From: an uncultured Candidatus Saccharibacteria bacterium
Lineage (GTDB): Bacteria; Patescibacteriota; Saccharimonadia; CAILAD01; CAZGYV01
DNA: 64,000 nucleotides
NCBI GenBank assembly: GCA_964530725.1
Contig: CAZGYV010000001.1
Coordinates: 15,829 to 79,828, forward strand
Reading direction: 5' to 3'
Under the pieces are notes generated by a model. The model had not been told where the DNA came from and searched no databases. It worked only from the letters and a program-made list of their open reading frames with translations. Below are positions 1 through 64,000 of this stretch, piece after piece. Position 1 is the stretch's first letter, and each line of letters starts with the position of its first letter. Both the position numbers and the translations under genes were made by a program.

Positions 1-384
1 AACCCAAAAAATAAACACTTTATTGAGCGGCGATGAGCTGCTGTTGGCAAACGTCAAGATCACAAGTGAAATACCGGTAGTCACGAACAGTGACCAGACT
101 ATAAGCGTGCGGTCTCTGTTTTTTAAGCGCGGCCAGATTAATAAATTATAGCTCAATCCGATAAGCGACAAAGCGATGACAGCGATATTGTCAGGCGGAA
201 AAGTACCAAAACCATGCGTCAATACAATATGAATACTAACAATGGCCACCAGCGCTACCTGGGTGATCGAAGATAAATACATCAGCCAGCGATTAAAGCG
301 GCTATCATCGCTGATGCCAGATTGCACTACGCCAGTCGGCAGCGGCGACGACTGGTTGGGTGGTTGAACGTTCTGCATCGTCAT
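1..384 (-). CDS. integral membrane protein, C-terminus cut by window edge
   Basis: The minus-strand frame opens at ATG 384-382 (MTMQNVQPPNQSSPLPTG...) and stays open to position 1. It has three hydrophobic spans (VALVAIVSIHIVL, IAVIALSLIGLSYNLLIW, LIVWSLFVTTGISLVILTF). It is absent from the ORF track because no stop lies in the window. Confidence 0.5.
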   Translation of the reverse strand, partial: MTMQNVQPPNQSSPLPTGVVQSGISDDSRFNRWLMYLSSITQVALVAIVSIHIVLTHGFGTFPPDNIAVIALSLIGLSYNLLIWPRLKNRDRTLIVWSLFVTTGISLVILTFANSSSSPLNKVFIFWV

Positions 385-460
385 AACTAAATTGTAGCAT
401 AAGCAAATTAGCCAGTGTTGCTTTTGAGTTTCGCCATTTGAGCTATAATTATCAACGAGT

Positions 461-1468
461 ATGCAAGCGGCAAATAAAATACCCATTACCGTCTTAACTG
501 GCTTTCTCGGCGCCGGCAAGACAACCGTGTTGAATTACATCCTTGTCAGTGGCCAGGGGCGTAAATTTGGCGCGATCGTCAACGATTTTGGTGATATTGG
601 CATAGATGGCAAGCTGGTGGAGAAAAAAACCGACAAGCAGCTCGAGCTAAGCAATGGCTGCATTTGCTGCAATCTGAACAATATGGACCTCACAGAGGCG
701 ATCGATCAGTTCACTCACCCTGCTTCACCGATGGATGAGATCTTGATAGAAGCTTCGGGCTTGGCCGCGCCCAAGGAGCTGCTGCTCACCTTGCGTGAGG
801 TGTTGAGTGAGCGAGTCGCATTGAGTGCCATCATTTGCGTCTTGGACGGCGAAAATTTCCTATCACTTGATAGTAATGAGGCTAAAATGGCTCGCGACCA
901 GATTAAATACGCTGATTTTGTACTGATCAATAAGTGCGATCTGATTGGTCAGAAAACCCGCCGCGAAATAGAGCAAATTGTCTTGGAGGCCAATCCCAAG
1001 GCGCGCCTGTTTGACATCGAGTACGGACGGGTTGATATTAATATTTTGCTCGGCAGTGGCCTGTCGAGCGCGTCAGATAAGTTACCGGATGGTACCAAGG
1101 CCGATCACGCGGCCCATCTTCACGGGCAATATCAAAGCCTTAGCTTTACTAGTGATAAACCGCTCCACCCGCTGGCCTTTCAGGAGTTTGTTAATAAAAA
1201 AATCCCCCGCCAGATCTATCGTGCCAAGGGCATAGTTGACTTGGGTGGCAAGGGCCACGATCGCAAATATATTTTTCAACTGGTGGGCGCGCGGGCTAAT
1301 CTGTCTTGGGAGGATTGGGCTGGTACAGCGCCAAAGACGGAGCTGGTATTTATTGGCCGAGATTTCGATGAGGATACGCTCAAGCGTGACCTCGAGGCTT
1401 GTGTGGACAGTGATCCGGCGAGTCAGCTTGAGGGCATGACGGTGCGCCTGCCTCGGCGTAATACTTAA
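461..1468 (+). CDS. COG0523/CobW-family G3E GTPase (putative metallochaperone)
   Basis: P-loop GFLGAGKTT, CxCC metal motif (NGCICCNL), EASGLAAP and NKCDL G-motifs, and a C-terminal CobW_C-like region; 335 aa. Confidence 0.85.
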   Translation: MQAANKIPITVLTGFLGAGKTTVLNYILVSGQGRKFGAIVNDFGDIGIDGKLVEKKTDKQLELSNGCICCNLNNMDLTEAIDQFTHPASPMDEILIEASGLAAPKELLLTLREVLSERVALSAIICVLDGENFLSLDSNEAKMARDQIKYADFVLINKCDLIGQKTRREIEQIVLEANPKARLFDIEYGRVDINILLGSGLSSASDKLPDGTKADHAAHLHGQYQSLSFTSDKPLHPLAFQEFVNKKIPRQIYRAKGIVDLGGKGHDRKYIFQLVGARANLSWEDWAGTAPKTELVFIGRDFDEDTLKRDLEACVDSDPASQLEGMTVRLPRRNT

Positions 1469-1474
1469 GTGTTT

Positions 1475-1666
1475 TTAGCCCGAACAAAATAGTCGATTTA
1501 TTATCAACTGCTTTGATCGGTCTTGCTGCTTAGCAGGTAGCCAAGCAGCAAGAGGCGGATTGGTAGGTTGTCGTCCCTTAGCAGATGACTGCCAGTAGAG
1601 CAGCATCACCAGAGCGAGCAAGATGATCACAGCGGTGACTAGGTGGCTGTAAAAGCGTTCCTTCAT
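1475..1666 (-). CDS. small single-pass membrane protein (63 aa), hypothetical
   Basis: Internal ATG (MKERFYSHLVTAVIILLALVMLLYWQ...) is preceded by a strong SD (caAGGAGGtacaggATG). It overlaps the stop of the upstream gene as ATGA and has one clear TM helix. Confidence 0.45.
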   Translation of the reverse strand: MKERFYSHLVTAVIILLALVMLLYWQSSAKGRQPTNPPLAAWLPAKQQDRSKQLIINRLFCSG

Positions 1667-2517
1667 CCTGTACCTCCTTGTCTTGAGAGACAGCTGTAAG
1701 TTCTCACGATTAAGCGAGTGACAGCTTCTAGCGAACAATCAGTGTTGTCAATGTAGATCTGCAGTTTGGGATTCTCATGGCATTTTCTAGCCAAATCTAC
1801 CGCCATGCGGTTGATATCTTCGGCCCGTGAGGAGCTATGACTTTCTGACCAACGGATGTTTTTCCTATTCTTGCGATCTGCCGGTCTGAGCGGCGCGACC
1901 TCTCGGGTGGCATCGAGCATATCGCGCTCGGCTATTTGAGCGACGATGGCCTGAAACGCGCCGTAGTCATCAACATCTTCACCCGATTCCATCATCCTGC
2001 GACGGGCTCGCTCGCGCGGGTCGGTATCGAGAAAGACGGCTAGCTTGAAGTCCCCGCGGTGCTCCCAGTAGCTGGATCTGCCATCGACGATTGCCACTTC
2101 TCCCCTGTCGCCGCATTGGCGCGCGAGGTGTCTGGTGCTTGCAATAACCCATGCACGCACTTCTGGCAAGCTAGAAACTAGCGAAACGTTTTTCTCGACT
2201 TCTCTACTACGAATGAACCGACTAATATCATCACTTTCGTAGTAAACGGTATCATCTCCTGCATCCATATGGACAAAGCGCCCGTACTCAAGAGCATTTT
2301 CGATAATAGCTCGTTGGGCAGCTATACTATGAGGATGATCAGATGAAGTAAGAAGCCTCTGGGTCGCTCTGCCGCCGAGTGCCGCGTAGGTGATGCCGCG
2401 ATAAAGCGCGCCGGTGTTGATGACCCAGCCATTGAGCTGCTCGGCTACCCGGCGAGCTGTCGTACTGCAGCCCGTGCCGGCCGGCCCGTCGATCACGATC
2501 ATGTTGAGCGCTGTCAT
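1663..2517 (-). CDS. cytidylate kinase-like P-loop kinase with C-terminal extension
   Basis: IVIDGPAGTGCSTTARRVAEQL P-loop followed by INTGALYRGITYAAL, then VDGRSS...KLAVFLDTDPRERARRR. This matches the Cmk pattern (IDGPxGxGK, DTGAMYR, GRD, FLTA..eRA.RR). At 284 aa it is longer than typical Cmk. Confidence 0.55.
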   Translation of the reverse strand: MTALNMIVIDGPAGTGCSTTARRVAEQLNGWVINTGALYRGITYAALGGRATQRLLTSSDHPHSIAAQRAIIENALEYGRFVHMDAGDDTVYYESDDISRFIRSREVEKNVSLVSSLPEVRAWVIASTRHLARQCGDRGEVAIVDGRSSYWEHRGDFKLAVFLDTDPRERARRRMMESGEDVDDYGAFQAIVAQIAERDMLDATREVAPLRPADRKNRKNIRWSESHSSSRAEDINRMAVDLARKCHENPKLQIYIDNTDCSLEAVTRLIVRTYSCLSRQGGTG

Positions 2518-2711
2518 TTGTTACCCCAATCTGGAAAAGAACGAAAAACCATCTCCGCTTATAGAGATGGCCTACCTTCCATTATTATATAATTATGTGC
2601 TGATAAGTCAATGGTGAAGTGCCACGTTACGAATCGGCACCTTATCAAGAAGGATCAGCCTCCTACTATCGACTACCAGTGTGGGGTGAAACTAGCGGCA
2701 TAAACGTGCGA

Positions 2712-2752
2712 GCCCCCGGAGAGACCCGCAGTATTGCAGGTGTCACGGGGGC
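2712..2752 (-). terminator. GC-rich hairpin just downstream of the 2757..3116 gene
   Basis: Perfect 7-bp arms GCCCCCG (2712-2718) and CGGGGGC (2746-2752) lie 5 nt after the stop. There is no U-tract. Confidence 0.4.
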
Positions 2753-2756
2753 GTGA

Positions 2757-3116
2757 TTAGCCGACTATGTTGAGGTGGGCTTGGGTGTGTGGGACGCTCT
2801 CGATGGCAACGCCACGCGAGGTGAAGAAATTGTTGAGAGCACGACTGATAGCGGCGTGCAGACGTACCTCGTACAGCTCGCGGCTCTCGGTGAACCAGGC
2901 TAGAATCACCAATTCGATGTCGACTGGCAAACTCTGGCTCTCGAAAATACCGTCGGTCTTGACGGTTCTGCCGGGAAAGAGGTCCTCGCCGAGCTCATCG
3001 TTGAATACCCTGGCGACGATGGCTTCGGCTTCTGAGGCGAATTGCTCGACCGTGAGGTTGAGGTTGGCCAGGGTATCGCGCCCTGCCTGCTTGGTGTAAA
3101 TGACATGGTGCGGCAC
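2757..3116 (-). CDS. hypothetical protein (119 aa), possibly tautomerase-superfamily-like
   Basis: Starts MPHHVIY (Pro at position 2, as in CHMI/4-OT-type tautomerases) and has a beta-alpha-beta feel in PVDIELVILAWFTESRELYEVRLHAAISRAL. The assignment is weak. The gene is high-GC relative to the backbone. Confidence 0.3.
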   Translation of the reverse strand: MPHHVIYTKQAGRDTLANLNLTVEQFASEAEAIVARVFNDELGEDLFPGRTVKTDGIFESQSLPVDIELVILAWFTESRELYEVRLHAAISRALNNFFTSRGVAIESVPHTQAHLNIVG

Positions 3117-3203
3117 AGTTGCCCCTTTCAGAGCGGATCTGGTTGTTAAGATGGTCTTATCGACCCCACAGCCTGCAAATTACTTTGTAAACTCTGAGGT
3201 CGA

Positions 3204-3228
3204 CCGGGGTGCTCTATGCGCACCCCGG
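3204..3228 (-). terminator. GC-rich perfect hairpin downstream of the 3250..3684 gene
   Basis: CCGGGGTGC (3204-3212) pairs with GCACCCCGG (3220-3228): 9 bp perfect, 7-nt loop, no U-tract. Confidence 0.4.
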
Positions 3229-3249
3229 AGCGATCCTTACTGAATGGAG

Positions 3250-3684
3250 CTAGTTCGCGGTCGTCGGCCAGGGGTCTCCCTCGGTAAGGTGTCTGATGAG
3301 CTTGTCATGCCAGTCGTCACGAACCACGTTGATGAACGTGGTGCCGCCTCCGACGCTCTCGTTGAGGGACTCGTTGCTGGTGCAGATCACCATAATGCAA
3401 TCAAGCCAACTGGCTCCGTAGCGAGCACCGCAGACGTGCTTGGTCAGGACGGAAAATGTATTGCCGTCAAGCTGAACCGACAGGAATGCACCGGTGGCCA
3501 AGTCGGCAGTCGTGGGGTAAATGCCGGCGTGGGGCTGGGAGCGCTCCAAGACGGAGATATCCTCGTCGCTAACATCGAGAGCCTGTTGGTAGGCCTGCGC
3601 GTGGCTGACGAATCGCTGCCACATGCTGGCCTCACGGCTGGTGGTTTCGTCGATGATCGAGCGTACCGCATTTCGAAAGCCCAT
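3250..3684 (-). CDS. hypothetical protein (144 aa; maximal ORF extends to 3741)
   Basis: I prefer the internal start MGFRNAVRSIIDE because of the SD (aaaGGAGccctATG); the ATG at 3741 has none. High-GC codon usage. I recognise no family. Confidence 0.4.
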   Translation of the reverse strand: MGFRNAVRSIIDETTSREASMWQRFVSHAQAYQQALDVSDEDISVLERSQPHAGIYPTTADLATGAFLSVQLDGNTFSVLTKHVCGARYGASWLDCIMVICTSNESLNESVGGGTTFINVVRDDWHDKLIRHLTEGDPWPTTAN

Positions 3685-3867
3685 AGGGCTCCTTTCACTT
3701 GAAGGATCGTCATTCACCGCGGATGCGGCAAATGTGTTCATTGCGCGAACCTGTAGATATTAGCACAACTATTGCTTTTTATCAAGGTTTGTGGTGTGAT
3801 TTCGTTTATTCTTCTTAGGACAATTGGCCGGGAGAAAATGCTCGAGGGCGCTGCTTGTTCCGGCATG

Positions 3868-3898
3868 AAAAAACCCGAGACTTAGACTCGGGTTTTTT
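3868..3898. terminator. bidirectional rho-independent terminator
   Basis: AAAAAACCCGAG-acttaga-CTCGGGTTTTTT: a 6-bp GC core flanked by an A-run and a T-run, so it can terminate in both directions. Confidence 0.7.
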
Positions 3899-3899
3899 C

Positions 3900-3922
3900 A
3901 TGGTGAACGTGGTTGAATCGAA
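3900..3922 (-). other. degenerate tRNA 3'-end-like remnant (candidate left attachment site)
   Basis: ATGGTGAACGTGGTTGAATCGAA compared with the tRNA-Glu 3' end ATGGTGATCCCACGGGGAATCGAA (10930-10953). The shared parts are ATGGTGA (ACCA end) and GAATCGAA (T-loop). The stems do not match and there is no cloverleaf. Confidence 0.3.
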
Positions 3923-4081
3923 TTGGAACGATATCCTTATGGAGTTCAGGCGACTCCATCACCTTATCAGGGGATTATCTCTGGCATAATCCATTCGCTA
4001 CGGTGATAGAACTAGTTTATGCTTGACACATAATGCTAATGCTTTTGTTATAGGCTTCTGAACCCTATAATACAGTGTAAT

Positions 4082-7000
4082 ATGTCTACATTACATAAAA
4101 GAGTATGGGGTAAAATCAAAAGCTACTTTGTAAGGGATGAAGCCGAGAAGCAAACACACCCCCTAAAGTCTCTCAGGCCAGCAAAGAATATTGATGGTCA
4201 CTCCGCTTATGTTGACGACATCGCTGAAGCGGTTGCAAATGATGACATTCTGAATATAGCCCTTACTGGCAGCTACGGTTCTGGTAAAAGTAGTATCCTC
4301 AGAGTCTTCAAGGATTCAACAAAGAAGAATAAAGTAGTCCAAATATCGTTCTCAAGCCTAGGGGCGAATATACAGGGTTATATCAATAAGTCTGAAGATG
4401 ATGAACACGAGAAGCTAAACAATCTCACAAACCTAATCCAAAAAGAGATAGTCAAACAGATACTCTTCAAGGAAAAGTACAAGAATATACCGTATTCAAA
4501 GTACAAGAGAGTCTCCAGCCCACGCTTGCCCCTAGTTTTTCTTAACGCATCATTAATATCTATAGTTCTGTTGGCCGTATCATTCGCAAACGGGTGGCTG
4601 GCTCAATTGTTTAAAGTTGCAGCCATTTCGGATTTCTGGTGGCAGGTAGCACTCTGTGCAGACCTATTCATTATCAGTACCTCGCTTATTGCTATCTTCG
4701 TGCTTACGCTATCTGGCAAAATACGGATAGATAAAATTGGTGCATCTTCAATATCATTATCACTCTCGGGAAGTGCAAGTTATTTTGACGAATACTTAGA
4801 TGAGATTATCTACTTCTTTGAAGCTGGACGATACAACGTGGTTATCTTTGAAGATATTGATAGGTTTGAGAGCCTTTATATTTTCGAGACCCTTCGACAG
4901 CTCAACACCATTCTGAATAACTCAGAGCAGATAAAACAACCCGTGACTTTCATCTACGCAATTAAAGACAGTATTTTCGCCAAAGAAGTTGTTGATGCTA
5001 AGAACGACCACAAAGAGCGAAGTGCAAACAGAACCAAGTTCTTTGACCTCATCATTCCTGTAGTTCCTTTCATTACTAATGTGAACTCACAAGACCACAT
5101 ACTTCAGGTTTTTGATAGCGAGTACCGAGACATCATCAGAGAGCCAGCCTCAGTAGTGGCAAAGCATATTACTGATATGCGTCTTGTGGTTAACATCTAT
5201 AACGAGTTTCTAATATTCAAGGATAAAGTTGTACTCCCCGACTCAGGCTTATCTCTGGATAAGTTATTTGCAGTTGTTGCTTACAAAAACTGGAATCTGG
5301 ATGAGTTTGAAAAAGTTAAAGATGGTGATAGTTCAATCGATAAGGTTATTGCTGCACACAGCAAATATGTTGACGATAGAATACGTACCATTAACTCTGA
5401 GATACGAAGCAAAGAAAGTGCCCTAAAGACTATCAATGCCATTGCTGAACGGTCACAGAGCTTAGGTAAGGTTCTTACCGACTATATAGCCGATGTATTG
5501 CGACAGGTGCAAGGTTCTGCTCAGTCCTATAGCCTTAACAGCACTTCTTATGACTTAGAAGATTTCACAACCGAAGATTTTTGGAGCGATATCATCAAAG
5601 GGGGTGAGACCAGTACTCTTATTGTCACCTATCGAGCATCAACTGGCTACACACAAAACCTTACACTGACGGCAGCCGACATCAGTAGTATTTGTAGCGA
5701 CAGCCTTGATAAAACCCAGTGGGATACAAAAGCAGCAGAAGCTATTGAAGACGAAATAGGAGTACTACGAGCCGAAGCTAATAAACTCCCATACCAAAGT
5801 ATCAAGGAACTCATTCAGGAATCACCAGAGTTTCTCGCTAAATTAAAGGAGCTCGATGGCGGTAAGGTTGTTGCTGACGAGGTAGGATGGCAACTCATTA
5901 AGGCTGGCTATATCGATACCGAATTCGTACACTACACCTCGCTATACTACAGCACCAGCATGAGCCTCAAAGCTCGTAGCTTCTTGCTAAATAATGTCCG
6001 ACTGAACAAACAGTCTTTGCATCACAAGTTTGAAAACGATGATGACATACAAGCACTTCTAGAAAAAATGGGCAGTACCTATCTTAATGATAAGAGCATG
6101 TACAACATCTCAATAGTTGATTACTTGCTCAGGAAGGATGACTCAAGAGTAGATAAGATAATAGCTAACTTGGCAGGCGGTGACGCTGACGACCTTCAAT
6201 TTATCAATGCATATGTGAAGGAGGGTTCTGAAGTAACCAAGTTTATCCAACAGCTTGCTGCACGATGGGATGGAATCTTTACGTATATTACAGGTGATAA
6301 CGAAATGGATGATAAAAAGAAGGGTCGTTTCATTAGCCTTGCATTAACTGCTGGTTCTGAGAGTATCAAGTATAAAACCAATCCATCCGTTAAAGGTTTT
6401 ATTGAGGCCAATAAAACAAACGTCCAGATACTTACAAACGATAACCAAGATAGCTCAGCCGTTGATGATGCTTGCCGATTGCTCATGCAGTTTGGAATTG
6501 AATTCGATACTCTTGATAATCTGAACGAGCAAGCAAAGGAAGCCGTAAAAGATTATGGTCTCTATACGGTCAATGAGCAGAACATGACATCTATCCTTGG
6601 AAGTCCAAGAGTGCCTTTGGATACAATCAAACGCACAAATGAATATGTCTACTCTCACTTGCTAGGGCATCTTGGTGAGTACGCAGACCTATTCCAGAAT
6701 CGAGCAGGCTCAGAATATGCACTTGCAGGCGAAGACGGATTTGAAGCAGTAATTGATGAGGTGTCAAAGATTTCGATGGATGACTTAGGATTAATTCTGG
6801 CTAATGCTGACCTGTCGAACTGTATCGTTCAAGATATTAATAAACTTGGTTCAGACACATGGCCTCTACTGGTTGAGAATGTCATTCTGTCCAACACTCT
6901 AAGTAACGTTCTGACATACTTTGAGCTGTCACATGCCGATGACAAGACAGTAATCAATGACCTGCTGGCTACATACCTTACTGAGGCTGAAACGGTTGTA

Positions 7001-7753
7001 CTTGATAAAGACTTTGCGGAGTATACTGCAGAAAATGTAAAGACCTTTGTTTTGGCCGTAGTAAATAGTTCAAAAATCGATGTGGAGACCACGGTTAATA
7101 TTGTCCATGATTGCTACACCGAAGACTACATTGACATATCAGATATTAAACCCCAAAACGGTAGCCTCTACGGTGCGTTGCTATCAAAGGACTGCATCGA
7201 AGATACGCAGGCGAACTTCGAGGCAATTAGAAACCTTTCTTGGGAAACGAAAAGCTCATACATAGCAAACTCCAAGAAGTTCTTAGAGTACATTGCAGCC
7301 CTCGCTCTCACTACGGACGAGCTAAACTCTATTGCTGAAGACGGCTCAATTCCTGATGCCGTTAACGAGTATATAGTCGATAACATCGTTGCTTATTCTG
7401 CTGAGTTATCTATCATGTCAGCTGCACACTTTGCCGAGTTTGCATTACGTAAGTCGAAGGTACTCAGTGCTGATTCACTTAAGGTTATTCTTGACGGAGC
7501 GGATAAGGAAACTAGCATTAAGCTCATAGGTCTAGCTTTAAATAATCTCGACTTTTCAAATATGCTCACACTCATGCCAGTTGTTGGTGGAGAGTATAAG
7601 AAGCTATCCGAGAAAAACAAACGACCATTATTTGAGAATACCGACTACAACTTAAACCTCATTGCCCGACTTAAAGAACTGGGCTTGGTGAGTAGTTATG
7701 AATTAAAAGATAATGAAACAAAAATAAAAGTAGTTATGAAGTCACGATGGTAG
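4082..7753 (+). CDS. KAP-family-like P-loop NTPase with transmembrane insert (1223 aa; YobI-like)
   Basis: Walker A LTGSYGSGKSS and Walker B-like VVIFEDIDRF are separated by two long hydrophobic helices (LVFLNASLISIVLLAVSFANGWLAQLF and WWQVALCADLFIISTSLIAIFVLTL). About 900 aa of unassigned, largely helical-looking sequence follows. Confidence 0.7.
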   Translation: MSTLHKRVWGKIKSYFVRDEAEKQTHPLKSLRPAKNIDGHSAYVDDIAEAVANDDILNIALTGSYGSGKSSILRVFKDSTKKNKVVQISFSSLGANIQGYINKSEDDEHEKLNNLTNLIQKEIVKQILFKEKYKNIPYSKYKRVSSPRLPLVFLNASLISIVLLAVSFANGWLAQLFKVAAISDFWWQVALCADLFIISTSLIAIFVLTLSGKIRIDKIGASSISLSLSGSASYFDEYLDEIIYFFEAGRYNVVIFEDIDRFESLYIFETLRQLNTILNNSEQIKQPVTFIYAIKDSIFAKEVVDAKNDHKERSANRTKFFDLIIPVVPFITNVNSQDHILQVFDSEYRDIIREPASVVAKHITDMRLVVNIYNEFLIFKDKVVLPDSGLSLDKLFAVVAYKNWNLDEFEKVKDGDSSIDKVIAAHSKYVDDRIRTINSEIRSKESALKTINAIAERSQSLGKVLTDYIADVLRQVQGSAQSYSLNSTSYDLEDFTTEDFWSDIIKGGETSTLIVTYRASTGYTQNLTLTAADISSICSDSLDKTQWDTKAAEAIEDEIGVLRAEANKLPYQSIKELIQESPEFLAKLKELDGGKVVADEVGWQLIKAGYIDTEFVHYTSLYYSTSMSLKARSFLLNNVRLNKQSLHHKFENDDDIQALLEKMGSTYLNDKSMYNISIVDYLLRKDDSRVDKIIANLAGGDADDLQFINAYVKEGSEVTKFIQQLAARWDGIFTYITGDNEMDDKKKGRFISLALTAGSESIKYKTNPSVKGFIEANKTNVQILTNDNQDSSAVDDACRLLMQFGIEFDTLDNLNEQAKEAVKDYGLYTVNEQNMTSILGSPRVPLDTIKRTNEYVYSHLLGHLGEYADLFQNRAGSEYALAGEDGFEAVIDEVSKISMDDLGLILANADLSNCIVQDINKLGSDTWPLLVENVILSNTLSNVLTYFELSHADDKTVINDLLATYLTEAETVVLDKDFAEYTAENVKTFVLAVVNSSKIDVETTVNIVHDCYTEDYIDISDIKPQNGSLYGALLSKDCIEDTQANFEAIRNLSWETKSSYIANSKKFLEYIAALALTTDELNSIAEDGSIPDAVNEYIVDNIVAYSAELSIMSAAHFAEFALRKSKVLSADSLKVILDGADKETSIKLIGLALNNLDFSNMLTLMPVVGGEYKKLSEKNKRPLFENTDYNLNLIARLKELGLVSSYELKDNETKIKVVMKSRW

Positions 7754-7919
7754 ACGTGGGGTGCGGTAGGGCTCGCCAAGCGTAGCGGCACAAGTCCTGT
7801 TTAGCGGGATACTACTTTATAGCATAAGCATGCCATAAGCAAAAAACGAAAACTCCATACCTCTGCATCTGTAAATTGGCGGATTTCTAGTAGTTTTTGG
7901 CTATGACTAACTATACGTA

Positions 7920-8414
7920 TTAGTAGCTTTTAGGAATAGCCTTACAAACTTCATCAAGAAGCTCATCAGGACTCATGTTGAGGTTTTGGTTTAAGTCTTT
8001 AAACTCCATAGTTATCATCACATAGACCATAGTCTGGAAGTTATTTGGGTGTTCTAGCTTCTCTGCAACTTGGGTTGTATATGCAGTTAGTCGTAATAGT
8101 TCGTCTGGCTTTTTGAATCCAGTTCTTGCAGAGACTGTCATAAGTCGCAACTCTTCCTTACTGGCATTAGGATTCTGGCGTTTATGCATGTCATACATCT
8201 TCTTTTGCGTCTTGGCTATTGAAACAGGACTACCTGCTTTTTTGAATAGTCCACCAATCCACTTGAAGATAGCAACAACCCAAAAGAACAGACCAAACCA
8301 TACAAGGATACCCGCAAACATTGAGGGTAGTAAATGGAATATACTAGGCAGCATTAAAGCTAACCCGATAAGGAACAGTTGATAAGGCTTAATACTTTTT
8401 CTTTGCTTCGACAT
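7920..8414 (-). CDS. hypothetical two-TM membrane protein (164 aa)
   Basis: Start MSKQRKSIKPYQ is preceded by an SD (ttAAGGAGaaaaacATG). Hydrophobic hairpin LFLIGLALMLPSIFHLL / FAGILVWFGLFFWVVAIF, followed by a soluble C-terminal domain. The 196-aa track ORF has an unsupported N-terminal extension. Confidence 0.55.
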   Translation of the reverse strand: MSKQRKSIKPYQLFLIGLALMLPSIFHLLPSMFAGILVWFGLFFWVVAIFKWIGGLFKKAGSPVSIAKTQKKMYDMHKRQNPNASKEELRLMTVSARTGFKKPDELLRLTAYTTQVAEKLEHPNNFQTMVYVMITMEFKDLNQNLNMSPDELLDEVCKAIPKSY

Positions 8415-8575
8415 GTTTTTCTCCTTAAAAATAAAAACGACACCACGCTTGGTGTCTAAACCAGTAACAGAGTTTTTAAGCCCGATTACTTCGCATGGTG
8501 CCGTTTTCAAGGCTTAAAACCACGCAAAATTACTTGCGGTACTCTATAACTGGTTTAGACTATTTCATTATATAA
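8415..8575 (-). promoter_or_regulatory. structured 5' leader: long closing stem, two internal hairpins, then a terminator-like hairpin abutting the SD
   Basis: Arms 8454-8473 and 8541-8560 pair 18/20. Inner stems are 8474-8482/8511-8519 (9 bp) and 8523-8527/8534-8538 (5 bp). Hairpin GACACCA-cgct-TGGTGTC (8439-8456) is followed on the minus strand by GTTTTTATTTTT and then AAGGAG-ATG. Confidence 0.45.
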
Positions 8576-8856
8576 CAAAAACACCCCCATGTTGCTCAAA
8601 TCACCCCTGAGCCCAAACGATATTTTGCGTTTAAAATCAAAAGTTGATGTTATGCCCATCTCGTAGATAAAAGTGCGTGTTTTGACGGTTTATTTACAGT
8701 ATGTTGGTCGATTATTTTGCTTCCAAAATTAAAAGATGAGCATAAGTCCACCTCACAAATATGAGCGAAAAAAATGAAGCAAGTTCAGCGGTATTTCCGA
8801 CCACTATGGAGTTTTTGGTTATCCACAGACACTTGTCAAAATAAACATAAAAGGTA

Positions 8857-8885
8857 TTGACTTTTTGGGCAAAGTTTGATATAAT
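8857..8885 (+). promoter_or_regulatory. near-consensus sigma70-type promoter
   Basis: TTGACT (8857-8862), a 17-nt spacer, then TATAAT (8880-8885). Confidence 0.6.
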
Positions 8886-8891
8886 ACCAAC

Positions 8892-9128
8892 AGTTAATGA
8901 CGTGGTACACATGTTAAATCTCTTAGCTAAATCATACACAGAACCGACACGGCGTGGTGTTTAGCTAGTTATTTGATAGTCCTATAGTCACTACTCTTGT
9001 TGGAAGCAATAAAGAGAGAGCATCAGAGTTTCGCCTTCGTGAAAATATGCCCATTCTCCTACGTTGTCCTACTAAATAATTAGTAAGATAACAGGCTGAT
9101 TTAGTACGCCCTCGGACGGGTGTTTTTT
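8892..9128 (+). ncRNA. candidate ~235-nt non-coding transcript (or leader of the recombinase operon)
   Basis: Runs from the consensus promoter at 8857-8885 to a weak terminator: CGCCC-tcggac-GGGTG plus TTTTTT (9107-9128). Only 6-17-codon ORFs lie inside. It contains several hairpins, e.g. CTACTAAataaTTAGTAAG. Confidence 0.35.
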
Positions 9129-9154
9129 ATATCTGCCAAAGAATAAGGGTTAAC

Positions 9155-9376
9155 ATGCCACGACAAAGAACATGGAGCGGTCAGATGCTCACAATATCAG
9201 ATAAACCTATCATTACCACAGGAGAAGCTCGCAAGATACTAGGCAAGGGTTACGAAGAGCTTTCAGATGAACACCTAATGGGAGTAATTGTTTCACTTTC
9301 TAAGATAGCAGACTATTTCCTGACTAGGATTAGTGTTCCAGAAAACTATAAGGTATGTGGTAAAATGGGGATATGA
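9155..9376 (+). CDS. small protein (73 aa), possible HTH/recombination directionality factor
   Basis: ATGA-coupled to the recombinase start. The segment ITTGEARKILGKGYEELSD looks like a helix-turn-helix. I recognise no family. Confidence 0.4.
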   Translation: MPRQRTWSGQMLTISDKPIITTGEARKILGKGYEELSDEHLMGVIVSLSKIADYFLTRISVPENYKVCGKMGI

Positions 9377-10971
9377 ATACGATGGATAAAAAAGAGCCAA
9401 TCAAAGTTTATGGTTATAAGCGTGTGTCTACTGAGGAGCAAGTTGATGGGATGTCTTTACATACTCAAGAGCTTGCAATTCAAGCCTACGCAGAGCAGCA
9501 CAATCTTGAGGTGGTGCATATCTTTCATGACGATGGAATATCCGCCAAAACAGCCAAGCGCCCGCAACTTCAAGAGATGCTCGCAAAACTCACAGCCAAA
9601 GATAACGAGGTGCGTGGTGTAGTTGTTTACAATCTCAGTCGTATCTCTCGTGATTTAGAGTCATACAGTCGTGATATAGGCTATCATCTTTCGGCAAAAG
9701 GCGTTCGTCTGTACTCTACAGTTGAAAACATTGACGATACACCAGAGGGTCGTTTGATGCGTAATATTGCACTCTCTATCCACCAGTACGATAACGATAC
9801 AAAAAGTCGAACAGTTAAAGACAATATGAAACAAGTTGCTCTTGAGGGTTGGTGGCAAGGCAATATCCCCTACGGATATAGCCGTGTTAAAGTACCGATT
9901 GGCATTAAGGACAAAGACGGTAAAACTAAGGAGCGTCTCACTCTCGAACCTGATAGCAATAACGACTTGAGCGACAAGATGCGTATGATGCTAGAGCGGT
10001 TCAGTGAGGGTGATTTGAAACAGTCCGAGCTTACTGATTATGCTGAGAGTATCGGCCTATACAGCCCAAAGGGTGAACGTTTTGCACCTCAGTCAATGAA
10101 TAACATTCTAAGAAATATTACCTATGCGGGCTTTGTGTGTAATAAGATGACAGACTTTGAACCTGTAAAGGCTAAACACGTAGGTCTTATCTCGCTTGAG
10201 ACATATTTACGTAATCAGGCTGTTCTTGATGGTCGTAAGCCTGATGAGGCGATGCCTCGCTTTACTGCTAGCTACCCTCTCAAGCACTCTCTGTTATGTA
10301 TTAACTGTCATAAACCCTTAACAGGTAGTGCACCTACTGGAGGTTCTGGTAAGAGCTCACCTCGCTATCACTGCACAAGATGTACGGGTACTGGCTCAAA
10401 AGGTCTTGATAGAACGAATGAGCTATTTGAAGCATTCTTAAACGATGTTACGCCTACAGATAAGATGATTAAGCTCTTTGATGTGATTGTACGCCGTATC
10501 GCCAAAGACAAGCTCTCAAACGTGAATAAGGCTATCAGCGATGTTAGAGACGATATGACCAAGATAGACACTGATATGCAGAAAGCACTTCAGTCTATGC
10601 TCGATGGCGATATCAGTAAGCAAGAGAAAGAAGACTACCAGTCGTCATTACGTATTAAGCGACTCAACCTAGAGGACGAACTTAATAAGCTACGAGACAT
10701 ACAGAGCCTCAATGAGTCTACTATTACCTATGTTTGTAACTTTATGGACGCTCCTGCTCGTATGTGGCAAGATGCAGACGCAGAGACAAAAGTCATCTTC
10801 CAACAGATGGTTACAGAGAACGGTATTGTATTCGACCTCAAGAACGAAAAGTTTGGAACGGACGGTTTGAGTATGTTTTACAGATTGAAAGACAACAAAA
10901 AAGACCCATCAAAGGCTGATGAGTCCCTTATGGTGATCCCACGGGGAATCGAACCCCGGTTACCAGGATGA
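9373..10971 (+). CDS. large serine recombinase (532 aa)
   Basis: Resolvase-type N-terminal domain (VYGYKRVSTEEQ with catalytic Ser; GISAKT..RPQLQEML; VVVYNLSRISRD). Recombinase domain (WQGNIPYGY). Zn-ribbon CINCH...YHCTRC. Coiled-coil C-terminal region. The last 41 nt overlap tRNA-Glu in antisense. Confidence 0.9.
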   Translation: MNTMDKKEPIKVYGYKRVSTEEQVDGMSLHTQELAIQAYAEQHNLEVVHIFHDDGISAKTAKRPQLQEMLAKLTAKDNEVRGVVVYNLSRISRDLESYSRDIGYHLSAKGVRLYSTVENIDDTPEGRLMRNIALSIHQYDNDTKSRTVKDNMKQVALEGWWQGNIPYGYSRVKVPIGIKDKDGKTKERLTLEPDSNNDLSDKMRMMLERFSEGDLKQSELTDYAESIGLYSPKGERFAPQSMNNILRNITYAGFVCNKMTDFEPVKAKHVGLISLETYLRNQAVLDGRKPDEAMPRFTASYPLKHSLLCINCHKPLTGSAPTGGSGKSSPRYHCTRCTGTGSKGLDRTNELFEAFLNDVTPTDKMIKLFDVIVRRIAKDKLSNVNKAISDVRDDMTKIDTDMQKALQSMLDGDISKQEKEDYQSSLRIKRLNLEDELNKLRDIQSLNESTITYVCNFMDAPARMWQDADAETKVIFQQMVTENGIVFDLKNEKFGTDGLSMFYRLKDNKKDPSKADESLMVIPRGIEPRLPG

Positions 10972-11005
10972 GAACCTGGCGTCCTAACCGCTAGACGATG
11001 GGACC
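10931..11005 (-). tRNA. tRNA-Glu (anticodon CUC), 75 nt with encoded CCA
   Basis: Manual cloverleaf: acceptor GGTCCCA/TGGGATC, D-arm GTCT-AGCGGTTA-GGAC, anticodon arm CCAGG-TTCTCAT-CCTGG, T-arm CGGGG-TTCGATT-CCCCG, discriminator A, then CCA. Confidence 0.9.
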
Positions 11006-11122
11006 ATTGTCATATTATATACATTATACCATATTTACACTACTTTTTCTAGTCCTAGGGTTCAGGCAGTTTAGGTAATAATATCTCATTGTACTTGTGC
11101 TAAAATAGTATTAAAGAAGTAT

Positions 11123-12358
11123 ATGGCAAACAAAAAACAACTCCCAAAAAGTTTTGATATCTCGGTACGGCGTCGATCGGTTAAAACGACTGATAAGAAT
11201 GACTCGAGCCTAGCCGCCAGTCAGGCTGAAGAGTCCGGCAAGGGCTTGTCGACCACGAAAAGTGATGATGACAAGCTACTCTCCTCGCCTGCTAAAAAAC
11301 GCCTATCGAAAAAAGCCAAAATCATCATAGCTGTCGTGGCCGGCGTATTTGTGGTGGTGGCCATCGTGGCGACTATCTACTTTTTAAATAAGAGTAAGCC
11401 CCAGGCAAGTCGCACTCAGACTGGTGTCAAGGTCTCGCAACCACCGGCCAAGCCACCAACCGCACCCAGCCCCTTGACTGGCGTTGAAGTTGATCCAGCC
11501 GCTGCTAAGCAGCCGGTTGTGGCTGTGGTGGTAGAGAATCTCTACCCTAGCGCTCGTCCGCAATCCGGGCTATCCGATGCTGGCGTGGTTTACGAGGCTC
11601 TAGCTGAGGGCGGCATCACCCGCTATCTGGCCTTGTTTCAAGATCACCTGGCAGCTGATATCGGTCCGGTGCGCTCTTTGCGGACTTATTTTGTCGACTG
11701 GGGCTTGGAGCACAACGCGCCAGTGGCTCATGTTGGCGGCAATGCCGACGCGCTTGATCTCATTAAGCCGCTGGGCATGAAAAACCTCGATCAGTTTCAT
11801 AATGGCAGTTATTTCCGGCGCATAAATACCCGTGCCGCGCCGCATAATGTTTATATCAAAAGCGAGCAGATGAAAAAGCTGCTGAATGATCGCGGCTTTG
11901 GCGGACCGCCAGATTTTAAGCCGTGGCCGCGCAAAGACGACACTAAGTCGCAGAGCTTAACCGCCTCGACTATTGAAGTTAATTTCTCCGGTCCGGACTA
12001 TAAAGCCCGCTTCGACTACGATCCGGCCACCAACAGCTACACTCGCTTTATTCGCAATGCGGCTGATATCGATGCTAACACTAAGGCGCCGATTAAAACT
12101 AAGAACATCATCGCGATGTATATGCCGACGCAATTCGGCGTTACTCGAATCGGCGAGTCGACTGTCGTCATGCAGACGGTCGGCAGCGGCAAGGCGGTGA
12201 TTTTCACAGATGGCGTGGCGACCGAAGCTACCTGGAAAAAAACTGACCACAAGGCACGTACTCAATTTTTAGACGCTAACGGCGCCGAGATCAAGCTCAA
12301 TCGAGGCCAAACCTGGGTGTCGGTGGTACCGGTCGGTAAAAGCGTTAGCTATAAATAA
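11123..12358 (+). CDS. DUF3048-family secreted/membrane-anchored protein
   Basis: N-terminal TM anchor (IIIAVVAGVFVVVAIVATIYF). Motifs PVVAVVVENLYPSARPQSGLSDAGVVYEALAEGGITRYLALFQ and GPVRSLRTYFVDW are typical of DUF3048 (YerB-like) proteins. Confidence 0.75.
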   Translation: MANKKQLPKSFDISVRRRSVKTTDKNDSSLAASQAEESGKGLSTTKSDDDKLLSSPAKKRLSKKAKIIIAVVAGVFVVVAIVATIYFLNKSKPQASRTQTGVKVSQPPAKPPTAPSPLTGVEVDPAAAKQPVVAVVVENLYPSARPQSGLSDAGVVYEALAEGGITRYLALFQDHLAADIGPVRSLRTYFVDWGLEHNAPVAHVGGNADALDLIKPLGMKNLDQFHNGSYFRRINTRAAPHNVYIKSEQMKKLLNDRGFGGPPDFKPWPRKDDTKSQSLTASTIEVNFSGPDYKARFDYDPATNSYTRFIRNAADIDANTKAPIKTKNIIAMYMPTQFGVTRIGESTVVMQTVGSGKAVIFTDGVATEATWKKTDHKARTQFLDANGAEIKLNRGQTWVSVVPVGKSVSYK

Positions 12359-12787
12359 TTAATTACTGATATTGACAGTCGTGGTAGTGGAGTTGGTCAC
12401 AGCAGCGTTACCACCATTGCCTGATTGAGCTGACTGACTGGAATTATTGCTGACTGAGACATTGGTCGAGCCGTCTTCGTGCTGAACAGTCGAGCTGTGC
12501 GTCGAGGAGACGGCACCCTCACCTGTTTCGCTCTGCTCACTTTTTTGCTCGATAGTGACTACCGGGTCTTGGCTTGGTTGCTCCATTTGCGGGTTCTCCT
12601 TTGTATCCGGTAGTTTAACGGCGGGCTTGATGGTGGTCTGTGTCGCAACTAGGCTCTGCGTGGCGGCCAGACTCACTCCGCCAAGAATGGCGAGTACAAA
12701 AAATACAGCGCCAATCTTGGTCCATAGTTGATAGGTTGGATTAGAGTGAATCACTATCGAACTCCTCCCCTGAATAATATTGTACAC
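12359..12787 (-). CDS. secreted Asn/Ser/Thr-rich protein with SipW-type-looking signal (start uncertain)
   Basis: Signal anchor WTKIGAVFFVLAILGGVSLAATQSLVATQT. The C-terminus ...SGNGGNAAVTNSTTTTVNISN parallels the C-terminal module of the upstream SipW ORF. Confidence 0.5.
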   Translation of the reverse strand: MYNIIQGRSSIVIHSNPTYQLWTKIGAVFFVLAILGGVSLAATQSLVATQTTIKPAVKLPDTKENPQMEQPSQDPVVTIEQKSEQSETGEGAVSSTHSSTVQHEDGSTNVSVSNNSSQSAQSGNGGNAAVTNSTTTTVNISN

Positions 12788-12820
12788 GATAAAAATTGTC
12801 TGTAAGAAATCTTGGATTGT

Positions 12821-13744
12821 TTACGGCTGAATGTTGACAGTCGTATTGGTGTTGTTCGAATTTGTCGCCTCTCCGCCGCTGCTGGTTTGCTGATTATTGT
12901 TGATAATATTGATATTATTGGTGTTTTCCTCATAAATCGAGCAGTTGTCATTAAATGTAATTTCATTAATCGAGCCCGGGCCGGTATTAGTGATTGTGGC
13001 GCTATTTTCTCCTTGCCCGCAAGGATTGTTACCGCCCTGCGAGTTGACTGATATCGTGTTGCCAATCAGGCTAGCCTGCGAAAAAAGAGCTGCCCAGCCT
13101 ACGCCGCTAGCGGCTATAAAGATGAAAAACACAAAGACGGCGCGTTTTATCAGCCCATCTATACTGGAAGGATGCTTCCTGGGGCTTGCTTGGTCGGACG
13201 GGTGGTTCTGCGGAGGTTTATTGTCGTGATCGTTTTTTTGATTTTTCGGCTCAACCTCGGGGTGCTGAAGTGATCGCCGCAGCAGCCTAATTTCATCAAA
13301 AATTATAAACGCGGCCGGTATAAAGACAAAAATGATTAGTAGCGGCCAACCTCGGGCATAGCTGAACGCTTGGCCGATTTTTGGATAATGCCAAATTACT
13401 TTACCGACAACATTGCCGCCCATGATCTCTTGATCGGCTACTTGATTTGCGTCACCCTTGGTGATGAGAGTTGGCAAGCCATTGCTTTTTATTTCGACGA
13501 CGCGGTGAGTAATGGTTTGTTTCGGATTATTGGGGTTGATATAGGTAACGACATCACCGGATTTTAGTTGCCTAATCGGCTCGCGCTTGATGACTATCAG
13601 CGAGCCTTGCGGGATGGCGGGGTCCATACTGCCGGTTAGTACCGACATGGCTTTGAGGCCGGTTACAGGCAACAGAAAGACCGCGAGTATGGCCCCGCTG
13701 ACAACACAGATCGCAGCGGCTATAATTTTGATAGCTTTGATCAT
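12821..13744 (-). CDS. sipW: signal peptidase I, SipW/archaeal type, fused to an Asn-rich substrate-like C-terminal module
   Basis: LTGSMDPAI (catalytic Ser), ITHRVVEI (His) and TKGDAN, with N- and C-terminal TM helices within aa 1-155. Residues 199-307 form a second signal-anchor plus an ITNTGPGS...NTNTTVNIQP module. Confidence 0.75.
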   Translation of the reverse strand: MIKAIKIIAAAICVVSGAILAVFLLPVTGLKAMSVLTGSMDPAIPQGSLIVIKREPIRQLKSGDVVTYINPNNPKQTITHRVVEIKSNGLPTLITKGDANQVADQEIMGGNVVGKVIWHYPKIGQAFSYARGWPLLIIFVFIPAAFIIFDEIRLLRRSLQHPEVEPKNQKNDHDNKPPQNHPSDQASPRKHPSSIDGLIKRAVFVFFIFIAASGVGWAALFSQASLIGNTISVNSQGGNNPCGQGENSATITNTGPGSINEITFNDNCSIYEENTNNINIINNNQQTSSGGEATNSNNTNTTVNIQP

Positions 13745-13796
13745 GGTTTAAATTCCGCTCATACTTTATAAATTTATTATTAAGGTTTTATTTTAT

Positions 13797-14333
13797 TTAA
13801 GGTTGTGTGCCGGTAAACACGACATCAAAATTGTCAATGGTCGCCTGCGTGCCAGTAACAGCATCAGTGTCCACCTTGATTACGAGCTTGTAATTACTTG
13901 TCACACCAGCGTTGATCGTTTCTACTGCCACATTGCTGTTAATTAGATTGGCTAGTGTTGTGGTAACGACATTGCTGTCGTCTAGCCGGTTGATTTTAAC
14001 GTGAACTTTAGCAAAGTCAGTGAAGTTCGAGTAAGTTGGCACTACTGGTACATGAGCGGTTACGCCAAGATTGACGCCGCCGTTGTTTTTGAGGTCAAAC
14101 AGGAATGGCAGAGTATCATTTCCAGGTACAACATTGGTCCAGCTATTACCTTGGGCAGTCGAACCAAAAGTGCCAGTTGTATTGATCTGCAAGTCGGCCG
14201 AAGCGGTCGACAGCGTGTTGCTCGTCAAAGTAGCAGTTGAGCCTAGGTTCGCGAAGGTCACGCCTACTACCAGCGCCATAGTAGCACCAATAGAAACGAT
14301 TGCTCGCGAGATAGCCGCGCGCTTAGTCACCAT
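13797..14333 (-). CDS. TasA/camelysin-like protein with SipW-dependent-type signal peptide
   Basis: ATG MVTKRAAISRAIVSIGATMALVVGVTFANLGSTATLTSNTLSTASADLQI is preceded by an SD (GGAAGGGGGTGAtatgtATG). The N-terminal pattern (basic-hydrophobic-TFAxL...N.L...DL) is that of SipW-cognate signals, and the gene lies directly upstream of sipW. Confidence 0.6.
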   Translation of the reverse strand: MVTKRAAISRAIVSIGATMALVVGVTFANLGSTATLTSNTLSTASADLQINTTGTFGSTAQGNSWTNVVPGNDTLPFLFDLKNNGGVNLGVTAHVPVVPTYSNFTDFAKVHVKINRLDDSNVVTTTLANLINSNVAVETINAGVTSNYKLVIKVDTDAVTGTQATIDNFDVVFTGTQP

Positions 14334-14506
14334 ACATATCACCCCCTTCCTATATAGATTAGCCTCACAAAAGCTTAAGCTTTATTATACACCTTTCACA
14401 ATAATTACAATGAATTTTTGTACAGACTTATATAAATGCTAAAAAACATACTTTGCGCTATAATTGTAGTTAGAATGATTGTTATGCTATCTCAAGGATC
14501 ACTCCC

Positions 14507-15862
14507 ATTAAAAAGCCAGCACAAACCGGCTCCACTTTAGTCGAAATTGTTATTAGTTTGAGCATCGTGTCGGTGGTTATTTTGGCTGTCTTGTCGGTGA
14601 TGGTGTTTAATATGCAGATCATATCAAGCGGCAAATCAAGAGCTCTGGCGATGGCTTTGGCAAACGAAAAATTGGAAAATCTGCGCAATATGCCCTATGA
14701 CAGCTTGGCTACAGTGCATGGTCCGATCTATCCAGGAGGCTCTATCGTTGACGACGAGGATGTGACTGTTGGCGGTATCGCCATGGTTGTGCACACCGAT
14801 ATAAGTTATAACGACGATCCATTTGATGGCAATTTTGCCGGTACTATCGCCGGTAAGCCGCAGGATTTTTATCCCTATGACTACAAGAAAGTTACCATCA
14901 CGATCTACCTGAAGTCAGGCAATCGCAAACTGGCCAATATTAGTACCGACGTGGCCGGCAAAGTAGCCGAGACAGCCACGAACACCGGCATCATCTTGAT
15001 TAAAGTAATAGACGCCAATGGCAATCCGGTCGATGGCGCTTCCGTTCACCTAACAAACCCTACTCCAAGTCCGGCAGTTAATATCACGACCACGACCGAT
15101 AATCAGGGCCAGGTATTGATTCCCAAGATGCCACCGGACAGTGGCAACGGCTATCATCTGACAGCGACGAAAGCGGGCTTTTCGACTGATCAGACCTATC
15201 CCGTTTCCGTTCAAACACCCTCTCCGACTCAGCCCGATTTTAGTGTTCAGGCTCAACAGGTCGTAACCCAGACGTTGGCTATTGATCAGCTGGCTAATAC
15301 TCTAACAGTTAAAGCTATTGATATCAGTGGTAATCCAATTAGCGGGGCTGCTGTTAATATCCATGGTCAAAAAACTATTAATTCTAGCCCGATAGTCTAT
15401 AAGTATAGTTCGGTGCAGACGACAAATGGCAGCGGCGAGATCAGCCTGACAGCTTTGGAGTGGGATTCTTATGACTTGAGTGTTAGTGGGCACAGTATTC
15501 TCGCCTCCTCCCCTTACAAGCCCTTCGCTCTCAATCCTAGCGCTAGTCTGACTGTTACATTGACACTGGACACCCCGTCGACAAGCCGACCAATTATCGA
15601 AGCGGTCACGCCGAGTAGCGCGGTCTCCGGCAGCCCTAATGTCCAAATTGATATCACCGGACAGAACTTAAATGGTGCAACCTTTTTACTGCGCAAATCG
15701 GGTAGCGCTGATATTGTAGCGGGCAACCTGTCTTCACCCGATTCCAGTACGCTTTCTGGCACTCTTGATCTATCCGGCGCGGCAGTTGGCAACTGGGACA
15801 TTGTGGTGACAAAAAGTGGCCAATCAACCACTCAGTCAGGAGGATTTAATGTCGCTAACTAA
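14507..15862 (+). CDS. prepilin-type minor pilin with CarboxypepD_reg/Ig-like repeats (start codon non-canonical or frameshifted)
   Basis: The in-frame N-terminus (I)KKPAQTG|STLVEIVISLSIVSVVILAV is a class III signal (G-1, E+5). Downstream repeats include IKVIDANGNPVDGASVHL and VKAIDISGNPISGAAVNI. No ATG/GTG/TTG lies upstream in frame; an ATT at 14507 follows an AAGGA SD. Confidence 0.65.
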   Translation: MKKPAQTGSTLVEIVISLSIVSVVILAVLSVMVFNMQIISSGKSRALAMALANEKLENLRNMPYDSLATVHGPIYPGGSIVDDEDVTVGGIAMVVHTDISYNDDPFDGNFAGTIAGKPQDFYPYDYKKVTITIYLKSGNRKLANISTDVAGKVAETATNTGIILIKVIDANGNPVDGASVHLTNPTPSPAVNITTTTDNQGQVLIPKMPPDSGNGYHLTATKAGFSTDQTYPVSVQTPSPTQPDFSVQAQQVVTQTLAIDQLANTLTVKAIDISGNPISGAAVNIHGQKTINSSPIVYKYSSVQTTNGSGEISLTALEWDSYDLSVSGHSILASSPYKPFALNPSASLTVTLTLDTPSTSRPIIEAVTPSSAVSGSPNVQIDITGQNLNGATFLLRKSGSADIVAGNLSSPDSSTLSGTLDLSGAAVGNWDIVVTKSGQSTTQSGGFNVAN

Positions 15863-16454
15863 ATCGATCAACCCTTCCGCCCCGCGCGGATTGTCGCTGA
15901 TTGAGCTACTTATCGCAATGTCGATGGGGTTAGTTATCGGCATCGTGTTGACAAGCTTAATCGTTAATACCAGTCGCTCATATCGGTTCGCGCAGCTGCA
16001 ATCACAAACGGCCACCCAGATATCCACCTACTTGGAGCGCATGAGCCGGGTTTTACGCGGCTCGACTGATGTAGTTAGTGCCAGCTCGACAAGCCTAACT
16101 GTCTACGCATATTTTTCGCCGCGTGATAATGTGCCCGACAAGGTGCGTTATTTCGTGGACACCGATAATGCGCTTAAGGTGGGTGTCATCAAGGCGACGG
16201 GCAGTGCCCCCAACTACACCTATAACAGCTCCGATGAGACCGTGCAAACATTACTTTCTGACCTAAGACACGGCTCAACGCCGGTTTTTACCTACTATGA
16301 TGACAATAATAACCAGCTAACCGGCACCATTACGCCTGCTACAGTTAAGGAGATCGGCATTCGCCTGGAGCTCAACCCTGATCAGAGCATTTTAAAACAG
16401 AATGTAACGGGACAGACTAGGATAAATTTGCGCAATAGAAAGACTAACTTATGA
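15849..16454 (+). CDS. prepilin-type N-terminal cleavage/methylation domain protein (PilW-like minor pilin)
   Basis: SD AGGAGGatttaATG. Leader MSLTKSINPSAPRG|LSLIELLIAMSMGLVIGIVL (G-1, E+5). Confidence 0.75.
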   Translation: MSLTKSINPSAPRGLSLIELLIAMSMGLVIGIVLTSLIVNTSRSYRFAQLQSQTATQISTYLERMSRVLRGSTDVVSASSTSLTVYAYFSPRDNVPDKVRYFVDTDNALKVGVIKATGSAPNYTYNSSDETVQTLLSDLRHGSTPVFTYYDDNNNQLTGTITPATVKEIGIRLELNPDQSILKQNVTGQTRINLRNRKTNL

Positions 16455-17866
16455 AGTATCAATTAGGTCGTCTAAAAAATAACCGCCGTGGCTTCTCGAT
16501 GGTGCAAGTCATTATCACATCGGTATTCTTGATGAGTATCGCGCTTATTATGGCAACTTCAGCGGTGGTGAATTTAAAATATACCAGCTACGTAGAAAAA
16601 TCTTATGATGCCAACTCGGTTGCTGAGGCCGGTATAAATTATTATCTATGGCATTTGGCACACAACATCAGCGATTACTGTGACGGTCAGGCTTGTGGCA
16701 CGCAAGGGCCTGACGGCTACGGGCCGTTCACACATCAATACAAAGACAGTAGCGGTAAAGTAGTTGGTACTTACGAGCTATATATCAAGCCGCCGCCGGC
16801 CTATTCGAGCATGACGACAGTCAAGTCAATCGGTCGGATCAATGGCTTAAACAAATCCCGCGTCTTGCAGGCGCAGCTGGCTGTCCCATCGTTCGCGCAG
16901 TATGCTTTGCTGACCGGTACGGAGATTTGGATTGGCCCAAGCGAGCGAGTTAATGGCCCGCTGCACTCCAATGTCGGCGTCCACTTTGACGGTATCGCCG
17001 ATGGTCCGGTAACGGCTGCTAACGCGACTTACCGGCCAACTGCTCAGTTTGGCGGTGACGGGCAGATGCATAATGGTGTTTGGGGTAATGGCGGACCTCA
17101 GTCATATTGGAGCTTTCCGGTGCCGCCAGTTGACTTTAACGCTGTCACGGCGGACTTGCAAAAAATCAAAACCGACGCCCAGAGCAATGGCGTCTACCTG
17201 CCACCGACCAATCCCGGCAATCCCAGCTCAAAGCTAGGCTATTACCTAGAATTAAAATCAAACAAGTCAATTGATGTTTATCGTGTCACCCAAGAACGTT
17301 GCACTAGCCTATCGAGAACCTTCGTTGCCAACTACGCCAAGCCGGCCAATGGCTTGCTCTACGTTGAGGATAATGTCTGGGTGCAGTCTAAGTCTGGTGA
17401 TAGGTACAACGACCGCCTGACGATTGCGGCTGCCTACCTGCCCAGTAGCGCCGCGCGTGATAAATCGATTACTATCACCGGCGATATTTTATACAGTGCT
17501 AAAGACGGCACGGCCGCAATTGGCTTAATTGCTCAGAAAGACGTCAAGGTGAATAATGTAGCGCCATATAATCTAGAAATCGACGCTGCCCTGCTCGCTC
17601 AAAAAGGCCATACATTTTTTGAAAGCAGCACCCTTTCGGCCAATTGTAGCAATCAAGTCAAGGGTACGATAACTGTGCACGGCGCGATCAGCAGCTATCT
17701 ATTTTGGACCTGGACTTATGTTACGGGTGGCAACAATGTGATCGATGGCTACGCCACGACTCTCTCGACCTATGATAGTTATTTGAAGTTTAACCCGCCG
17801 CCGAGCTTTCCGACCACCGGCACTTTTTCGGTATTAAACTTTAGAGAATTACTAGAAAATCCTTGA
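16451..17866 (+). CDS. PilX-like large minor pilin / pilus tip-associated protein
   Basis: ATGA-coupled to the previous gene. N-terminus MKYQLGRLKNNRRG|FSMVQVIITSVFLMSIALIMA (pseudopilin-like, Q at +5); 471 aa. Confidence 0.6.
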   Translation: MKYQLGRLKNNRRGFSMVQVIITSVFLMSIALIMATSAVVNLKYTSYVEKSYDANSVAEAGINYYLWHLAHNISDYCDGQACGTQGPDGYGPFTHQYKDSSGKVVGTYELYIKPPPAYSSMTTVKSIGRINGLNKSRVLQAQLAVPSFAQYALLTGTEIWIGPSERVNGPLHSNVGVHFDGIADGPVTAANATYRPTAQFGGDGQMHNGVWGNGGPQSYWSFPVPPVDFNAVTADLQKIKTDAQSNGVYLPPTNPGNPSSKLGYYLELKSNKSIDVYRVTQERCTSLSRTFVANYAKPANGLLYVEDNVWVQSKSGDRYNDRLTIAAAYLPSSAARDKSITITGDILYSAKDGTAAIGLIAQKDVKVNNVAPYNLEIDAALLAQKGHTFFESSTLSANCSNQVKGTITVHGAISSYLFWTWTYVTGGNNVIDGYATTLSTYDSYLKFNPPPSFPTTGTFSVLNFRELLENP

Positions 17867-17875
17867 AATATTTGC

Positions 17876-19327
17876 CTATTTAAGCTTGGCGATGACACTG
17901 TTTAGGCGGCTGATTGTCTCATCAGTGCCAAGAACTGCGATTGTCTCAAACAGGCCTGGGGCGGCCGTCTTGCCGGTGATAGCGACTCGTATCGGGTAGA
18001 ATAGCTGGCCGGCTCCTACACCAAGCTCTTCGGCTAGTTGGCGCAAACAAGTCTCGATGGCGGTAGTGGTTTTGCTCTTGCATTCGCTTAGAGTAGCAAC
18101 GGTGCTAGATAATATATTCAACGTCCCTGGTTGGTCGCTTTTAGCGCAAACTAGCTCGATCATCTTTGATTTCACCTTCGGAGCTTTAAAGAAAAACTCC
18201 AATGCGTCGGGGCTTTGAGAAAAAGTTTTGATGCGCTCGCGCTCTAGAGCGGCTGCTCTCTTGATGTAGTCTTGGTTATGACTGGCGACATCAATATTAG
18301 CCTTTTCGAGCTGCTCAATAATTTTTTCCAAATAAGCTTGGTCGCTAATGACCTCGCGAATATAAACGCCATTCATCCAGTTAAGTCGGTCGCGGTCAAA
18401 TACTGCCGGACTTTTTTGAATTCTATCAACTGCGAATTTGCTTATTAGTTGGTCGAGTGAGTATATTTCTTGCTCGCTGCCATCGTTCCAGCCGAGGAGG
18501 GCTAAAAAGTTAATCAAAGCCTCCGGCAAGTAGCCTGCTTGCCGGTAATCCAATACATCGGTGTCGCCGCTGCGTTTAGATAATTTCTTGCCATCACTGC
18601 CATTGATGACCGGCAAATGAATCCACTCCGGTCGCTGCCAACCAAGCAAGTCATAGAGCATCGCGTGTTTGGGTGTGCTGGCGATAAATTCATCGCCGCG
18701 AATAACGTGACTAATCTTCATCTGATGATCATCGACCACGTTAGCAAAGTTGTAAGTCGGGAATCCATCGGCTTTGACAATAATAAAATCGTCAATGATG
18801 TCGTTATTAACCTTGAATTCTCCCCTGACCTCATCGCGCCAAACAGTACTGCCGGGGCCTACTTTGAGCCGGATGGGCAGATTGCCGCCTGATTGCTGAC
18901 TACTTGTCGGCTCCATCGCATGACGATAGACAAATGGCTTGCCAGCTGCAATGGCAGCTTGGCGTTTTTTGTCAAAATCTTCTGACGTAATTCGCGAATA
19001 ATATGCCTGGCCGCTATCCACCAATTGCTCGGCAATCTGCCGGTAGTTACCGAGGCGTTCGGACTGGACATAAGGGCCATGGGCGCCTTTATGGTCGCCA
19101 AGCCAATAGCCCTCGTCTGGCACGAGGCCGAGCCATTGCAGGCTGTGCTGGATTTGTTCAACTCCCGCTTCGACGAATCGTTCCCGATCGGTGTCTTCGA
19201 GGCGTAAAATAAATTCCCCGTCGTGATGACGGGCAAACAAATAGTTAAATAAGGCCGTGCGGGCAGAGCCGACGTGCATCATGCCGGTCGGGCTGGGTGC
19301 GAAACGAACTCGAACCTTTTGCTTCAT
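17876..19327 (-). CDS. gltX: glutamate--tRNA ligase
   Basis: VRFAPSPTGMMHVGSARTALFNYLFA (HIGH region) and KLSKRS (KMSKS); 483 aa. Confidence 0.95.
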   Translation of the reverse strand: MKQKVRVRFAPSPTGMMHVGSARTALFNYLFARHHDGEFILRLEDTDRERFVEAGVEQIQHSLQWLGLVPDEGYWLGDHKGAHGPYVQSERLGNYRQIAEQLVDSGQAYYSRITSEDFDKKRQAAIAAGKPFVYRHAMEPTSSQQSGGNLPIRLKVGPGSTVWRDEVRGEFKVNNDIIDDFIIVKADGFPTYNFANVVDDHQMKISHVIRGDEFIASTPKHAMLYDLLGWQRPEWIHLPVINGSDGKKLSKRSGDTDVLDYRQAGYLPEALINFLALLGWNDGSEQEIYSLDQLISKFAVDRIQKSPAVFDRDRLNWMNGVYIREVISDQAYLEKIIEQLEKANIDVASHNQDYIKRAAALERERIKTFSQSPDALEFFFKAPKVKSKMIELVCAKSDQPGTLNILSSTVATLSECKSKTTTAIETCLRQLAEELGVGAGQLFYPIRVAITGKTAAPGLFETIAVLGTDETISRLNSVIAKLK

Positions 19328-19355
19328 TCAATTATTATAGCCGATAATAGTAATT

Positions 19356-19685
19356 TTACAGAATGCCAGTTGGCTCTATTTCCAGCCAAGTGCCGCCTTC
19401 TTTGCGAAAAAGCAGCACCTTACTGGTCGTCTCAGTTGGGTCGTAAATATTTTCAATTCGCTGGGCGCCGCCACTGCGATGGTAATGGGTTTTTTTGTCG
19501 GCAACCCGTGGCCTAGTAACGCGTTCAAACTTATATTCCGTGCCGCTGCGCTCAAAAACTACGCAAGTCACGGTCTCTTCTAGTTCGTGAGCGTCAGACA
19601 AGGCGTGTTTATCAACTTTGTGTGATAGAATACCGTATTTTTGATCAATGACGTCAAGCAGCTCTTCCCAGGCGCGGTCGCTCAT
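19356..19685 (-). CDS. hypothetical protein (109 aa)
   Basis: Clean ORF that overlaps the upstream gene's stop by 4 nt. I recognise no family. Confidence 0.5.
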   Translation of the reverse strand: MSDRAWEELLDVIDQKYGILSHKVDKHALSDAHELEETVTCVVFERSGTEYKFERVTRPRVADKKTHYHRSGGAQRIENIYDPTETTSKVLLFRKEGGTWLEIEPTGIL

Positions 19686-22225
19686 AAGCTCGTGGCGATC
19701 TTGATTATTTGGTCTTGAGTTAGGCCGTGCTGATTGCCCTCTAAGCGGTACCAGTTGCCATTATTAATCCAGCTAGCTTGATTGTTGCCATACATGTAAA
19801 TTGTAAGCCCTTGGGCCTGCAGAGCTAAATACTTACTGGATTTTGGCGTAACGTAGTTTTCGGCCAGAGCTTGGGAGTCCCAGTCTGTCTTGGTGGTTAC
19901 GACGTCAATTTTACGCTTGTTGTTGTCGCCTTTAAGGCTGTAGCTAACGAGCCCAGGCGAGGTTTTGATATTGCTACCTAGCTGCCAGCCGCTTGGAATA
20001 TAGCCTGGCATACTGGCATTGATACCTGCTTTGCCGGCTGCCACTTTAAACGCCAGATTAGGGTAATTTACTTGCCAGACATAGACGCCGACCAAAACTA
20101 GCCCGACGACGCTGAGCAACGCGCTGCTGGCTGTAAAGCTGTGGCCGATTTTAGCTGGCGACGTTTTGGATTTTTCGGCCGCGCGCTCATGCACTAGCTT
20201 GAGGGCTTCTTCTTCGGTCAGCGGCTTATTTTCGAAATCAACTTCTTCTTTGGGTGGCTCGACTACCGGGTAGTTAATTTGATGGCTTGGCTTGTAGGCC
20301 GCGCCAGGAGTAATGCCATCGGGTGAAGTTGGCAGTACGAATGGTGTTGAAGCCTTGGGCGCGTTGCTTGCCTGGTTCGCCGGAGCTGGTTGTTCGACAG
20401 GCTTAGCTGGAATAATGTCTAGTGATCGCAAACCGCCCGATGGACCTGATACAGGCATTGGCTGTGGACTTGGCTTTGGCTGGGCGGGCTTGAGCGCAAT
20501 TGATTCTTGAGGCTTGCCTGGCTCTGCTTGCGATTGAGGTTTTTGGTTGATAGTGTCAACCGAGCCTGTGCCAGGCTTACTGACTACCTTAGTGGATTCA
20601 AGCTGTTTAAACTCTTCGTCGCTAAATACTGGCTCATCGTCAACATCAAGCGATGCTATTTCACTGCCAATATTCTCATGTGATTCCTTGGCTTGGGTAT
20701 CAGCTGCTGTCGGACTGGGTGCGGTAGCAGCATCGAGCGCGTTGATCTTTGCTGGCTCTAATTCTTTGGTATCCTTAACGCTAGCTTGACTCGGCGAAAC
20801 ATTTTGCGCGCCCGTGATATCGGACTTGGGTTGTACTTGGGATCCAGATTGTGTTGGCGTAGTTTGCTTTGAGCTTACCGGCTTGGCCGTGCTAGTTTCG
20901 ATTATTTTCGCTAAGTCATCAAGAGCTTCCTTGGCACTTTGGGCTGCAGGCAAGCTAACTGGTTTAGTGGTGGCTACAGGCGAAGAAGCTGCAGGCATTG
21001 GCATTGGGTTGTCCGTAGGTTTAGGTGCTGTTTGTGGTCGCGAATCAATCTTAATCGGCTCGGCGGACTGAATGGGGGTGGAGCTAGCTAAGTCACTAAA
21101 GGTAGTCGACGCCGGGCCATTGTTTTTAGTTGGTACTGTTTTTGTTGCCGGGCTAGCTAGTGGTGGCGAGGAGGTTACTTCGGTTTTTGGTGTGTCACTC
21201 GCTTTCGTTTCAATAGCTTGGGCTTGCGGAGCCGTGGTGCGAAATTTATTGACGAGCTCTGATTGAGGGACGGCGGCAGCTTTTTCTAGGCGCTGTTGGC
21301 GGGAGGGCACTGTAATTTGAAAATCTCGCCGCTCCAAATGTTTAGCTTGTTCTGGTGGCTGGCTAATGTTGACTGTGCCGCTGGCTACTGGTTTAGAGTT
21401 CGGTTCGATTGACTTTTTGCCACTGGCAACCTCTTCGACGACTCGTGAGATGCGCTCGCTCGGAATTGGCTTGACTGCTTCTATCACAGCACTTTCTATT
21501 AGAGCACGGTCATCAATGGTGTTAGGGGATTTTTTAGCCGGCTCTTTTGCCACACTTTCCTGGGTATCGCCGGAAACGTCACTTCGTCGCGTTTCAATAT
21601 CTCCTATTGGTGAATGCGGAATTATTGGCACCAAGGGCTTATTATCATCCGGCACTGGCAGGTTACTGGCTAGCTCTCGCGTAGTTTTCTGAGCTAGTTT
21701 CTCGGCGATTTCTTTGACTATGCGATCGTTTTTCTTGTGGCTGGCAATGACAGCTTGATCAATATTTTTAAACGTCTCAAGTTTATCATTGAGGTTGTCA
21801 ATTTTTTGCATGTTACTAGTTTGCGTGGCTTTAGCTGGAGTAGCTATGCCGGACTTTGGCTGGACAATAGGCTTACTTATCGGTGTGACGGGCTTAGGTG
21901 GAATCGGAGCGGCTTGATGATGGACGGGGTTAACCGGCGGCTTTACGGGCGGCGGAGGCGGCGGTACCGTGGCTTTTTGCGGCAACGGAATCTCTACTTT
22001 GGACGGATTGGGTTGAGTAACTAGAGGTATATTGTGTGTCGGCTGTTGCGGCACTTTTGCCACAGGTAAAACTGATGAGACCGGCTTAGCCTCTTCTTTG
22101 ACCTCTGGACTTGGTTTTATACCACCTGGCTGCCAGGGGGTGCCGCAATTAGCACAAAAAACCTTGCCAGCAATTACAATCCTATCTTTTTCTTCGCAGT
22201 CTGGACATTGAACCATATGAAACAC
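19682..22225 (-). CDS. zinc-ribbon / long disordered linker / single-TM / C-terminal globular domain membrane protein
   Basis: N-terminal CPDC...CANC zinc ribbon, then ~650 aa of P/S/T/A/Q-rich low complexity, a TM helix (ALLSVVGLVLVGVYVW), and a ~150-aa C-terminal domain reminiscent of DUF4367-type anti-sigma ectodomains. The start may be the 4th codon (MVQCPDC, 22216). Confidence 0.6.
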   Translation of the reverse strand: MFHMVQCPDCEEKDRIVIAGKVFCANCGTPWQPGGIKPSPEVKEEAKPVSSVLPVAKVPQQPTHNIPLVTQPNPSKVEIPLPQKATVPPPPPPVKPPVNPVHHQAAPIPPKPVTPISKPIVQPKSGIATPAKATQTSNMQKIDNLNDKLETFKNIDQAVIASHKKNDRIVKEIAEKLAQKTTRELASNLPVPDDNKPLVPIIPHSPIGDIETRRSDVSGDTQESVAKEPAKKSPNTIDDRALIESAVIEAVKPIPSERISRVVEEVASGKKSIEPNSKPVASGTVNISQPPEQAKHLERRDFQITVPSRQQRLEKAAAVPQSELVNKFRTTAPQAQAIETKASDTPKTEVTSSPPLASPATKTVPTKNNGPASTTFSDLASSTPIQSAEPIKIDSRPQTAPKPTDNPMPMPAASSPVATTKPVSLPAAQSAKEALDDLAKIIETSTAKPVSSKQTTPTQSGSQVQPKSDITGAQNVSPSQASVKDTKELEPAKINALDAATAPSPTAADTQAKESHENIGSEIASLDVDDEPVFSDEEFKQLESTKVVSKPGTGSVDTINQKPQSQAEPGKPQESIALKPAQPKPSPQPMPVSGPSGGLRSLDIIPAKPVEQPAPANQASNAPKASTPFVLPTSPDGITPGAAYKPSHQINYPVVEPPKEEVDFENKPLTEEEALKLVHERAAEKSKTSPAKIGHSFTASSALLSVVGLVLVGVYVWQVNYPNLAFKVAAGKAGINASMPGYIPSGWQLGSNIKTSPGLVSYSLKGDNNKRKIDVVTTKTDWDSQALAENYVTPKSSKYLALQAQGLTIYMYGNNQASWINNGNWYRLEGNQHGLTQDQIIKIATSL

Positions 22226-22274
22226 GCTTATGTATGCACTTTTATTATAGAAGGAAAAGTTGTAAGCGTAAAGA

Positions 22275-23117
22275 TTATTTTTGCCGCTTGGCTGCTAAAT
22301 AAACCAGCCAAATAAATCGCGGTATAGCAAACATGCGAGTGATTCGTCTAGGCTGGATCATAAACCGCCATAGCCACTCCAATCCACTCCGGCGCATAAA
22401 AACCGGCGCTCTTTTGATACTACCGCCGAGTTGGTCATAATCAAAGCTGCCGCCCTCACCTATCATGATTCGAGCTAGTCCCGCGTCTTTGTGTTGGAAA
22501 ATAAATTTTTCTTGAATCGGGAAACCGCGAGCGACGAAGAGAATATCGAGTTTCGACTCAGCTACTTTCTTGATAATATTTTCTTCTTCGGCCTTATCGA
22601 AAAATCCTGGCCAGACATCAATTAAATTTAACCGCGGAAAAATTTGCCCTAAAGCTTGCGCAACAGCTGGCGTTCGCTCGGGTTTGCCAGTGATGATGCC
22701 AACGCGCCATTTTTTGTCGCTAGCCAGCGCGAGCAGCTTTTTTGTCACGTCCACACCCGCGCCGCGCTCAACGATAATTTGTTCGCGCCATTTTTTATTT
22801 TGTATGTCAATCAAAAGACTCTTAATTAAGCTAAAGATTGTTTTTTTCGTCTTCGGCGCACCATACAAAAAGCTAGCCGCCCACTGCAGTGAGACGCCAT
22901 CCGCTAGGCATAAATCAGCTTGATTGATGATATGCGCTAGGCCATGGTTGTCACTGGCAGCCGTCATGAATTCGACATAGGGCTTAATTACATAGATAGT
23001 TTTTTTATTATTAGACTGCAAGTGGTTTTCAAAATATTCAAAAGTATCGCGGACAGTCATCAGGTCGCACTCGATCCCTAAAATATTGACCTTGTCGTAT
23101 TTATTTTGCTTTGACAT
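22275..23117 (-). CDS. WecG/TagA/CpsF-family glycosyltransferase
   Basis: Family-typical C-terminal GLEWLWRFMIQPRR and NILGIECD N-terminus; 280 aa. Confidence 0.85.
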   Translation of the reverse strand: MSKQNKYDKVNILGIECDLMTVRDTFEYFENHLQSNNKKTIYVIKPYVEFMTAASDNHGLAHIINQADLCLADGVSLQWAASFLYGAPKTKKTIFSLIKSLLIDIQNKKWREQIIVERGAGVDVTKKLLALASDKKWRVGIITGKPERTPAVAQALGQIFPRLNLIDVWPGFFDKAEEENIIKKVAESKLDILFVARGFPIQEKFIFQHKDAGLARIMIGEGGSFDYDQLGGSIKRAPVFMRRSGLEWLWRFMIQPRRITRMFAIPRFIWLVYLAAKRQK

Positions 23118-24237
23118 CTTGGCTCGCTACTCGTTCACAATGTTTTTTCAGCTCTTTAGCAAATATTTTTTGGTCGAATTTTTTCGCTTGTTTGACGAAA
23201 ACTTTTTTATCAAACGCAATGCCCTCAGCTTTTTCAATCGCCCAATTTAGGGCCTCAGCTGTCGCATTGTCAAAAAATACACCGGTTTTCATGTCAATAA
23301 CAGTCTCTCGAACACCACCTTCATTCAAGGCAATTACGGGCGTACCGGCAGCCATCGCTTCGACCGGCGTAATACCGAAATCTTCCACGCCTGGAAAAAT
23401 AAAGCTCTTAGCAAGGCGCAATAACTCAACTTTGCGAGACTGGCTGACACGGCCGACAAAAGATATATTTGGGGCTTTTTTTGCTAACTCGCGTAGCCTT
23501 AGCTCGTCCGGGCCACTGCCGGCGATGACGAGCGGCTTTTTATTGTGAGCAAAAGCTTCGATTGCCAGCTCAATATTTTTGTACTGGCTTAAAACTGACA
23601 ATATTAAGTAAAAATCTTGCTTGATAGTTTTGTATTGGCCATCAAAAAGTTCGGTCGCGACTGGCGGATAGACCACTACCGCTTCGCGCCGGTAGTATTT
23701 TTTTATTCTGCCGGCGATGTACTTGCTATTAGCAATAAATAAATCAACATTCTTCGAGGCCCGATAGTCCCATAGCCGCAGGTCCGACACTAGTTTGCTA
23801 ACAAAATATTTACCAATCGGACCGAGCTTAAAGCGACCGACCGATTGCGTATCAAGATATTTTGGCCAACTGTCCCAAAGCATGCGCGCCGGACTGTGGC
23901 AGTAGCAAACGTGCTTGGTGTTTTTACCGACATTAACGTTCTTAACCCAAGCGGTTGAGCTGGAAATTACCAAATCGTAGCTGCTTAAATCGATTCTATT
24001 GACGGCTCGCTTAATAAACGGCAGTAGTAGTTTAGGCTGTCGCTTCAAAAAGTCAGGTAGGTTTTGCAAGCTACTCGTCCTAACCCGCCGGCCGCCTAAA
24101 AAGTTACCAAATTTCTGATAATCACAAATTAGCGCGTACAGATCTGCTTCGGGGTAAATTTGCGCTAGTTCAAAAAAAACTGCCTCCGCACCGCCTATCT
24201 TGGTATTTAGCCAGTCATGGATGATAGCTACCTTCAT
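23101..24237 (-). CDS. glycosyltransferase family 4 (GT-B)
   Basis: MKVAIIHDWL..GGAE N-terminus and the EDFGITPVEAMAAGTPVIA (E-x7-E) motif. Confidence 0.85.
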   Translation of the reverse strand: MKVAIIHDWLNTKIGGAEAVFFELAQIYPEADLYALICDYQKFGNFLGGRRVRTSSLQNLPDFLKRQPKLLLPFIKRAVNRIDLSSYDLVISSSTAWVKNVNVGKNTKHVCYCHSPARMLWDSWPKYLDTQSVGRFKLGPIGKYFVSKLVSDLRLWDYRASKNVDLFIANSKYIAGRIKKYYRREAVVVYPPVATELFDGQYKTIKQDFYLILSVLSQYKNIELAIEAFAHNKKPLVIAGSGPDELRLRELAKKAPNISFVGRVSQSRKVELLRLAKSFIFPGVEDFGITPVEAMAAGTPVIALNEGGVRETVIDMKTGVFFDNATAEALNWAIEKAEGIAFDKKVFVKQAKKFDQKIFAKELKKHCERVASQDVKAK

Positions 24238-25523
24238 GCCCGCCTGCCATGGTGAATGCCCAAGATCGCAAATAGCACGATCGCTAGCGTACTGTCGCTA
24301 AAACTATGCAAAAACATGTTGGTTGAAGCCAGGCCAACTATACTGGCGAATAAACTAATGCTAGCCAGATTTTGGCTGCTTAGGCCCTCGCGTAGCAACG
24401 AAATCGCATTAAATCCTAAAAAGGCCAGGAACAGTATTAAGCCAACCAGCCCAATCTCGATCGCGATCTGCAAGTACCAGTTCTCGGTAATGAGTGATTT
24501 AGCGGCGTAATAACTCGCCGGACCGGCGGCGCCCAGCCCCTTGCCTAAGGGGTTTTCGACTACTGTGGCGACTCCGCCCTCGAGTGACTTAAGCCTAATC
24601 TGGTCAGAACCTTTGAGCGTGTTATCGCTGCAGCTGCCGTGCAATAAGTAATATTGGACGATGTTATTGGGGTTGCAGAAATTGCGGCTTGTCACAAATA
24701 GCAAGCCTCCAGTCAGGGCTATCACGACAGCAATGATTATTTTTGGCCGCCAAGATTTCTTAACGCCTAAAAATACAGTTACAAGGATGGCCAAGGCCGC
24801 TCCCAGCCAAGCGCTACGTGAATAGGTCAAATACAAACCGGTAATTAAAGTAGCTAAAATCATGGCTTTTTTCGTATCAAATTTATCGACTAATCGCCCC
24901 GTCACCAAAGTTATTGGTAATATCAGATAGGCACCGAGCTGGTTTGGCCCTCCGAGGGAGGAAAAAGCCCGTCTTACCATGGTGGCGGAATCGACATATT
25001 GAGCCGGTATAATGGTGGTTTCGTTGTAGCCAAGTGTCCTTAACATTTCAGGCGTGATCGCGAAGCTTTGTAAAATAGCTAGTAGGGCCACGATTAAGGC
25101 CGGCCAGACCACCAAATTATATACTTTTTGATCATTGAATCTTGAAGCGACGACCTGTGCCACCACGAATATTACTAGTGGCATTAAGTCTGTTTTGATA
25201 CCAAAAATAAAGGCTGTCAGCGAGCCGAACCTTATCAGGCTGACAGCTAGTGCCAGGACAATGATAGCTGCCACTAGGTAATTGACGCGGTCGAGCTTTG
25301 GCCTATTGCCTGGGTGTTTAAAGATGTAGAAGGCGCCCACCGCGGCTATTACTAGAGCCACTATCTCCTTCCAGGCCTGCCAGACAGGACCCATGCGCGA
25401 AAGACTGCCCAGGTAAGTCGTAAAGAAAGCATGAAAAGGCATCAGAGCTATCAAAACGACTAAGCCGCCGTAGATGATTTGTTCGGCGGATATTTTTTTT
25501 GTCATGATTGATCTAATTTTCAT
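24234..25523 (-). CDS. O-antigen ligase/polymerase-like (Wzy_C) polytopic membrane protein
   Basis: About 10 or more TM segments. YLTYSRSAWLGAALAILV matches the Wzy_C/O-antigen-ligase loop signature. Confidence 0.7.
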   Translation of the reverse strand: MKIRSIMTKKISAEQIIYGGLVVLIALMPFHAFFTTYLGSLSRMGPVWQAWKEIVALVIAAVGAFYIFKHPGNRPKLDRVNYLVAAIIVLALAVSLIRFGSLTAFIFGIKTDLMPLVIFVVAQVVASRFNDQKVYNLVVWPALIVALLAILQSFAITPEMLRTLGYNETTIIPAQYVDSATMVRRAFSSLGGPNQLGAYLILPITLVTGRLVDKFDTKKAMILATLITGLYLTYSRSAWLGAALAILVTVFLGVKKSWRPKIIIAVVIALTGGLLFVTSRNFCNPNNIVQYYLLHGSCSDNTLKGSDQIRLKSLEGGVATVVENPLGKGLGAAGPASYYAAKSLITENWYLQIAIEIGLVGLILFLAFLGFNAISLLREGLSSQNLASISLFASIVGLASTNMFLHSFSDSTLAIVLFAILGIHHGRRA

Positions 25524-26533
25524 CGGTTTGAGATAACGCTGCGCATGTATTCGTCTAGGTTTTCCAGGGCGATGCCGGTACCCTTGGCCACGCAGAGCAG
25601 CGGCTCCTCGGCCACATAAGCCGGTACACCAGTCACCTTGGTCATCAGTTTGTCGATGTTGCGCAGCAAGCTACCGCCACCTGTCATCACCATGCCGCGG
25701 TCAATAATGTCGCTTGAGAGCTCAGGCGGAGTCTGCTCTAAGACCACCTTGACGGCCATGATGATCTCATCTAGCCGATCGTTGATCGCCTCGGTCACCT
25801 CGGATGAATCAAGGCTGACTGTCTTGGGAAGACCGGCAATCATATCGCGGCCGCGAATTTGCATTTGCATCGGCTTATCAAGCGGCATGGCCGAGCCAAT
25901 TTTAATTTTAATCTCCTCGGCTGTCTGATCGCCGATTACGAGGCCGTACTTGCGGCGAATATAGTCGCTAATGGCCTGATCTATCTTGTTGCCACCCACC
26001 CGCACGCTATTTTGAGCCACAATCCCGCCCAGCGAGATAATTGCTACTTCGGTCGTGCCGCCACCGATATCAACGATTAAGTTGCCTGCTGGAGCGGCGA
26101 TTGGCACGTTGGCGCCGATCGCGGCGGCCAGTGGCTCGCGAATAATGTGAGCCTTTTTAGCACCAGCGGCCATAGCCGCATCGATGACAGCCCTTCTCTC
26201 GGTGGAGGTGACACCGGCCGGTATGCTGATCATTAACTCCGGCCTACTTAAGCGAAAGCTGCCCGACACTTTGTTAATAAAATGCTTCAACATGGCTTGG
26301 GTGATACGGTAATCAGCAATCACGCCGTCGCGCAGCGGCCGGTTGGCAGTAATAATATCAGGTGTGCGACCGAGCATTTCTTTAGCTTCATTGCCAATCG
26401 CTACAATCCGATTATCATCGACACTAATAGCCACCACGCTCGGCTCATTAGCTACAATCCCTTTTTTCGGCAAGTAAACCAAAATATGAGCGGTTCCTAG
26501 GTCAATTGCGATTTGTTTTTTGAACATCGACAT
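25520..26533 (-). CDS. mreB: MreB/Mbl-family actin-like protein (paralog 1)
   Basis: IAIDLGTAHILVY, NEPSVVA, DIGGGTTEVA and MTGGGSLLRNIDK; 337 aa. ATGA-type overlap with the downstream Wzy-like gene. Confidence 0.9.
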   Translation of the reverse strand: MSMFKKQIAIDLGTAHILVYLPKKGIVANEPSVVAISVDDNRIVAIGNEAKEMLGRTPDIITANRPLRDGVIADYRITQAMLKHFINKVSGSFRLSRPELMISIPAGVTSTERRAVIDAAMAAGAKKAHIIREPLAAAIGANVPIAAPAGNLIVDIGGGTTEVAIISLGGIVAQNSVRVGGNKIDQAISDYIRRKYGLVIGDQTAEEIKIKIGSAMPLDKPMQMQIRGRDMIAGLPKTVSLDSSEVTEAINDRLDEIIMAVKVVLEQTPPELSSDIIDRGMVMTGGGSLLRNIDKLMTKVTGVPAYVAEEPLLCVAKGTGIALENLDEYMRSVISNR

Positions 26534-26570
26534 TACTAAATATTACCAATTTATTGCTGTTTTCTCTATC

Positions 26571-27842
26571 TTAAACTAAGACTGGCGCACTTTCGCGGTA
26601 CATATTAGCGCCCAGTAAGCGCAATCTCTCGTCGAAGTTCTCATAGCCTCGATCGACGTGCTCAACTCGGTCGATGATAGTTTTGCCCTCAGCGATCATG
26701 GCGGCGATCAAAATAGTGGCCCCGGCTCTGATGTCAAAGCTAATTAGCTCAGCACCAAATAATGGCGTCGGGCCAGATATTACGCCAGTATGAGCGTCTT
26801 TGATAGCGACATGCGCCCCCATGCGCTGCAATTCAAACAAGTATTGCAATCTACCCTCGTACAGAGTCTCAAAAATCTCCGAACTGCCGTTGGCTTGAGT
26901 TAGCAAAACAGCTAGTGGTGCCTGTAAGTCACTAGGGAAGTTGGGATAAGGCTGGACTTTAATTTTAACTGGTCGCAACGGCCCCTTTTTGGGCTTGATG
27001 TGGATAGTTTTGCTATCTGGCAGGTTAAAATTAACACCAATTTCAGCAAATTTTGTCAATAAAGCGTCGTGATCATCGGCTATAAAATCGTCAATCACTA
27101 CATCGCCGTCACTAGCCGCGGCGGCAATCGCTAGCGTGCCGGCTTCAAGCTGATCTGGGCAAATTGTCCACTCGCCGCCACGCAGCTTTTTCACGCCTTC
27201 AATCGTCAGAACGTGACTGCCAATACCGGATATTTTAGCGCCGATATGATTGAGAAAATTGCACAAATCTACGATATGAGGCTCGGTTGCCGCCATCCGC
27301 AGTTCGGTTGTGCCGCTGGCGAGTACTGCTGCCATAATAATGTTTTCAGTGGCTGTGACCGAGAGATCGTCCAGTACCACGCGGCTAGCTTTTGGTGCGC
27401 CCAGTAGTGCAACCAAGCCTTCCTTGTGCGTCACTTTTACCCCCAGCGCTTCGAAGGCATGAAAGTGAGTATCAAGCGGACGAGCACCGATAATATCACC
27501 CCCTGGCTCGGCTACTTTTATCTTGTGTAGTCGACCAATTGCCGCTCCCATTATCAAGACTGAAGCTCGCAGCTTGGAGGTTAGCTTGCGGTCGATTGTG
27601 GAGGCTGATACTGAGCGAGCCGTGATGTTCAACATGCCATTCTCATAGGCGATGTCGGCCCCTAGTTCCTTTAATATATCAACCATCACCCAAACATCGG
27701 TGATTTCTGGAACATTTTTTAAGTATACTGGTCGCTCGGATAATAAGCAGGCGGCAATAATCGGCAGAGCCGCATTTTTACTGCCTGCCACCCTAATTCG
27801 TCCCTCGAGCCGAGTTGGCCCCTCGACGATTAATTTAGCCAT
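26571..27842 (-). CDS. murA: UDP-N-acetylglucosamine 1-carboxyvinyltransferase
   Basis: RIRVAGSKNAALPIIAACLL; EPSP-synthase/MurA fold length (423 aa). Confidence 0.95.
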   Translation of the reverse strand: MAKLIVEGPTRLEGRIRVAGSKNAALPIIAACLLSERPVYLKNVPEITDVWVMVDILKELGADIAYENGMLNITARSVSASTIDRKLTSKLRASVLIMGAAIGRLHKIKVAEPGGDIIGARPLDTHFHAFEALGVKVTHKEGLVALLGAPKASRVVLDDLSVTATENIIMAAVLASGTTELRMAATEPHIVDLCNFLNHIGAKISGIGSHVLTIEGVKKLRGGEWTICPDQLEAGTLAIAAAASDGDVVIDDFIADDHDALLTKFAEIGVNFNLPDSKTIHIKPKKGPLRPVKIKVQPYPNFPSDLQAPLAVLLTQANGSSEIFETLYEGRLQYLFELQRMGAHVAIKDAHTGVISGPTPLFGAELISFDIRAGATILIAAMIAEGKTIIDRVEHVDRGYENFDERLRLLGANMYRESAPVLV

Positions 27843-27918
27843 ATTTTCGTATCAATACCTATGTTTATTTAATGTTGTGTTAACAAATATCTTACAAATC
27901 ATTATAATCTAATGAAGT

Positions 27919-29316
27919 ATGATTTCAAAGCAAACAAGGACGGCACTAGTCTATATCGCCAGTATTATCGCGACGGTCTTGGGCACTATAATTTTAGTCG
28001 CTTTAGCTCGTGGCTATAGCTACGATTTTTTTAGCGGCCAAATCAAAGAGACCGGCCTCGTTATTATTAATTCGCAGCCCTCGGGAGCTTCCATCACTCT
28101 CAATGGCGCTTCCACCAAGCATAAGACGCCATTCCGCCTAGTAAATGCCGAGCCAGGCAATTTAACAGTTGGCCTCAAGAGAGATGAATACCGTGATTGG
28201 CAAAGACAGCTCGTAGTCGAAGCGCAGGAGGTTAGCTTTGCCGACCGCGCGCTGTTAATACCTAAAACTATCCTCTATGACAACTTGTACGGCGACTTTC
28301 GCGCGACATCTGTTGTCCAGTCCAATGATAATCGCCGAGTCGCTTTTGTGACTACTTCGCCCACTCTATCGATCTGGGTATCGGACAATGAGAAGCCGCC
28401 GGTAAGGATATACCAGCCGCCGACACCGACCACGCCAGAAGAAACCGTTACCGCTATCAGCGACCTGCAGCTATCGGCCAATAACGGCAATCAATTACTT
28501 TTTAAGACTACGAGTAATGCCAAGACTCACTTTTTTACTACTCCAACCACTGGCAATCAGATAGCTACCGATATAAATGCTAGCTTTGCGATCGGCGGTG
28601 GCACGCTGACGTTCAATCCTGCCAACGATCGAGAGCTCTTCTGGCTGTACGAGGGCAAGTTGCGCAAGCTCAATCTTGACTCAAAGGCAACCGGCAGCGT
28701 AATGGCTGAAAACATCGCCTACATGAAGATCAAAAGTGATCGAATTTTCTACATCTCAGCCCTCACCCCGACCAACTTAAGTCATGAATTGTGGGGTATG
28801 GATCTGAACGGTGTGCGTAAAATTAAAATTTTAAGCTCAGTCGTTGATAGTCCGGAGTATAAACTCGATTTTGCTCGTGTTCAAAGCCAGGATTACTTGA
28901 TGCTGCTAGCCTCGAAAGACAAGACGGCGGTGCTGTACAGTAATATTTACGACAAGCCTGTTAGCTCGGTTCTTAGCAAAGACGCGACCGATTTTACTTT
29001 TTCGCCCAATGGTACGTATCTGGTCATCAATCATGCCCAGACGGTCAAGGCGTACAACTTGGAGCTGACCGATCGCTTTAATCACAAAACTAGCCTCGCT
29101 GGCCTCACCAGCTGGCGTTGGCTTGATGACTATCATTTGCTTGTCATTACCAATGGTCAGCTGCGGATCATGGACTTTGATGGTCAAAATGACCAGCTTA
29201 TTAGCTCACCGGCCGATCAGGTTGCAACAGTACTGCCAAATAACAACGTCGAGTCAATCAACTACCTGGTGGCTGGACAGGTCAAAAAACTCTACCTTAC
29301 GCTTGAGAAAAAATAG
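27919..29316 (+). CDS. PEGA domain-containing membrane-anchored protein
   Basis: N-terminal TM helix, then a PEGA-type domain (LVIINSQPSGASITLNGASTKHKTPFRLVNAEPGNLTVGLKRDEYRDW), then a beta-rich C-terminal region. Confidence 0.65.
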   Translation: MISKQTRTALVYIASIIATVLGTIILVALARGYSYDFFSGQIKETGLVIINSQPSGASITLNGASTKHKTPFRLVNAEPGNLTVGLKRDEYRDWQRQLVVEAQEVSFADRALLIPKTILYDNLYGDFRATSVVQSNDNRRVAFVTTSPTLSIWVSDNEKPPVRIYQPPTPTTPEETVTAISDLQLSANNGNQLLFKTTSNAKTHFFTTPTTGNQIATDINASFAIGGGTLTFNPANDRELFWLYEGKLRKLNLDSKATGSVMAENIAYMKIKSDRIFYISALTPTNLSHELWGMDLNGVRKIKILSSVVDSPEYKLDFARVQSQDYLMLLASKDKTAVLYSNIYDKPVSSVLSKDATDFTFSPNGTYLVINHAQTVKAYNLELTDRFNHKTSLAGLTSWRWLDDYHLLVITNGQLRIMDFDGQNDQLISSPADQVATVLPNNNVESINYLVAGQVKKLYLTLEKK

Positions 29317-30441
29317 CTAGCTAACTTCTGGCAGCCGCGGCCGGCTGTCGTTTTTTGGTGTACTCTGCGGACTGGCCGGGTCATTTGCATCTTCACCCGG
29401 TGTGAAAAAGGCAATAATTTTACCAAAGAATGTTCGAATTTGCTCGCCAAAGCTCGGTACTTGACCGGGCAGACTGACTGATTCTACTGCCTTACTGTCG
29501 GTTAGCTGCGGCTGAACCTTAGCCGAGGGCAGCGGCTCGATCTGTTTGGCCACGACTATCAATCGCTTCCAACTGGTGCCCGGTGGCGTACAGGTGATAA
29601 GAGTTAGGGTTGGTTCGCTGGTCTGATTTAGTACCGATAAATCATTTGGCAGCACTACTTTTGTTTCGGTCACTTCGTAGACATATTTTTTGGAAGAATA
29701 ATTGATCTGCACTTTGTCGCCGACAGCCATTTTATCGAGCAAGGCAAAGACGAACTTGTAGTTACCCGGCTCCCACCAGTCATTGCTAGAGTGCCCGACA
29801 ATCACCACGTTGCCGACTTCTCCAGGGACGGCGGTACCGGCATAGTGCACGACACCGTTTTGAAGGGCTTTTTGAATATTACTCTCCTGCTGGCTTGGCT
29901 CCATGACGAGTGGCGCGCTGGAGTTGATTTTGGGAATTGTGACGATATTTTCGGGGGGCACGATTTCCACAGGTGTTGGCGTAGTGTTAACTTCTTGCGC
30001 TTCGGTCGGTAGGTTGACGCTCTCGCTGACCTGCGGTGGATTGAAGAGGTAGTTAATCTGCGAGATGATCATCGGCGCGTTAAATACCAGCGCGAATACG
30101 ACAAAGCTAGCCAGGCCAATGCTAATAAACTTGAGCCGGCTTTTGGTGAAAATCTTTTTAAGCTTCAGTCTGTCCGCTATTACCCCCAAGCGAGTACTAA
30201 TAGGATGATTTCTTATGTGATATGTCACTCGGTGGCGCATGCGTTCGGGTATCTTACTAGGCTCGGGAACGTCCGCTGATAGTGGCATGGGCTCGGCTTT
30301 TTTTGGTGGTGGCGGCGGTGGCGGAGCTATCTGAGTCCCGCGACCAAACAAAATAGCCTGGGCTTCCAATTCAGCCTTGGTTGGTTTATGCTTGTGAGAA
30401 GCCGATCCGTCGGTCTCGTGACTAGGATGTATTGTAGACAT
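29317..30441 (-). CDS. sortase-family transpeptidase
   Basis: VIVGHSS (His), TLTLITCTP (catalytic Cys, TLxTC) and an N-terminal TM anchor. Start MSTIHPSHE is chosen because the longer track ORF overlaps tRNA-Leu. Confidence 0.8.
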   Translation of the reverse strand: MSTIHPSHETDGSASHKHKPTKAELEAQAILFGRGTQIAPPPPPPPKKAEPMPLSADVPEPSKIPERMRHRVTYHIRNHPISTRLGVIADRLKLKKIFTKSRLKFISIGLASFVVFALVFNAPMIISQINYLFNPPQVSESVNLPTEAQEVNTTPTPVEIVPPENIVTIPKINSSAPLVMEPSQQESNIQKALQNGVVHYAGTAVPGEVGNVVIVGHSSNDWWEPGNYKFVFALLDKMAVGDKVQINYSSKKYVYEVTETKVVLPNDLSVLNQTSEPTLTLITCTPPGTSWKRLIVVAKQIEPLPSAKVQPQLTDSKAVESVSLPGQVPSFGEQIRTFFGKIIAFFTPGEDANDPASPQSTPKNDSRPRLPEVS

Positions 30442-30504
30442 AATTATACTTTTACAACTCTGATATAATCTATTATAATACAGGAGTTTTGTTAGAACTT
30501 CCAA

Positions 30505-30591
30505 GCCAGAGTGGTGGAATTGGTATACACGCACGACTCAAAATCGTGTGGAGGCAACTCCTTGTGGGTTCGAGTCCCACCTCTGGCACCA
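30505..30591 (+). tRNA. tRNA-Leu (anticodon CAA), 87 nt, long variable arm, encoded CCA
   Basis: Acceptor GCCAGAG/CTCTGGC, anticodon arm CACGA-CTCAAAA-TCGTG, variable arm GGAGGCAACTCC, T-arm TGGGTTCGAGTCCCA, then ACCA. Confidence 0.9.
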
Positions 30592-30597
30592 ACCAAA

Positions 30598-30618
30598 GTC
30601 CCACGTTAGTGGGGTTTT
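30598..30618 (+). terminator. rho-independent terminator after tRNA-Leu
   Basis: CCCAC-gtta-GTGGG followed by GTTTTT. Confidence 0.55.
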
Positions 30619-30627
30619 TGAATATGC

Positions 30628-31476
30628 CTATCCTAACTCCGCCAAAGTACTTTTCAAATTGACCAATGTCTCAGGTGTTTGCAAAGATTGCCTAAAAATA
30701 TAGCTAGCGGTCATAGCTTTGGGCAAAAATTGATCAATATCATTATCATATTGGGCCACTAAGCCCGCCAGTAGGCCGATCAAATAGCCACGGCAATGAT
30801 CAATATCTTCCATCTCAAGGCTGGTAACACCGACTTTATCACCATCTTCGCTGACGATAATATTGTTATTGTCATAAATTACAAAACCTGCCCTTAAACT
30901 GGTTCGCAGAGTATTGATGATATCTATAATGTTAAATATGCCCCGATCCGGCTTGATATCAACGCCGATTTTCAAGTGATTAGCAAGCGTGATAAGCCCC
31001 TTCGTGCTTAAACAGAAAATCGCTTGAGTGTCACTAAAAATGGTCGGATTAATTGATACGACCGACAATGCTTCATCACTCACTAAAATTACGGCTTTAG
31101 CGTCAGTCAACATGTACTCTAGCGCCATTTGGGTCGAGGCACTTTCGGCCAGGCCGGGTGCTAAAACAAGCAAATTGCAGTTCGCACCAGCGTCTTGCAA
31201 AGAGCTTACTTTAAGCATTTTATTTTTATCAAGTTCTATATAGGCAGCGACAGGTAGCCCATGGGTAAACTCGGCAATTTGCGCCGGCACGATCAATTCC
31301 GTTGTTGCGCCAAGAGCACCAGCTGCTTGATAGCAATCACTTAGGGTTTTTAGGCCTTTCACACTACCACCCACGATTGTCAGCCGCGGCCGCAACACTG
31401 GATTGATCGGTCGATTAAACAACACGTCCCCGAATAATAATTCGTCTTTTTGTCGTATGATGGCGGGAGTTGACAC
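30628..31476 (-). CDS. hypothetical protein, degenerate YjeF_C/NAD(P)H-hydrate dehydratase-like fold
   Basis: The pattern LTIVGGSVKGLKTLSDCYQAAGALGAT, LLVLAPGLAES and GYLIGLLAGLVAQ parallels the ribokinase-like YjeF C-terminal motifs, but key residues diverge. Confidence 0.35.
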   Translation of the reverse strand: MSTPAIIRQKDELLFGDVLFNRPINPVLRPRLTIVGGSVKGLKTLSDCYQAAGALGATTELIVPAQIAEFTHGLPVAAYIELDKNKMLKVSSLQDAGANCNLLVLAPGLAESASTQMALEYMLTDAKAVILVSDEALSVVSINPTIFSDTQAIFCLSTKGLITLANHLKIGVDIKPDRGIFNIIDIINTLRTSLRAGFVIYDNNNIIVSEDGDKVGVTSLEMEDIDHCRGYLIGLLAGLVAQYDNDIDQFLPKAMTASYIFRQSLQTPETLVNLKSTLAELG

Positions 31477-31488
31477 GAGTTTTAAAAT

Positions 31489-31887
31489 TTAAGATTTAAT
31501 GTAGAGCTGATTTAGCTCAGGCGGTAAAACACGCGCTAGTTTGATTTTGGAGTGAGGGTCTGCCACCGTTTTCACTGCCCTAAAGTAGGCTTTGAGCAAG
31601 TTAGTAACCTCAGTATTATCCGTTAGCTGAAGACTGATTTTAAGCCTTTCAACAATGGTAGCATGGCGGTAGCGCGGCTGGAGACCACCTAAGCGTACGA
31701 AAAACTTTTGCCGGCTGGGTTGCAAGTAGCCAGGAAGTATGGCAAACAAACGCTCCGAGCGCTTGGCTTCAATCGTGGCATCGAGCGCGCTGGTGACGGC
31801 TCGCGTGGCACGCTCGGCATCACTATTGCTTAATAGATTGGCGTGCTGCTTGACAAGTGCTAAAAAATAATCTGGAATAGGCTTCAT
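31489..31887 (-). CDS. hypothetical protein (132 aa), DUF2267-like
   Basis: Helical repeat with ...SDAERATRAVTSALDATI...LPGYL..., resembling DUF2267. Weak. Confidence 0.3.
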   Translation of the reverse strand: MKPIPDYFLALVKQHANLLSNSDAERATRAVTSALDATIEAKRSERLFAILPGYLQPSRQKFFVRLGGLQPRYRHATIVERLKISLQLTDNTEVTNLLKAYFRAVKTVADPHSKIKLARVLPPELNQLYIKS

Positions 31888-31926
31888 AATTGCCTACTCT
31901 ACCATAAAAAGCTGGTTTTTACCAGA

Positions 31927-32181
31927 TTAATCCTTGTCGAAATTCTGCTTGAGAGAACGGACTTTATTTTCAGCCGTCTTCAGATAAGCTTGCAAGTCTT
32001 TGGCGATCTTGACCCCGCGCTCATATTTGGCAATTGCCTGATCAATGTCAACATCGCTACCCTGCAAGTACTGCGCGATTGACTCGAGCTCTACCATCTG
32101 CGCGCCAAAATCAAAATCGGAGCTGTGTTTGGTCGGTGCTTTGTTTGCGATTGCTTCTTTTTTGTGAGCTGGCTCTGGCAC
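31927..32181 (-). CDS. xseB: exodeoxyribonuclease VII small subunit
   Basis: FGAQMVELESIAQYLQGSDVDIDQAIAKYERGVKIAKDLQAYL is typical XseB. I prefer the GTG start at 32181 after AAGAGGAAA. The track ORF starts at 32238. Confidence 0.75.
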   Translation of the reverse strand: MPEPAHKKEAIANKAPTKHSSDFDFGAQMVELESIAQYLQGSDVDIDQAIAKYERGVKIAKDLQAYLKTAENKVRSLKQNFDKD

Positions 32182-33385
32182 TGTTTTCCTCTTTAATCCG
32201 AGCGAGTCGGGCTTTCCCTTGGTGTAATTGTAGCACAACTACGCTATTTGTTTTTATCTGGTTGGCTGAAGTCACCGTCTTGCCGTCTACTGTCGCCAAA
32301 CTATAACCGCGCGCCAATACGGCCTTAGGGTTCAAATCGTCCAAGATTTGCCGCAAAACCTCGACTCTATCAATTTGTCTCTGGAGGTGTTTTTCCATAC
32401 CATAGTGGCTCAACTCAATTATGCGAGTGAGTTTAGATTTGACGTCATGGTAGAGGCCAGCAAAATGATGGTTAATTTGCTCGATTCGCGTTTCCAGTCG
32501 CGCCAACAGCTCCATCACACGCTGATTGGAATTGGCGTGTAAATTGTTGATGGCGATGATTTGCTGGTGCTTATCGGGTACCAGCCGACGGGCAGCATCG
32601 GTCGGTGTGGCAGCCCGCACATCGGCTACCAGCTCGGCTAGGCTAACATCATCTTCATGGCCAATACCAACAACGCAAGCTATCTTGGAGCCATAGACAG
32701 CTCGCACCACGTCCTCATGATTAAAAGCCTGCAGGTCTTCGGCGCTACCGCCGCCGCGTATCAAGACTAAGGCGTCATAGTCATCGCTACTTTGATTGAA
32801 ATAATTGATCGCCCGCACGATTTGCCTTGGCGCCTCTAAGCCTTGGACTTGCACCTGAGCTTGGTCAATAACAAGCCCACCCCAGCGATCATTGATTATA
32901 GTGATAAAGTCATTAAAAGCCGCCGCCTGGCGCGACGTAATAAGGGCTACACGACGCGGATATGGTGGCAGCACTCGTTTACGATCGGGCGCGAACAAAC
33001 CTTCGCGCTCAAATTGGGCTTTCAAAAGGTCAAAAGCTCGCTTGACCGCACCCTCTCCCGATAGCTCGATTTCTTTAACGGTCAGGCTAAATTTACCCCA
33101 CTTGGTCAGATTTGGCGTGGCGACTACCCGCACCAGCATGCCATCTTCAAGAGCCACCTTCAAGTTGTATACCGTCATAAAGCAGCCGATGGTAGACGTT
33201 TCATCCTTCAGGTCAAAAAACACCCATTTACCTTGATTCACTTTAAAGCTGGCAATCTCCCCTTCGATTACGACCGAGGGATAAGCGAACTCCAGCGTCT
33301 GATTGAGGAGCGCATGAAATTGACTGACTGTTAATATTTCATTTTCCACGGTGGCTCTTCTTCGCGGGCTGGTTATTTTCATCAA
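32111..33385 (-). CDS. xseA: exodeoxyribonuclease VII large subunit
   Basis: OB-fold N-terminus (LTVSQFHALLNQTLEFAYPSVVIEGEIASFK..GKWVFFDLKD) and catalytic core (LIRGGGSAEDL, GIGHEDD). Start uncertain (GTG at 33349 is possible). Confidence 0.85.
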   Translation of the reverse strand: MMKITSPRRRATVENEILTVSQFHALLNQTLEFAYPSVVIEGEIASFKVNQGKWVFFDLKDETSTIGCFMTVYNLKVALEDGMLVRVVATPNLTKWGKFSLTVKEIELSGEGAVKRAFDLLKAQFEREGLFAPDRKRVLPPYPRRVALITSRQAAAFNDFITIINDRWGGLVIDQAQVQVQGLEAPRQIVRAINYFNQSSDDYDALVLIRGGGSAEDLQAFNHEDVVRAVYGSKIACVVGIGHEDDVSLAELVADVRAATPTDAARRLVPDKHQQIIAINNLHANSNQRVMELLARLETRIEQINHHFAGLYHDVKSKLTRIIELSHYGMEKHLQRQIDRVEVLRQILDDLNPKAVLARGYSLATVDGKTVTSANQIKTNSVVVLQLHQGKARLARIKEENSARASSQKRSNRKQSTDQTQLRF

Positions 33386-34370
33386 TCATGGTTCTTTTGT
33401 AATAATAAAGCCCGAGCGGCACATAGAGCCACAGGGCGATCAAGCGGTAAACCGTCACCACCGACAAGCTTAGGGCGAATGGCTGGCCCAATGCCACAAA
33501 GGTTGCCACCATTGTCGCCTCATAGACCCCAATGCCGCCAGTGAAAATTGAAGCCAGTGAAAACACTAGCGCTAGAATATAGCCGGCAATCACTAGCCCT
33601 GGATTGACCGCTGTGCCAAAGGCCAGAAAAATAACGTAGATCGAGAAGATTTCAAATATAAAATAAGCTAATATCGACATAATTGGCCCTTTTAAGCGTA
33701 AGTGGTTCTTGCTGATGTAGTCCAGGGCACCGTAAAACTCATCGACAAATTTCTCGACGTTCTTGATCGACAAAGTACTATGTTTAAACCGGGTCATGAT
33801 AGCATTAATCGGCCGGGTCGACCAGACAAGTAGTTTTTTGGTCAAATCACGCGAAAACAACAATACTGCGGCCATGACGCCAATGATTATCACGACAATT
33901 AAAAATATTAAGACAATCTTAAAGCTAATCGCGGCTACTTGATCGGATAAAAAAAGCAGCAAAAAGGCCAAGCCAGCAAAAAATAAAAAGCAGAAGAAGC
34001 TTATTGGATACCAAAATATCTGCGCGATCGTGACAGTGTGGCTATCGAGCTTATCTTCCAGCTCGCGTGACATATACGACACCCCTGATATACCGCCGCT
34101 TGGGAAAACCGTATTAACGAAATTCATCCCCATCACGACCGGAAAAAGTCGTTTGTGTTCGACATCGTGATTAAAAATTTTAAAAAAACTCTGAAAATAT
34201 TTTGTATTTGCCCAATAGCTGAGGTAGCGAACGATTAAAATCGTGCTTAGTATCCAAATATTCATGTTCTGGATTAGATTTTGCAGGTTCGCAAAGTTGT
34301 CGATATTGCGTGCGAATAAAACGCCAATCACCACAATAGCGATAAAAAACAAAAAATGGCGGGCTTTCAT
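33339..34370 (-). CDS. polytopic membrane protein, LPG-synthase-TM/UPF0104 (flippase-like) family
   Basis: About 8 TM helices. The general architecture and the C-terminal GGIGVYEATMV motif are typical of PF03706-like proteins. Confidence 0.45.
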   Translation of the reverse strand: MKARHFLFFIAIVVIGVLFARNIDNFANLQNLIQNMNIWILSTILIVRYLSYWANTKYFQSFFKIFNHDVEHKRLFPVVMGMNFVNTVFPSGGISGVSYMSRELEDKLDSHTVTIAQIFWYPISFFCFLFFAGLAFLLLFLSDQVAAISFKIVLIFLIVVIIIGVMAAVLLFSRDLTKKLLVWSTRPINAIMTRFKHSTLSIKNVEKFVDEFYGALDYISKNHLRLKGPIMSILAYFIFEIFSIYVIFLAFGTAVNPGLVIAGYILALVFSLASIFTGGIGVYEATMVATFVALGQPFALSLSVVTVYRLIALWLYVPLGLYYYKRTMIDENNQPAKKSHRGK

Positions 34371-34443
34371 GGTTATTATTCTATCCCATATCGTCTCGCA
34401 GGACTAATAAATGAATTACCGTTTTTGAGGTATACTTTTAGTT

Positions 34444-35610
34444 ATGAAGATTGCGATTTTAGGACGTGTTGGCGAGCTGTGTCGGGCTGAACTCGAAAGC
34501 TTGTCGAGTTCAGAGTGCGAGCATCTGACTGATAATATCAGCCTGATTGGTGATCGTCAGGAGCTGGATATTGCCTACTTGGGCGGAGTAGTCAAGCTCG
34601 CGCAAGTTATTTATGACGGAGAACAGACTAGCGCCAATGACATACAAGATACCGTGACAAACTTTTTACGCCAAAAAAATCTTACCCATAAAGTTTCTTT
34701 TGGCCTCAGCCTATATGGGGACGTGCGAGCGCTTCAAAAGCAATCCTCGTCCAAACTTGGTATTAATATCAAAAAGCACTTAGTCAAAAATGGCATGTCA
34801 GCTCGTTTCGTGCCGGCCAAAAATCGGCAGTTTTTATCAGCCGCTCAAGTTTTGTTTAACAATCTCGCCGGTCAAGACGACAAAGGCTTTGACTTTGTCT
34901 GCCTGTTATTTAAAAAGCGCCTGATCATCGGCACTACAATGGCAGTACAAGATATCCTAAGCTATAGTAAGCGTGACTACGAGCGCCCTTGCCGCGATAT
35001 GGTCGTCGGCATGCTGCCACCGAAACTCGCGCAAATTTTGATTAATCTCGCTCGCCCCAACCCCGGCCAAGTAGTTTGTGATCCCTTTTGCGGTAGCGGC
35101 GTCGTCTTACAGGAAGCTTTGCTGGCTGGTCACCAGGTATGCGGCAGCGATATTAGCTCCAAAATGATAGATTGTAGTCAAAAAAATCTAACTTGGTTGG
35201 CAGAAAATTATCAAATTAACCAACCTTTTAAATTATCAGTTCAGGATGCAACTCAATTGACTGATTTACCACCGAATTGCGTTATCGTAAGTGAAGGTTA
35301 TCTTGGGGAGCCTCTCGACAAGTTGCCGGCCTCGAAAACTCACCAAGCGCAAATCAATAAGCTAGAAGCTTTGTACTTAAGTTTTCTTGGTAATTTAGCG
35401 AAGCTAGCAAACTCACCTGAGCGGATCGCTATTTGCCTGCCTGTTTGGCAATCGGATGGCAATATTATCACTCTTAATATCATTGACCAAATTGTTAAAA
35501 TGGGGTATACTTTAGAACAGTTTGCTGGTGCCGACAGCAAAAAAATGATCTATTTGCGACCCAAGCAAATTGTCGGCCGCCAGGTATTAGCGCTAAAAAG
35601 AAAGGTCTAG
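34444..35610 (+). CDS. SAM-dependent RNA (guanine-N2) methyltransferase-like protein (UPF0020/Trm11-like)
   Basis: MLPPKLAQILINLA...VCDPFCGSGVVLQEALLAGHQVCGSDIS: motif I DPFCGSG with the preceding substrate-clamp region. Confidence 0.65.
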   Translation: MKIAILGRVGELCRAELESLSSSECEHLTDNISLIGDRQELDIAYLGGVVKLAQVIYDGEQTSANDIQDTVTNFLRQKNLTHKVSFGLSLYGDVRALQKQSSSKLGINIKKHLVKNGMSARFVPAKNRQFLSAAQVLFNNLAGQDDKGFDFVCLLFKKRLIIGTTMAVQDILSYSKRDYERPCRDMVVGMLPPKLAQILINLARPNPGQVVCDPFCGSGVVLQEALLAGHQVCGSDISSKMIDCSQKNLTWLAENYQINQPFKLSVQDATQLTDLPPNCVIVSEGYLGEPLDKLPASKTHQAQINKLEALYLSFLGNLAKLANSPERIAICLPVWQSDGNIITLNIIDQIVKMGYTLEQFAGADSKKMIYLRPKQIVGRQVLALKRKV

Positions 35611-35614
35611 TTAA

Positions 35615-35887
35615 GTGTCAAAGACAAAAGCTGGTGGTTCCACAAAAAACGGCCGCGATTCACAATCCAAACGACTGGGCGTGAAGCTTTTTGGCGGTCA
35701 AATGGTCAAGCCAGGAGACATTATTGTGCGTCAACGCGGCACCAAATTCGAACCCGGTAAGAATACTGGCCTTGGCGTTGACCACACTATCTACGCCCAA
35801 ACTGCCGGTCAAGTAGTTTTCTCGAAAACTCAAAAAACGCTGTTCACCGGATCGGTTAAGCGCAAAACCCTAGTTAGCGTTGAATAA
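35615..35887 (+). CDS. rpmA: 50S ribosomal protein L27
   Basis: [43 protein letters not shown]; GTG start. Confidence 0.95.
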
Positions 35888-35890
35888 TAA

Positions 35891-36304
35891 TTAACTCGGC
35901 TGGTCTTTTGACTCGCCTGCTGTCTGGCCTTGAGTACCTAGTAGACGGCGGATTTTGGTTACAACTTCACCAATCGTAGTCTGCGATTTTACGCAGTATT
36001 CATTCGCGCCTAGAGCCATCGCTTTGGCAACGTCTTTTTCCTGCGACAAGGCTGATAAGACAATAATTTTTATGTGCTTCACCCCGTCAGTGTTGCGCAA
36101 AATATCAAGCGTGTCGTAGCCGGAAATCCGTGGCATCATGATATCAAGTAAAATTAAATCTGGCTTGTGCTCAGCAGTTTTGGCAAGCGCGTCCTCGCCA
36201 TTCGAGCACCAAAACACGTCAAAGCCCTCGGCCTCAAGCCTGGTTTGATAGGCCGAAGCTAGTTCTTGATCATCTTCAACAATTAATATTCTATGCTTTA
36301 CCAC
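35891..36304 (-). CDS. single-domain response regulator (CheY-like receiver)
   Basis: ILIVEDD..., DLILLDIMMPRISG (phospho-acceptor Asp) and IIVLSA...K. There is no output domain. It overlaps the pyrG 3' end by 14 nt. Confidence 0.85.
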   Translation of the reverse strand: MVKHRILIVEDDQELASAYQTRLEAEGFDVFWCSNGEDALAKTAEHKPDLILLDIMMPRISGYDTLDILRNTDGVKHIKIIVLSALSQEKDVAKAMALGANEYCVKSQTTIGEVVTKIRRLLGTQGQTAGESKDQPS

Positions 36305-37946
36305 CTCTTACTCCTTTACGGTTAATGATAGTAGCCTGCTGGGACTTGGCAAAATGTTTGGCAGCGCCGATAAAATCTCTAAAAAGCGGATGCGGACGGT
36401 TGGGTCGCGACAAAAATTCTGGATGGAACTGGCTGGCGATATAAAATGGATGATCTAGTAATTCGACTATTTCAACTAGCTTTTCATCCGGCGAAAGCCC
36501 GCTTAAAACCAAGCCGCATGCCCCAAGTTGCTCTCTATAGCTATTATTGAACTCGAAACGATGCCGATGCCGTTCGATGATTTTGGTCTTACCATAGGCC
36601 AAGAAAGCCCGAGAATTTTTACTTAAAACTGCCGGATAATCACCTAGGCGCATCGTGCCGCCGAGGTCAACATCAACCTGGTCGGCCATTATGTCGATAA
36701 CCGGGTACTTCGTATCAGGATCAAGTTCGGTCGAATGCGCACCCGATAGGCCAGCGACATTGCGGGCAAATTCAATCACTGCGATCTGCATGCCCAAGCA
36801 CAACCCAAGATAAGGTACTTTATTCTCGCGGCTATACTGGGCGGCTACAATCTTGCCTTCCGTACCACGATTACCGAACCCACCAGGAACTACCACGCCG
36901 TCCACGTCAGCCAGCTCGTCAGTTGAAACCTCAAGCTTCTCAGCATTAATCCACTTAATCTCAACCTGCAGGTTATGATACCAGCCGGCCGCTCGAATCG
37001 CTTCGCAAACACTCATATAAGTGTCCTCGTGGCTCAAATATTTGGCAATAACAGCAATCTTAATCGAGTCTTGGCTGTTTTTTATGCGATCAACCAGGCC
37101 GTACCAATCACTCAGCTTAGCCGTTCGCTTAGGCAACTCCAGCGTTTTTACGATATAGTCGCCGATACCACTCTCTTCCATGCGCAACGGCACCTCGTAG
37201 ACTGTCTTGGCTGTCGGCAGAGATACGATCGCTTCATTGTCAACATCGCAATACATGCTTAGTTTTTCAATCGCCGATTTAGACAGCTCATGATCGCTGC
37301 GCACGCACAAGACGTCGGCTTGGATGCCTACTTCGCGCAAATCACGGACGCTGTTTTGAGCTGGCTTTGTCTTCAGCTCCTTGCTCGCGCCCAGGTATGG
37401 TACGAAGACGAGATGGACATACAGAACGTTAGCGGTCCCGACGCGGCGCTTGAACTGTCGGATCGCCTCCATATTGGCCATCGACTCGTAGTCGCCGACC
37501 GTGCCACCGATTTCGACGATGTGAATTTGACTGTTTTTGCCGGCCTCAATAATTTTACGTTGAATTTCGTTGGTGATATGAGGAATTATCTGCACCGTCT
37601 TACCCAGAAACTTACCTTTGCGCTCAGCCGCGAATACACTGGCAAAAACCTCACCGTTCATGGTTGAGCTAGCTTTGGTCAACTCTCTATCGATAAAACG
37701 CTCGTAGTGTCCCAAGTCAAGATCAGTCTCACCGCCGTCTTTGGTCACGAAGACCTCACCGTGTTCTGCCGGGTTAAGCGTGCCGGCATCCGTGTTCAAG
37801 TACGGATCGCATTTTTGCATGCTGACAACAAATCCTCGCGCTCCGAGAATTTTACCGAGTGAAGCTGCCGTTATGCCTTTGCCGAGACCCGACATCACGC
37901 CGCCAGTCACGAAAATATACTTGGTTTTTCCTAGTTCATCCACCAT
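36291..37946 (-). CDS. pyrG: CTP synthase
   Basis: KYIFVTGGVMSGLGKGITAASLG, and a GATase domain with GLCLGMQ and HRHRFEFN. Confidence 0.95.
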   Translation of the reverse strand: MVDELGKTKYIFVTGGVMSGLGKGITAASLGKILGARGFVVSMQKCDPYLNTDAGTLNPAEHGEVFVTKDGGETDLDLGHYERFIDRELTKASSTMNGEVFASVFAAERKGKFLGKTVQIIPHITNEIQRKIIEAGKNSQIHIVEIGGTVGDYESMANMEAIRQFKRRVGTANVLYVHLVFVPYLGASKELKTKPAQNSVRDLREVGIQADVLCVRSDHELSKSAIEKLSMYCDVDNEAIVSLPTAKTVYEVPLRMEESGIGDYIVKTLELPKRTAKLSDWYGLVDRIKNSQDSIKIAVIAKYLSHEDTYMSVCEAIRAAGWYHNLQVEIKWINAEKLEVSTDELADVDGVVVPGGFGNRGTEGKIVAAQYSRENKVPYLGLCLGMQIAVIEFARNVAGLSGAHSTELDPDTKYPVIDIMADQVDVDLGGTMRLGDYPAVLSKNSRAFLAYGKTKIIERHRHRFEFNNSYREQLGACGLVLSGLSPDEKLVEIVELLDHPFYIASQFHPEFLSRPNRPHPLFRDFIGAAKHFAKSQQATIINRKGVRGGKA

Positions 37947-38000
37947 CTACGAAAACCTCTGTTTAAACCATAATAACCCTTATGATTTATAGCAGTCAAA

Positions 38001-39218
38001 TTATATTTTAGATTTGATCACTTCTAGAGCCCGATCGAGCTGCGGGTCACGACCGGCATTGTAGTCTTGGTCCGATTGTTTGACCTCGACATCTGGCTTA
38101 ACACCTTCTTTTGAGATATTAACGCCTTTTGGTGTATACCAGTGCGCGACAGTTATCTTGACAGCCGTACCGCCCGACAAGTCGAAAAGTTGTTGCACGC
38201 TGCCTTTACCAAAAGTCTTCTCACCTACCAATGTAGCCCGATTGTTATCACGCAGAGCGCCAGCCATAATCTCCGACGCCGAAGCACTGCCGCCGTTAAT
38301 TAGCACCACGACGGGTAAATTAGTCATCGAGCCACCTGGAATAGCTCGGTGGACGATACTATTTTCTTTGCGCGAACGTTGCTCAACGACCACGCCGTCA
38401 CTTAAGAATTCACTGGTGACATCAACTGCGCCCTGCAGATAACCACCTGGATTATTGCGTAAATCTACCACCACACCGCGGGCGCCCTGACGCATTAGCT
38501 CTCTCGCCGCCCCATCAACTCGCTCGACCGTGTCGTCGCCAAAGCGGCTGATTTTAATTAAGCCGATATTACCAGTCTTTAGCTCGGATTTCACACTCTC
38601 GACGGTGATCTCATCGCGAGTTATTTTATATTCCTTGGGGTCGCTACTACCTCGAATAATCGTTAGTTTTACCTCGGTGCCTTTTTCGCCGCGAATTTTT
38701 GACACCGCCACGTCGAGCGACATGGCCGAGGTTTCTTCGTCATTGACAGCCACGATAATATCACCGGCCTGAACGCCAGCTTTGGCCGCCGGCGCATTGT
38801 CAATCGGTGCGATCACAGTTAATTTATCGTTTTTAATGCCAACTTCGATACCAACACCCTTGAAGTTGCCCTTAAGATCGCTGGAGAGCTCTTGGGATTG
38901 CTCGGCCGACAAGAAAGCTGTGTAGGGGTCGCCCAATGATGCTACCATGCCCGCGATCGCGCCTTCGACCTGTTTGTCACTACTAATATCACCGTCAAAA
39001 TGCTTGTGCAGCAGCCCGTTGACCTTCCAGTACTCACTCATGTCATGCTTACTTTTAGTTGAATTAGTGCCAAGAGCACCAATGCTAATATTGGGGTTTA
39101 ACTTGCTAAACAAAAATCCCAACGCGAAAGTTACTATTCCAACGACAATAATTTGCGCTAAATGATTATTTTTCGGCCGCCCGTGATTGGGCGTCTGATT
39201 TGTGGCATTATCCTTCAT
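38001..39218 (-). CDS. S41-family C-terminal processing peptidase
   Basis: PDZ (PAAKAGVQAGDIIVAVNDE), VVLINGGSASASEIMAGAL (catalytic Ser) and TFGKGSVQ (Lys). Confidence 0.9.
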   Translation of the reverse strand: MKDNATNQTPNHGRPKNNHLAQIIVVGIVTFALGFLFSKLNPNISIGALGTNSTKSKHDMSEYWKVNGLLHKHFDGDISSDKQVEGAIAGMVASLGDPYTAFLSAEQSQELSSDLKGNFKGVGIEVGIKNDKLTVIAPIDNAPAAKAGVQAGDIIVAVNDEETSAMSLDVAVSKIRGEKGTEVKLTIIRGSSDPKEYKITRDEITVESVKSELKTGNIGLIKISRFGDDTVERVDGAARELMRQGARGVVVDLRNNPGGYLQGAVDVTSEFLSDGVVVEQRSRKENSIVHRAIPGGSMTNLPVVVLINGGSASASEIMAGALRDNNRATLVGEKTFGKGSVQQLFDLSGGTAVKITVAHWYTPKGVNISKEGVKPDVEVKQSDQDYNAGRDPQLDRALEVIKSKI

Positions 39219-39252
39219 AAGTGTAAATAAATGTCAGCAATAAACCTTAAAG

Positions 39253-40362
39253 TTAGTGAATGAAAGTCACAGCCGAGGTTGGCCAATCACTTTCGCTGTA
39301 GTGTCCCGTCATATCGGCGTTATATTCTGATACATGGACAGTGGCACCATTATTTTTAATTGATTCGACAATCATCACGTGGCCATACCGCCCGCCGCCA
39401 TAGACCGCGATCGCGCCAACTTCGGGCGAGCTGTCCACCCGGTAGCCAAAATTGCGCGCCCAATTCGGCCAGGTCTTGGCATCGGCCGGCCCCATTCTAC
39501 CCCAGGCCGGAATAGGCCGACCAATATTGGCCCGCCGCCAAGCCGCGTAGCTGGTACATTCGCGGTAGTAGAAGCCCCACGGGTCAGCTCCGCTATCTTG
39601 CACCAAGTGAGCCCACGGATAGCCGCCGGTACCACCATAGACGTTATTACTTGACCGAGCGGCAATGGCAGCTGCTTGCTGAGCTTTCAGTTTCGCGACA
39701 TCAGCCTTGTCGGATGAGACCAGTTGCTGGTAAGCCGCTTCTTCGCCTTGGGTTTTTGATAGTATACTCTGCTGTTCGTCTCGCTGTCGGTCAATATTAT
39801 CGACCTGGGCTTTTTGCTGAAAAGCTAGGATATCAAGCTTATGCTTTTTCTCATCAAGCTCGCGTTTAAGCTGATCAATTTTGACTAGATTTTCATTAAC
39901 CTTCTGCCTGATAGCAGACAGGTACTCTTGTTTGGAAACATAATCGCTCAAATTATCACTCGAAGCCAATAGCTCGAGCGTGCTGATATTGCCCTGCTTG
40001 TACATGACGACCATGTTTTCTTTGAGGATCTTTTTCTGCTTCTCCAGATCCTCGTTGGCTTTTTTGAGTTGCTCATTAGTCTGGGCTATCTGCAATTTTG
40101 TCACGTTTAGCTCAGCCTGAGCGGAATTAATCTGCCCCTGCAAGACGGCCAACTTATTGTGCAAAGTATTGGCCTCGGCTTGTTTTTGATTGACGGCCGT
40201 CTGATTTTGGTTAATCTTTTCATTAAGAGCGTTGATTTTATCATCGTACTCATCGGCCAAAACCACGCTTGGGACCAAGCCCAATACCAAAACCAAGCAA
40301 CAAATACTTGCTAAAATTTTTGTTTTAAATTGAATTTTAATTAGACCCTCCGGCTTTGTCAT
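39253..40362 (-). CDS. PcsB-like coiled-coil + CHAP-domain peptidoglycan hydrolase
   Basis: Signal/TM, ~200-aa coiled coil (Q/K/E/L heptads), and a C-terminal CHAP domain (YRECTSYAAWR...GHVMIVESI). Lies immediately downstream of ftsX. Confidence 0.85.
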   Translation of the reverse strand: MTKPEGLIKIQFKTKILASICCLVLVLGLVPSVVLADEYDDKINALNEKINQNQTAVNQKQAEANTLHNKLAVLQGQINSAQAELNVTKLQIAQTNEQLKKANEDLEKQKKILKENMVVMYKQGNISTLELLASSDNLSDYVSKQEYLSAIRQKVNENLVKIDQLKRELDEKKHKLDILAFQQKAQVDNIDRQRDEQQSILSKTQGEEAAYQQLVSSDKADVAKLKAQQAAAIAARSSNNVYGGTGGYPWAHLVQDSGADPWGFYYRECTSYAAWRRANIGRPIPAWGRMGPADAKTWPNWARNFGYRVDSSPEVGAIAVYGGGRYGHVMIVESIKNNGATVHVSEYNADMTGHYSESDWPTSAVTFIH

Positions 40363-40393
40363 TAGTACTAATTATAACACACCCAATCAAGTC

Positions 40394-41305
40394 CTAAAGC
40401 TTCAGATAGCGCGAGATCGCCAGCCAACTCGATATCACGCCTATCAATATACCGAGGCCAAATTCCGCCCCGACGACCAGCAGTAAACGTTGTGAAAAAA
40501 AGTTGATTACTTCGGGCGCGTTAAAGTAACTGACAAAGAATGGCCCCATCCAGCGAATAATCGGCAGTGATATCAAGACCGAAATGGTGGCTCCCAGTAC
40601 GCCATAGAGCGATCCCTCGACGATAAATGGCCCGCGGATAAACCAGTTGGTCGCGCCGACTAGCTTCATAATTTCAATCTCTTCGCGGCGGGTAAAAATC
40701 GCCATACGGATAGTATTGAAGATTATCAACAGCGAAATTACCAGGAAGGCTGTCGAGATAATAGTGCCGGCCTTGGCCACGCCATTGCTGATTTTGATGA
40801 TTTTCTCGTAGATTTTCTTGCGCGTGTCACTATCATCGTAGCTGGTAGACTTAATTATCTTCGAGTAGTCAGGTGCTTTGATAATATTGTTTATCTGATC
40901 GAGCTGACCGGCGTCCTTGGTCTTGACCTCGAGTGAGGCGGGTAGCGGATTGCCGATATCGGGCACTTTCTCGGTCAAGCTTTTACTGTCTTTGCTGATC
41001 GACTCGAAGCGCTTGAGAGCATCGGCCTTTGACACGTAGGTGACCGACTTAACATTATCAAGCGCGACTAGCTTAGCTTGCAGCTCCTTAATCTGATCGG
41101 TCGTGGCCTCGTCTTGTAAGAAAATGGCCAAATCGATTTTTTCCTTCACGGCTGTTAGCTGGGTGTGCAAAAACATGGCCGAAAAAGCGAAAAATGTCAC
41201 GATGACGAGCGTCACTACCATGATGGCGGTAGCGGCCGTCGATAACCAGGCATTGCGGAAGAGATTGCGAAAACCAGTCTTGAAAATTCGCCACAACGTT
41301 GTCAT
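40394..41305 (-). CDS. ftsX: cell division permease-like protein FtsX
   Basis: N-terminus RNLFRNAWLSTAATAIMVV, an extracellular domain, then three C-terminal TM helices with EIEIMKLVGATNWFIRGPF. Confidence 0.9.
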   Translation of the reverse strand: MTTLWRIFKTGFRNLFRNAWLSTAATAIMVVTLVIVTFFAFSAMFLHTQLTAVKEKIDLAIFLQDEATTDQIKELQAKLVALDNVKSVTYVSKADALKRFESISKDSKSLTEKVPDIGNPLPASLEVKTKDAGQLDQINNIIKAPDYSKIIKSTSYDDSDTRKKIYEKIIKISNGVAKAGTIISTAFLVISLLIIFNTIRMAIFTRREEIEIMKLVGATNWFIRGPFIVEGSLYGVLGATISVLISLPIIRWMGPFFVSYFNAPEVINFFSQRLLLVVGAEFGLGILIGVISSWLAISRYLKL

Positions 41306-41457
41306 AAAAACACCCCTCTAGAAATAGTCGACCCAAACTGCATCATTTGCGGCAAGTTCAAGGAAAGAACGAGCAGCACAATGAGGCGTACGCAACGGTA
41401 CGATGAACGAGCAGCGCAGTTCTTGACACAGAAATTGCCCAAAGAATTAAGCCCCAT
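41302..41457 (-). CDS. candidate 51-aa Cys-containing small membrane protein between ftsE and ftsX
   Basis: MGLNSLGNFCVKNCAARSSYRCVRLIVLLVLSLNLPQMMQFGSTISRGVFL. Its ATG shares its A with the ftsE TGA (TGATG) and its TGA overlaps the ftsX ATG (ATGA). It is below the ORF-track size cut-off. The paralogous DNA copy at 60793-60890 is not intact in this frame. Confidence 0.35.
   Translation of the reverse strand: MGLNSLGNFCVKNCAARSSYRCVRLIVLLVLSLNLPQMMQFGSTISRGVFL
41355..41450 (-). repeat. copy A of a ~95-nt intergenic element (post-ftsE)
   Basis: About 70% identical, with the same block spacing, to 60793-60890. Shared blocks are GTTCAAGGAA, GAGGCGTA and TTCT(T)GAC(A/G)CAGAA. The internal hairpin is CGTAC-n6-GTACG. 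Confidence 0.6.
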
Positions 41458-42155
41458 CACAGCACGAACCTCCCGACCTTCTCGTCTTTAATAATCCGCC
41501 CACGGTTAATTGTCACGACTCGTTTTTTGAGGGCGTTGACGATTTCTTTGTTGTGCGTCGTCAGCAGGACGGTGGTGCCGAATTTGTTGATCTTAAGCAA
41601 TAACTCAATAATATCCCAAGCGTTTTTGGGATCAAGGTTACCGGTCGGCTCATCAGCGATTAGAATCTTGGGATTGCGCACCAAAGCTCGAGCGATGGCA
41701 GTACGCTGTTTCTCGCCGCCCGATATTTCACCCGGGTAATTGTTGGCTTTTTCTGATAAACCGACCAATTGCAGTATTTTCGGCACTGCTCGCTTAATCT
41801 CAGACGTTTTGACCCCCGATACTTCGAGCGCGAAAGCCACATTTTCATAAACCGTTAGATTGGGCAGCAGCTTAAAATCCTGAAAAACCACCCCAATACG
41901 CCGCCGCAGATGCGGAATATTTGCCTTATCGATAGTGTCATAATCAACGCTGCCGACAATAATTTTACCCGAAGTCGGCACTTCTTCCTTAATAAGTAAA
42001 CGAATCAGCGTCGATTTACCGGCCCCAGAGGCGCCAACAATCGTCACAAACTCTTTTGGGCTGATATGTAAAGATATCCCAGAAAGCGCCACTGTCTTAT
42101 TGGGATACATAACTGTAACACGATCTAATAAAATCACTCTACTATTGTAACGCAA
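41457..42155 (-). CDS. ftsE: cell division ATP-binding protein FtsE
   Basis: GASGAGKSTLIRLL (Walker A), ISGGEKQRTAIARAL (signature), ILIADEPTGNLD (Walker B). Confidence 0.9.
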   Translation of the reverse strand: MRYNSRVILLDRVTVMYPNKTVALSGISLHISPKEFVTIVGASGAGKSTLIRLLIKEEVPTSGKIIVGSVDYDTIDKANIPHLRRRIGVVFQDFKLLPNLTVYENVAFALEVSGVKTSEIKRAVPKILQLVGLSEKANNYPGEISGGEKQRTAIARALVRNPKILIADEPTGNLDPKNAWDIIELLLKINKFGTTVLLTTHNKEIVNALKKRVVTINRGRIIKDEKVGRFVL

Positions 42156-42214
42156 ACTTAGCCGTAATTTAATAGCCGCTTGGTTTTTTTTCGAGCTATT
42201 TCGAGGTTACCAGT

Positions 42215-43297
42215 CTATCTGGCTAGTTCCTTATTCAAATAGGCTTCGATAAACGGCTCGATCGCGCCATTCAAAACAGCGGCAACGTCCGAAGTTTCGC
42301 AGTCAGTGCGATGATCTTTGACCTTGGTGTACGGTTGCATCGTATAGCTGCGAATTTGCCGGCCCCAATCAGCACTCTTTAATTGGCCGCGGATCTGCGA
42401 GATATCAGCCAGGTTTTGCTCACGGGCATAGTCGCTCAGGCGCGAAGCCAAGATCGAGAGCGCTTTTTGCTTGTTTTTGAGCTGGCTGCGCTCGTTTTGA
42501 ATCGAAACTGTTATGCCGGTCGGCAAATGAGTCAGGCGCACGGCCGAATCAGTCGTATTAACGCTTTGGCCGCCATGTCCGCCAGCCCGATAGGTATCGA
42601 CGCGCAAATCCTTGTCGTCGATTGTGATCTCTGTTGGCGGAATCTCCGGCACGATATCGATAAGAGCAAATGAAGTCTGGCGCAAATTATCAGCGTTAAA
42701 AGGTGATAATCGCACTAAGCGGTGAACGCCCTTTTCGCTTTTGAGCTTGCCGTAGGCGAATTGGCCGGCTATCTCAAGAGTGGCGCTTTTTATACCAGCT
42801 TCCTCGCCGTAAGACACATCCACCAGCTCTGCCGATAAGCCGCTTTTTTCGCAGTACTTAACATACATCTCCATTAACATTTGCGCCCAGTCCTGAGCAT
42901 CAGTACCGCCGACACCGGCTGATATTTGCATGATAGCTGGTGATTTGTCATAAGTACCGGACAGCCTTAGATCAACTAGCATCGCCTTCACGTTTGCTTC
43001 TAGCGCTTCGGCTTGCTGCCGAAATTCCTCCTCCTGATCCGCCTCTGATATTTTCGCCAGTTCAAGGGTCGTCACTAGATCGTTTTCAATATCGCGCCAA
43101 GCCGCGACCGATTTCTTAATATCACTCGCTTCACGACTGATTTTTTCAGCTGCTTCACGATCACTCCAGAGACCTGCGGCAGCCATCTTTTCTTCTAGGG
43201 CTACCAACCTGGCCTCGTCGCCGGCGATATTAAGCGATTCGATCGCCCGGCGCACTTCTTCGAGTAATTTATTTAGTTTATCAATAACTGTTTTCAT
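42215..43297 (-). CDS. prfB: peptide chain release factor 2 (single uninterrupted ORF)
   Basis: SPF tripeptide (RLSPFNADN) and GGQ (RAGGHGGQSVNTTDSAVRLTH); 360 aa with no internal frameshift site. Confidence 0.9.
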   Translation of the reverse strand: MKTVIDKLNKLLEEVRRAIESLNIAGDEARLVALEEKMAAAGLWSDREAAEKISREASDIKKSVAAWRDIENDLVTTLELAKISEADQEEEFRQQAEALEANVKAMLVDLRLSGTYDKSPAIMQISAGVGGTDAQDWAQMLMEMYVKYCEKSGLSAELVDVSYGEEAGIKSATLEIAGQFAYGKLKSEKGVHRLVRLSPFNADNLRQTSFALIDIVPEIPPTEITIDDKDLRVDTYRAGGHGGQSVNTTDSAVRLTHLPTGITVSIQNERSQLKNKQKALSILASRLSDYAREQNLADISQIRGQLKSADWGRQIRSYTMQPYTKVKDHRTDCETSDVAAVLNGAIEPFIEAYLNKELAR

Positions 43298-43336
43298 TAG
43301 CTTTAATTATAACTTATTTAAGTGAATAGACGTTTA

Positions 43337-43373
43337 CCAAACAAAAGACCCCGCTTGTATTTTAAGCGAGGTC
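43337..43373 (-). terminator. rho-independent terminator of the surface-protein gene
   Basis: On the minus strand: GACCTCGCTT-aaaatac-AAGCGGGGTC followed by TTTTGTTTGG. Confidence 0.65.
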
Positions 43374-43399
43374 AAATGTTTTTAAGTTTTAAGTTTTAT

Positions 43400-44620
43400 T
43401 TATTTTTTCCAGCTGCGCAGGGCGTCTTTGAGGGCTTTTTTACCTTTCAGGTAAGTGTAGCCAACGTAGCTTAGACCGCTCATGCCCAGTACTCCGGCAC
43501 CGGCACTCTCAATACCAGTTTGTGGTATTTCGCCGCCGCCAGCAATCACTGGTGCGCTTGGCGTTGGGGTGATTACTTCACCAGGTGTTACAGGTGTTGG
43601 GGTTGGTGTAGGTGTAATCGATGGCGTGACTGTTGGAGTTGGAGTCGGGGTAATAGTTGGGGTTGGCGTAGGAGTCACGCTTGGAGTGGTGGTAGGAGTT
43701 GGTGTAGGCGTAACTTTCGGCTTTTTAACCTTGACGATCGCCTTGTCACAACCCTTTTGGTTGTCATTGGCAGTGAAGCAAGCTTCGTTGTCAATGTAGG
43801 TGCCACCTGGTGTGTTACCATCAACGTTGACAGTAATAGTAACGTCTTTGATTTGATTTGGAGCCACATCAGGGTAGTTGAAGTTAATTACCCGAGTGGG
43901 GTCGCCATTGGCGAGCTTCACTTCGGCTGGCAGCGGGTCGGTCATCTTAATACCGGTTAGCGCGCCAGTACCAACGTTGGTCATATAGACAACGTACTTC
44001 AGCTTGTCGCCAGCTTCGACTTCCAAGGCAGTTTCCTTGGTGTCGGCAGCGTAAGCGGTGTTGGCATCTTTACTGAGGTTGATAACACGCTTATAAATCT
44101 GGCCAAAAGGCTTGTTCATCGGCTTGATGGGGTTACCGCAAGACTTGATGATCGCCCAGTGGAAAGTACCACCTTCCATGCTAACAAAAGCTGGCAAGGA
44201 ATTGGAGTTAAACGATACGGCTGGCGGACGCATCCACAGCGAACCGTCTTTGGTCGAGTTCTGCAAGAACTCACGGCCGGAGCTAAAAACTCCAGTACCT
44301 ACTTGAGCACCGTTCACCCAGACAGAGCCGTCTTTGCGAACTTCGCCCTCGACGGTGTTCGGACTCATAATGCCGGCTTCGGTGATACCGCGGCCTTCAT
44401 TGTAATAAATCTGCTTGAGGTTGGCCGATGAATTCGCACCATCGCCACCATTAATTTTACTGATTAATTCTTGCTTATCAGCCGCGCCACATTTCATCAC
44501 AGCATTGCTGTCACAGTCGCGGGCAGCGTCAACTTTAACTAGTGGCAAGACTATCGAAGCCACCAGTAGCAAAGCGCTAACAATACCAATCAATTTGGTA
44601 CTAATTTTGCCTTTCTTCAT
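43400..44620 (-). CDS. sortase-anchored surface protein (PQTG sorting signal) with Thr/Pro linker
   Basis: Signal peptide (LIGIVSALLLVASIVLPLVKVDA), a DUF11-like beta domain, a (TP)n linker, and C-terminal IPQTG plus a hydrophobic stretch plus KGKKALKDALRSWKK. Confidence 0.8.
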   Translation of the reverse strand: MKKGKISTKLIGIVSALLLVASIVLPLVKVDAARDCDSNAVMKCGAADKQELISKINGGDGANSSANLKQIYYNEGRGITEAGIMSPNTVEGEVRKDGSVWVNGAQVGTGVFSSGREFLQNSTKDGSLWMRPPAVSFNSNSLPAFVSMEGGTFHWAIIKSCGNPIKPMNKPFGQIYKRVINLSKDANTAYAADTKETALEVEAGDKLKYVVYMTNVGTGALTGIKMTDPLPAEVKLANGDPTRVINFNYPDVAPNQIKDVTITVNVDGNTPGGTYIDNEACFTANDNQKGCDKAIVKVKKPKVTPTPTPTTTPSVTPTPTPTITPTPTPTVTPSITPTPTPTPVTPGEVITPTPSAPVIAGGGEIPQTGIESAGAGVLGMSGLSYVGYTYLKGKKALKDALRSWKK

Positions 44621-44665
44621 ATATTCTCCTACTCACCCTCGACTTTATTATTTAACGTAACTATT

Positions 44666-44694
44666 ATTCTACAAGACAAAAGCATTTTTGTCAA
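44666..44694 (-). promoter_or_regulatory. sigma70-type promoter of the surface-protein gene
   Basis: On the minus strand: TTGACA (44694-44689), a 17-nt spacer, then TAGAAT (44671-44666). An SD AGGAG lies in front of ATG 44620. Confidence 0.6.
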
Positions 44695-44713
44695 TACTTT
44701 TTTGTTATGTTTA
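44687..44713. repeat. left copy of collinear direct repeat flanking the high-GC block
   Basis: TTTGTCAA (44687-44694) and TTGTTATGTTTA (44702-44713). The same two words occur in the same order at 49428-49435 and 49448-49459. Confidence 0.6.
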
Positions 44714-44791
44714 AGGTTTGAGTTTTTACGTATCCGGTTCTATTAACTACTTTTTAATTAATAGAATTAGAGACGTGAAAATGGTTGGGGT

Positions 44792-44840
44792 GGGGACCCC
44801 CTTCTAGTCGTTTTTTGATAAACGCTAGAAGAGGGTCCCC
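44792..44840 (-). terminator. long GC-rich hairpin ending the high-GC operon
   Basis: GGGGACCCCCTTCTAGTCG / CGCTAGAAGAGGGTCCCC: ~17 bp with one mismatch and one bulge, 12-nt loop, 25 nt after the last stop codon. Confidence 0.55.
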
Positions 44841-44865
44841 TTGAACTTGTCAGAGGTGGTCTTGG

Positions 44866-45780
44866 CTAGTCGCCAAAACCGCCAATGTTTGTCGAGCCGT
44901 CGATGCCACCGGCCCCATCAGGGGCTTGGCCGGTTTGGCCGTGCCCCGCGTCGGGGTTGCCGGTGGCCTTGGTGCCACCGCCGGCGATTGAGCCACCACC
45001 ACCATTGCCACCACTAGGTGGCGGACTGGTTGGCGGAGGACTCGTCGGGGGCGGTGGGTTGTTCGGTGGAGGCGGTTGAGCGATTGGCGGCTGAGCTACC
45101 GTACCGCCGCCGCCAGCGTTGGCTGGAGGTACCGGTGAGGCTGGGCCAGCCTGAGTGGCTGGATTGCCTTGCGGTGCTGATGCAGGGTCTGCCTGCGGCT
45201 CGCCGGCCGGAGCCGAACCAGTTGCCTGACTCTGTGCCGCGTCCGCCGCCGGCTCGCCTACTACTGACGTAGCGGCTTCCGAGCTGACAGCCGATGGCGC
45301 ATCCTGGACAACAGCTGCCGGAGTCTCGGTGGGAGCCGGTGTGACCACCGTATCTCCTCTCAAGCTCCAGTTAACCACCGCACCAGCTACCAGCAGCGCG
45401 ACTGCCAGCAAACTGACACCCACGCGGCGACGGAACTGAGACCAGTCCCGCCGATCAGTCTCGGGCACCGTCTTGGGACGGGCCTTGACTGGTCGCACCA
45501 GCGTCAGGGGCTTGACCTTGGTCGCTGGCTCTGGGATTTCCGGTAGCAGCGAGACAACGTCTACGATCACGACATCCGAAAGGATGTGCGTGGTCGTCGC
45601 TGGCGGGCTAGCTGACTCGATGACAGCCAGCGCCATACTGGTCGTCGGCGAAGCTTCCTCTTCCTTGGTCGAACCGTAGAGCACCGGCAGCGCTGTGCTG
45701 TCGGGCTTGAGGAACGATTGCAGATCGAAGACCTGCGCTTCCGCTTCCTCGAACTTCGTGGCCGTCAGTGTCTCTGCCAC
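44866..45780 (-). CDS. membrane-anchored, Pro/Ala/Gly-rich disordered protein (304 aa), hypothetical
   Basis: GTG start after GGAGGggata, overlapping the upstream TAG (TAGTG). Central TM helix (VGVSLLAVALLVAGAVVNW), a long P/A/G/S/T-rich region, and a C-terminus GGIDGSTNIGGFGD. Confidence 0.55.
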   Translation of the reverse strand: MAETLTATKFEEAEAQVFDLQSFLKPDSTALPVLYGSTKEEEASPTTSMALAVIESASPPATTTHILSDVVIVDVVSLLPEIPEPATKVKPLTLVRPVKARPKTVPETDRRDWSQFRRRVGVSLLAVALLVAGAVVNWSLRGDTVVTPAPTETPAAVVQDAPSAVSSEAATSVVGEPAADAAQSQATGSAPAGEPQADPASAPQGNPATQAGPASPVPPANAGGGGTVAQPPIAQPPPPNNPPPPTSPPPTSPPPSGGNGGGGSIAGGGTKATGNPDAGHGQTGQAPDGAGGIDGSTNIGGFGD

Positions 45781-46082
45781 TATCCCCTCCTTCTCGTTTG
45801 GCGGCAACCAGACTTCTCGGCCCGACGCATGCTGCGCGCGAGTTTGGGATCTCGCATCAACATTCGCCGGGTGTCGGCCATGGCTTCACTCTCCCAGTGC
45901 TCTTGGCGCAACACGTCAAAGTGCTGGGTGATCTTGGCCTGACGTTCCTTGGCGGCCTTGGCGCGCTTGCTCTTTCGACGAGCCTTTTTCAGCCAGCGAG
46001 CGGCGTGAACCGCTACGACATAGCTGAAGATTAGCCCGAGTAATACGGCAGCAATCCAGAATTGAGCCGAGTTTTCACTCAT
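45780..46082 (-). CDS. small TM + highly basic protein (100 aa), hypothetical
   Basis: MSENSAQFWIAAVLLGLIFSYVVAVHAARWLKKARRKSKRAKAAKERQAK... The ATG lies 1 nt after the upstream TGA (TGAGATG). Confidence 0.5.
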   Translation of the reverse strand: MSENSAQFWIAAVLLGLIFSYVVAVHAARWLKKARRKSKRAKAAKERQAKITQHFDVLRQEHWESEAMADTRRMLMRDPKLARSMRRAEKSGCRQTRRRG

Positions 46083-46083
46083 C

Positions 46084-46593
46084 TCAACCCCCAAAGCTGC
46101 CGACGTTGGTCGATGTCCCCATCTGGCCATTGCCAGATGGGCCCTGGCGAGCGCCGCCGTAATTGGCGGTCTCGCCGTGTTGGGCGTCCGAGACGTGCTG
46201 CGAGCCCTTGCTCGAAGCGCCACCCGACGAACTACCACCAGGTCCTTGCTTGGGAGTGGACGACGATTTGCCACCTCCTCCACCTGGGGCCGGTGATTCA
46301 CCACTACCGTCTCCACCACTGCCGCCACCTGGTGGTGGCTCGGCTTCTGGAGGGGGTGCCGGCGGCAGTGTGGTCGGTGACACTGTTGTTGTAGGCGGCG
46401 TGGTCGTTGTTGTCGGAGCTACCGTTGTGGTGGTGGCTTCGGTCGATGACGGCGGTGCCGCGTCGCTTGCCGACATGGGGCGGACTGCCACCATCGCCAG
46501 CACCGTAATCCCAACGATCGCGGTCGTAACGATGAGAGCGATATTACGTACCCTCATCGGGTCAATGAAGCGCAAGGGTTGCAAGCGAGCCAT
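46084..46593 (-). CDS. membrane-anchored Thr/Pro/Gly-rich disordered protein (169 aa), paralog-like to 44866..45780
   Basis: SD GAAAGGG. N-terminal anchor NIALIVTTAIVGITVLAMVAV, then T/P and G/S runs, and a C-terminus GQMGTSTNVGSFGG. Confidence 0.55.
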   Translation of the reverse strand: MARLQPLRFIDPMRVRNIALIVTTAIVGITVLAMVAVRPMSASDAAPPSSTEATTTTVAPTTTTTPPTTTVSPTTLPPAPPPEAEPPPGGGSGGDGSGESPAPGGGGGKSSSTPKQGPGGSSSGGASSKGSQHVSDAQHGETANYGGARQGPSGNGQMGTSTNVGSFGG

Positions 46594-46704
46594 TGCTTGC
46601 CCTTTCTACTAGACAATATGTTGACAAGTTTCACTGCTTTTAAGGGATTTAAAAGCAGATTCAAGCCGTCAAGCAGTATTATACTCCTATCAAAGAATGA
46701 TTGG

Positions 46705-46745
46705 GTGACCCCTCCCATCTCAGGTAGTGAGACGAGAGGGGTCAC
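46705..46745 (-). terminator. perfect GC-rich hairpin inside the high-GC block
   Basis: GTGACCCCTC (46705-46714) pairs with GAGGGGTCAC (46736-46745), with a nested TCTCA/TGAGA stem. Lies 35 nt after the stop of 46780..47400. Confidence 0.5.
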
Positions 46746-46779
46746 AGTTGGACATGGACATGGGACAAGTTAGGTTTGC

Positions 46780-47400
46780 CTAGGCAACCTGGCTGCTGGG
46801 TGGAGCGAGCTGCTCCGTCGGCCGGTCGACCTCCTGGTCAGATGAGTCGGCTACCCAGCGGCGAAGACGGATAACCGTCTTCTGTAGCTGGGCGGCTAAC
46901 GCCAAACCGAGCAGCCCACCGGCCATCACCACCCCGAGGTAGATCCCCCAGGGAACGGCAAAGTCACGTTCAGTGGCAGCCTCGATGCTGTGCTCGAAGC
47001 TTCCAGCCAGCAGCCAGAACCCAAGCCAGGAGAGAACCGCACCGCCAATGATGAACAGTGCCATCAAGGCACCGCCAACACCTTCGCGGCCAATTTCGGC
47101 CTCACCGGTGATGCGGCTGAGTGCGATCTGCTCGATCCAGTTTCGCAACTGCACCAAGTAGTCGCTGACGCCGTGGATCTGTTGGTTGACCCCGGCAAGC
47201 CCCTTGGTGGTGTTCTCGTGCTGCCACATGAAGGCATCCCGGGTGGCCGGATCGGCTACCGCGTCGAACGGACTGGCTTGGGCCTGTGGCTGATTGGTGT
47301 CGTCGGCAGCACTTCCGCCACCTTCAGCACCATTCCAGCCGGTCCTCGCCTGCTCCTGGCCGTCGAGGACAGAGTCAACAAAGTCTGGTGTTATCTGCAT
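46780..47400 (-). CDS. two-TM membrane protein (206 aa), hypothetical
   Basis: Perfect SD (AAGGAGGaaatcATG). TM helices GGALMALFIIGGAVLSWLGFWLLAG and WGIYLGVVMAGGLLGLALAAQL. Confidence 0.55.
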   Translation of the reverse strand: MQITPDFVDSVLDGQEQARTGWNGAEGGGSAADDTNQPQAQASPFDAVADPATRDAFMWQHENTTKGLAGVNQQIHGVSDYLVQLRNWIEQIALSRITGEAEIGREGVGGALMALFIIGGAVLSWLGFWLLAGSFEHSIEAATERDFAVPWGIYLGVVMAGGLLGLALAAQLQKTVIRLRRWVADSSDQEVDRPTEQLAPPSSQVA

Positions 47401-47414
47401 GATTTCCTCCTTAA

Positions 47415-47981
47415 CTACATGCCCAGATCGGCAGCGACCCTTTTGATCGTCACTCGAGCATCCTCAGGCGACAAGCCGACGTTGGCCAAGCAGGCGTAAG
47501 CCAGCCTGACTGCTCGACTGTTGGCCTCATCCTCCGCACCATCGCGAAAACGTCGAATGGCCGCCTTGGCGGCAGACTCCTCGTTTTTCGCTATCTCGCG
47601 CTGCCGCTCGCTAATGTCGAGCAAGCGCTCAAGCTCAGCAATCCGAGCTTGCAGGAGACTCAACTCCTGCTTCATGTCACCGAGCAGACGACTGTCTTGC
47701 TCGAGAAGCTTGCGTTGCTTCTCAACGTGACCCTCCAGCTTTTTGGTGTAGTCGCGCCATTTGGTATCGATGGGCTGACGCTCCTCAAGGGGGTTGTCAG
47801 GCACAGGCTGCGGAGGCTCAGGCGGAGTCACCACCTCAATCTGGTCGGTGATCTCCTCTGACTCCACTGGCACCTCTACCGGCGGAACGTATTCAGCCGA
47901 CTGCTCTTCAGCAGCTCGGGCTTCGGCCTCAGCGGCTGCTTCAGCTGCGATGGCGTCCAACTCGTCCATGTCAAAATTCAT
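47415..47981 (-). CDS. acidic N-terminus + coiled-coil protein (188 aa), hypothetical
   Basis: Start MNFDMDELD after GGGAGcgaaa. Contains an EAAAEAEARAAEE run, a Pro-rich spacer and a heptad-like region KKLEGHVEKQRKLLEQDSRLLGDMKQELSLLQARIAELERLL. Confidence 0.5.
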   Translation of the reverse strand: MNFDMDELDAIAAEAAAEAEARAAEEQSAEYVPPVEVPVESEEITDQIEVVTPPEPPQPVPDNPLEERQPIDTKWRDYTKKLEGHVEKQRKLLEQDSRLLGDMKQELSLLQARIAELERLLDISERQREIAKNEESAAKAAIRRFRDGAEDEANSRAVRLAYACLANVGLSPEDARVTIKRVAADLGM

Positions 47982-48085
47982 TTTCGCTCCCAATGTAAGG
48001 AACTTCTCTTGAAGCTTTTGCCTCAGAGTCAGCCAAGGATTTTGAAAAATCCTCAAGCTGATTACTAACGCAAAATGCTAGGGCA

Positions 48086-48120
48086 AGGGATCGGGCACTC
48101 GATATGAGCACCCGATCCCT
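48086..48120 (-). terminator. perfect GC-rich hairpin after the first gene of the high-GC block
   Basis: AGGGATCGGG (48086-48095) pairs with CCCGATCCCT (48111-48120): 10 bp perfect, 15-nt loop. Confidence 0.5.
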
Positions 48121-48137
48121 CACTTACCCCTCCAACT

Positions 48138-49118
48138 CTACTCGCGCACAGTCTGCCGAATGGCCGTTTTCACCAGTCTGATGGCGGCGGTTGGCGTCAC
48201 TCGCCACTTTTCGACAAACACCGGATAGTGCTCGTCGATGAGACAACGGTAACCATCTTGTCGCTCCTGGGCGTGGCGCTCGGGGTCGTCATGCAGCTTG
48301 TGCAGATCGGCCCAGAGACCCTCAGTCGCGCGGGCAACATCACGACACTCGTCGTGCATTAACGCCCATGACAGCGGCTGCGGGCCAACCTTTCGCTTGC
48401 CACGGCGCTGGCTGCGCTTGGAGTCAGGATTAGGCAAGGTCGCCCGCCCGTCGATCAGAGCATTGAGCCTACCACGATCACGTGGCGGCATAGCCTGACC
48501 GCAGAGTGCGCAGTTTGGCACAGCCAGCCAGAGCATCGAAAGATACTTCTCCAGTCGCTCCTGAGTCCGCCGCGAAATGCGGTAAAACCGAAGCTCCGGA
48601 TTGGTTGCTCGTTGCTCAGGTGTCAGCAGTGCCCGCTCCTGATACCACTCGAATGAAACGCGAATCTCTTCGCGCGGATCGAGCAGATCGCGGTAGGCGA
48701 AGTTTCGCCCCCGCTGCTCGACTTCCTCTGGTATCCAGCCCGGGCCAGCCGTCTGTAGCACACTGATAGCCTCGGATAGCTTATCGACCAGCCTGTGGTC
48801 GACATCGCGTGGCTCGGGCGCTACTTGGAAGCGCCAACGCCACTCAGCCTCACGGCTGGTGAACGTCGGCTGCGGTCGAACGATCTCGGTCGAGGTGCTC
48901 GTCACGACCTTTCCCTCCTGATCATTCGCGATCTCGGCTTGGTTTTCCAGTGCCTGCCGCAGCAACGCTGCCTCGCTTGATATCAGCATCGAGTTGTCAC
49001 GCAGATCGCGCTTGACACCAGCCGACGGAGCGAGCTTGAGCAGCTCCTTCGGCGTAATGCCGAGGTCATCGGCTACCTTGTCGAGTCGCCGACGGACCGC
49101 AACTTGAGGATTACCCAT
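48138..49118 (-). CDS. hypothetical protein (326 aa), possible DNA-binding/regulatory protein
   Basis: SD AAGGAG. The N-terminus VRRRLDKVADDLGITPKELLKLA is HTH-like. Also has a Cys pair (CALCGQ) and a basic patch SKRSQRRGKRK. I recognise no family. Confidence 0.5.
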   Translation of the reverse strand: MGNPQVAVRRRLDKVADDLGITPKELLKLAPSAGVKRDLRDNSMLISSEAALLRQALENQAEIANDQEGKVVTSTSTEIVRPQPTFTSREAEWRWRFQVAPEPRDVDHRLVDKLSEAISVLQTAGPGWIPEEVEQRGRNFAYRDLLDPREEIRVSFEWYQERALLTPEQRATNPELRFYRISRRTQERLEKYLSMLWLAVPNCALCGQAMPPRDRGRLNALIDGRATLPNPDSKRSQRRGKRKVGPQPLSWALMHDECRDVARATEGLWADLHKLHDDPERHAQERQDGYRCLIDEHYPVFVEKWRVTPTAAIRLVKTAIRQTVRE

Positions 49119-49427
49119 TTATTTTCTCCTTATCTGGAGTTGATTCACCTGGGGGCCGGTGACGCCAAAAATTTAACGCCACAACGGGCACCGCAAGATG
49201 CCTCTATTCCATCGGAGAAAATCTGAAGAAAATCGGAAATCCGACTTGATTAAAGGGCAGAATGCTGCCGTCAATTAAGAAATAACAGCACGATTCCACC
49301 CTTCACTCTCGTCAAAATATTCCTGAGTGATATTTGAGTAGTTTTGGAGTATATTAATTTGCTAGCGTTTGTCACTCAATAACTTAGGTGAAAACGCCGA
49401 TGTTTTAATCTACTATATTTATCAATA

Positions 49428-49459
49428 TTTGTCAAGTGTTTCTAGGGTTGTTATGTTTA
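49428..49459. repeat. right copy of collinear direct repeat flanking the high-GC block
   Basis: TTTGTCAA (49428-49435) and TTGTTATGTTTA (49448-49459). On the minus strand the first word reads TTGACAAA (-35-like). Confidence 0.6.
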
Positions 49460-49490
49460 GCTAAATCAGCAGCAGTGCTGCTCGCCAAAA

Positions 49491-50810
49491 CTACAACTCG
49501 CAAGCGGCTCGAAAAGCGTCGCCGCGCTGAGCGTAACCTGTGAACATATCAAAGCTGGCACAGGCTGGTGATAACAGCACCACATCGCCCGCTTGAGCGG
49601 CCTGACGCGACAGACGGACGGCCTGCTTGAGACCATCGGCTTGCTGAAAATGATGATAATTAGCCACCGCCAGGCACTTAGCAATTCTAGCTGCCATCTC
49701 GCCCATTAAAACGACTTGCTTGACATTTGACTTGGCTATGGCCGCGGCTAGCTGGGTGAAATCATGGCCCTTGTCCGAGCCGCCCAAGATTAGTATTTTT
49801 GGCTCATCGAGCGACTCGATCGCCGCGATGGCAGTGGCCGGATTGGTTGAAATTGAATCGTCGATATAGCGCACGCCAGCACTCGTTGCCACGACCTCCA
49901 GACGATGCGGCAGCGGCTTGAAGCTTTTAACGGCTCTGATAATCACCTCCTTGTCGCCGACTATCTCCCAAGTAGCAGCGATCGCAGCAGCCACATTTTG
50001 CAGGTTATGGCGGCCAAGCAAGGGGATGTCACTAACAGCGACAATCGGCTCGGCACCATACCAGATCCAACCCGCCCGCTCACTGACGCCATTTGGCAAA
50101 TAAAGCTGATTACTAAAGGGCAGCCGGCTCTCGGCCCGCGAAAACTGCACGGCGGCCTTACTAATCTCGTTGTCATCACAATAAATGGCTTTGTCAGCCG
50201 GACCTTGGTGGGCGAAAATCTGCTTTTTCGCCGCGACATACTCCTCCATATCGGCATGCGCGTCCATATGATCTTCGACGATCATTAGCATGACGGCGAT
50301 ATGCGGGCTTTTCTGAAGATCTTGGAGCTGAAAACTTGACAGCTCAAAAACCACGTAATCATCCTTCTCGATCTTGGGCAGTACATCGAGAGCTGGCTTG
50401 CCAATATTACCGACTAACCAGACCTTTTTACCAGCCGCTTCCAATATGACGGCAATTAGGCTCGATGTCGTACCCTTGCCTTTGGTACCGGTCACGCCAA
50501 TTATCTGAGCCGGACAATGATCGAAAAATTCTTGCGTCAAAGAGCTTAAGTGAGTCTTGACCTTGAGCATCGTTGGCAAAATATTGGCCGTGCGATAGAC
50601 CCGATCATAGCCCTTAAAATCTAAGCCGGCAAAGCCATTGATCGAGCCAACATTAATCGCTTCGACAGCCTTGGGCAAATGATTGATTGGCGAGCTCGCG
50701 GCGGTTTTGTTGTTTGTGTAGTAAAAAATAGTAACCTGAGACGTGCGAGCGCGAAAGTACTTGACCAGACTCTCACCCTCTATGCCATAGCCAAGAACCG
50801 CTATTTTCAT
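49491..50810 (-). CDS. murD: UDP-N-acetylmuramoylalanine--D-glutamate ligase
   Basis: IGVTGTKGKGTTSSLIA P-loop and Mur-ligase middle and C-terminal domains; 439 aa. Confidence 0.9.
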   Translation of the reverse strand: MKIAVLGYGIEGESLVKYFRARTSQVTIFYYTNNKTAASSPINHLPKAVEAINVGSINGFAGLDFKGYDRVYRTANILPTMLKVKTHLSSLTQEFFDHCPAQIIGVTGTKGKGTTSSLIAVILEAAGKKVWLVGNIGKPALDVLPKIEKDDYVVFELSSFQLQDLQKSPHIAVMLMIVEDHMDAHADMEEYVAAKKQIFAHQGPADKAIYCDDNEISKAAVQFSRAESRLPFSNQLYLPNGVSERAGWIWYGAEPIVAVSDIPLLGRHNLQNVAAAIAATWEIVGDKEVIIRAVKSFKPLPHRLEVVATSAGVRYIDDSISTNPATAIAAIESLDEPKILILGGSDKGHDFTQLAAAIAKSNVKQVVLMGEMAARIAKCLAVANYHHFQQADGLKQAVRLSRQAAQAGDVVLLSPACASFDMFTGYAQRGDAFRAACEL

Positions 50811-53407
50811 CGTCGCTTTTTCTTCTTTGCCTTTTTACTTTTTTTGGCGGCGCGGACTGGCTTAGACGGACCGCGTTGAGTAGTACGAGTGCGAGCATTG
50901 GTCTTGCCGCTTTGTTCAGCCTCGGCCTCGTTAGCCGAAGACGAAGCAATGGCCGTTTTAGCGCCCTTGGTAATGTCTGTCTCGATTGGCGGCGGGGCGG
51001 ACTCGATATTAATCGCGACTTTGAAAATCGTCGAGGCGATCTCGGCGTTAATGCTACGCTCAAGCCGGCGAAACATAGTAAAAGCCTCGGCCTTATACTC
51101 GACTAGCGGGTCACGCTGGCCGTAGCCACGCAGGCCAATACCAGCCCGCAAGTGGTCCATCGCTTCTAGGTGATACAGCCAGGCGCTATCAATCACCTTC
51201 AAGCAAACTAATCGCTCCATGATCCGGACGCCCTCTTCGCCAAACTGCGCTTCTCGATCTTGATAAACCTTGTCAGCTATTCGCATCAGATCGTCCACGA
51301 CGTCGGCGGCGAGCTTTGACTTAGTAGTTTTTGCCCAACCTTCAGGTACAGGAATAATGTTATTAGCCGCTTCGCCAATCTTGTCGATTGCCACGTCGCC
51401 GGTTTTTTCATTCACATTAGCAGTGTAAATAGCACTAAATTCATCTTTGATGAGTCCAGTAATTTCTTGCTTGAGAGTTTTGTTGTCAAGTACGTTACGG
51501 CGCCGAACATAGATAATTTCACGGTGTGAATTCATAACGTCATCGTATTCGACTAAGTGTTTGCGAATATCAAAATTATGACCCTCGACCTTTTTCTGGG
51601 CCGCCTCGAGTGATCGCGTGATCATAGCGTTCTCAATCGGCATATCCTCTGGTAGCTTGAGGGTGTTCATGACAGACGCTATCCGCTCCGAGCCGAATAT
51701 CCGCATCAGATCATCATCTAAGCTAACGAAAAACTGGCTTGAACCCGGGTCACCCTGACGGCCGGCTCGACCGCGCAACTGGTTGTCAATGCGGCGCGAT
51801 TCGTGGCGCTCGGTACCAAGGACGTGCAGGCCACCGAGCTTATCAACACCTTCACCCAATACAATGTCCGTACCACGACCAGCAATATTGGTCGCTAGCG
51901 TAACGGCCCCGCGTTGGCCAGCCGAGGCGATAATATCTGCTTCTTGCTCGTTATTCTTAGCATTCAAAATCTGGTGCGGAATTTTAGCGCTTTTGAGCAT
52001 GCGACTTAAAAGCTCGTTTTTCTCAATGCTGACAGTTCCTATCAGTACTGGCTGACCGATTTGATGACGATGACCAACTTCGCCCACGACAGCTTCGAAT
52101 TTAGCCTGCTCGGTCTTATAGATGCGATCTTTGAGATCGTCACGCACCATCGGCATGTGGGTTGGGATCGAGGTCACCTCAAGCTTATAAATCTTGGAAA
52201 ATTCCTCGGCTTCGGTAGCGGCCGTGCCAGTCATGCCAGCAAGTTTGTCGTATAAGCGGAATAGATTTTGAAAAGTCACTGTCGCTAGGGTCTGGCTTTC
52301 CTGCTGGATCGGTACAGCTTCCTTGGCCTCAATCGCCTGGTGTAAACCCTCGCTATAACGGCGGCCAGGTAGTAAACGGCCGGTAAATTCATCGACGATT
52401 ATGATTTCGCCATCGGGATTAACAACATAGTCGCGGTCGCGCTTAAAAATTGCCTCGGCCTTGAGGGCCGCTTCGATATGATGCACTTCTTCTAGTCGGC
52501 CAGCTTCGTAAACATTATCGACGCCCAGAGCCTTCTCGATCGCCGCGATACCGTCATCGGTCAAGCTGACGGCTTTTTGCTTTTCGTCGAGCGTGTAATC
52601 TGTCTCATGTTTAAGATTTTGGGCGATCTTAGCAAAAGCGTAGTAGCGGTCGGTCGATTTGGCATGTGGCTGGGAAATAATCAACGGCGTCCGCGCTTCA
52701 TCGATCAAAATCGAGTCAACCTCATCGACAATGGCAAAATTCAACGGTCGCTGCGTCACCTGCGCCAGATCCTGCACCATGTTGTCGCGCAAATAATCAA
52801 AACCGTATTCGTTGTTCGTACCATAAGTAATATCAGCCGCGTAAGCCTGCTGACGAGTAACCGGGCGCAGATGCCGCAAGCGCTCGTCGCCATGGCTCTC
52901 ATCAGCATACTCCGGGTCATAAATAAGGCTTTGATCGTGAATGATCACGCCAGTTGATAGACCAAGAAAATGGTATATCTGTGCCATCCAACCAGCATCA
53001 CGGCGAGCTAAGTAATCGTTGACAGTGATCACATGTACACCTTTGCCAGTTAGGGCGTTAAGGTAGACCGGTGCGGTTGCTACCAGCGTTTTTCCCTCAC
53101 CAGTGCGCATTTCGGCAATTTTGCCCTGGTGCAAGACCATGCCGCCGATCAACTGGACATCAAAATGGCGCATGCCAAGCACACGGCGGCTGGCTTCGCG
53201 CGCAACAGCAAAAGCCTCGGGCAAGATGTCATCAAGACTTTTGCCTTTGTCTAGGGCAGCTTTAAAATCATCGGTTTTAGCCGCCAGCAGCTTATCGGAA
53301 AGCTTTTTTAAGTCTCCTTCGTAAGAATTAATTTGCTCGGCGACCACGCGATCTTTTTTAATCTCGCGCGCGTTCGAATCACCAAAAATACTAGTCAAAA
53401 TCGACAT
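50807..53407 (-). CDS. secA: preprotein translocase ATPase SecA
   Basis: MRTGEGKTLVA, VTVNDYLARRD, DEVDSILIDEARTPLIIS and ATNIAGRGTDI; 866 aa with a Lys-rich C-terminal tail. Confidence 0.97.
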   Translation of the reverse strand: MSILTSIFGDSNAREIKKDRVVAEQINSYEGDLKKLSDKLLAAKTDDFKAALDKGKSLDDILPEAFAVAREASRRVLGMRHFDVQLIGGMVLHQGKIAEMRTGEGKTLVATAPVYLNALTGKGVHVITVNDYLARRDAGWMAQIYHFLGLSTGVIIHDQSLIYDPEYADESHGDERLRHLRPVTRQQAYAADITYGTNNEYGFDYLRDNMVQDLAQVTQRPLNFAIVDEVDSILIDEARTPLIISQPHAKSTDRYYAFAKIAQNLKHETDYTLDEKQKAVSLTDDGIAAIEKALGVDNVYEAGRLEEVHHIEAALKAEAIFKRDRDYVVNPDGEIIIVDEFTGRLLPGRRYSEGLHQAIEAKEAVPIQQESQTLATVTFQNLFRLYDKLAGMTGTAATEAEEFSKIYKLEVTSIPTHMPMVRDDLKDRIYKTEQAKFEAVVGEVGHRHQIGQPVLIGTVSIEKNELLSRMLKSAKIPHQILNAKNNEQEADIIASAGQRGAVTLATNIAGRGTDIVLGEGVDKLGGLHVLGTERHESRRIDNQLRGRAGRQGDPGSSQFFVSLDDDLMRIFGSERIASVMNTLKLPEDMPIENAMITRSLEAAQKKVEGHNFDIRKHLVEYDDVMNSHREIIYVRRRNVLDNKTLKQEITGLIKDEFSAIYTANVNEKTGDVAIDKIGEAANNIIPVPEGWAKTTKSKLAADVVDDLMRIADKVYQDREAQFGEEGVRIMERLVCLKVIDSAWLYHLEAMDHLRAGIGLRGYGQRDPLVEYKAEAFTMFRRLERSINAEIASTIFKVAINIESAPPPIETDITKGAKTAIASSSANEAEAEQSGKTNARTRTTQRGPSKPVRAAKKSKKAKKKKRR

Positions 53408-53480
53408 TAAATATCTTCTCTTTCTTTTCTAATTCTGTAAAATTATAGCTCAGATTAGCTCAATCAGTCGAGGATAAGTA

Positions 53481-53849
53481 TTACTCATCATCCGACACCT
53501 GAGTGCGCTTAGCCAGCCACTCCTTAACCCGTGAGCGCTTAACACCGTGCTTATCCTTGTACTTACGGATTTGCAGCTTGAGTTTCTCCTCGACAATATC
53601 AACACCAGCATAGGGGTTGAGCGTAGCCGTATCGGCCACTATATCCGGTCCTGGCACCTCGAGATAGGCTTTGACTTTGTATTTATTGTCTTCTTTGCCG
53701 GAAGGGTCACGAAAAATCTCTACTCGCATCGCTTTGGCCTTATGCTGTCGAGGTAAATAGCGGTCGAGCCGACCGAGTTTACGCTCGACATAGGCTTCTA
53801 GGTCCGCATCAATTTCATATTGGCGGCTGGATAATTGAACTTTTATCAT
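53481..53849 (-). CDS. hpf: ribosome hibernation promoting factor / S30EA family (short form)
   Basis: IDADLEAYVERKLGRLDRYL and the 122-aa size fit HPF/RaiA. Confidence 0.8.
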   Translation of the reverse strand: MIKVQLSSRQYEIDADLEAYVERKLGRLDRYLPRQHKAKAMRVEIFRDPSGKEDNKYKVKAYLEVPGPDIVADTATLNPYAGVDIVEEKLKLQIRKYKDKHGVKRSRVKEWLAKRTQVSDDE

Positions 53850-53859
53850 CTCTTCCTCC

Positions 53860-55086
53860 TTATAGATTATTTGACCCGTAGTATTTTTGCAGCGCTTGCG
53901 GAATTTTTATTTCGCCAGCTTTTGTTTGGTGGTTTTCGAGCAGAGCGATAGTGGTTCGGCTGGATGTGACGGCCGTGCCATTGAGCGTGTGCGCATAGGC
54001 CAGCTTACCATCTTCATCGCGGTAGCGAATGTTGAGGCGCCTTGCCTGATAGTCAGTACAGTCAGAGCAGCTGGTCAGCTCACGATAACTATTGTCGGCT
54101 GGCGACCAATATTCGATATCGTACTTTTCGTAAGCTGGTGCGCTCAAATCTCCAGCCGCGATTCTTACCACTCGATAAGGAATTTCTAATTGTTGGCAGA
54201 TTTCCTCCTCAAGCTGCTTGATTTTAGCAAGCATTTCGGCTGATTGGCTAGGGCCACAAAAAATATACATTTCAAGCTTGTCGAACTGGTGAACCCGGTA
54301 CAGCCCTTTTGAGAACTTGCCGTAAGCCCCGGCTTCCTTGCGATAGCAGGGTGATAGAGCCGCCAGCAGCTTGGGTGCACTCAAATCAATCGTTTCTCCG
54401 GCAAACATGCCAGTTAGGGGGATTTCGGCCGTAGCGATCAAGTGTAAGTTCTCACCCTCAATCTTATATATTTGATCTTCATCGCCGCGTGGCGAGAAAC
54501 CAGTACCCTCGGCGATCTGCTCGGTAACCATATGTGGCACCGACACCATGGTAAACCCAGCCGCCCGCAACATATCCATCGCCAAGCTATTGACCGCCCA
54601 GCTTAGGCGCACCAGCTTGTCTAGGCCGTAGTAAAACTTACTGCCCGCCACTCGAGCACCGGCTTCAAAGTCAAAAAGGCCGAGCTTTTGTGATAAAGTG
54701 ACGTGATCAAGGGGTTCAAAATCGAACTTTGGCTTTTCGCCACTAGTTTTGTCTTGGCGATTATTTTTTTCATCACCATCTGGCGTATTTGAGGCGATTA
54801 AATTCGGTACTTGAGCTAAGAGTTGCTGATAATCCTCTACCGCCCGCTGATAATTCTTGCTAGCCACCTCATAGGCGGCTTTGATTTTTTGCATTTTTTC
54901 AAGCTCTTGAGCAGTCGGCTTGCCATCTAGCTTAAGCTTGGCACGTAAATCTTCTGATTTTTGCTGCAGCTCAATACGTTCTTTGTCGAGGCCGAATAGC
55001 TTGTCTAAGTCTATTTTTAGGCCGCGGCGCTTGATACTATCCTTGACCTCATCTGGATGTTCCCGAATATATCGAATATCTAACAT
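53860..55086 (-). CDS. serS: serine--tRNA ligase
   Basis: MLDIRYIREHPD, an N-terminal coiled-coil arm, and class II motifs (FRKEAG-like YRKEAGAYG; TLNGTAV). Confidence 0.95.
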   Translation of the reverse strand: MLDIRYIREHPDEVKDSIKRRGLKIDLDKLFGLDKERIELQQKSEDLRAKLKLDGKPTAQELEKMQKIKAAYEVASKNYQRAVEDYQQLLAQVPNLIASNTPDGDEKNNRQDKTSGEKPKFDFEPLDHVTLSQKLGLFDFEAGARVAGSKFYYGLDKLVRLSWAVNSLAMDMLRAAGFTMVSVPHMVTEQIAEGTGFSPRGDEDQIYKIEGENLHLIATAEIPLTGMFAGETIDLSAPKLLAALSPCYRKEAGAYGKFSKGLYRVHQFDKLEMYIFCGPSQSAEMLAKIKQLEEEICQQLEIPYRVVRIAAGDLSAPAYEKYDIEYWSPADNSYRELTSCSDCTDYQARRLNIRYRDEDGKLAYAHTLNGTAVTSSRTTIALLENHQTKAGEIKIPQALQKYYGSNNL

Positions 55087-55126
55087 GATTCTATTATACG
55101 CTCATTCTCTACCCATGAGCAAAAGC

Positions 55127-56698
55127 TTATGCTTGGCGCTTAAGCCGATTAATAACGAAATTTTGCTCCAAATTACTCAAAAAATAACCGATTTTGGGCC
55201 CAACCGCCTGACCTAGAAATAGCTGATAGAGCAGCGCGAAAGCTTCAGCTGGCTTAATCTGAGCCTCGATGGCACCGGCATAAACGCTATCGTGAATGGC
55301 TTGAGCAGTGAAGTCGCTCTTGGTAAGCGTAGTGGCCAATTCGTCCAAGAACCGTGCTTGGGTCTTGGACAATTCGATTACTGGACAATCTTTTTGCAGC
55401 TCAAATTTAATATTGTCAGGCGCGTATTTATCGAGCCAATTAGCCACAAAATCTAGCTCGCGCTCGATTACTGGCCAGTCCTTTTCTACTGTCGCCCCAA
55501 AACCACTACGGCGCAGTATCTCACGCAGCTGGTCTTGATTGTCACGAGCGGTTTGAGCAGCGAAGACGAGGTGATTAAACGGCACACCCGAAACGGTCCG
55601 AACCGCCGCGCCACCAAGGTCGCGAGAGAACAGCAGCGCCTCTGCAAATTCCGGCTTAGGGCTAGCATCAACTTGCCCCTCAACCACAGAATATTCTTCC
55701 AGTAAGTTATAGAGTCCACGGTGCAGGTCAAAATCAAGCTGCTTCTCGGGCCGAGACTTGATCACAAAATAGCGCAGTACTTCCGCGGGCATGACCTCCA
55801 AGACCTGGGCGGGCGTATATAGATTACCCTTGCTAGAGCTCATTTTCTTGGTGTCACCTTTGAGATGAATATTGCCATATTGCGCCCCAGGCACGGGAGG
55901 CTCGAAGCCAAAAACCTCACGGGCAATTCGCGCGCCCGTATCATAACTGCCACCAGCCGCACCATGCTCCTGATGCGAAAAGGGCTCCACCATCACACCC
56001 AGAACCTGCCAGCGAACCGGCCACTCTAAGCGCCAATTCATCTTGACACCCCCTTTAGTATAATCAACCTCATTGATAGTACGGGCCGATTTGTCCCAGC
56101 TCGACAACTGACCCTGCTCAAATTGCCCGCCAGCCGTCATCACCTGTAGCGGCGTCCAATCCGCCTCCAGCTGGCGATTGCTAATGCTTTCTAGAATTGT
56201 CCGCACCGAGTCGATTTTCTCTAGAACTTGCTCGATGGCAGACGTCATCTGGCCAGATAAATATAACTCTGAATTACGCACCACTCGGGTTGGCGCAATA
56301 CCCATCTGCCTGGCGTAGTCTTCGAAATTAGCATAAAAATGTTCAGCGTAGCTGACATGGCAATTGCCTTCTGGATCGGGCACTTTAAAAAGTGGCCAGC
56401 CAACGTATTTTTCATACTCTGGCGGTAAAAAATCATAGCGCCGGCGTAGCGGATCGAAGTCATCAATCACATGCACATGTTCGACCGTGCGACCATCTTG
56501 ACGTAGCCGCCAGCAGATCGCCTCAGCTGTCAGAATTTCGCGAAAATGACCAATATGGTAGTGCGCCGAGGGCGAGATACCGGAACTAACAATAATCTTG
56601 CCGTCAGGATGTCGCTTGGCAATATCGGCCGTCGCTATATCGAGCCAAAATTTCGATTGCGTTTTGTCTGCTTGATTCATTTTTTTATTATATACCAT
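55127..56698 (-). CDS. lysK: lysine--tRNA ligase, class I
   Basis: SGISPSAHYHIGHFREI (HIGH-type) and KMSSSKGN (KMSKS-type), with the class I LysRS layout; 523 aa. The start could be 56680. Confidence 0.8.
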   Translation of the reverse strand: MVYNKKMNQADKTQSKFWLDIATADIAKRHPDGKIIVSSGISPSAHYHIGHFREILTAEAICWRLRQDGRTVEHVHVIDDFDPLRRRYDFLPPEYEKYVGWPLFKVPDPEGNCHVSYAEHFYANFEDYARQMGIAPTRVVRNSELYLSGQMTSAIEQVLEKIDSVRTILESISNRQLEADWTPLQVMTAGGQFEQGQLSSWDKSARTINEVDYTKGGVKMNWRLEWPVRWQVLGVMVEPFSHQEHGAAGGSYDTGARIAREVFGFEPPVPGAQYGNIHLKGDTKKMSSSKGNLYTPAQVLEVMPAEVLRYFVIKSRPEKQLDFDLHRGLYNLLEEYSVVEGQVDASPKPEFAEALLFSRDLGGAAVRTVSGVPFNHLVFAAQTARDNQDQLREILRRSGFGATVEKDWPVIERELDFVANWLDKYAPDNIKFELQKDCPVIELSKTQARFLDELATTLTKSDFTAQAIHDSVYAGAIEAQIKPAEAFALLYQLFLGQAVGPKIGYFLSNLEQNFVINRLKRQA

Positions 56699-56757
56699 GA
56701 CAGATCAAAAACCCGGCTTTTTATCACCGGGCTTTTTAAAGTCTCAACTTATATTTT

Positions 56758-57225
56758 CTACTTGATCTTAATGATTTTGTACACTACTGTGCCGGTTGGG
56801 ATTTCAACTTCTATTTGCTCACCAGGCTTCTTACCGAGTAGCGCGCGGCCAATCGGTGATTCGTTGGAGATCTTGCCCGACTCCAAATCGGCTTCAGTTG
56901 ACCCTACAATCTGAAACTGTTGAGTGCCATCCTCCAGCTCGACATGCACAGTCGAGCCGACCGCAACGACGTCGCCAGTACCACTTTCCTCGATGATTTT
57001 AGCGTTTTTTAGGATATTTTCTATCTCGCTAATTCTGCCCTCAATAAAAGCCTGGCGATCTTTAGCATCATCCCAGCTCGCGTTCTCGCTCAAATCACCA
57101 AATTCGCGAGCTTCTTTAAGAGCCTTGGCGACCTCTTTGCGCTTATTCTTGACTAAGTCATCAAGCTCTTCGCGCAACTTATCCGCGCCTTCTGGCGTTA
57201 AATAAAATTCTTTTTTCTTGTTCAT
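56758..57225 (-). CDS. greA: transcription elongation factor GreA
   Basis: YLTPEGADKLREELDDL...GDLSENASWDDAKDRQAFIEGRISEIE. I prefer the third in-frame ATG (GGAGG 9 nt upstream). Confidence 0.9.
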   Translation of the reverse strand: MNKKKEFYLTPEGADKLREELDDLVKNKRKEVAKALKEAREFGDLSENASWDDAKDRQAFIEGRISEIENILKNAKIIEESGTGDVVAVGSTVHVELEDGTQQFQIVGSTEADLESGKISNESPIGRALLGKKPGEQIEVEIPTGTVVYKIIKIK

Positions 57226-57413
57226 TTCACCCATCCTCCCCATCGCTCGCGAGATATATAATCACGACCGATCATTGAAAATTGATTAAAGTAAAAAAGG
57301 CTTTTTTACGGCCCGTACGTACGTTGGAATTGTGTTTAGTCAGTCTTTGAGAATTAAATACAGAATCATTCTCGCACCAACATTATAAGCTGTCAAGTCA
57401 CGCTTCTGATCTG

Positions 57414-59387
57414 CTAATTCGGCCGGCCGCCAAAATACCATTTCAAGCTGTTGCGCACCACCGGAGCCGCGAAATCTGCTCCTTCGCCAGAGTTTTCAAC
57501 CAATACCACCATGACGACTTTCGGGTTATCAGCTGGCGCGTAGGCCGTAAACCAGGCGTGCGGCTTAGTTCGCGGATTCTTACCATCAAAACCCTCCGAG
57601 CTTGTCTCGGCCGTACCAGTCTTACCAGCCACCGATACTGGTACTTCGCCCTTGAATTTGCAGCAAGCCGTACCTTCCTCGATCGCCCCACGCATGCCCT
57701 GCTGGACCACCCGCAAATACTCGGATTTCACAACATCCTTATCGACTATCTCCGGCTTAATCTGACGTATTACCTTGCCATCGGGCGAAACCACCTCTTT
57801 GGCCAAATGCGGCTTGTAGATGGTGCCACCGTTCGCAATCGCACTGGTCGCTATTAACATTTGGAGTGGCGTGGCTCGTAAATCGCCCTGACCAATTGAT
57901 AGGTTATAGGTATCGCCAACGAACCAGCTTTCCTTGGTGCGAGCTTTTTTTGTCTCTGGACTTGGCACCGAGCCAGCTGATTCGTCTGCTATATCGAGGC
58001 CGGTTTTACGGCCAAAGCCAAATTTATGATAATAATTCAAAAGCTTTGTAATGCCTAGGCCGCGAAACTGCTCAAAGCCGCCGCCGACCATGTAGTAAAA
58101 GATATCTGAGCTCCAAGCTATAGCTCGTACCACATTGACAACCCCCAGCCCCTCCGGCTTCCAGCCTTTAAAGGTATAAACAATCGAGGGATTGTACTGG
58201 TTCTTGACTTCCAACTTGCCCCTATCGACTACCGTTGTCGATGGACTAACTACACCTTCCTGCAGCGCCGCCGCCGAGACGATCGGCTTAATCACTGAGC
58301 CGACCGGATAACCGCCAATGGTGGCCTTGTTAAACAATGGCTTATTCGGGTCATTGAGAAGCTTTTGGTAATCTGCTTGGCTAATACCGGCCGCAAAGAG
58401 ATTATTGTCATAGCTTGGATAGTTAACTGCCGCCAGTATCTGGCCATTACTCGGATCCATCGCCACCGCCACGCCGCGGCCAGAGCCAGCCCGATCAACC
58501 TCAGCTTTGAGATATTGAGCGACTTTCTTCTCAAAGCCATTATCAACGCTCAATACCAGACTGTTGCCTGGCTTAGCGTCAGCCGAGGCCAGAGAACGAA
58601 CTTGGCGGCCGCTAGCGTCAACTTCTACCTGCTCGCTACCATCCATGCCTTTAAGGTCCTGCTCGTAAGCCTTCTCGAGGCCATTTTTACCAATATTGTC
58701 AGTCGGCTGATAATCAGGGTGGCGCTTAACCTCTTCGGCCGAAATACGGCCAATGTAGCCAATAAAATGCGATAACAAGCCGCCATCCAGATATTCACGC
58801 GAAGGATTGGTGTCGATCGAAAAGCCGATTACCTGGCGTGATTTTTCATCAAGCGCCAAAGCCTTGTCGCGCTCTACCTTGTCAGTGATTAAAATCGGCT
58901 GCGGGTAATCGAGCCCTTTGCTCTCGGCTATTTTTTTAATCTCGTCCTCGCTGCGATTGATTAACTTGGCAACCACGCCATAGGCCGCAGTCCGCTCTTC
59001 GGCCTTATTTGCCAGCTGACTCGGGACGACTACTAGATCAAAATTTGCCACATTACGAGTCAATAGCTCGTTATTACGATCATAAATCGCTCCGCGCGGC
59101 GCCCTGATCACCTTCTGCCTAATGCGATTGTCATTAGCCAGCAAAGCATTGCGCTGACCATTGACAACTTGGAGGTCAAACAACCGCCCTATTAGCACCA
59201 AGACGACGACACCGATGACAGCGACTAAGTATTTCAGATAACCCCCACCCAGCGGCTCTTCTATCTGGCCGCCTTCGCTGCCGGCCAAAATAGCCGTCGA
59301 CCAATTTTCGCTAGCACGAACCTTCTCCTCCTTCTTAGAGGTTTTATAGCTATAAGCGTCTTCCTTAAAATTGCCAAAAAGACTCAT
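57414..59387 (-). CDS. mrdA: penicillin-binding protein 2 (elongation transpeptidase)
   Basis: SxxK (GSVIKP), SxD/N and KTGTAE motifs, with an N-terminal TM anchor. Lies directly downstream of mreD. Confidence 0.9.
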   Translation of the reverse strand: MSLFGNFKEDAYSYKTSKKEEKVRASENWSTAILAGSEGGQIEEPLGGGYLKYLVAVIGVVVLVLIGRLFDLQVVNGQRNALLANDNRIRQKVIRAPRGAIYDRNNELLTRNVANFDLVVVPSQLANKAEERTAAYGVVAKLINRSEDEIKKIAESKGLDYPQPILITDKVERDKALALDEKSRQVIGFSIDTNPSREYLDGGLLSHFIGYIGRISAEEVKRHPDYQPTDNIGKNGLEKAYEQDLKGMDGSEQVEVDASGRQVRSLASADAKPGNSLVLSVDNGFEKKVAQYLKAEVDRAGSGRGVAVAMDPSNGQILAAVNYPSYDNNLFAAGISQADYQKLLNDPNKPLFNKATIGGYPVGSVIKPIVSAAALQEGVVSPSTTVVDRGKLEVKNQYNPSIVYTFKGWKPEGLGVVNVVRAIAWSSDIFYYMVGGGFEQFRGLGITKLLNYYHKFGFGRKTGLDIADESAGSVPSPETKKARTKESWFVGDTYNLSIGQGDLRATPLQMLIATSAIANGGTIYKPHLAKEVVSPDGKVIRQIKPEIVDKDVVKSEYLRVVQQGMRGAIEEGTACCKFKGEVPVSVAGKTGTAETSSEGFDGKNPRTKPHAWFTAYAPADNPKVVMVVLVENSGEGADFAAPVVRNSLKWYFGGRPN

Positions 59388-59899
59388 TTTAACTTACCCA
59401 GTTTATAGGTGTGGCTAGTCTTATTGCGGCCGGTGATAGTATAGATCACCCCAAAAGCCACAAAGGCCAGTACTACATTATATAACACTTCAATACCCAA
59501 AAACTTAAGCGAGTACAAGTCAAGAGACTGATTAGGAGTCCCAATCAAGCCCAGCGACATCACAATCGAATAAAAAACCGTGCCGAAGCCGATTACAATT
59601 AGCGCATAAGTATTGCGCGCCGGTGATTCGCCGAGGGAAAGAATAATTTTGATAATGATCACCAATAAAACATAAAAAGCCATATTGATACCAAAATCAT
59701 TACCACTGTATAGATCGAGAATGAAGCCGCCGCCAAGAGCTAGCCATACAAGGCTCGAATAATCCCAAAATAAACTGGCTACGACCAAATAAACCAATAA
59801 AAAGTTAGGCGTTACCCTGTTTTGACCGACCAAGCTAAGCGCTGACGCTTGAGCGAACACGGCCGCGAGCATTAAGCCGATTTGCCAGACGCGGCGCAT
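59384..59899 (-). CDS. mreD: rod shape-determining protein MreD
   Basis: 171-aa polytopic membrane protein between mreC and PBP2, with overlapping start and stop codons. Confidence 0.7.
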   Translation of the reverse strand: MRRVWQIGLMLAAVFAQASALSLVGQNRVTPNFLLVYLVVASLFWDYSSLVWLALGGGFILDLYSGNDFGINMAFYVLLVIIIKIILSLGESPARNTYALIVIGFGTVFYSIVMSLGLIGTPNQSLDLYSLKFLGIEVLYNVVLAFVAFGVIYTITGRNKTSHTYKLGKLK

Positions 59900-60693
59900 T
59901 ACTTCTGCCCCAACACCACAAAAACAATCTCAAGCTTGGATGTATTCACGAGCGGGCGTAAATGGGCCGTTTGGAACAAGGCATTGTCACTGCGATCGAC
60001 AGCCTCGACTTGACCGATCAAGATACCGCGCGGAATGATATCCGAGCCGGCCGTAATCACAGTCTCGCCAGGCCTGATCGATTCGCTTTGGGCGATTTTT
60101 TCCATCTCATAACCTTCACCAAGCTGTCCCTTGACAACACCGCTGGCTCTGCCCTCCTGACCAAGCCCTAAAATTCTAAACTCAGGGTCATCAATTAAAA
60201 ATATTTTGGCGCTGTAATCATTCACCTCCTCAACCTCACCGACAAGAACGCCACCAGAGACGGCCGCCATGCCCTTTTTGATATTACTCGAGGCACCCCG
60301 ATCGATCGTTAGATACTTGCGCACATTGTCAGGATTGTAGCCAACCACCCTGGTTGGCACTAGGTCGAGCGACAAGCGAGCGTTGAAGCCGACTTGCTTG
60401 CGCAAAATATCGTTTTCTTTCGATATTTCCTGCATATCTGACAACTGTTTTTTGAGCTCCAGCACCTCAGCTTCGAGCTGCTTATTTTTATTACCAAGAC
60501 TTGTCAGCGAGCCAAACAATCCAACCGTGTCGCTAATATTACGAGCCGAGGCCGTGAAAAACCGACCAACCGGGCTAAAAGCCTGGTCGAATACTATGCG
60601 CAACGGCCACAAAAGCCCAGTGAGTTGCAACACGACGATAATAATACCGACGGACAACACCGTAATAGTAGTAAAGCGAATTTTCCTCTTCAT
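59899..60693 (-). CDS. mreC: rod shape-determining protein MreC
   Basis: N-terminal TM helix, a coiled coil (LEAEVLELKKQLSDMQE) and beta-barrel repeats (GMAAVSGGVLVGEV..., ITAGSDIIPRGILIGQV). Confidence 0.9.
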   Translation of the reverse strand: MKRKIRFTTITVLSVGIIIVVLQLTGLLWPLRIVFDQAFSPVGRFFTASARNISDTVGLFGSLTSLGNKNKQLEAEVLELKKQLSDMQEISKENDILRKQVGFNARLSLDLVPTRVVGYNPDNVRKYLTIDRGASSNIKKGMAAVSGGVLVGEVEEVNDYSAKIFLIDDPEFRILGLGQEGRASGVVKGQLGEGYEMEKIAQSESIRPGETVITAGSDIIPRGILIGQVEAVDRSDNALFQTAHLRPLVNTSKLEIVFVVLGQK

Positions 60694-60792
60694 GCAACCT
60701 TATTTTACCATTTATTGAGATGGGTTTGTGATAGAATTCTGATCTTAGATTCTTTATAAGAAAAATAATACCGAGACGCATTTATAAGAATG

Positions 60793-60890
60793 GAGTTCAA
60801 GGAAGAAATGAGAATCGTAGAGAGGCGTAGTTTGCACTACGTCGAGCGAGACTCGCAATTTCTGACGCAGAAGTACGTCTTAAAAATGTG
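60793..60890 (-). repeat. copy B of the ~95-nt intergenic element (post-mreB)
   Basis: See copy A (41355-41450). The hairpin here is CGTAG-n6-CTACG, a compensatory change relative to copy A. Confidence 0.6.
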
Positions 60891-60895
60891 TCGAT

Positions 60896-61948
60896 CTACC
60901 GCGGTGTTTTTTCATATTGGGTGGAGACCAGCACATCCTTCAAACTATCAATATCCTCCAAGACCAGCCCCGTACCCCGTACCACCGCAGTCAATGGATC
61001 CTCGGCAATATGAATGGGCATCTTGGTTTGTTGATTTAGTAGTTTGTCTAGTCCGCGCAGCAAAGCCCCACCGCCAGCCAAATAAATGCCCTTGTCCATG
61101 ATGTCAGCGATCAGCTCAGGCGGCGTTTCCTCGAGAGTATTTTTAACCGCGTCGACGATCGAGCGCACGCTTTTGGCTAACGCCTGACGTACCTGATCGG
61201 ACGTAATAATGATTTCCTTTGGCAGGCCGGTTACGATGTCACGACCGCGGATCGGTGCCTCGATTTCCTCATCGATCTTACAGGCTGAGCCGACATTGAT
61301 TTTAATAGCTTCTGCCGTACGCTCACCTACCTGAAGATTGAATTTCTCCTTAGCATAGTTGATGATATCCTCGGTCAGTTCATCACCAGCAATGCGAATC
61401 GAGCGACTGGCCACGATCCCGCCCAAGCTAATCACCGCCACTTCACTGGTGCCGCCACCAATATCAACTATCATCGAGCCGGCGGCCTCATGCACCGGCA
61501 GGCGACTGCCGACTGCTGCTGCCATCGGCTCCTCGATCAGGAAAGCTTGGCGCGCGCCGGCGTTAGTAGTAGCGTCTTCGACCGCTCTTTTTTCGACTTC
61601 GGTCACTCCCGAAGGAATACCAATCACGACCCGCGGGCGGGGAAAAAAGGCGAAGCTCTCTTTGTGAACCTTCTCAATAAAATACTTAAGCATTTGCTCG
61701 GTGATTTCAAAATCACTAACAACGCCGTCGACCAAAGGCCTCGAAGCGACAATGTAAGCCGGCGTCTTACCGACCATCGTCTTGGCCTCCTCGCCGATCG
61801 CTAAAATCTGCTTCGTCTTAGTATTGATCGCGACCACACTGGGCTCGTTGATAATTATCCCCTTACCACGAACATAGACCAAGGTGTTTGCCGTACCCAG
61901 GTCTATGCCAATGTCGTGCGAAAATCTTCCTAGAATTTTTTTTAACAT
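60896..61948 (-). CDS. mreB: rod shape-determining protein MreB (paralog 2, canonical mreBCD context)
   Basis: IGIDLGTANTLVYVRGKGIIINEPSVVAI, DIGGGTSEVAVISLGG and LAGGGALLRGLDK. Confidence 0.95.
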   Translation of the reverse strand: MLKKILGRFSHDIGIDLGTANTLVYVRGKGIIINEPSVVAINTKTKQILAIGEEAKTMVGKTPAYIVASRPLVDGVVSDFEITEQMLKYFIEKVHKESFAFFPRPRVVIGIPSGVTEVEKRAVEDATTNAGARQAFLIEEPMAAAVGSRLPVHEAAGSMIVDIGGGTSEVAVISLGGIVASRSIRIAGDELTEDIINYAKEKFNLQVGERTAEAIKINVGSACKIDEEIEAPIRGRDIVTGLPKEIIITSDQVRQALAKSVRSIVDAVKNTLEETPPELIADIMDKGIYLAGGGALLRGLDKLLNQQTKMPIHIAEDPLTAVVRGTGLVLEDIDSLKDVLVSTQYEKTPR

Positions 61949-62011
61949 AGGCCCCGCTATTTACCTAAGTTTAACAATATTATTAGCATTGCCGCAAGAT
62001 TAGATTGGTAC

Positions 62012-62749
62012 TTAACTGTTCAAAAGTACAAAAAAAGCAATGGAATTGTTGAGCGTGTGCAGTATAATTCCTGGCCCAATCGAACGAAACCTAATATACA
62101 TAATCGACAGAATAACACCCAGTATGAATGTATAGATACCAACATTGACTTGCATGTGCATGGCGCCGAATAGCGCGCTGGAGAGAATAACACCAGCGAA
62201 ATTACCCCATTTAGCACTAAAAGGCGGCAACAAAAAACCGCGAAAATAAACTTCTTCAATAAATGGCGCGATCAATACCGATACGATGAAGCTGCCTATC
62301 AAGCCTGCTCCCCTGCGACCAAGCTCGAAACCACTTTTCTGTGTCTCATTAAGGTTAATCTGCGGCAGCAGCACACTCACCAGCAGATAAACTACAAAAA
62401 GTACGGCTACAAAAAGTACAAATAGCGTAAGAATCGTTAAGAGCGCCCGCCAAACATTGAACCGGCGTAAACCAAAATCAGCTAGCTTAAGTTTGTAACG
62501 ACGCTTTACCCCAAAAAGCAAGCCTACTTCGATTGCAATACTCATGACAATCCTCGTCAGAGCCGAGGCGACGCCATCACCTAATATAAACTTCGATACA
62601 GTAGACGGCAAAATCCCCAGCTTAGCCATCCCAATCGTCGAGAGTAAAATCATTAGCGGAATAATCACCGTCAAGGCCACCACTACAAATGCCGCCGAAG
62701 CGGACCAGCTAGTGCCGGCAAACGAGCTTTTTTTCAACCAGCCGATCAT
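62012..62749 (-). CDS. CPBP-family intramembrane glutamic endopeptidase (CAAX protease-like)
   Basis: APFIEEVYFRGFL (EExxxR), FGAMH and HTLNN motifs. Confidence 0.85.
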   Translation of the reverse strand: MIGWLKKSSFAGTSWSASAAFVVVALTVIIPLMILLSTIGMAKLGILPSTVSKFILGDGVASALTRIVMSIAIEVGLLFGVKRRYKLKLADFGLRRFNVWRALLTILTLFVLFVAVLFVVYLLVSVLLPQINLNETQKSGFELGRRGAGLIGSFIVSVLIAPFIEEVYFRGFLLPPFSAKWGNFAGVILSSALFGAMHMQVNVGIYTFILGVILSIMYIRFRSIGPGIILHTLNNSIAFFVLLNS

Positions 62750-63831
62750 CGCAAACGCGTAATATCAGTCACCGATACGATTATCATCAGAAGGATTAGA
62801 GCAGCAAAGCCGGCAATATGAACGAGATTCTCGACCCGCCCACTCACTTTTAAGCCCATCTTGTCCAGTACCACGATTAGCAAACGTCCGCCATCGAGAG
62901 CTGGAATGGGCAAAGCATTGATAATAGCAAGCGATAGTGAAATCGAAGCGACCAGAGCTATCAGGTAGCGCCAACCAAATTTAAACACTTCCCCGAAAAT
63001 TGCCGTAATGCCAATCGGGCCAGTCACGCCCTCACTGACTTTGGCGTGCAAAAACAAATTAGTTATAAGCCCGCCAAAAGCTGCCAAGGTCGCCCAAGTC
63101 ATTTGGCCTATCATCACAGCCGCAGCCAAGGGCGCGGCCCACCAATCGTAGCGGTAAAGCTGCTCGGGCATTGTCGCGACGCCGAATATGCCATTGCCAC
63201 TATCTTGCCCCGGCAGGCGCACAATTACGTCACGCTGGCGCTGATCACTCTCAACCACGAACCGAACTTCAGACCCAGCATGAGACTTTGTGAAATTACG
63301 AAATCCTTCGACCGTCGTGACCGCCTCGCCATTGGCAGACAATATCCAATCACCAGTCTTAAGACCAGCTTGTTGCGCCAAGGAATCTTTACTGACCTGC
63401 AATACCATCAAGTGATTTGGCCCCATGGCGTGTGGCTGGACTGGGCCGAAAGCCGGCATCGAGCCGGTAATAAGCGGCGGCATGCCAGTGGCTACTAGTA
63501 GTGTCACCAGTAAATAAGCGAAAATTAAGTTCATTGTCACGCCGGCTAGAAGAATCTTTGTCTTCACCCAGGCCCGCTGACCACTAAAACTATCCTTTGA
63601 TTTGTCGTCACCGGTTTCACCTTTGATTTTGACAAAACCGCCTAGCGGCAAAGCGTTTACGCTGTACAAAACGCCGTTCTTCTTCTTGCCCCACAGGCGC
63701 GGCGGGAAGCCGACACCAAATTCATCGACTCTCACGCCATTACGCCGAGCAACTACAAAATGACCCCATTCGTGAATCACTACTAAAAAGGTAAAAACTA
63801 AAAGAACCGCCAAAATCGTAAGTATAATCAT
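62746..63831 (-). CDS. rseP: RIP metalloprotease RseP (M50 site-2 protease)
   Basis: VIHEWGHFVVAR (HExxH), an internal PDZ (GLKTGDWILSANGE) and NALPIPALDGG. Confidence 0.9.
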   Translation of the reverse strand: MIILTILAVLLVFTFLVVIHEWGHFVVARRNGVRVDEFGVGFPPRLWGKKKNGVLYSVNALPLGGFVKIKGETGDDKSKDSFSGQRAWVKTKILLAGVTMNLIFAYLLVTLLVATGMPPLITGSMPAFGPVQPHAMGPNHLMVLQVSKDSLAQQAGLKTGDWILSANGEAVTTVEGFRNFTKSHAGSEVRFVVESDQRQRDVIVRLPGQDSGNGIFGVATMPEQLYRYDWWAAPLAAAVMIGQMTWATLAAFGGLITNLFLHAKVSEGVTGPIGITAIFGEVFKFGWRYLIALVASISLSLAIINALPIPALDGGRLLIVVLDKMGLKVSGRVENLVHIAGFAALILLMIIVSVTDITRLR

Positions 63832-63891
63832 GTGTCTATTTTAGCATAAATGCTAAAAATTAATTTTTACCCATGGCGAGCGAATTTGCCC

Positions 63892-64000
63892 TTACGCCCC
63901 GAAACGGCGCTTGCGCTTCTTGTATTCTGCCACCACTCCATCGAGCGTCTTTTCGTCAAATTCAGGCCACGATTTATCGATAAACATCAGCTCGGCATAA
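63892..64000 (-). CDS. uppS: undecaprenyl-diphosphate synthase, C-terminal 35 aa only (N-terminus beyond window)
   Basis: The minus-strand frame reads ...AELMFIDKSWPEFDEKTLDGVVAEYKKRKRRFGA*. This matches the conserved UppS C-terminus (AELyF....WPdF.......A...y..R.RRFG). Confidence 0.7.
   Translation of the reverse strand, partial: YAELMFIDKSWPEFDEKTLDGVVAEYKKRKRRFGA

Follow-up and report, generated by a model that had tools for sequence, protein, structure and literature searches.

A SipW-like signal peptidase fused to a predicted internal signal peptide and a donor-strand-like cargo in Saccharibacteria

When the reading frame of a signal peptidase runs without interruption into what resembles a peptidase substrate, does it encode one protein or two genes joined by accident, and, if one, what would such a protein do? 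The question was raised by an earlier note on a 64,000-nt stretch of DNA (hereafter, the window) from an uncultured Candidatus Saccharibacteria bacterium (GCA_964530725.1, contig CAZGYV010000001.1, positions 15,829 to 79,828). It described a SipW-type peptidase that continues into a second hydrophobic segment and an Asn-rich module, and offered two explanations: an enzyme–substrate fusion, or the merging of two genes through loss of a stop or start.

According to the ORF listing of the window, the frame is indeed unbroken, forming a single 307-aa ORF (12821..13744, minus strand) that comprises a SipW-type peptidase, a linker, an internal signal-peptide-like segment, a strand-like stretch and an NTGPGS module. 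Coordinates 12821–13150 correspond to residues 199–307 plus the stop codon. The peptides quoted earlier, KRAVFVFFIFIAASGVGWAALFSQASLIGNTISV, ...ATITNTGPGSINEITF...TTVNIQP at the tail and ...NSSQSAQSGNGGNAAVTNSTTTTVNISN in the next gene, were found as written. The internal signal segment is followed by the strand-like stretch ALFSQASLIGNTISV and then, after Cys242, by the Asn-rich module, which begins with ITNTGPGS and extends as an Asn-rich tail to the stop codon. From residue 140 to residue 225, V205 (GTG) is the sole in-frame ATG, GTG or TTG codon; it lies within the hydrophobic stretch, and no Shine–Dalgarno-like sequence was seen upstream of it. An internal translation start was, therefore, rejected, in line with the earlier impression that no obvious one exists. 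Genes of 181 aa (13797–14342) and 142 aa (12359–12787) flank the ORF upstream and downstream on the same strand. A promoter and terminator scan gave nothing exceeding the shuffled background.

The fused frame recurs well beyond this assembly. An identical ORF, with 0 nucleotide differences, is present in the independent Logan assembly SRR8893623, and a different sample yielded a 94%-identical copy that is also fused. Comparison to the latter gave dN/dS values of 0.06 for the peptidase, 0.39 for the linker and 0.13 for residues 199–307, the last region having accumulated 10 synonymous and 5 non-synonymous changes. A word-indexed search yielded 612 homologues, of which roughly the best 54 are 270–500 aa long and align to 90–100% of the query at 31–94% identity; the annotated cases among these are signal peptidase I of Candidatus Saccharimonadia. 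These homologues retain the fused layout over their full length. In an alignment of 25 homologues, the second hydrophobic-plus-strand segment and the NTGPGS motif were conserved, and, of the best 120 homologues, 47 carried the internal motif. Searching 1.84 billion cluster representatives exhaustively with HMMER gave 18,743 matches. Among the best 150 of these, which we examined, 125 were extended (at least 260 aa), 81 carried the internal motif and 67 the NTGPGS module. Scanning GTDB genomes with a seven-sequence alignment as query identified 23 loci, nearly all in Saccharimonadia MAGs, with an extended ORF in most. One relative (L020) has kept the peptidase and pilin and lost the cargo, its ORF ending right after an R-S-I-D-G-I motif; the cargo is, therefore, not indispensable everywhere. 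A merger of two genes by a lost stop or start, whether an error or a recent accident, can be rejected because the fusion is kept down to ~31% identity and in 125 of the best 150 representatives, is under purifying selection and occurs in an independent assembly. On this comparative evidence, the fusion is a conserved enzyme-plus-substrate architecture and not a sequencing error.

The enzyme portion (residues 1–155; 13280..13744, minus strand) matches TIGR02228, the model for archaeal/ER-type signal peptidase I, with 88.7 bits against a cutoff of 51.85 over residues 9–153, which agrees with the earlier placement of the end of the core near residue 155. It contains two hydrophobic segments, TM1 (about residues 4–28; 13661–13735, minus strand) and TM2 (about residues 131–152; 13289–13354, minus strand). 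Four residues are invariant among the 25 homologues: S39 in a GSM motif (13628–13630), H80 in THR (13505–13507), D98 in GDAN (13451–13453; all minus strand) and D104. From knowledge of SipW and Sec11, we take S39, H80 and D98 to be the catalytic residues. The Bacillus SipW equivalog NF046067 gave 70.3 bits, below its cutoff of 190, and by its sequence score the window peptidase is SipW-like rather than a SipW orthologue under the NCBI rule. An AlphaFold model of the full ORF was confident for the peptidase domain and placed helices at residues 2–28, 133–160 and 196–215. The best Foldseek matches of the domain were SEC11C/A (7p2q_A and 7p2p_A; E 2.7e-6, TM 0.63). Given a model score above the cutoff, invariant Ser, His and Asp and a SEC11 fold, the domain is predicted to be competent for catalysis.

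Behind the peptidase lies a polar, Pro-/Lys-rich linker (residues 156–198; 13151..13279, minus strand) of about 43 aa, close to the ~45 aa estimated earlier. Its pLDDT is below 50, and in the homologue alignment its length ranges from 14 to 67 aa. Of 47 fused homologues, 46 have a net positive charge in the linker between TM2 and the third helix; the mean charge is +6.5. Under the positive-inside rule, this predicts a cytoplasmic linker and puts the segment past the third helix on the side of the membrane that the catalytic domain occupies. The linker ends in S-S-I-D-G-L in the window and in R-R-x-L-D-G-M in relatives. A Tat-type reading of R-R-x-L-D-G was considered and dropped, as the window’s clade has S-S-I-D-G-L or P-N-I-D-G-L without twin arginines.

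The segment that follows (residues 199–218, IKRAVFVFFIFIAASGVGWA; 13091..13150, minus strand) is signal-peptide-like in its n-h-c layout, its agreement with the −3/−1 rule and its homology to pilin signal peptides. In the window, it consists of K200-R201, a 17-residue h/c region and G-W-A/A, where the slash marks the predicted cut; the AlphaFold helix at 196–215 coincides with it. By analogy with the conserved sites of relatives and pilins, we placed the candidate cleavage site at G216-W217-A218 before A219 (between 13091 and 13090, minus strand). Position −1 is Ala in 43 of the 47 fused homologues and Ser, Gly or Thr in the others, position −3 is Thr, Ala, Val or Gly in all 47, Gly or Pro often occurs at −4 to −6, and −1 lies on average 18.8 residues after the last basic residue. 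These features resemble the invariant T-F-A site of the neighboring pilins. TIGR04088, which describes the SipW-cognate signal at a cutoff of 19 bits, gave no match to the window’s internal segment. It did match a relative, P0354, where a single polypeptide contains TIGR02228 at residues 25–171 and TIGR04088 at residues 237–258 with 24.4 bits; two further relatives, P0006 (14.9 bits) and P0089 (13.9 bits), fall under the cutoff. The layout, the −3/−1 pattern, the predicted topology, the pilin homology and the P0354 match together lend strong comparative support to the enzyme–substrate fusion that the earlier note had proposed. The signal peptide sits at residues 199–218 of a peptidase ORF and not at the N terminus of a precursor, and this internal location of a predicted SipW-type signal peptide is the novel point.

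We next consider the gene immediately upstream, which is conserved in almost every locus examined. In the window, it encodes a putative TasA-like pilin of 181 aa (13797..14342, minus strand), probably 178 aa when started at the second Met, with the signal ...VVGVTFA/NLGSTATLTSNTLS, a predicted mature start at Asn32 and a C-terminal F.FTGTQ. Its structural model (pLDDT 73.9) is a beta-sandwich whose first 45 residues are disordered, and the best Foldseek matches were the donor-strand pilins FimA, FimF, the archaeal thread and AbpA. A Pfam search with PF12389 (TasA/camelysin) gave no match to this protein, and a PDB sequence search with two pilin profiles returned no significant match; the link of the window pilin to the TasA superfamily came from fold comparison only. 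PF12389 was matched by 5 of 26 orthologous neighbors (best E 1.2e-5) and was the only family matched more than once, and in L005 and L031 the neighbors clearly belong to PF12389 or TIGR04088. As judged by fold and by these relatives, the upstream neighbor is probably TasA-like in nature. The assignments of both the internal segment and the pilin in the window rest on homology to relatives matching TIGR04088 or PF12389.

The first residues beyond the predicted cut connect this pilin to the fused ORF. Residues 219–236 (ALFSQASLIGNTISVNSQ; 13037..13090, minus strand), disordered in the monomer model, form a donor-strand-like segment, so designated from profile homology and co-variation with the N termini of the upstream pilins. 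We took the internal segment of the fused peptidases alone, built a 21-column profile and compared it with all 594 ORFs (80 aa or longer) of the retrieved loci. The non-fused matches of this profile were N termini of upstream genes (residues ~23–47) in about 20 loci, with E-values of 1e-8 to 1e-3 and of 3e-5 for the window’s pilin. Over the 18 residues past the predicted cut, same-locus identity was 8.48/18 compared to a cross-locus mean of 5.40 (s.d. 1.95), a value reached by 0 of 100,000 permutations, and a locus’s own pilin was the top-ranked match of its cargo strand in 11 of 21 loci. Examples of cargo and pilin strands, respectively, are LLTSNTVSLTGN and QLTSNTVALTNN in L015, AMSSQATLTDNTISS and ALSSTATLTDNTVSS in L024, AAVGTVGLTHNTFA and ASVGTVSLTGNTFA in L012, ...SLSGNTISA and ...TLSGNTISA in L030, and YVSDEESSSENTFST.TLDF and YFSDTETSTDNTFTAGTLDL in L031. 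The relative P0371 combines SipW, a TasA-type segment matching PF12389 and a lamin-tail domain (LTD), with a PF12389 gene directly upstream. At the sequence level, site and strand are, thus, homologous to, and co-vary with, those of the TasA-like subunit encoded next door. Gene conversion between neighbors or shared peptidase recognition could also be sources of the strand co-variation, which, taken alone, falls short of demonstrating strand insertion. The corresponding stretch serves as the donor strand in TasA and TapA (PMC10151520, PMC9674648).

The earlier suggestion that the C-terminal part copies its own substrate, therefore, holds only for the signal peptide and the ~18 residues that open the mature part, which resemble the pilin. 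The remainder is a different module, NTGPGS, found too in free-standing secreted proteins. An HMM derived from 112 such proteins matched residues 250–300 of the fused ORF (E 2.6e-12, HMM positions 1–51 of 74) and nothing else among the 269 ORFs of the window. The window’s copy (residues 250–307; 12824..12997, minus strand) is truncated to about 51 of the 74 positions and lies inside the peptidase ORF after the pilin-like strand, with Cys242 (13019–13021, minus strand), nearly invariant in the 25-homologue alignment, and Cys268 (12941–12943, minus strand) flanking the module start. In the free-standing proteins of Saccharimonadia/Patescibacteria, which are 99–230 aa long, one or two full modules of ~74 residues, likewise rich in Asn, Ser and Thr, follow an ordinary N-terminal signal peptide, and some carry an LPNTS sorting signal with a C-terminal anchor. 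These carriers indicate that the NTGPGS module is extracytoplasmic and surface-associated. No Pfam or NCBIfam family covers it, and searches of both collections gave no usable family for the C-terminal half, the window pilin or the 142-aa protein. In the full-ORF AlphaFold model, residues 216–307 have pLDDT values below 55; the low-pLDDT cargo model was left out of the fold search.

Cargo varies among relatives. It consists of NTGPGS alone, NTGPGS plus LTD, LTD alone, a Kre9-like Ig domain or a helical region, in P0371 of the TasA-type segment plus LTD and in P0342 of a 1,640-aa beta-helix. One genome (L003) contains two tandem cassettes, each of a pilin and a fused peptidase, with different cargo.

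The 142-aa gene downstream (12359..12787, minus strand) encodes one hydrophobic segment, an acidic linker and a C terminus like the second half of the cargo module, and it is conserved downstream in L001 and L032. The resemblance of the cargo to this C terminus, pointed out earlier, exceeds what composition would give (Smith–Waterman score 79 versus 41 ± 5.9 for shuffled sequences, z 6.5, 0 of 2,000 shuffles) but is marginal against the module HMM (E 0.09). The internal-segment profile, searched against the same 594 ORFs, did not match the 142-aa protein. With no match to that profile and a marginal match to the module, we do not claim the protein as a third substrate.

We infer cleavage, in cis or in trans, strand insertion and a biological role from this pattern of homology and co-variation. 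The explanation that we favor, at somewhat better than even confidence, is that the fused protein is cleaved between A218 and A219, freeing an 89-aa TapA-like donor-strand accessory subunit that would act as initiator, cap or anchor of a fibre. The protein would span the membrane three times, with the signal peptidase outside, TM1 running in-to-out and TM2 out-to-in. After the basic cytoplasmic linker, the second, internal SipW-type signal peptide would cross outward and present, in order, the G-W-A/A site, the pilin-like donor strand of ~18 residues and the small Asn-rich NTGPGS module. A peptidase, either its own copy or a neighboring one, acting in cis or in trans, would first cut between A218 and A219; the accessory subunit would then be free, the signal peptide still being tethered to the enzyme. 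In a second step, the freed strand would enter a pilin subunit’s acceptor groove. The cargo would then be a TapA-like initiator, cap or anchor supplied 1:1 with the peptidase at the site of pilin processing, the fusion enforcing both this ratio and co-localization with the enzyme. TapA donates its N-terminal strand to TasA (PMC10151520). Faster polymerization has been seen for TasA with TapA 44–62. TapA is scarce compared with TasA, as is SipW, and the stop and start codons of tapA and sipW overlap (PMC10151520), consistent with a 1:1 fusion model. Counting against the proposed cleavage, the tethered signal peptide might inhibit the enzyme. A bolder version, which we consider possible but on balance doubtful, is a self-priming assembly platform: each peptidase would supply one donor-strand ‘primer’ whose display module varies (NTGPGS, LTD, Ig or a giant beta-helix adhesin) and would then pass processed TasA-like subunits on to it, the cleaved signal peptide staying tethered.

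The main rival to release by cleavage is that the internal segment stays in the membrane permanently, as a third transmembrane helix. In that case, the strand would insert into the basal pilin, so that the peptidase tethers the fibre, and NTGPGS, LTD or another module would sit alongside. Topology and strand co-variation fit such an uncleaved anchor equally well, envelopes of the Saccharibacteria type may need a membrane anchor, TapA has been described as an anchoring protein, and the fusion would seem pointless if the cargo departed at once. Conservation of the predicted site speaks against it: Ala at −1, a small residue at −3, Gly or Pro breakers at −4 to −6 and an h-plus-c region of ~19 aa are hallmarks of cleaved signals, and the site mirrors the T-F-A of the pilins themselves. 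In some relatives, the cargo reaches a very large size (1,640 aa in P0342) or has adhesin-like domains, which suits display over a basal position. Judging from these sequence features, we regard a permanent anchor as unlikely.

A further alternative would dispense with a fibre role. The cargo would be a surface or adhesin module and, to SipW, a substrate like any other; the fusion would do no more than couple its synthesis and processing to the peptidase, and the strand likeness would reflect peptidase recognition. The great diversity of cargo (NTGPGS, LTD, Kre9-like Ig, beta-helix and helical regions) and the many free-standing NTGPGS proteins with ordinary signal peptides would suit this account. 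It sits poorly with the locus-by-locus tracking of the cognate pilin by the 18-residue stretch, whose equivalent is the donor strand in TasA and TapA. Reading of 15–20 residues past the cut is not known for type I signal peptidases. We, therefore, give co-expression without a fibre role only a small chance.

Smaller again is the chance, in our judgment, of a pseudo-substrate or regulatory tail, in which the internal signal peptide would sit in the active site of the enzyme it belongs to and thereby gate pilin processing. It follows directly from the sequence that this signal peptide is covalently linked to the enzyme with or without cleavage, and B. subtilis SipW has been described as having a second, regulatory role mapped to its C terminus; the conserved extracellular modules and the strand co-variation would, however, go unexplained. 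An artefact or pseudogene, with an assembly error, frameshift or lost stop joining two genes in this genome only, has nothing in its favor and is refuted to near certainty by the identical ORF in an independent assembly, the 94%-identical copy with 10 synonymous versus 5 non-synonymous C-terminal changes, the same layout in more than 100 divergent cluster representatives and the fused ORFs of GTDB Saccharimonadia genomes.

How does the locus compare to known systems? Signal peptidase genes adjoining TasA-like genes have been described in bacteria and archaea. The closest counterparts are tapA-sipW-tasA of B. subtilis and sipW-tasA/calY/capP of B. cereus, which share with the window an ER/archaeal-type signal peptidase gene beside a TasA-family subunit and a low-abundance accessory protein with an N-terminal strand like the subunit’s donor strand (PMC10151520, PMC9674648, PMC13082335). 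The gene order in the window is pilin, peptidase with accessory, and small protein. In contrast to the Bacillus systems, the accessory part here is translated behind an internal signal peptide as the C-terminal half of the peptidase, which itself reaches 70 bits where the SipW equivalog has its cutoff at 190, and the pilin is too divergent for PF12389. The globular part of the cargo is also unrelated to TapA and CapP, being an NTGPGS module or, in relatives, LTD, Ig or beta-helix. Pfam and NCBIfam searches gave no match for the cargo, and the module belongs to another, unnamed family. The TapA trait that the cargo does have is an N-terminal strand mimicking the subunit donor strand, as indicated by profile homology and locus-specific co-variation; we, thus, liken it to TapA in the sense of ‘works like’, not ‘is a’.

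Filaments of the TasA superfamily are also known from archaea (AbpA/AbpB bundling pili, AbpX and the cannulae CanX), whereas the window belongs to Patescibacteria, and the published descriptions of the archaeal filaments report no peptidase–accessory fusion. The SipA/LepA-type homologues of streptococcal sortase pili, represented by PDB 4n31, a structural match of the window peptidase domain, share the signal peptidase fold and a dedication to pilus assembly. SipA lacks catalytic residues and is a chaperone for sortase-linked pili, whereas the window peptidase keeps Ser, His and Asp and adjoins a TasA-like, non-sortase subunit. Our literature search found no description of such a fusion, or of such a system in Patescibacteria, and nothing relevant on SipW in Patescibacteria/Saccharibacteria or on the motif NTGPGS; homologues are named only ‘signal peptidase I’ in databases.

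The principal protein scaffold of Bacillus biofilms consists of TasA-type fibres, relatives of which occur across archaea. How these fibres are initiated and anchored is under debate, and so are the functions of TapA and CapP. The known surface organelles of Saccharibacteria are type IV pili, and attaching to bacterial hosts is central to their lifestyle. Against this background, the fusion, for which the bioinformatic case is solid, points to a TasA-like fibre system in Saccharibacteria. A putative accessory subunit joined to the peptidase provides an evolutionary argument for initiator and peptidase working at one site in fixed proportion, and an enzyme with its own predicted internal signal-peptide substrate would be a compact system for cis or trans cleavage by a type I signal peptidase. 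The variable cargo, from NTGPGS, lamin-tail and Ig-like domains to a 1,640-aa beta-helix, looks like a swappable set of adhesins. If the self-priming platform proved true, the fusion would be a natural ‘Rosetta stone’ for TapA-like factors physically associated with SipW, and episymbiotic Patescibacteria would place interchangeable adhesins on a second class of fibre, distinct from type IV pili.

The cassette, in which a fused SipW gene comes after the gene for a TasA-like pilin, varied among relatives in both copy number and cargo, the part that follows the predicted internal cleavage site. At the related locus L003 (4284-7805; the same as L013), two cassettes lie in tandem with unlike cargo, a KNGGWQ... 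Cys-containing region in one and an NTGPGS module in the other, and the strand of each cargo matches its own pilin. The SipW homologue of L020 (3905-4672) retains the linker, ends right after a conserved R-S-I-D-G-I motif and is a natural variant without cargo, beside which the upstream pilin gene is intact. Two fused relatives are extreme. P0342 (L030, 3001-8613) is a 1,870-aa protein comprising SipW, an internal signal and a giant Beta_helix_4 cargo, with two pilin-like genes upstream, and the 646-aa P0371 (L031, 677-2617) joins SipW and an internal signal to a TasA-type segment of the camelysin/TasA family PF12389 and a lamin-tail domain (LTD), and its gene lies only 3 nt downstream of a PF12389 gene. 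At L019, on a 557-kb contig (DATLCF010000002.1) from a bin classified as Nevskiaceae (Gammaproteobacteria), a pilin-like gene lies upstream of a fused SipW-LTD gene; this represents either mis-binning or a rare case outside Patescibacteria.

Directly ahead of the internal hydrophobic segment, homologues share a conserved R-R-x-(L/M/I)-D-G-(M/L/I/V) motif, the equivalent of which in the window is S-S-I-D-G-L (residues 194-199; 13147-13164). The n-regions of the pilins carry I-A-R-A and lack this motif.

Divergent from the operon, three genes on the forward strand (14558-17866) encode proteins with hydrophobic, prepilin-like N-termini and may represent type IV pilus or pseudopilin components. 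One of them (14558-15862, forward strand) contains CarboxypepD_reg, SpaA and Big_1 domains, and the first of the three is also kept beside the cassette in L032. In the relatives L001 and L032, cytidylate kinase comes after the DUF3048 gene that adjoins the operon, and it is in what comes after the DUF3048 gene that the window differs. Here, a large serine recombinase gene with Resolvase and Recombinase domains (9373-10971, forward strand) has its 3' end within a tRNA-Glu(CTC) gene (10931-11005, reverse strand), and the genome seems to carry an integrative element at this tRNA gene.

The NTGPGS module, for which neither Pfam nor NCBIfam holds a model, also occurs in free-standing proteins. Some of these (P0163, P0201 and P0210) carry at the C-terminal end LPNTS, a hydrophobic segment and basic residues, in this order, which together constitute a sortase-type sorting signal. 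The presence of this signal in some free-standing proteins suggests that the NTGPGS module is shown on the cell wall.

Follow-up and report, generated by a model that had tools for sequence, protein, structure and literature searches.

The 151-nt spacer between ftsE and ftsX in the window (the whole 64-kb stretch of DNA that was analysed) is an inserted copy of a hairpin-forming repeat of ~95-130 nt. One frame remains open through the spacer and overlaps both neighbouring genes, and we think it probable that this frame acts as a translational relay from ftsE to ftsX, the peptide itself not being selected. The features of the junction are as follows.

39253-40362, minus strand: PcsB-like CHAP peptidoglycan hydrolase, downstream of ftsX (Pfam CHAP; CC_PcsB below the cut-off)
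40394-41305, minus strand: ftsX, permease-like cell-division protein (Pfam FtsX_ECD and FtsX; the homologues are Saccharibacteria FtsX)
41302-41460, minus strand: bridging ("relay") ORF, 51 or 52 codons, ATG or GTG start
41313-41319, minus strand: Shine-Dalgarno-like AGAGGGG, 7 nt upstream of the ftsX ATG, within the 3' end of the bridging ORF
41345-41440, minus strand: hairpin repeat copy 1, core according to the covariance model (RNAalifold; 111 bits with covariance model R1); an extent of ~41320-41456 is probable for the complete insertion
41457-42155, minus strand: ftsE, ABC ATPase (Pfam ABC_tran; 89-93% identity to Saccharibacteria FtsE)

The ftsE-ftsX junction in the window and in relatives

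The stop codon of ftsE is a TGA (41459-41457, minus strand). The bridging frame contains an ATG (41457-41455) that shares its A with this stop; from there it comprises 51 codons and ends with a TGA (41304-41302) that overlaps the ftsX ATG (41305-41303) as ATGA. An initial annotation of this DNA had described both overlaps, a 151-nt gap with one minus-strand frame open throughout, and a product with three Cys (positions 10, 14, and 22), next to a PcsB-like CHAP hydrolase; all of this agrees with the sequence and with the Pfam CHAP match. Absent from it was an in-frame GTG (41460-41458), which overlaps the ftsE stop as GTGA and is the conserved start candidate of the frame. The last ~30 nt of ftsE hold a purine-rich GGGAGG and the NTGA junction, which in relatives devoid of the insertion are the ribosome-binding site and the start of ftsX. 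A scan of the gene strand of the spacer found no sigma-70-like promoter and no terminator, and ftsX should therefore depend on the ftsE transcript.

A single frame of such length and composition stays open in ~20% of dinucleotide shuffles, and the ORF of the window is unremarkable when taken alone. It is the comparative pattern that departs from chance. We compared 79 Saccharibacteria loci containing both ftsE and ftsX. The genes overlap by 4 or 1 nt in 30 of them and lie 0-36 nt apart in most others, as expected from the earlier statement that they normally abut or overlap; the gap is at least 46 nt in only 11. ATGA is the form of the overlap in most relatives. Outside the species pair, the closest genera (L001-L004) have spacers of 20-31 nt and represent, together with the ATGA-overlap loci, empty sites for the copy-1 insertion. 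Every long spacer keeps the ancestral ...GGNNNGTAC-N5-(A/G)TGA context at its 5' junction.

All nine long spacers that follow a TGA stop (76-166 nt) have a length of 1 mod 3, and the sole frame joining NTGA to (A/G)TGA is open in all nine, with the exception that in L062 it ends at a TAG just inside ftsX. The remaining two frames are open in 1 case out of 18 and closed in the other 17. A hypergeometric test on these counts gave p ~2e-6, a value to be read knowing that the window, L081, and L221 represent one event and that L005, L006, and L028 may share an old insertion. The chance of an open coupling frame, estimated from shuffles, ranged from 0.05 to 0.46 per spacer. Both overlaps and the frame are kept in L081, L221/L222, L005, L006, L007, L028, L062, L070, and L078. 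In L007, L062, L070, and L078 the inserts have no sequence relationship with the R1 family and thus represent independent events; for L062, L070, and L078, the ftsX start was picked among in-frame candidates after the end of the bridging frame had been seen, and the five cases with unambiguous ftsX starts all fit the rule. In L221/L222, which belong to the same species as the window (FtsX 100% identical), an in-frame 18-nt deletion has eliminated the ATG together with the 5' arm of the outer helix, and leaves the GTGA, the frame, and the ATGA in place.

Loci with other ftsE stop codons were more diverse. L065 (TAG stop) has a different palindromic insert, the open frame of which also ends in ATGA. 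The long spacers of L052, L061, and L075 (TAA or TAG stops) contain no bridging frame. In the clade formed by these three, ftsE and ftsX are non-overlapping anyway.

The argument that coupling at both ends speaks for translation is therefore upheld in part: the frame looks selected to stay open and to stay coupled, which makes its translation likely, while the lone ORF would have told us little. Conservation in related spacers, proposed earlier as a check, gave a similarly divided answer, since length class, open frame, and coupling are kept and the Cys positions are not, apart from Cys10 in L081.

Absence of constraint on the bridging peptide

The initial annotation had interpreted the ORF as a Cys-rich small membrane protein associated with FtsEX. 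We consider it extremely improbable that such a protein is made and works with FtsEX. Several features would suit a small membrane protein: a frame that is open here and in the sister species L081, its coupling on either side, and the hydrophobic stretch VRLIVLLVLSL that it encodes (best 19-residue hydropathy 1.53). However, the peptides of the two species are identical at only 23 of 51 positions, as compared with 91% identity for FtsX, and the differences are spread over codon positions 1, 2, and 3 (13/20/18) with no third-position bias. In L081, Cys14 is replaced by Ile and Cys22 by Phe, the ATG is lost, and Cys10 is the sole Cys common to both. Within the species, strains with an identical FtsX protein show 7 non-synonymous changes and 1 synonymous change in the frame, plus a deletion of 6 codons, as against 46 synonymous and 0 non-synonymous changes in ftsX. 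The bridging frames of other genera encode unrelated peptides, some of them hydrophilic, with best 19-residue hydropathy values of 0.5-1.6 or negative, and the hydrophobic stretch of the window corresponds to an in-frame reading of the T-rich 3' hairpin arm.

Database searches pointed in the same direction. The bridging peptide had no Pfam match and no word-sharing candidate among 5.8 billion proteins; phmmer against 1.84 billion representatives returned only 4 tandem-repeat artefacts, and the exact product was absent from a collection of 15 billion proteins. A conserved small membrane protein was consequently rejected, as we found neither purifying selection nor database homologues nor a conserved helix and Cys motif. 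An ORF that lacks annotation and shows textbook coupling to both neighbours can be real as a translated stretch and meaningless as a protein, a caution for the discovery of small proteins.

A dispersed hairpin repeat family

A second copy of the repeat lies elsewhere in the window, between mreB and mreC.

59899-60693, minus strand: mreC (Pfam MreC)
60775-60892, minus strand: hairpin repeat copy 2, starting 4 nt after the mreB stop (R1 102.7 bits; covariance-model core 60784-60879)
60896-61948, minus strand: mreB (Pfam MreB_Mbl)

Copy 2 (full-length fold z = -2.1) has stops in all three frames and no bridging ORF, and copies at other sites are likewise interrupted by stops. L217, L219, and L220 carry it at the corresponding site with ~89% conservation, and the 37-nt spacer of L218 lacks it; a possible CGGTA repeat is present at its flanks. 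The initial annotation had noted, as a caveat, a homologous DNA copy after mreB with a TAG at the position of Tyr20 and no start codon in the equivalent frame. Both details are correct, and the caveat pointed to the real answer, namely that this DNA is a repeated structured element.

With the covariance model, R1 copies were found at ftsE|ftsX (window, L081, and L006), at mreB|mreC (window, L217, L219, and L220), and at ftsX|pcsB (L005), pcsB|ctpA (L059), and upstream of prfB (L065). The Saccharibacteria copies, two in the window and those at seven further sites, are all co-oriented with the genes. Metagenomes yielded 65 R1 copies in 58 unrelated contexts. As a control, a pattern scan of viral contigs gave 6 chance matches, all of which scored nothing under the covariance model. 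Among 68 distinct copies, 93.4% of the cells pair, as against 75% for shuffled and no more than 40% for slid controls, and compensatory changes occur in 23 of the 25 pairs of the hairpin. The consensus hairpin is also the minimum-energy fold of the copy-1 core (-24.9 kcal/mol).

The family extends to Desulfobacterales and to high-GC contigs, where it occurs as an element of ~175 nt with 6-9-bp target-site duplications. Of 32 full copies in the Desulfobacterales subfamily, 17 had exact flanking repeats of 6-9 nt; the final TA of the duplicated target belongs to a stop codon, which the first G of the element restores as TAG. The neighbouring genes are unrelated (P-type ATPases and oxidoreductases, for example). 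At ftsE|ftsX we observed only a 3-5-nt (T)ATGA(N) duplication, which may be a target-site duplication and could equally stem from selection. Instead of simple terminal inverted repeats, the element has a 5' end that pairs with a site in its interior, followed by a distinct hairpin tail on the 3' side. No autonomous partner was found in the fetched loci, and a search with the end motifs gave only more small copies.

The cores of the element are poor in stop codons, two-thirds of the sense frames and about half of the antisense frames being open. A search for a reading frame conserved across the family was for this reason uninformative. Relay ORFs were also sought at Desulfobacterales copies flanked by co-oriented genes. 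One sense frame is open throughout the 175-nt consensus, and in L146 it stops 3 nt short of the following ATG, the assignment of start codons and of gene starts being uncertain at these copies.

Rfam 15 at the gathering threshold detected only 2 tRNAs in the whole window and, with E up to 10, only a chance lncRNA match in 41200-41560. Neither the spacer nor the Desulfobacterales element had a BLAST match in phages or plasmids, and our literature search found nothing relevant on Saccharibacteria repeats. The family therefore appears undescribed and is absent from Rfam; it occurs in the ultra-small genomes of the CPR as well as in Desulfobacterales and high-GC bacteria, with a preference for positions directly downstream of stop codons.

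Several other identities were considered and rejected. There is no terminator-like site on the minus strand of the ftsE-ftsX spacer or of copy 2, and no T-run follows the hairpin, which excludes an intrinsic terminator; a second terminator scan gave one minus-strand match (60662-60648), inside mreC. An integron attC site would show RYYYAAC...GTTRRRY, and on inspection AAC...GTT was present in only some of the aligned copies, the context being core operons rather than cassettes. An internal promoter with TTGAAC as -35 box lacked the defining motifs or spacing.

A proposed translational relay, alternatives, and comparison with known repeats

We propose the following scenario. In the ancestral state, the ftsX ATG would have overlapped the ftsE TGA as ATGA, and ribosomes finishing ftsE would have restarted on ftsX. 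The element would have landed directly 3' of this junction. The old ftsX start (now GTGA/TGATG), still located behind the purine-rich stretch of ftsE, would open a frame of 52 codons through the hairpin, ending at a second copy of the junction, where its TGA overlaps the present ftsX ATG. Having terminated on ftsE, ribosomes would start again on the bridging frame, melt the hairpin on their way, stop at ATGA, and restart on ftsX. Selection would bear on the act of translation (an open frame of the right length class), not on the peptide, and the relay may sustain the synthesis or the stoichiometry of FtsX. Some findings argue against this scenario. A Shine-Dalgarno-like motif of its own precedes ftsX in every long spacer (comparable G-rich motifs occupying the place of AGAGGGG), and ftsX might initiate independently, the relay being dispensable. 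The stops in all frames of the copies at mreB|mreC and other sites mean that the element does not need a relay everywhere. Finally, the whole spacer of the window does not fold more stably than shuffles (z = -0.07), so melting of the hairpin may matter little in this species. The comparative evidence nevertheless suggests that Saccharibacteria strongly defend the translational coupling of ftsE to ftsX: this junction has received several independent insertions, all of which would have kept the ribosome relay, and a requirement for FtsEX stoichiometry becomes testable.

It is rather unlikely, in our opinion, that the frame is untranslated, or its translation irrelevant, and the ORF a by-product of a selfish or structural hairpin acting, if at all, as RNA. 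Such a hairpin could for instance be a 3'-exonuclease barrier or a processing site setting the ftsE:ftsX and mreB:mreC ratios, an RNA-level action exerted by REP elements in malEFG. The core evolves 2-3 times more slowly than synonymous sites and shows the compensatory changes mentioned above, copy 2 is conserved in three species 4 nt after the mreB stop with no ORF, members are typically found immediately 3' of co-oriented genes, and element cores are in general stop-poor, all in keeping with a function as RNA. The sense strand also carries 117 G-U pairs versus 52 A-C mismatches, but both strands fold about equally well, which makes the strand asymmetry in folding energy uninformative. What an RNA hairpin does not explain is why 9 of 9 TGA-type spacers are 1 mod 3 with the coupling frame open and 17 of the 18 other frames closed, non-homologous inserts included, nor why the reading frame survives the natural deletion that abolishes the outer helix. 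A role as RNA would be compatible with the relay and may well be that of the element at mreB|mreC. It is quite improbable that the element is instead a shared cis-regulatory RNA or DNA signal (a binding site for a protein or an sRNA) co-regulating ftsEX-pcsB-ctpA and mreBCD. In its favour, both copies in the 64 kb lie inside divisome or elongasome operons, other Saccharibacteria copies fall within the prfB-ftsEX-pcsB-ctpA cluster, and conservation extends to UUUC-G-GUCA, GUACGCCUC, and UCCUUGAAC in the loops and bulges. However, the sampling is biased, since nearly all the Saccharibacteria DNA examined flanks ftsX or mreC; the element is sporadic, most genera and L218 being devoid of it; the core is mobile in Desulfobacterales, where it sits beside unrelated genes with target-site duplications; and the 18-nt deletion takes away the most conserved 5' block, the locus not being lost.

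A last possibility, which we regard as doubtful, is that of an element mobile across phyla and suited to colonising operons while avoiding polar effects, through a translational relay of its own. Such an element would insert right at stop codons or ATGA junctions and carry a sense frame open along its length and a G-rich, Shine-Dalgarno-like end. The ftsE-ftsX ORF would then be an adaptation of the element and not only of the host.

The closest functional parallel to the relay is found in the mycobacterial interspersed repetitive units (MIRU). According to the review PMC12548453 (citing Supply et al. 1997), MIRU insert at start codons and contain an ORF coupled at a spacing of -4 nt, which is thought to allow insertion without disturbance of expression, via translational coupling. 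The element of the window is similarly a short repeat between co-oriented operon genes, and the small ORF within it overlaps, at -4 nt (ATGA), the stop of one neighbour and the start of the other, copy 2 excepted. It differs in that it belongs to another phylum (Patescibacteria/Saccharibacteria), forms a long imperfect hairpin with covariation, and is single-copy per site, whereas MIRU are tandem VNTRs; its sequence is presumably unrelated. Furthermore, the frame rule also holds for unrelated inserts and is a property of the ftsE|ftsX junction no less than of the element. The resemblance is by analogy one of working principle and does not imply membership of the MIRU family.

Proteobacterial REP, REPIN, and ERIC sequences share with the present family the imperfect intergenic hairpins in operons, usually just 3' of genes, the dispersed distribution with presence/absence polymorphism, and a possible action on mRNA stability. 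Unlike them, the window contains only 2 copies, and the core sequence is conserved across phyla. We saw no RAYT gene, and the target-site duplications of the Desulfobacterales members set the family apart from REP/REPIN, for which RAYT-driven transposition is not known to generate such duplications. Rickettsia palindromic elements are tolerated inside reading frames and translated. These elements and MITEs (such as Correia/NEMIS and RUP) resemble the hairpin family in that they are non-autonomous, 100-200 nt long, able to form hairpins, and transcribed along with the genes beside them; the target-site duplications that flank them have a counterpart in the Desulfobacterales members. The comparison with MITEs is reinforced by the observation of both filled and empty sites (L001-L004, the ATGA-overlap loci, and L218) and of 58 distinct contexts, while the structure of the ends and the lack of an autonomous partner in our searches distinguish the family from them. 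The difference from Rickettsia palindromic elements is that the ORF of the window is a separate frame and not an in-frame insertion in a host protein.

The open frame between ftsE and ftsX

The genome belongs to Candidatus Saccharibacteria (TM7, Patescibacteria; 48% G+C), and the best homologues of its FtsX were all found in Saccharibacteria. The genes concerned form a single group:

41457-42155, minus strand: ftsE, with its TGA stop at 41459-41457
40394-41305, minus strand: ftsX, with its start at 41305
39253-40362, minus strand: gene for a PcsB-like CHAP hydrolase
minus strand, same group: prfB and an S41 peptidase gene

A gap of 151 nt separates the ftsE stop from the ftsX start, and the whole of it is open in one minus-strand frame, hereafter the bridging frame. 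The A of the ATG at 41457 is also the last base of the ftsE stop, an in-frame GTG at 41460 overlaps this stop as GTGA, and the closing TGA (41304-41302) overlaps the ftsX ATG. The initial annotation had proposed that the frame encodes a 51-aa Cys-rich membrane protein. The open frame, the peptide and its three Cys residues were all found as described. The same is true of the further DNA copy that follows mreB, where the Tyr20 codon is matched by a TAG. The interpretation holds in part: the frame is likely to be translated, but no function of the product as a protein is supported. Since about 20% of dinucleotide shuffles of the spacer are also open in this frame, the frame in the window is by itself weak evidence.

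The spacer of the sister species has exactly the same length, 151 nt, and is open from GTGA to ATGA, with loss of the ATG. The two peptides share 23 of 51 residues, with other residues in place of Cys14 and Cys22; of the 51 nucleotide differences, 13, 20 and 18 lie at codon positions 1, 2 and 3. Two further loci of the window's own species (L221 and L222) encode an identical FtsX, their ftsX genes differing from that of the window by 46 synonymous and 0 non-synonymous changes, while the bridging frame has undergone a deletion of 18 nt and shows 7 non-synonymous changes to 1 synonymous. No homologue of the peptide was found among 5.8 billion clustered proteins, and phmmer against 1.84 billion representatives returned tandem-repeat artefacts only. 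On these grounds we rejected the Cys-rich membrane protein. The sole phmmer matches (P0178-P0181) were long ORFs predicted over tandem repeats in the DNA, each matching 4-10 times, and were discarded as relatives. There was no Pfam match, and the peptide has only a short hydrophobic stretch (19-residue hydropathy of 1.53), which other bridging peptides do not have in common. Changes accumulate 2-3 times more slowly in the spacer core than at the third codon positions of the flanking genes, and in the spacer flanks at about the third-position rate, which fits a constraint on a hairpin and not on a protein.

An inserted hairpin repeat

We fetched 80 Saccharibacteria ftsX loci, 79 of which contained both genes. 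ftsE and ftsX overlapped in 30 of the 79 (22 as ATGA); the others were mostly 0-36 nt apart, with a gap of at least 46 nt in only 11. In L001-L004, which represent the closest genera beyond the window's species pair, the spacers measured 20-31 nt and held little beyond the ribosome-binding site. Because related loci overlap or have short spacers, the 151-nt spacer is an insertion. About 80 nt of it is found again in the mreB-mreC spacer (core 60784-60879). Paired changes distinguish the two copies in the outer stem (AAGAAC/GTTCTT versus AGAAAT/ATTTCT) and in the apical stem (CGTAC/GTACG versus CGTAG/CTACG), and the orthologous sister-species spacer (L081-L090, FtsX 91% identical) has a third outer-stem state, AAAACT/AGTTTT. 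RNAalifold folded them into an imperfect hairpin of 25 pairs, with 8 compensatory pairs from only three sequences. The covariance model built from this hairpin, R1, found only the two copies in the window, and the repeat matched no Rfam family. All Saccharibacteria copies are co-oriented with the genes and start no more than a few nucleotides from the upstream stop codon.

R1 copies in other Saccharibacteria loci
L006: between ftsE and ftsX
L005: between ftsX and pcsB
L059: between pcsB and ctpA
L065: upstream of prfB
L217, L219, L220 (three close relative species): between mreB and mreC, about 89% identical to the window copy

Metagenome contigs scanned for three conserved blocks (GTCA...ACGCCTC...TCCTTGAAC) yielded 120 loci. 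R1 confirmed 65 copies among them, in 58 unrelated sequence contexts, on contigs that were not Saccharibacteria and had a G+C content of 0.37 to 0.72; as a control, 6 chance pattern matches in viral contigs had a nil R1 score. The commonest subfamily was found in Desulfobacterales MAGs, adjoining unrelated genes, where the hairpin core is the centre of an element of about 175 nt (e.g. L137:1745-1925, L163, L170 and L148, among L091-L210). Exact direct repeats of 6-9 nt flank 17 of the 32 complete Desulfobacterales copies; these are target-site duplications, and the family is thus mobile in this group. Often the last two bases of the duplicated target are the TA of the preceding gene's stop codon, with TAG rebuilt by the G that begins the element, so that the upstream ORF stops exactly at the 5' edge in at least 8 contexts; the element looks to prefer stop-codon sites. 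A high-G+C subfamily (L120, L127, L140, L145, L103, L154, L194, L200, L179 and L199; contigs of 0.68-0.72 G+C, mostly from sample Ga0194120) has the same core and architecture, with the outer stem co-varied to CCCCGATCCGCCGCTTCC/GGAATCGGCGGCCGGGG. L145 carries a tandem pair (1851-1947 and 1977-2073), and L199 the start of a second adjacent copy.

Among 68 distinct copies, standard pairs occupied 93.4% of cells, as compared with 75.0% in shuffles and at most 40% with the partners slid. Because it was fitted to the model, the alignment is biased towards pairing, but the controls lie well below the observed figure. Both-sided changes occurred in 23 of the 25 pairs. G-U pairs outnumbered A-C mismatches (117 versus 52), which tends to favour folding of the sense strand. 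In folding energy, however, the two strands are about equal, and any action at the RNA level is therefore putative.

REP, REPIN and ERIC sequences have in common with this family the hairpin and the location after genes, but are not known to have its target-site duplications. These are shared with MITEs, but the loci fetched revealed neither simple terminal inverted repeats nor an autonomous partner for the present element. Readings of the element as a terminator, an attC site or an internal promoter were rejected, the defining motifs being missing.

A putative translational relay

Among the Saccharibacteria loci with a long ftsE-ftsX spacer, all of which we examined, nine have an ftsE that ends in TGA (the window, L081, L005, L006, L007, L028, L062, L070 and L078; 76-166 nt). 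Spacer length was 1 mod 3 in all nine, each with an ATG or GTG overlapping the ftsE stop as NTGA. In eight this frame ran without a stop up to a TGA that overlaps the ftsX start codon (ATG or GTG), and in L062 it ended at a TAG 4 nt into ftsX; the ftsX start of L062, L070 and L078 was picked post hoc among in-frame candidates. The other two frames were open in 1 case out of 18 (hypergeometric p ~2e-6, or ~1e-5 if the window and L081 are one event; L005, L006 and L028 may also share one old insertion). In shuffles the required frame was open with a probability of 0.05-0.46 per spacer, not counting the further chance of one in three that the length class is right. Three long-spacer loci with TAA or TAG stops (L052, L061 and L075) had no bridging frame, and belong to a clade without ftsE/ftsX overlap anyway. 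The L065 spacer (3848-4000, TAG stop) contains a different, very stable palindrome of CAAGAT/CAAGAC-type repeats and their complements (z = -6), and is crossed by an open frame ending in ATGA on the ftsX start.

Most of the long inserts are themselves long hairpins (z -2 to -6). Those of L007, L062, L070 and L078 have no sequence relationship with the R1 family, and the bridging peptides of different loci are unrelated. The 18-nt deletion (TTTGGGCAATTTCTGTGT; L221:1368-1500 and L222:706-838, against window 41306-41456) eliminates the outer helix's 5' arm and with it the 5' block that is most conserved in the element, but is in frame and leaves GTGA and ATGA intact. In these two loci the ATG is also gone, through two further changes just after the ftsE stop. 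Since the frame and length rule spans unrelated inserts and the deletion stays in frame, RNA structure alone is insufficient. Our verdict is that a probable relay, with ribosomes presumably passing through the bridging frame, evolved recurrently and independently at the Saccharibacteria ftsE-ftsX junction.

The bridging start is preceded by 30 nt of the conserved ftsE 3' end, with a purine-rich GGGAGG-like stretch 8-12 nt upstream. As the same end precedes the ftsX ATG in insertion-free loci, the bridging frame starts at the ancestral ftsX start. (T)ATGA(N) is present at both spacer junctions, and these would represent a 4-5-bp target-site duplication of the ATGA junction. The old ftsX ATG would now open the bridging frame, the duplicated TGA would close it and the duplicated ATG would start ftsX. 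No promoter-like or terminator-like site was found on the gene strand in the spacer, so that ftsX is read from the ftsE transcript. Ribosomes would be relayed from ftsE through the insert to ftsX, and selection would keep the frame open and the length class right while ignoring the peptide. From the sequence comparisons, we regard such a relay as fairly probable; that the hairpin element carries its own relay as an adaptation seems unlikely. Coupling could possibly matter for FtsE:FtsX stoichiometry, for hairpin unwinding or for avoiding untranslated RNA.

MIRUs insert at start codons, with an internal ORF coupled to the gene at -4 nt, an arrangement proposed to minimise the effect on expression (PMC12548453, citing Supply et al. 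1997). The ftsE-ftsX relay would work on the same principle, but differs in phylum and in architecture, with single hairpins here and tandem units in MIRUs. We liken the two by working principle and set them apart by description, not by sequence, and claim no family membership. Our overall verdict is a MIRU-like relay, with translation inferred, across a previously undescribed, cross-phylum hairpin repeat.

The mreB-mreC copy

All frames are closed in the mreB-mreC copy. About 10 nt upstream of the mreC ATG, all five species carry TGGTAAAAT (window 60704-60712, minus strand; L217-L220, with TGCTAAAAT in L218), which resembles an extended -10 box and suggests that mreC has its own putative promoter, with a very short or absent leader. 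As this conserved motif sits just upstream of mreC, the site has no need of a relay. Here the hairpin may serve as an RNA 3' barrier or may simply be tolerated.

mreB-mreC spacers
window 60694-60895
L217:9388-10000
L219:9391-10000
L220:9685-10000
L218:9964-10000 (fourth relative, empty)

The spacer measures 37 nt in L218 and 202, ~316, 610 and 613 nt in the others. The cargo inserted 3' of the hairpin differs: L217 has a 145-aa ORF in antisense orientation, and L219 has small ORFs that are LMWPc-like. The site looks like a hot spot for insertions. Elsewhere, L218-L220 are empty at the site where L217 carries, between the lysyl-tRNA and seryl-tRNA synthetase genes (16558-17799, minus strand), a Transposase_20 gene (weak Pfam match), which we take to be of the IS110 type.

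Follow-up and report, generated by a model that had tools for sequence, protein, structure and literature searches.

The Correia elements of Neisseria (NEMIS or CREE) are cotranscribed with the genes that they adjoin and form RNA hairpins that can be processed by RNase III, which alters mRNA stability. ERIC elements lie in transcribed intergenic regions, and their conservation across genera has been interpreted as evidence of RNA-level selection. RUP and the MITEs mobilized by IS630/Tc1-mariner duplicate a TA target, REPs can stabilize the upstream mRNA and cause differential expression (malE-malF), and the attC sites of integrons act as a folded single strand. The Patescibacteria (CPR), with tightly packed genomes of ~1 Mb, are usually called poor in repeats and mobile DNA. 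Here we describe a hairpin insertion element of ~100 to 120 bases from Saccharibacteria and Parcubacteria, based on two copies in the window (the whole stretch of DNA that was analyzed, 64,000 nt) and on the family to which they belong. Its anatomy and behavior place it among the MITE-like palindromic repeats of bacteria (Correia/NEMIS, ERIC, and RUP). A literature search on the repeats, MITEs, and RNA motifs of Patescibacteria and Saccharibacteria found no such element described, and it is apparently undescribed so far.

Two copies of one palindromic element in the window

An initial annotation of the window had proposed an element of ~95 nt present twice, directly behind ftsE (copy A) and mreB (copy B). 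Both copies are real and stand in an ungapped register with an offset of 19439, the starts given for them (41355 and 60793) being 1 to 2 nt off and mutually inconsistent. Each carries the same 5' core block, GTTCAAGGAA, and a 3' block of the form TGAC(A/G)CAGAA (Table 1), and the 27-nt spacing that had been reported from the first block to GAGGCGTA is borne out in both (41383 and 60822). Identity between the copies amounts to 52 of 79 positions (66%) in the core, 54 of 83 (65%) in the best-matching stretch, and 58 of 95 (61%) over the span first annotated, next to which the original figure of about 70% was slightly generous. A diagonal scan comparing the window all-against-all with itself yielded only four diagonals at ≥52/83; the remaining three came from a pair of mreB paralogs (25520 to 26533 and 60896 to 61948; two diagonals) and from a tandem repeat (one), and the A/B pair is the window's second-best self-match. 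The binomial expectation for ≥54/83 across all comparisons is ~1e-4, and a chance origin of the A/B similarity is excluded. Neither a covariance model run without filters nor tblastn with both peptides recovered a third copy in the 64-kb window. The genes around both copies are on the minus strand. Copy A occupies the 151-nt spacer between ftsE (41457 to 42155) and ftsX (40394 to 41305), and copy B occupies the 202-nt spacer between the second of the above-mentioned mreB paralogs and mreC (59899 to 60693); the annotated adjacency to the stop codons of ftsE (41457 to 41459) and mreB (60896 to 60898) is correct.

Folded as single plus strands with RNAfold, A and B adopt one common long imperfect hairpin, which is the same in other family members (see below). 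The hairpin has three parts, namely, a copy-specific outer stem formed by the terminal inverted repeats, a conserved core, and a variable apical hairpin. The family core measures ~100 nt, and the whole element, outer stem included, measures up to ~125 nt; the plus-strand matches of the covariance model run from 41344 to 41447 in copy A (105 bits) and from 60783 to 60886 in copy B (106 bits). The outer stems of the two copies are unrelated by sequence, yet both pair (Table 1). The exchange of AAGAAC/GTTCTT in A for GAAAT/ATTTC in B amounts to three compensatory pairs, and a fourth is the C-G to G-C change in the apical hairpin, a C/G swap (CGTAC/GTACG in A and CGTAG/CTACG in B) that is just as the initial annotation had described it. 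The differences at every third base that had been remarked upon arise from these compensatory stem pairs. On the plus strand, the core reads roughly AGUUCAAGGAA-GAAAY-GA-GNANC-GNA-RY-GA-G(apical hairpin)C, continued as -GA-RY-GA-GNANC-GSA-GUUUCU-GAC-GCA-GAAAU. Its four internal loops set GA opposite GA or G(N)A, and the GNANC/GNANC helix is pseudo-two-fold, with a conserved A.A mismatch. Within the 5' core block, TCAAGGAA is invariant across the 20 sequences of alignment A2; in copy A, this block holds the first tandem G.A (alignment G20 A21) and pairs with the 3' core block as GA opposite GA, C-G, and GAA-UUC.

Table 1. Coordinates of the two element copies and of the ftsE/ftsX insert in the window
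Feature	Position	Strand	Detail	Basis
Copy A hairpin	41346..41443	+	outer stem TTTG.GGCAA / TTGCC.CAAA	RNAfold
Copy A apical hairpin	41387-41402	+	CGTAC-gcaacg-GTACG	
Copy B hairpin	60775..60892	+	outer stem GACGCATTT.TAAGA / TCTTA.AAATGTGTC	RNAfold
Copy B apical hairpin		+	GGCGTAGT-ttgc-ACTACGTC	
Copy A 5' core block	41356..41365	+	GTTCAAGGAA	alignments A2, A3
Copy A 3' core block	41424..41433	+	TGACACAGAA	alignments A2, A3, consensus structure
Copy B 5' core block	60795..60804	+	GTTCAAGGAA	
Copy B 3' core block	60863..60872	+	TGACGCAGAA	
Surviving outer terminal inverted repeat arm, copy A	41445..41455	+	AATTAAGCCCC	four copy-A orthologs aligned
Whole inserted segment, ftsE stop to ftsX start (41303-41305)	41306..41456		151 nt	filled versus empty sites
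Shine-Dalgarno sequence of ftsX, within the insert	41313..41318	-	GAGGGG, 7 nt before ATG	sequence inspection

Filled and empty sites behind mreB and ftsE

The host of the window is a Saccharimonadia (TM7) bacterium, the closest MreB among GTDB species genomes being 88% identical. Neither an nhmmer profile nor the covariance model placed the element behind mreB in any of 80 mreB loci of GTDB genomes, and direct inspection of the 21 closest of the GTDB loci placed the mreC start 3 to 70 nt after mreB. Closer relatives for both sites were gathered through MreC and FtsX homologs. Among these, the mreB site is filled in four lineages within the genus (the window/L081, L085, L092, and L094) and empty in L088, where the mreB-mreC spacer is 37 nt long. 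This comparison shows that copy B entered the junction of the mreB stop codon and mreC. Its orthologs in L085, L092, and L094 are 87 to 92% identical (8 to 13% different over 119 nt), whereas the 4-fold sites of mreB differ by 49 to 63% among the same lineages; the element is therefore under purifying selection, by which the copy at mreB has been kept since its insertion. The last 120 nt of mreB are 78 to 83% identical, the first 120 nt of mreC are 61 to 72% identical, and the remainder of the spacer is unalignable between lineages. A copy under stronger constraint than the neighboring coding sequence represents an alteration of operon architecture in minimal genomes. A promoter-like extended -10 box, TGGTAAAAT (60702 to 60710), lies 8 nt upstream of the mreC ATG and is conserved in all of the relatives, including the lineage without the element. 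The spacer beside the mreB copy also holds other cargo, namely, a 145-aa ORF without a Pfam match in L085 and a split low-molecular-weight phosphatase gene in L092.

Behind ftsE, four lineages carry the insertion (the window, L097, L107, and L109), and two have an empty site (L103 and L105). In the latter two, the end of ftsE runs into the start of ftsX as GTGA or ATGA, which is the customary layout of a translationally coupled pair; this coupled pair is split in some lineages and intact in others. At filled sites, the insert is bounded by ...CTGTGA and ATGACAAC..., with TGA on both sides; copy A entered an overlapping ftsE/ftsX stop-start. A G-rich Shine-Dalgarno sequence occupies the position of that of ftsX in the window (Table 1) in every filled ftsE site and is found in none of the empty ones; in the window, ftsX is predicted to be translated from this ribosome-binding site of its own and not through a stop/start overlap. 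The copy-A orthologs differ by 23 to 38%, versus 55 to 67% at the 4-fold sites of ftsX, and are less constrained than copy B. Three of the four keep the fold, and L107 is without the outer stem because its arms derive from two different allele types. The outer terminal inverted repeat is intact in L109 (GGCTTAATT...AATTAAGCC); in the window, one arm survives and its partner, GGGGCTTAATT, has decayed, and in L107, the repeat is present on the other side. The distribution over the sister lineages fits sequential gains, first of B and then of A, with no losses, and the presence or absence of a copy serves as a marker that separates close lineages.

A family with a common fold in Patescibacteria

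A degenerate pattern derived from eight Saccharimonadia copies and run over a metagenome collection returned 14 contigs. Thirteen of these share the fold, with outer stems and apical hairpins that differ completely, and their host G+C content ranges from 34% to 56%; the other one (L122) was a chance match within a DNA-ligase ORF and was rejected. The covariance model added three members of greater divergence (L073, L074, and another copy on the L113 contig). By these two routes, the pair known to the initial annotation has grown into a family of 23 distinct copies. Members lie at the rpsG-fusA junction (L119, L121, and L123), between an S1-domain gene and infB (L117), at infB-rbfA (L112) and rny-hup (L116), on both sides of rpmB (L113), after rplU (L120), between proS and mreB just upstream of mreB (L073), upstream of rseP (L074), and behind a Peptidase_M78-like gene ahead of its terminator (L111, L114, and L115). 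The element shows no specificity for cell-division genes. Its distribution over Patescibacteria (Saccharimonadia and Parcubacteria) is patchy: only two hits came from ~560 kb of mreB neighborhoods of other Patescibacteria, and the 64-kb window has two copies. The occupied junctions hint at insertion-tolerant sites in Saccharibacteria, where genetic tools are scarce.

One member of the family (L124) lies directly behind an mreB gene whose genome, judging by the names on the closest MreB homologs, belongs to Parcubacteria/Paceibacteria. It is absent from relatives with 92% and 80% identical MreB (L125 and L126, both empty). Its terminal inverted repeats are perfect over 16 bp (16/16; GAACCTCAATTTTGAG) and flanked as TA...TA, and the left TA together with the element's first G makes up the TAG stop codon of mreB. 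TA flanks are also seen in L112, L116, L118, and L113b, the first three of which are near-identical copies at three different loci of one metagenome. Insertion takes place precisely at gene junctions and frequently on the TA of a stop codon, where the first base of the element can re-create the stop. Among the called neighbors, no transposase or integrase gene adjoins any copy, and no split or long (autonomous) version emerged from a search for half-sites ≤3 kb apart in 1.1 Mb of collected loci. The pattern scan gave 0 matches in viral contigs, and phage and plasmid collections were without a match in blastn searches.

Across the 23 distinct copies, standard pairs fill 95.2% of pair cells and both-sided changes are seen in 25 of 30 pairs, with which RNAalifold agrees. 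None of 500 column shuffles reached any of the pairing measures, and pairing falls to 29 to 45% if partners are slid by 1 to 3 columns. The initial annotation had left it open whether selection acts on a peptide, on a nucleic-acid structure, or on both; the covariation is strong and supports the structure, and no reading frame is conserved. With covariation comparable to that of accepted RNA families and with no Rfam match, the element is a candidate structured RNA. Covariation is also expected of a DNA palindrome, so by itself it does not show RNA to be the active molecule, and compensatory changes in a palindrome can also come about without selection by templated (quasi-palindrome) correction. 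Searches of the window and 13 family loci against Rfam 15 (SRP RNA, 6S RNA, ribozymes, and riboswitches included) gave no match at the gathering score, and at permissive E-values, the weak matches included none on the element. Among specific candidates, SRP RNA, hammerhead, K-turn, and bulge-helix-bulge motifs were set aside for want of support from Rfam and, in the case of the K-turn and bulge-helix-bulge, because the loops depart from the defined geometry; a DGR template/variable repeat pair was rejected on visual inspection because the A/B differences are not confined to adenines.

The two strands of the element are not equivalent. One strand carries the purine-rich side of the G.A loops and for this reason folds better than its complement, by ~9 kcal/mol in nearly all copies (for copy B, -40.6 kcal/mol on the plus strand versus -27.6 on the minus strand with RNAfold; further pairs are -46.3 versus -28.5 and -51.0 versus -35.3 kcal/mol). 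Wobble cells comprise 41 G.U versus 21 A.C, or 18 versus 11 when counted by column, a weak lean to the purine-rich strand. Relative to the flanking genes, this strand is antisense at 10 of 14 sites and sense at 4, and it is therefore mostly the weaker, pyrimidine-rich version that is present in the operon mRNA. Both window copies have the purine-rich sequence on the plus strand, with the genes there on the minus strand. The GC skew of the plus strand is negative in this region; the better-folding strand is therefore the lagging-strand sequence and not the lagging-strand template.

Proposed role and relation to known palindromic repeats

Taking the above results jointly, we lean toward a MITE/ERIC-like palindromic insertion family that would punctuate operon transcripts as a hairpin, its role probably being that of an intercistronic RNA hairpin. 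Upon transcription of the operon, the element would fold between the two cistrons, with an outer stem of at least 20 base pairs, resembling the action ascribed to Correia, ERIC, and REP elements. The upstream mRNA (ftsE or mreB) would gain a structured, protected, or processed 3' end, possibly as an RNase III-type substrate or through a barrier to exonucleases, and the downstream gene would be uncoupled, ftsX by way of the Shine-Dalgarno sequence inside the insert and mreC by way of the promoter-like TGGTAAAAT. A consensus scan detected no intrinsic terminator at either window copy on either strand; a U-rich stretch is present only at copy B, 4 nt beyond the hairpin when read on the operon strand. 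The strong conservation of the four G.A loops and the A.A mismatch is not accounted for by a plain hairpin function. Because the G.A ladder and the antisense bias are left unexplained by it, two rivals remain, a plus-strand RNA and a single-stranded DNA substrate.

The former of these would be an independent small RNA gene or structured module read from the purine-rich (window plus) strand, its copies being mobile noncoding RNAs that are antisense to or convergent with their neighbors and whose G.A loops bind a protein or form a tertiary fold. We regard it as unlikely. The plus-strand version folds better in nearly all copies, and the four conserved internal loops are of the G.A type on that strand and of the U.C type on the other, but the excess of G.U over A.C cells that points the same way is weak given shared ancestry, as the column counts show. 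Antisense placement prevails, although the orientation is mixed, with four sense sites. Copy B is more conserved than the adjoining mreB coding sequence, but sister lineages can do without the element. In L111, L114, and L115, there is an intrinsic terminator behind the element on the same strand, but in L111 and L115 it can belong to the upstream gene, and consensus scans of the window found neither a sigma-70-like promoter nor a terminator on the plus strand of copy B and only one weak plus-strand promoter-like site at copy A (41299 to 41328). Still more doubtful is a purely selfish folded single-stranded DNA, a transposase or recombinase substrate like the IS200/IS605 ends or attC, the conservation of which would reflect the needs of mobility. 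It is consistent with the terminal inverted repeats and TA flanks, but the termini, usually the part bound by a transposase, are the least conserved, and no transposase or integrase gene lies beside any copy. The strand-asymmetric structure, with extrahelical and mismatched bases, would suit such a substrate, but the attC core sites (GTTRRRY/RYYYAAC) are absent; likewise, both window copies share one orientation in one replichore, but their better-folding strand is not the lagging-strand template, a misfit to the IS608/attC model. Presence/absence polymorphism is expected of a selfish element, whereas the 87 to 92% identity of the mreB-site orthologs despite saturated synonymous sites is hard to account for without local selection. 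A third possibility, which we entertain tentatively, is a mobile structured single-stranded nucleic acid (RNA or DNA) whose core would be the fold or site for a predicted, probably dimeric, Patescibacteria protein and certain copies of which (e.g., that after mreB) would serve these minimal genomes as domesticated functional RNAs.

Two further proposals go back to the initial annotation. A shared cis-regulator that couples the ftsEX and mreBCD operons is very improbable. Both window copies do follow cell-division or cell-shape genes, and there are the independent Parcubacteria insertion right after mreB (L124) and the copy just upstream of mreB in L073; however, the location of the L073 copy is biased, as it comes from an mreB-anchored sample, close relatives are without one or both copies, in none of the 80 other mreB loci does the element follow the gene, and most of the members sit at unrelated junctions (rpsG-fusA, infB-rbfA, rpmB, rny-hup, rplU, and the M78-like gene). 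With sister lineages lacking the copies and members at unrelated loci, the proposed coordination is largely refuted. A small-protein family (FKE...RR...Y.ER..QFLTQK on the plus strand or a short minus-strand ORF) is scarcely credible, and the element does not encode a peptide. A and B share 14 of 26 residues in one plus-strand frame, a six-codon block differs at synonymous positions only, and a gene caller reported a 38-aa ORF in that frame in L086. Nevertheless, starts and stops do not correspond between A and B, whose mismatches number 6, 10, and 11 at codon positions 1, 2, and 3; in-frame stops are present in 12 of 21 copies, including L094 (a copy-B ortholog) and L097 and L109 (copy-A orthologs); and no frame on either strand is uninterrupted in all of the copies. 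The spacing between the blocks is 65, 66, or 67 nt, a variation of 1 to 2 nt, so the frame is not kept, and indels are not multiples of 3. The peptide option thus falls to the stops and frame shifts across the family alignment, and the miniature repeat element that had been named beside it is borne out by presence/absence at orthologous sites and by copies at unrelated Patescibacteria loci.

Returning to the favored reading as a MITE/ERIC-like insertion family, the element has the attributes of MITEs in being a noncoding hairpin of 98 to 125 nt, in having outer stems that pair in every copy with unrelated sequences, and in the filled and empty orthologous sites at mreB, at ftsE, and in L124 versus L125 and L126. 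Its target-site flanks vary, being TA in some copies, possibly TGA at ftsE, and with no clear duplication visible at the mreB copy of the window and in several other copies. Similar copies amount to the two in 64 kb, ~65% identical, and the two flanking rpmB in L113, the three near-identical metagenome copies (L112, L116, and L118) not being assignable to one genome. It also shows the covariation of a generic structured noncoding RNA. It differs from textbook MITEs in that its internal core is conserved across Patescibacteria classes and its termini vary.

Individual systems resemble it to various degrees. Like integron attC sites (55 to 140 nt), it is an imperfect palindrome with strand asymmetry from unpaired bases and with variable sequence on a conserved architecture; unlike them, it has no R''/R' core sites (RYYYAAC...GTTRRRY), the conserved GTTCAAG misfitting GTTRRRY and its partner being GAAAU and not AAC, and no intI, integrase neighbor, or cassette array, its copies being dispersed in housekeeping operons. 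It shares with REP/BIME (RAYT transposases) the placement of intergenic palindromes inside operons, but REPs are 20 to 40 nt long and G+C-rich with GTAG/CGTC tags, whereas the element is at least 100 nt long and more structured. RUP of Streptococcus pneumoniae and the IS630/Tc1-mariner MITEs provide a parallel in the ~100-nt hairpin and in the TA flanks of the youngest-looking copies; however, no IS630-like partner with matching ends was found, and the TA flanks are not universal, with TGA at ftsE. The resemblance to ERIC/IRU of Enterobacteria and Vibrio extends to an imperfect palindrome (~127 bp in ERIC) that is intergenic and in either orientation, unusual conservation across genera, and mobility inferred from filled and empty sites; the sequence and host phylum differ, and to our knowledge, a ladder of tandem G.A loops has not been reported for ERIC. 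With Correia elements, it has in common a palindromic structure of ~100 to 155 bp, terminal inverted repeats, TA flanks (here in some copies), a location near genes, and presence/absence polymorphism between strains. No sequence relationship to them was seen, and Correia elements conserve their termini and number hundreds of copies per genome, whereas the element described here conserves its core, varies its termini, appears to be low in copy number, and resides in ultrasmall Patescibacteria.

Variable cargo and a promoter-like box before mreC

The site adjoining the hairpin-forming insertion element at the mreB-mreC junction is an insertion hot spot; in three related lineages with an element copy at this junction, the cargo carried between the element and mreC differs from lineage to lineage, being an ORF, a split phosphatase gene, and noncoding DNA, respectively (see table). 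One of these lineages (L085/L086) encodes a protein with a weak match to Transposase_20, the gene for which is missing from the corresponding place in its sisters L088 and L092 and has no element copy adjoining it. Immediately upstream of mreC, every close relative, even the one lacking the element, keeps an extended -10-like box. mreC may have its own promoter, with a very short leader or none.

Coordinates of features in the window and in related contigs
Feature	Location	Strand	Remarks
ORF in element-mreC spacer	L085 9531-9968	-	145 aa; no Pfam match
Low-molecular-weight phosphatase gene, split, in element-mreC spacer	L092 9561-9973	+	
Noncoding DNA in element-mreC spacer	L094 9810-10000		about 200 nt
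Transposase_20-like gene	L085/L086 16558-17799	-	413 aa; weak match (IS110 family); about 6 kb from mreC
Extended -10-like box TGGTAAAAT	window 60702-60710	-	8 nt upstream of mreC ATG (60691-60693)
Chimeric ortholog of copy A	L107 9835-9976		
Family members around rpmB	L113 2011-2114, 2367-2469	+	rpmB (-) in between
Element with Peptidase_M78/IrrE-like context	L111 563-726; L114; L115 2128-2290	sense	
Second MreB/Mbl paralog	window 25520-26533	-	337 aa; Pfam MreB_Mbl, E = 4e-137
Tandem repeat, GTTGGGGTTGGTGTAGG-like units	window 43596-43713		12-nt period; within ORF 43400-44620 (-)

Stop codons, gene contexts, and arm exchange among family members

In four other contigs carrying family members (L116, L118, L119, and the parcubacterial L124), the final bases of the element contain the stop codon of the neighboring gene. 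This codon is TAA in L119 and TAG in the remaining three, where it is composed of a flanking TA and the first base of the element; thus, an element that inserts at a stop-codon TA can regenerate the stop. In L111, L114, and L115, a 161-aa Peptidase_M78/IrrE-like gene is followed by the element in the sense orientation and then by a canonical intrinsic terminator, and the element is a portion of the 3' UTR in these genomes. In L113, the ribosomal protein L28 gene (rpmB) has one typical and one divergent family member, one on each side and both antisense to it. The L107 ortholog of copy A, the ftsE-ftsX copy of the window, is a chimera combining a 5' arm of the window/L109 type with a 3' arm of the L097 type, with the result that its outer stem has lost its pairing. 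Such a mixture suggests interallele recombination.

Other features of the window

The strongest self-match in the window is that of the second MreB/Mbl paralog to mreB (60896-61948); no element was found downstream of the paralog gene. The tandem repeat probably encodes a proline/threonine-rich low-complexity stretch on the minus strand. Most large ORFs in the first 17.8 kb or so lie on the plus strand; beyond this point, almost all are on the minus strand. The plus-strand GC skew turns from positive to negative near 24 to 28 kb. Given this strand switch and skew turn, the region from about 17.8 to 28 kb looks like a replication terminus.
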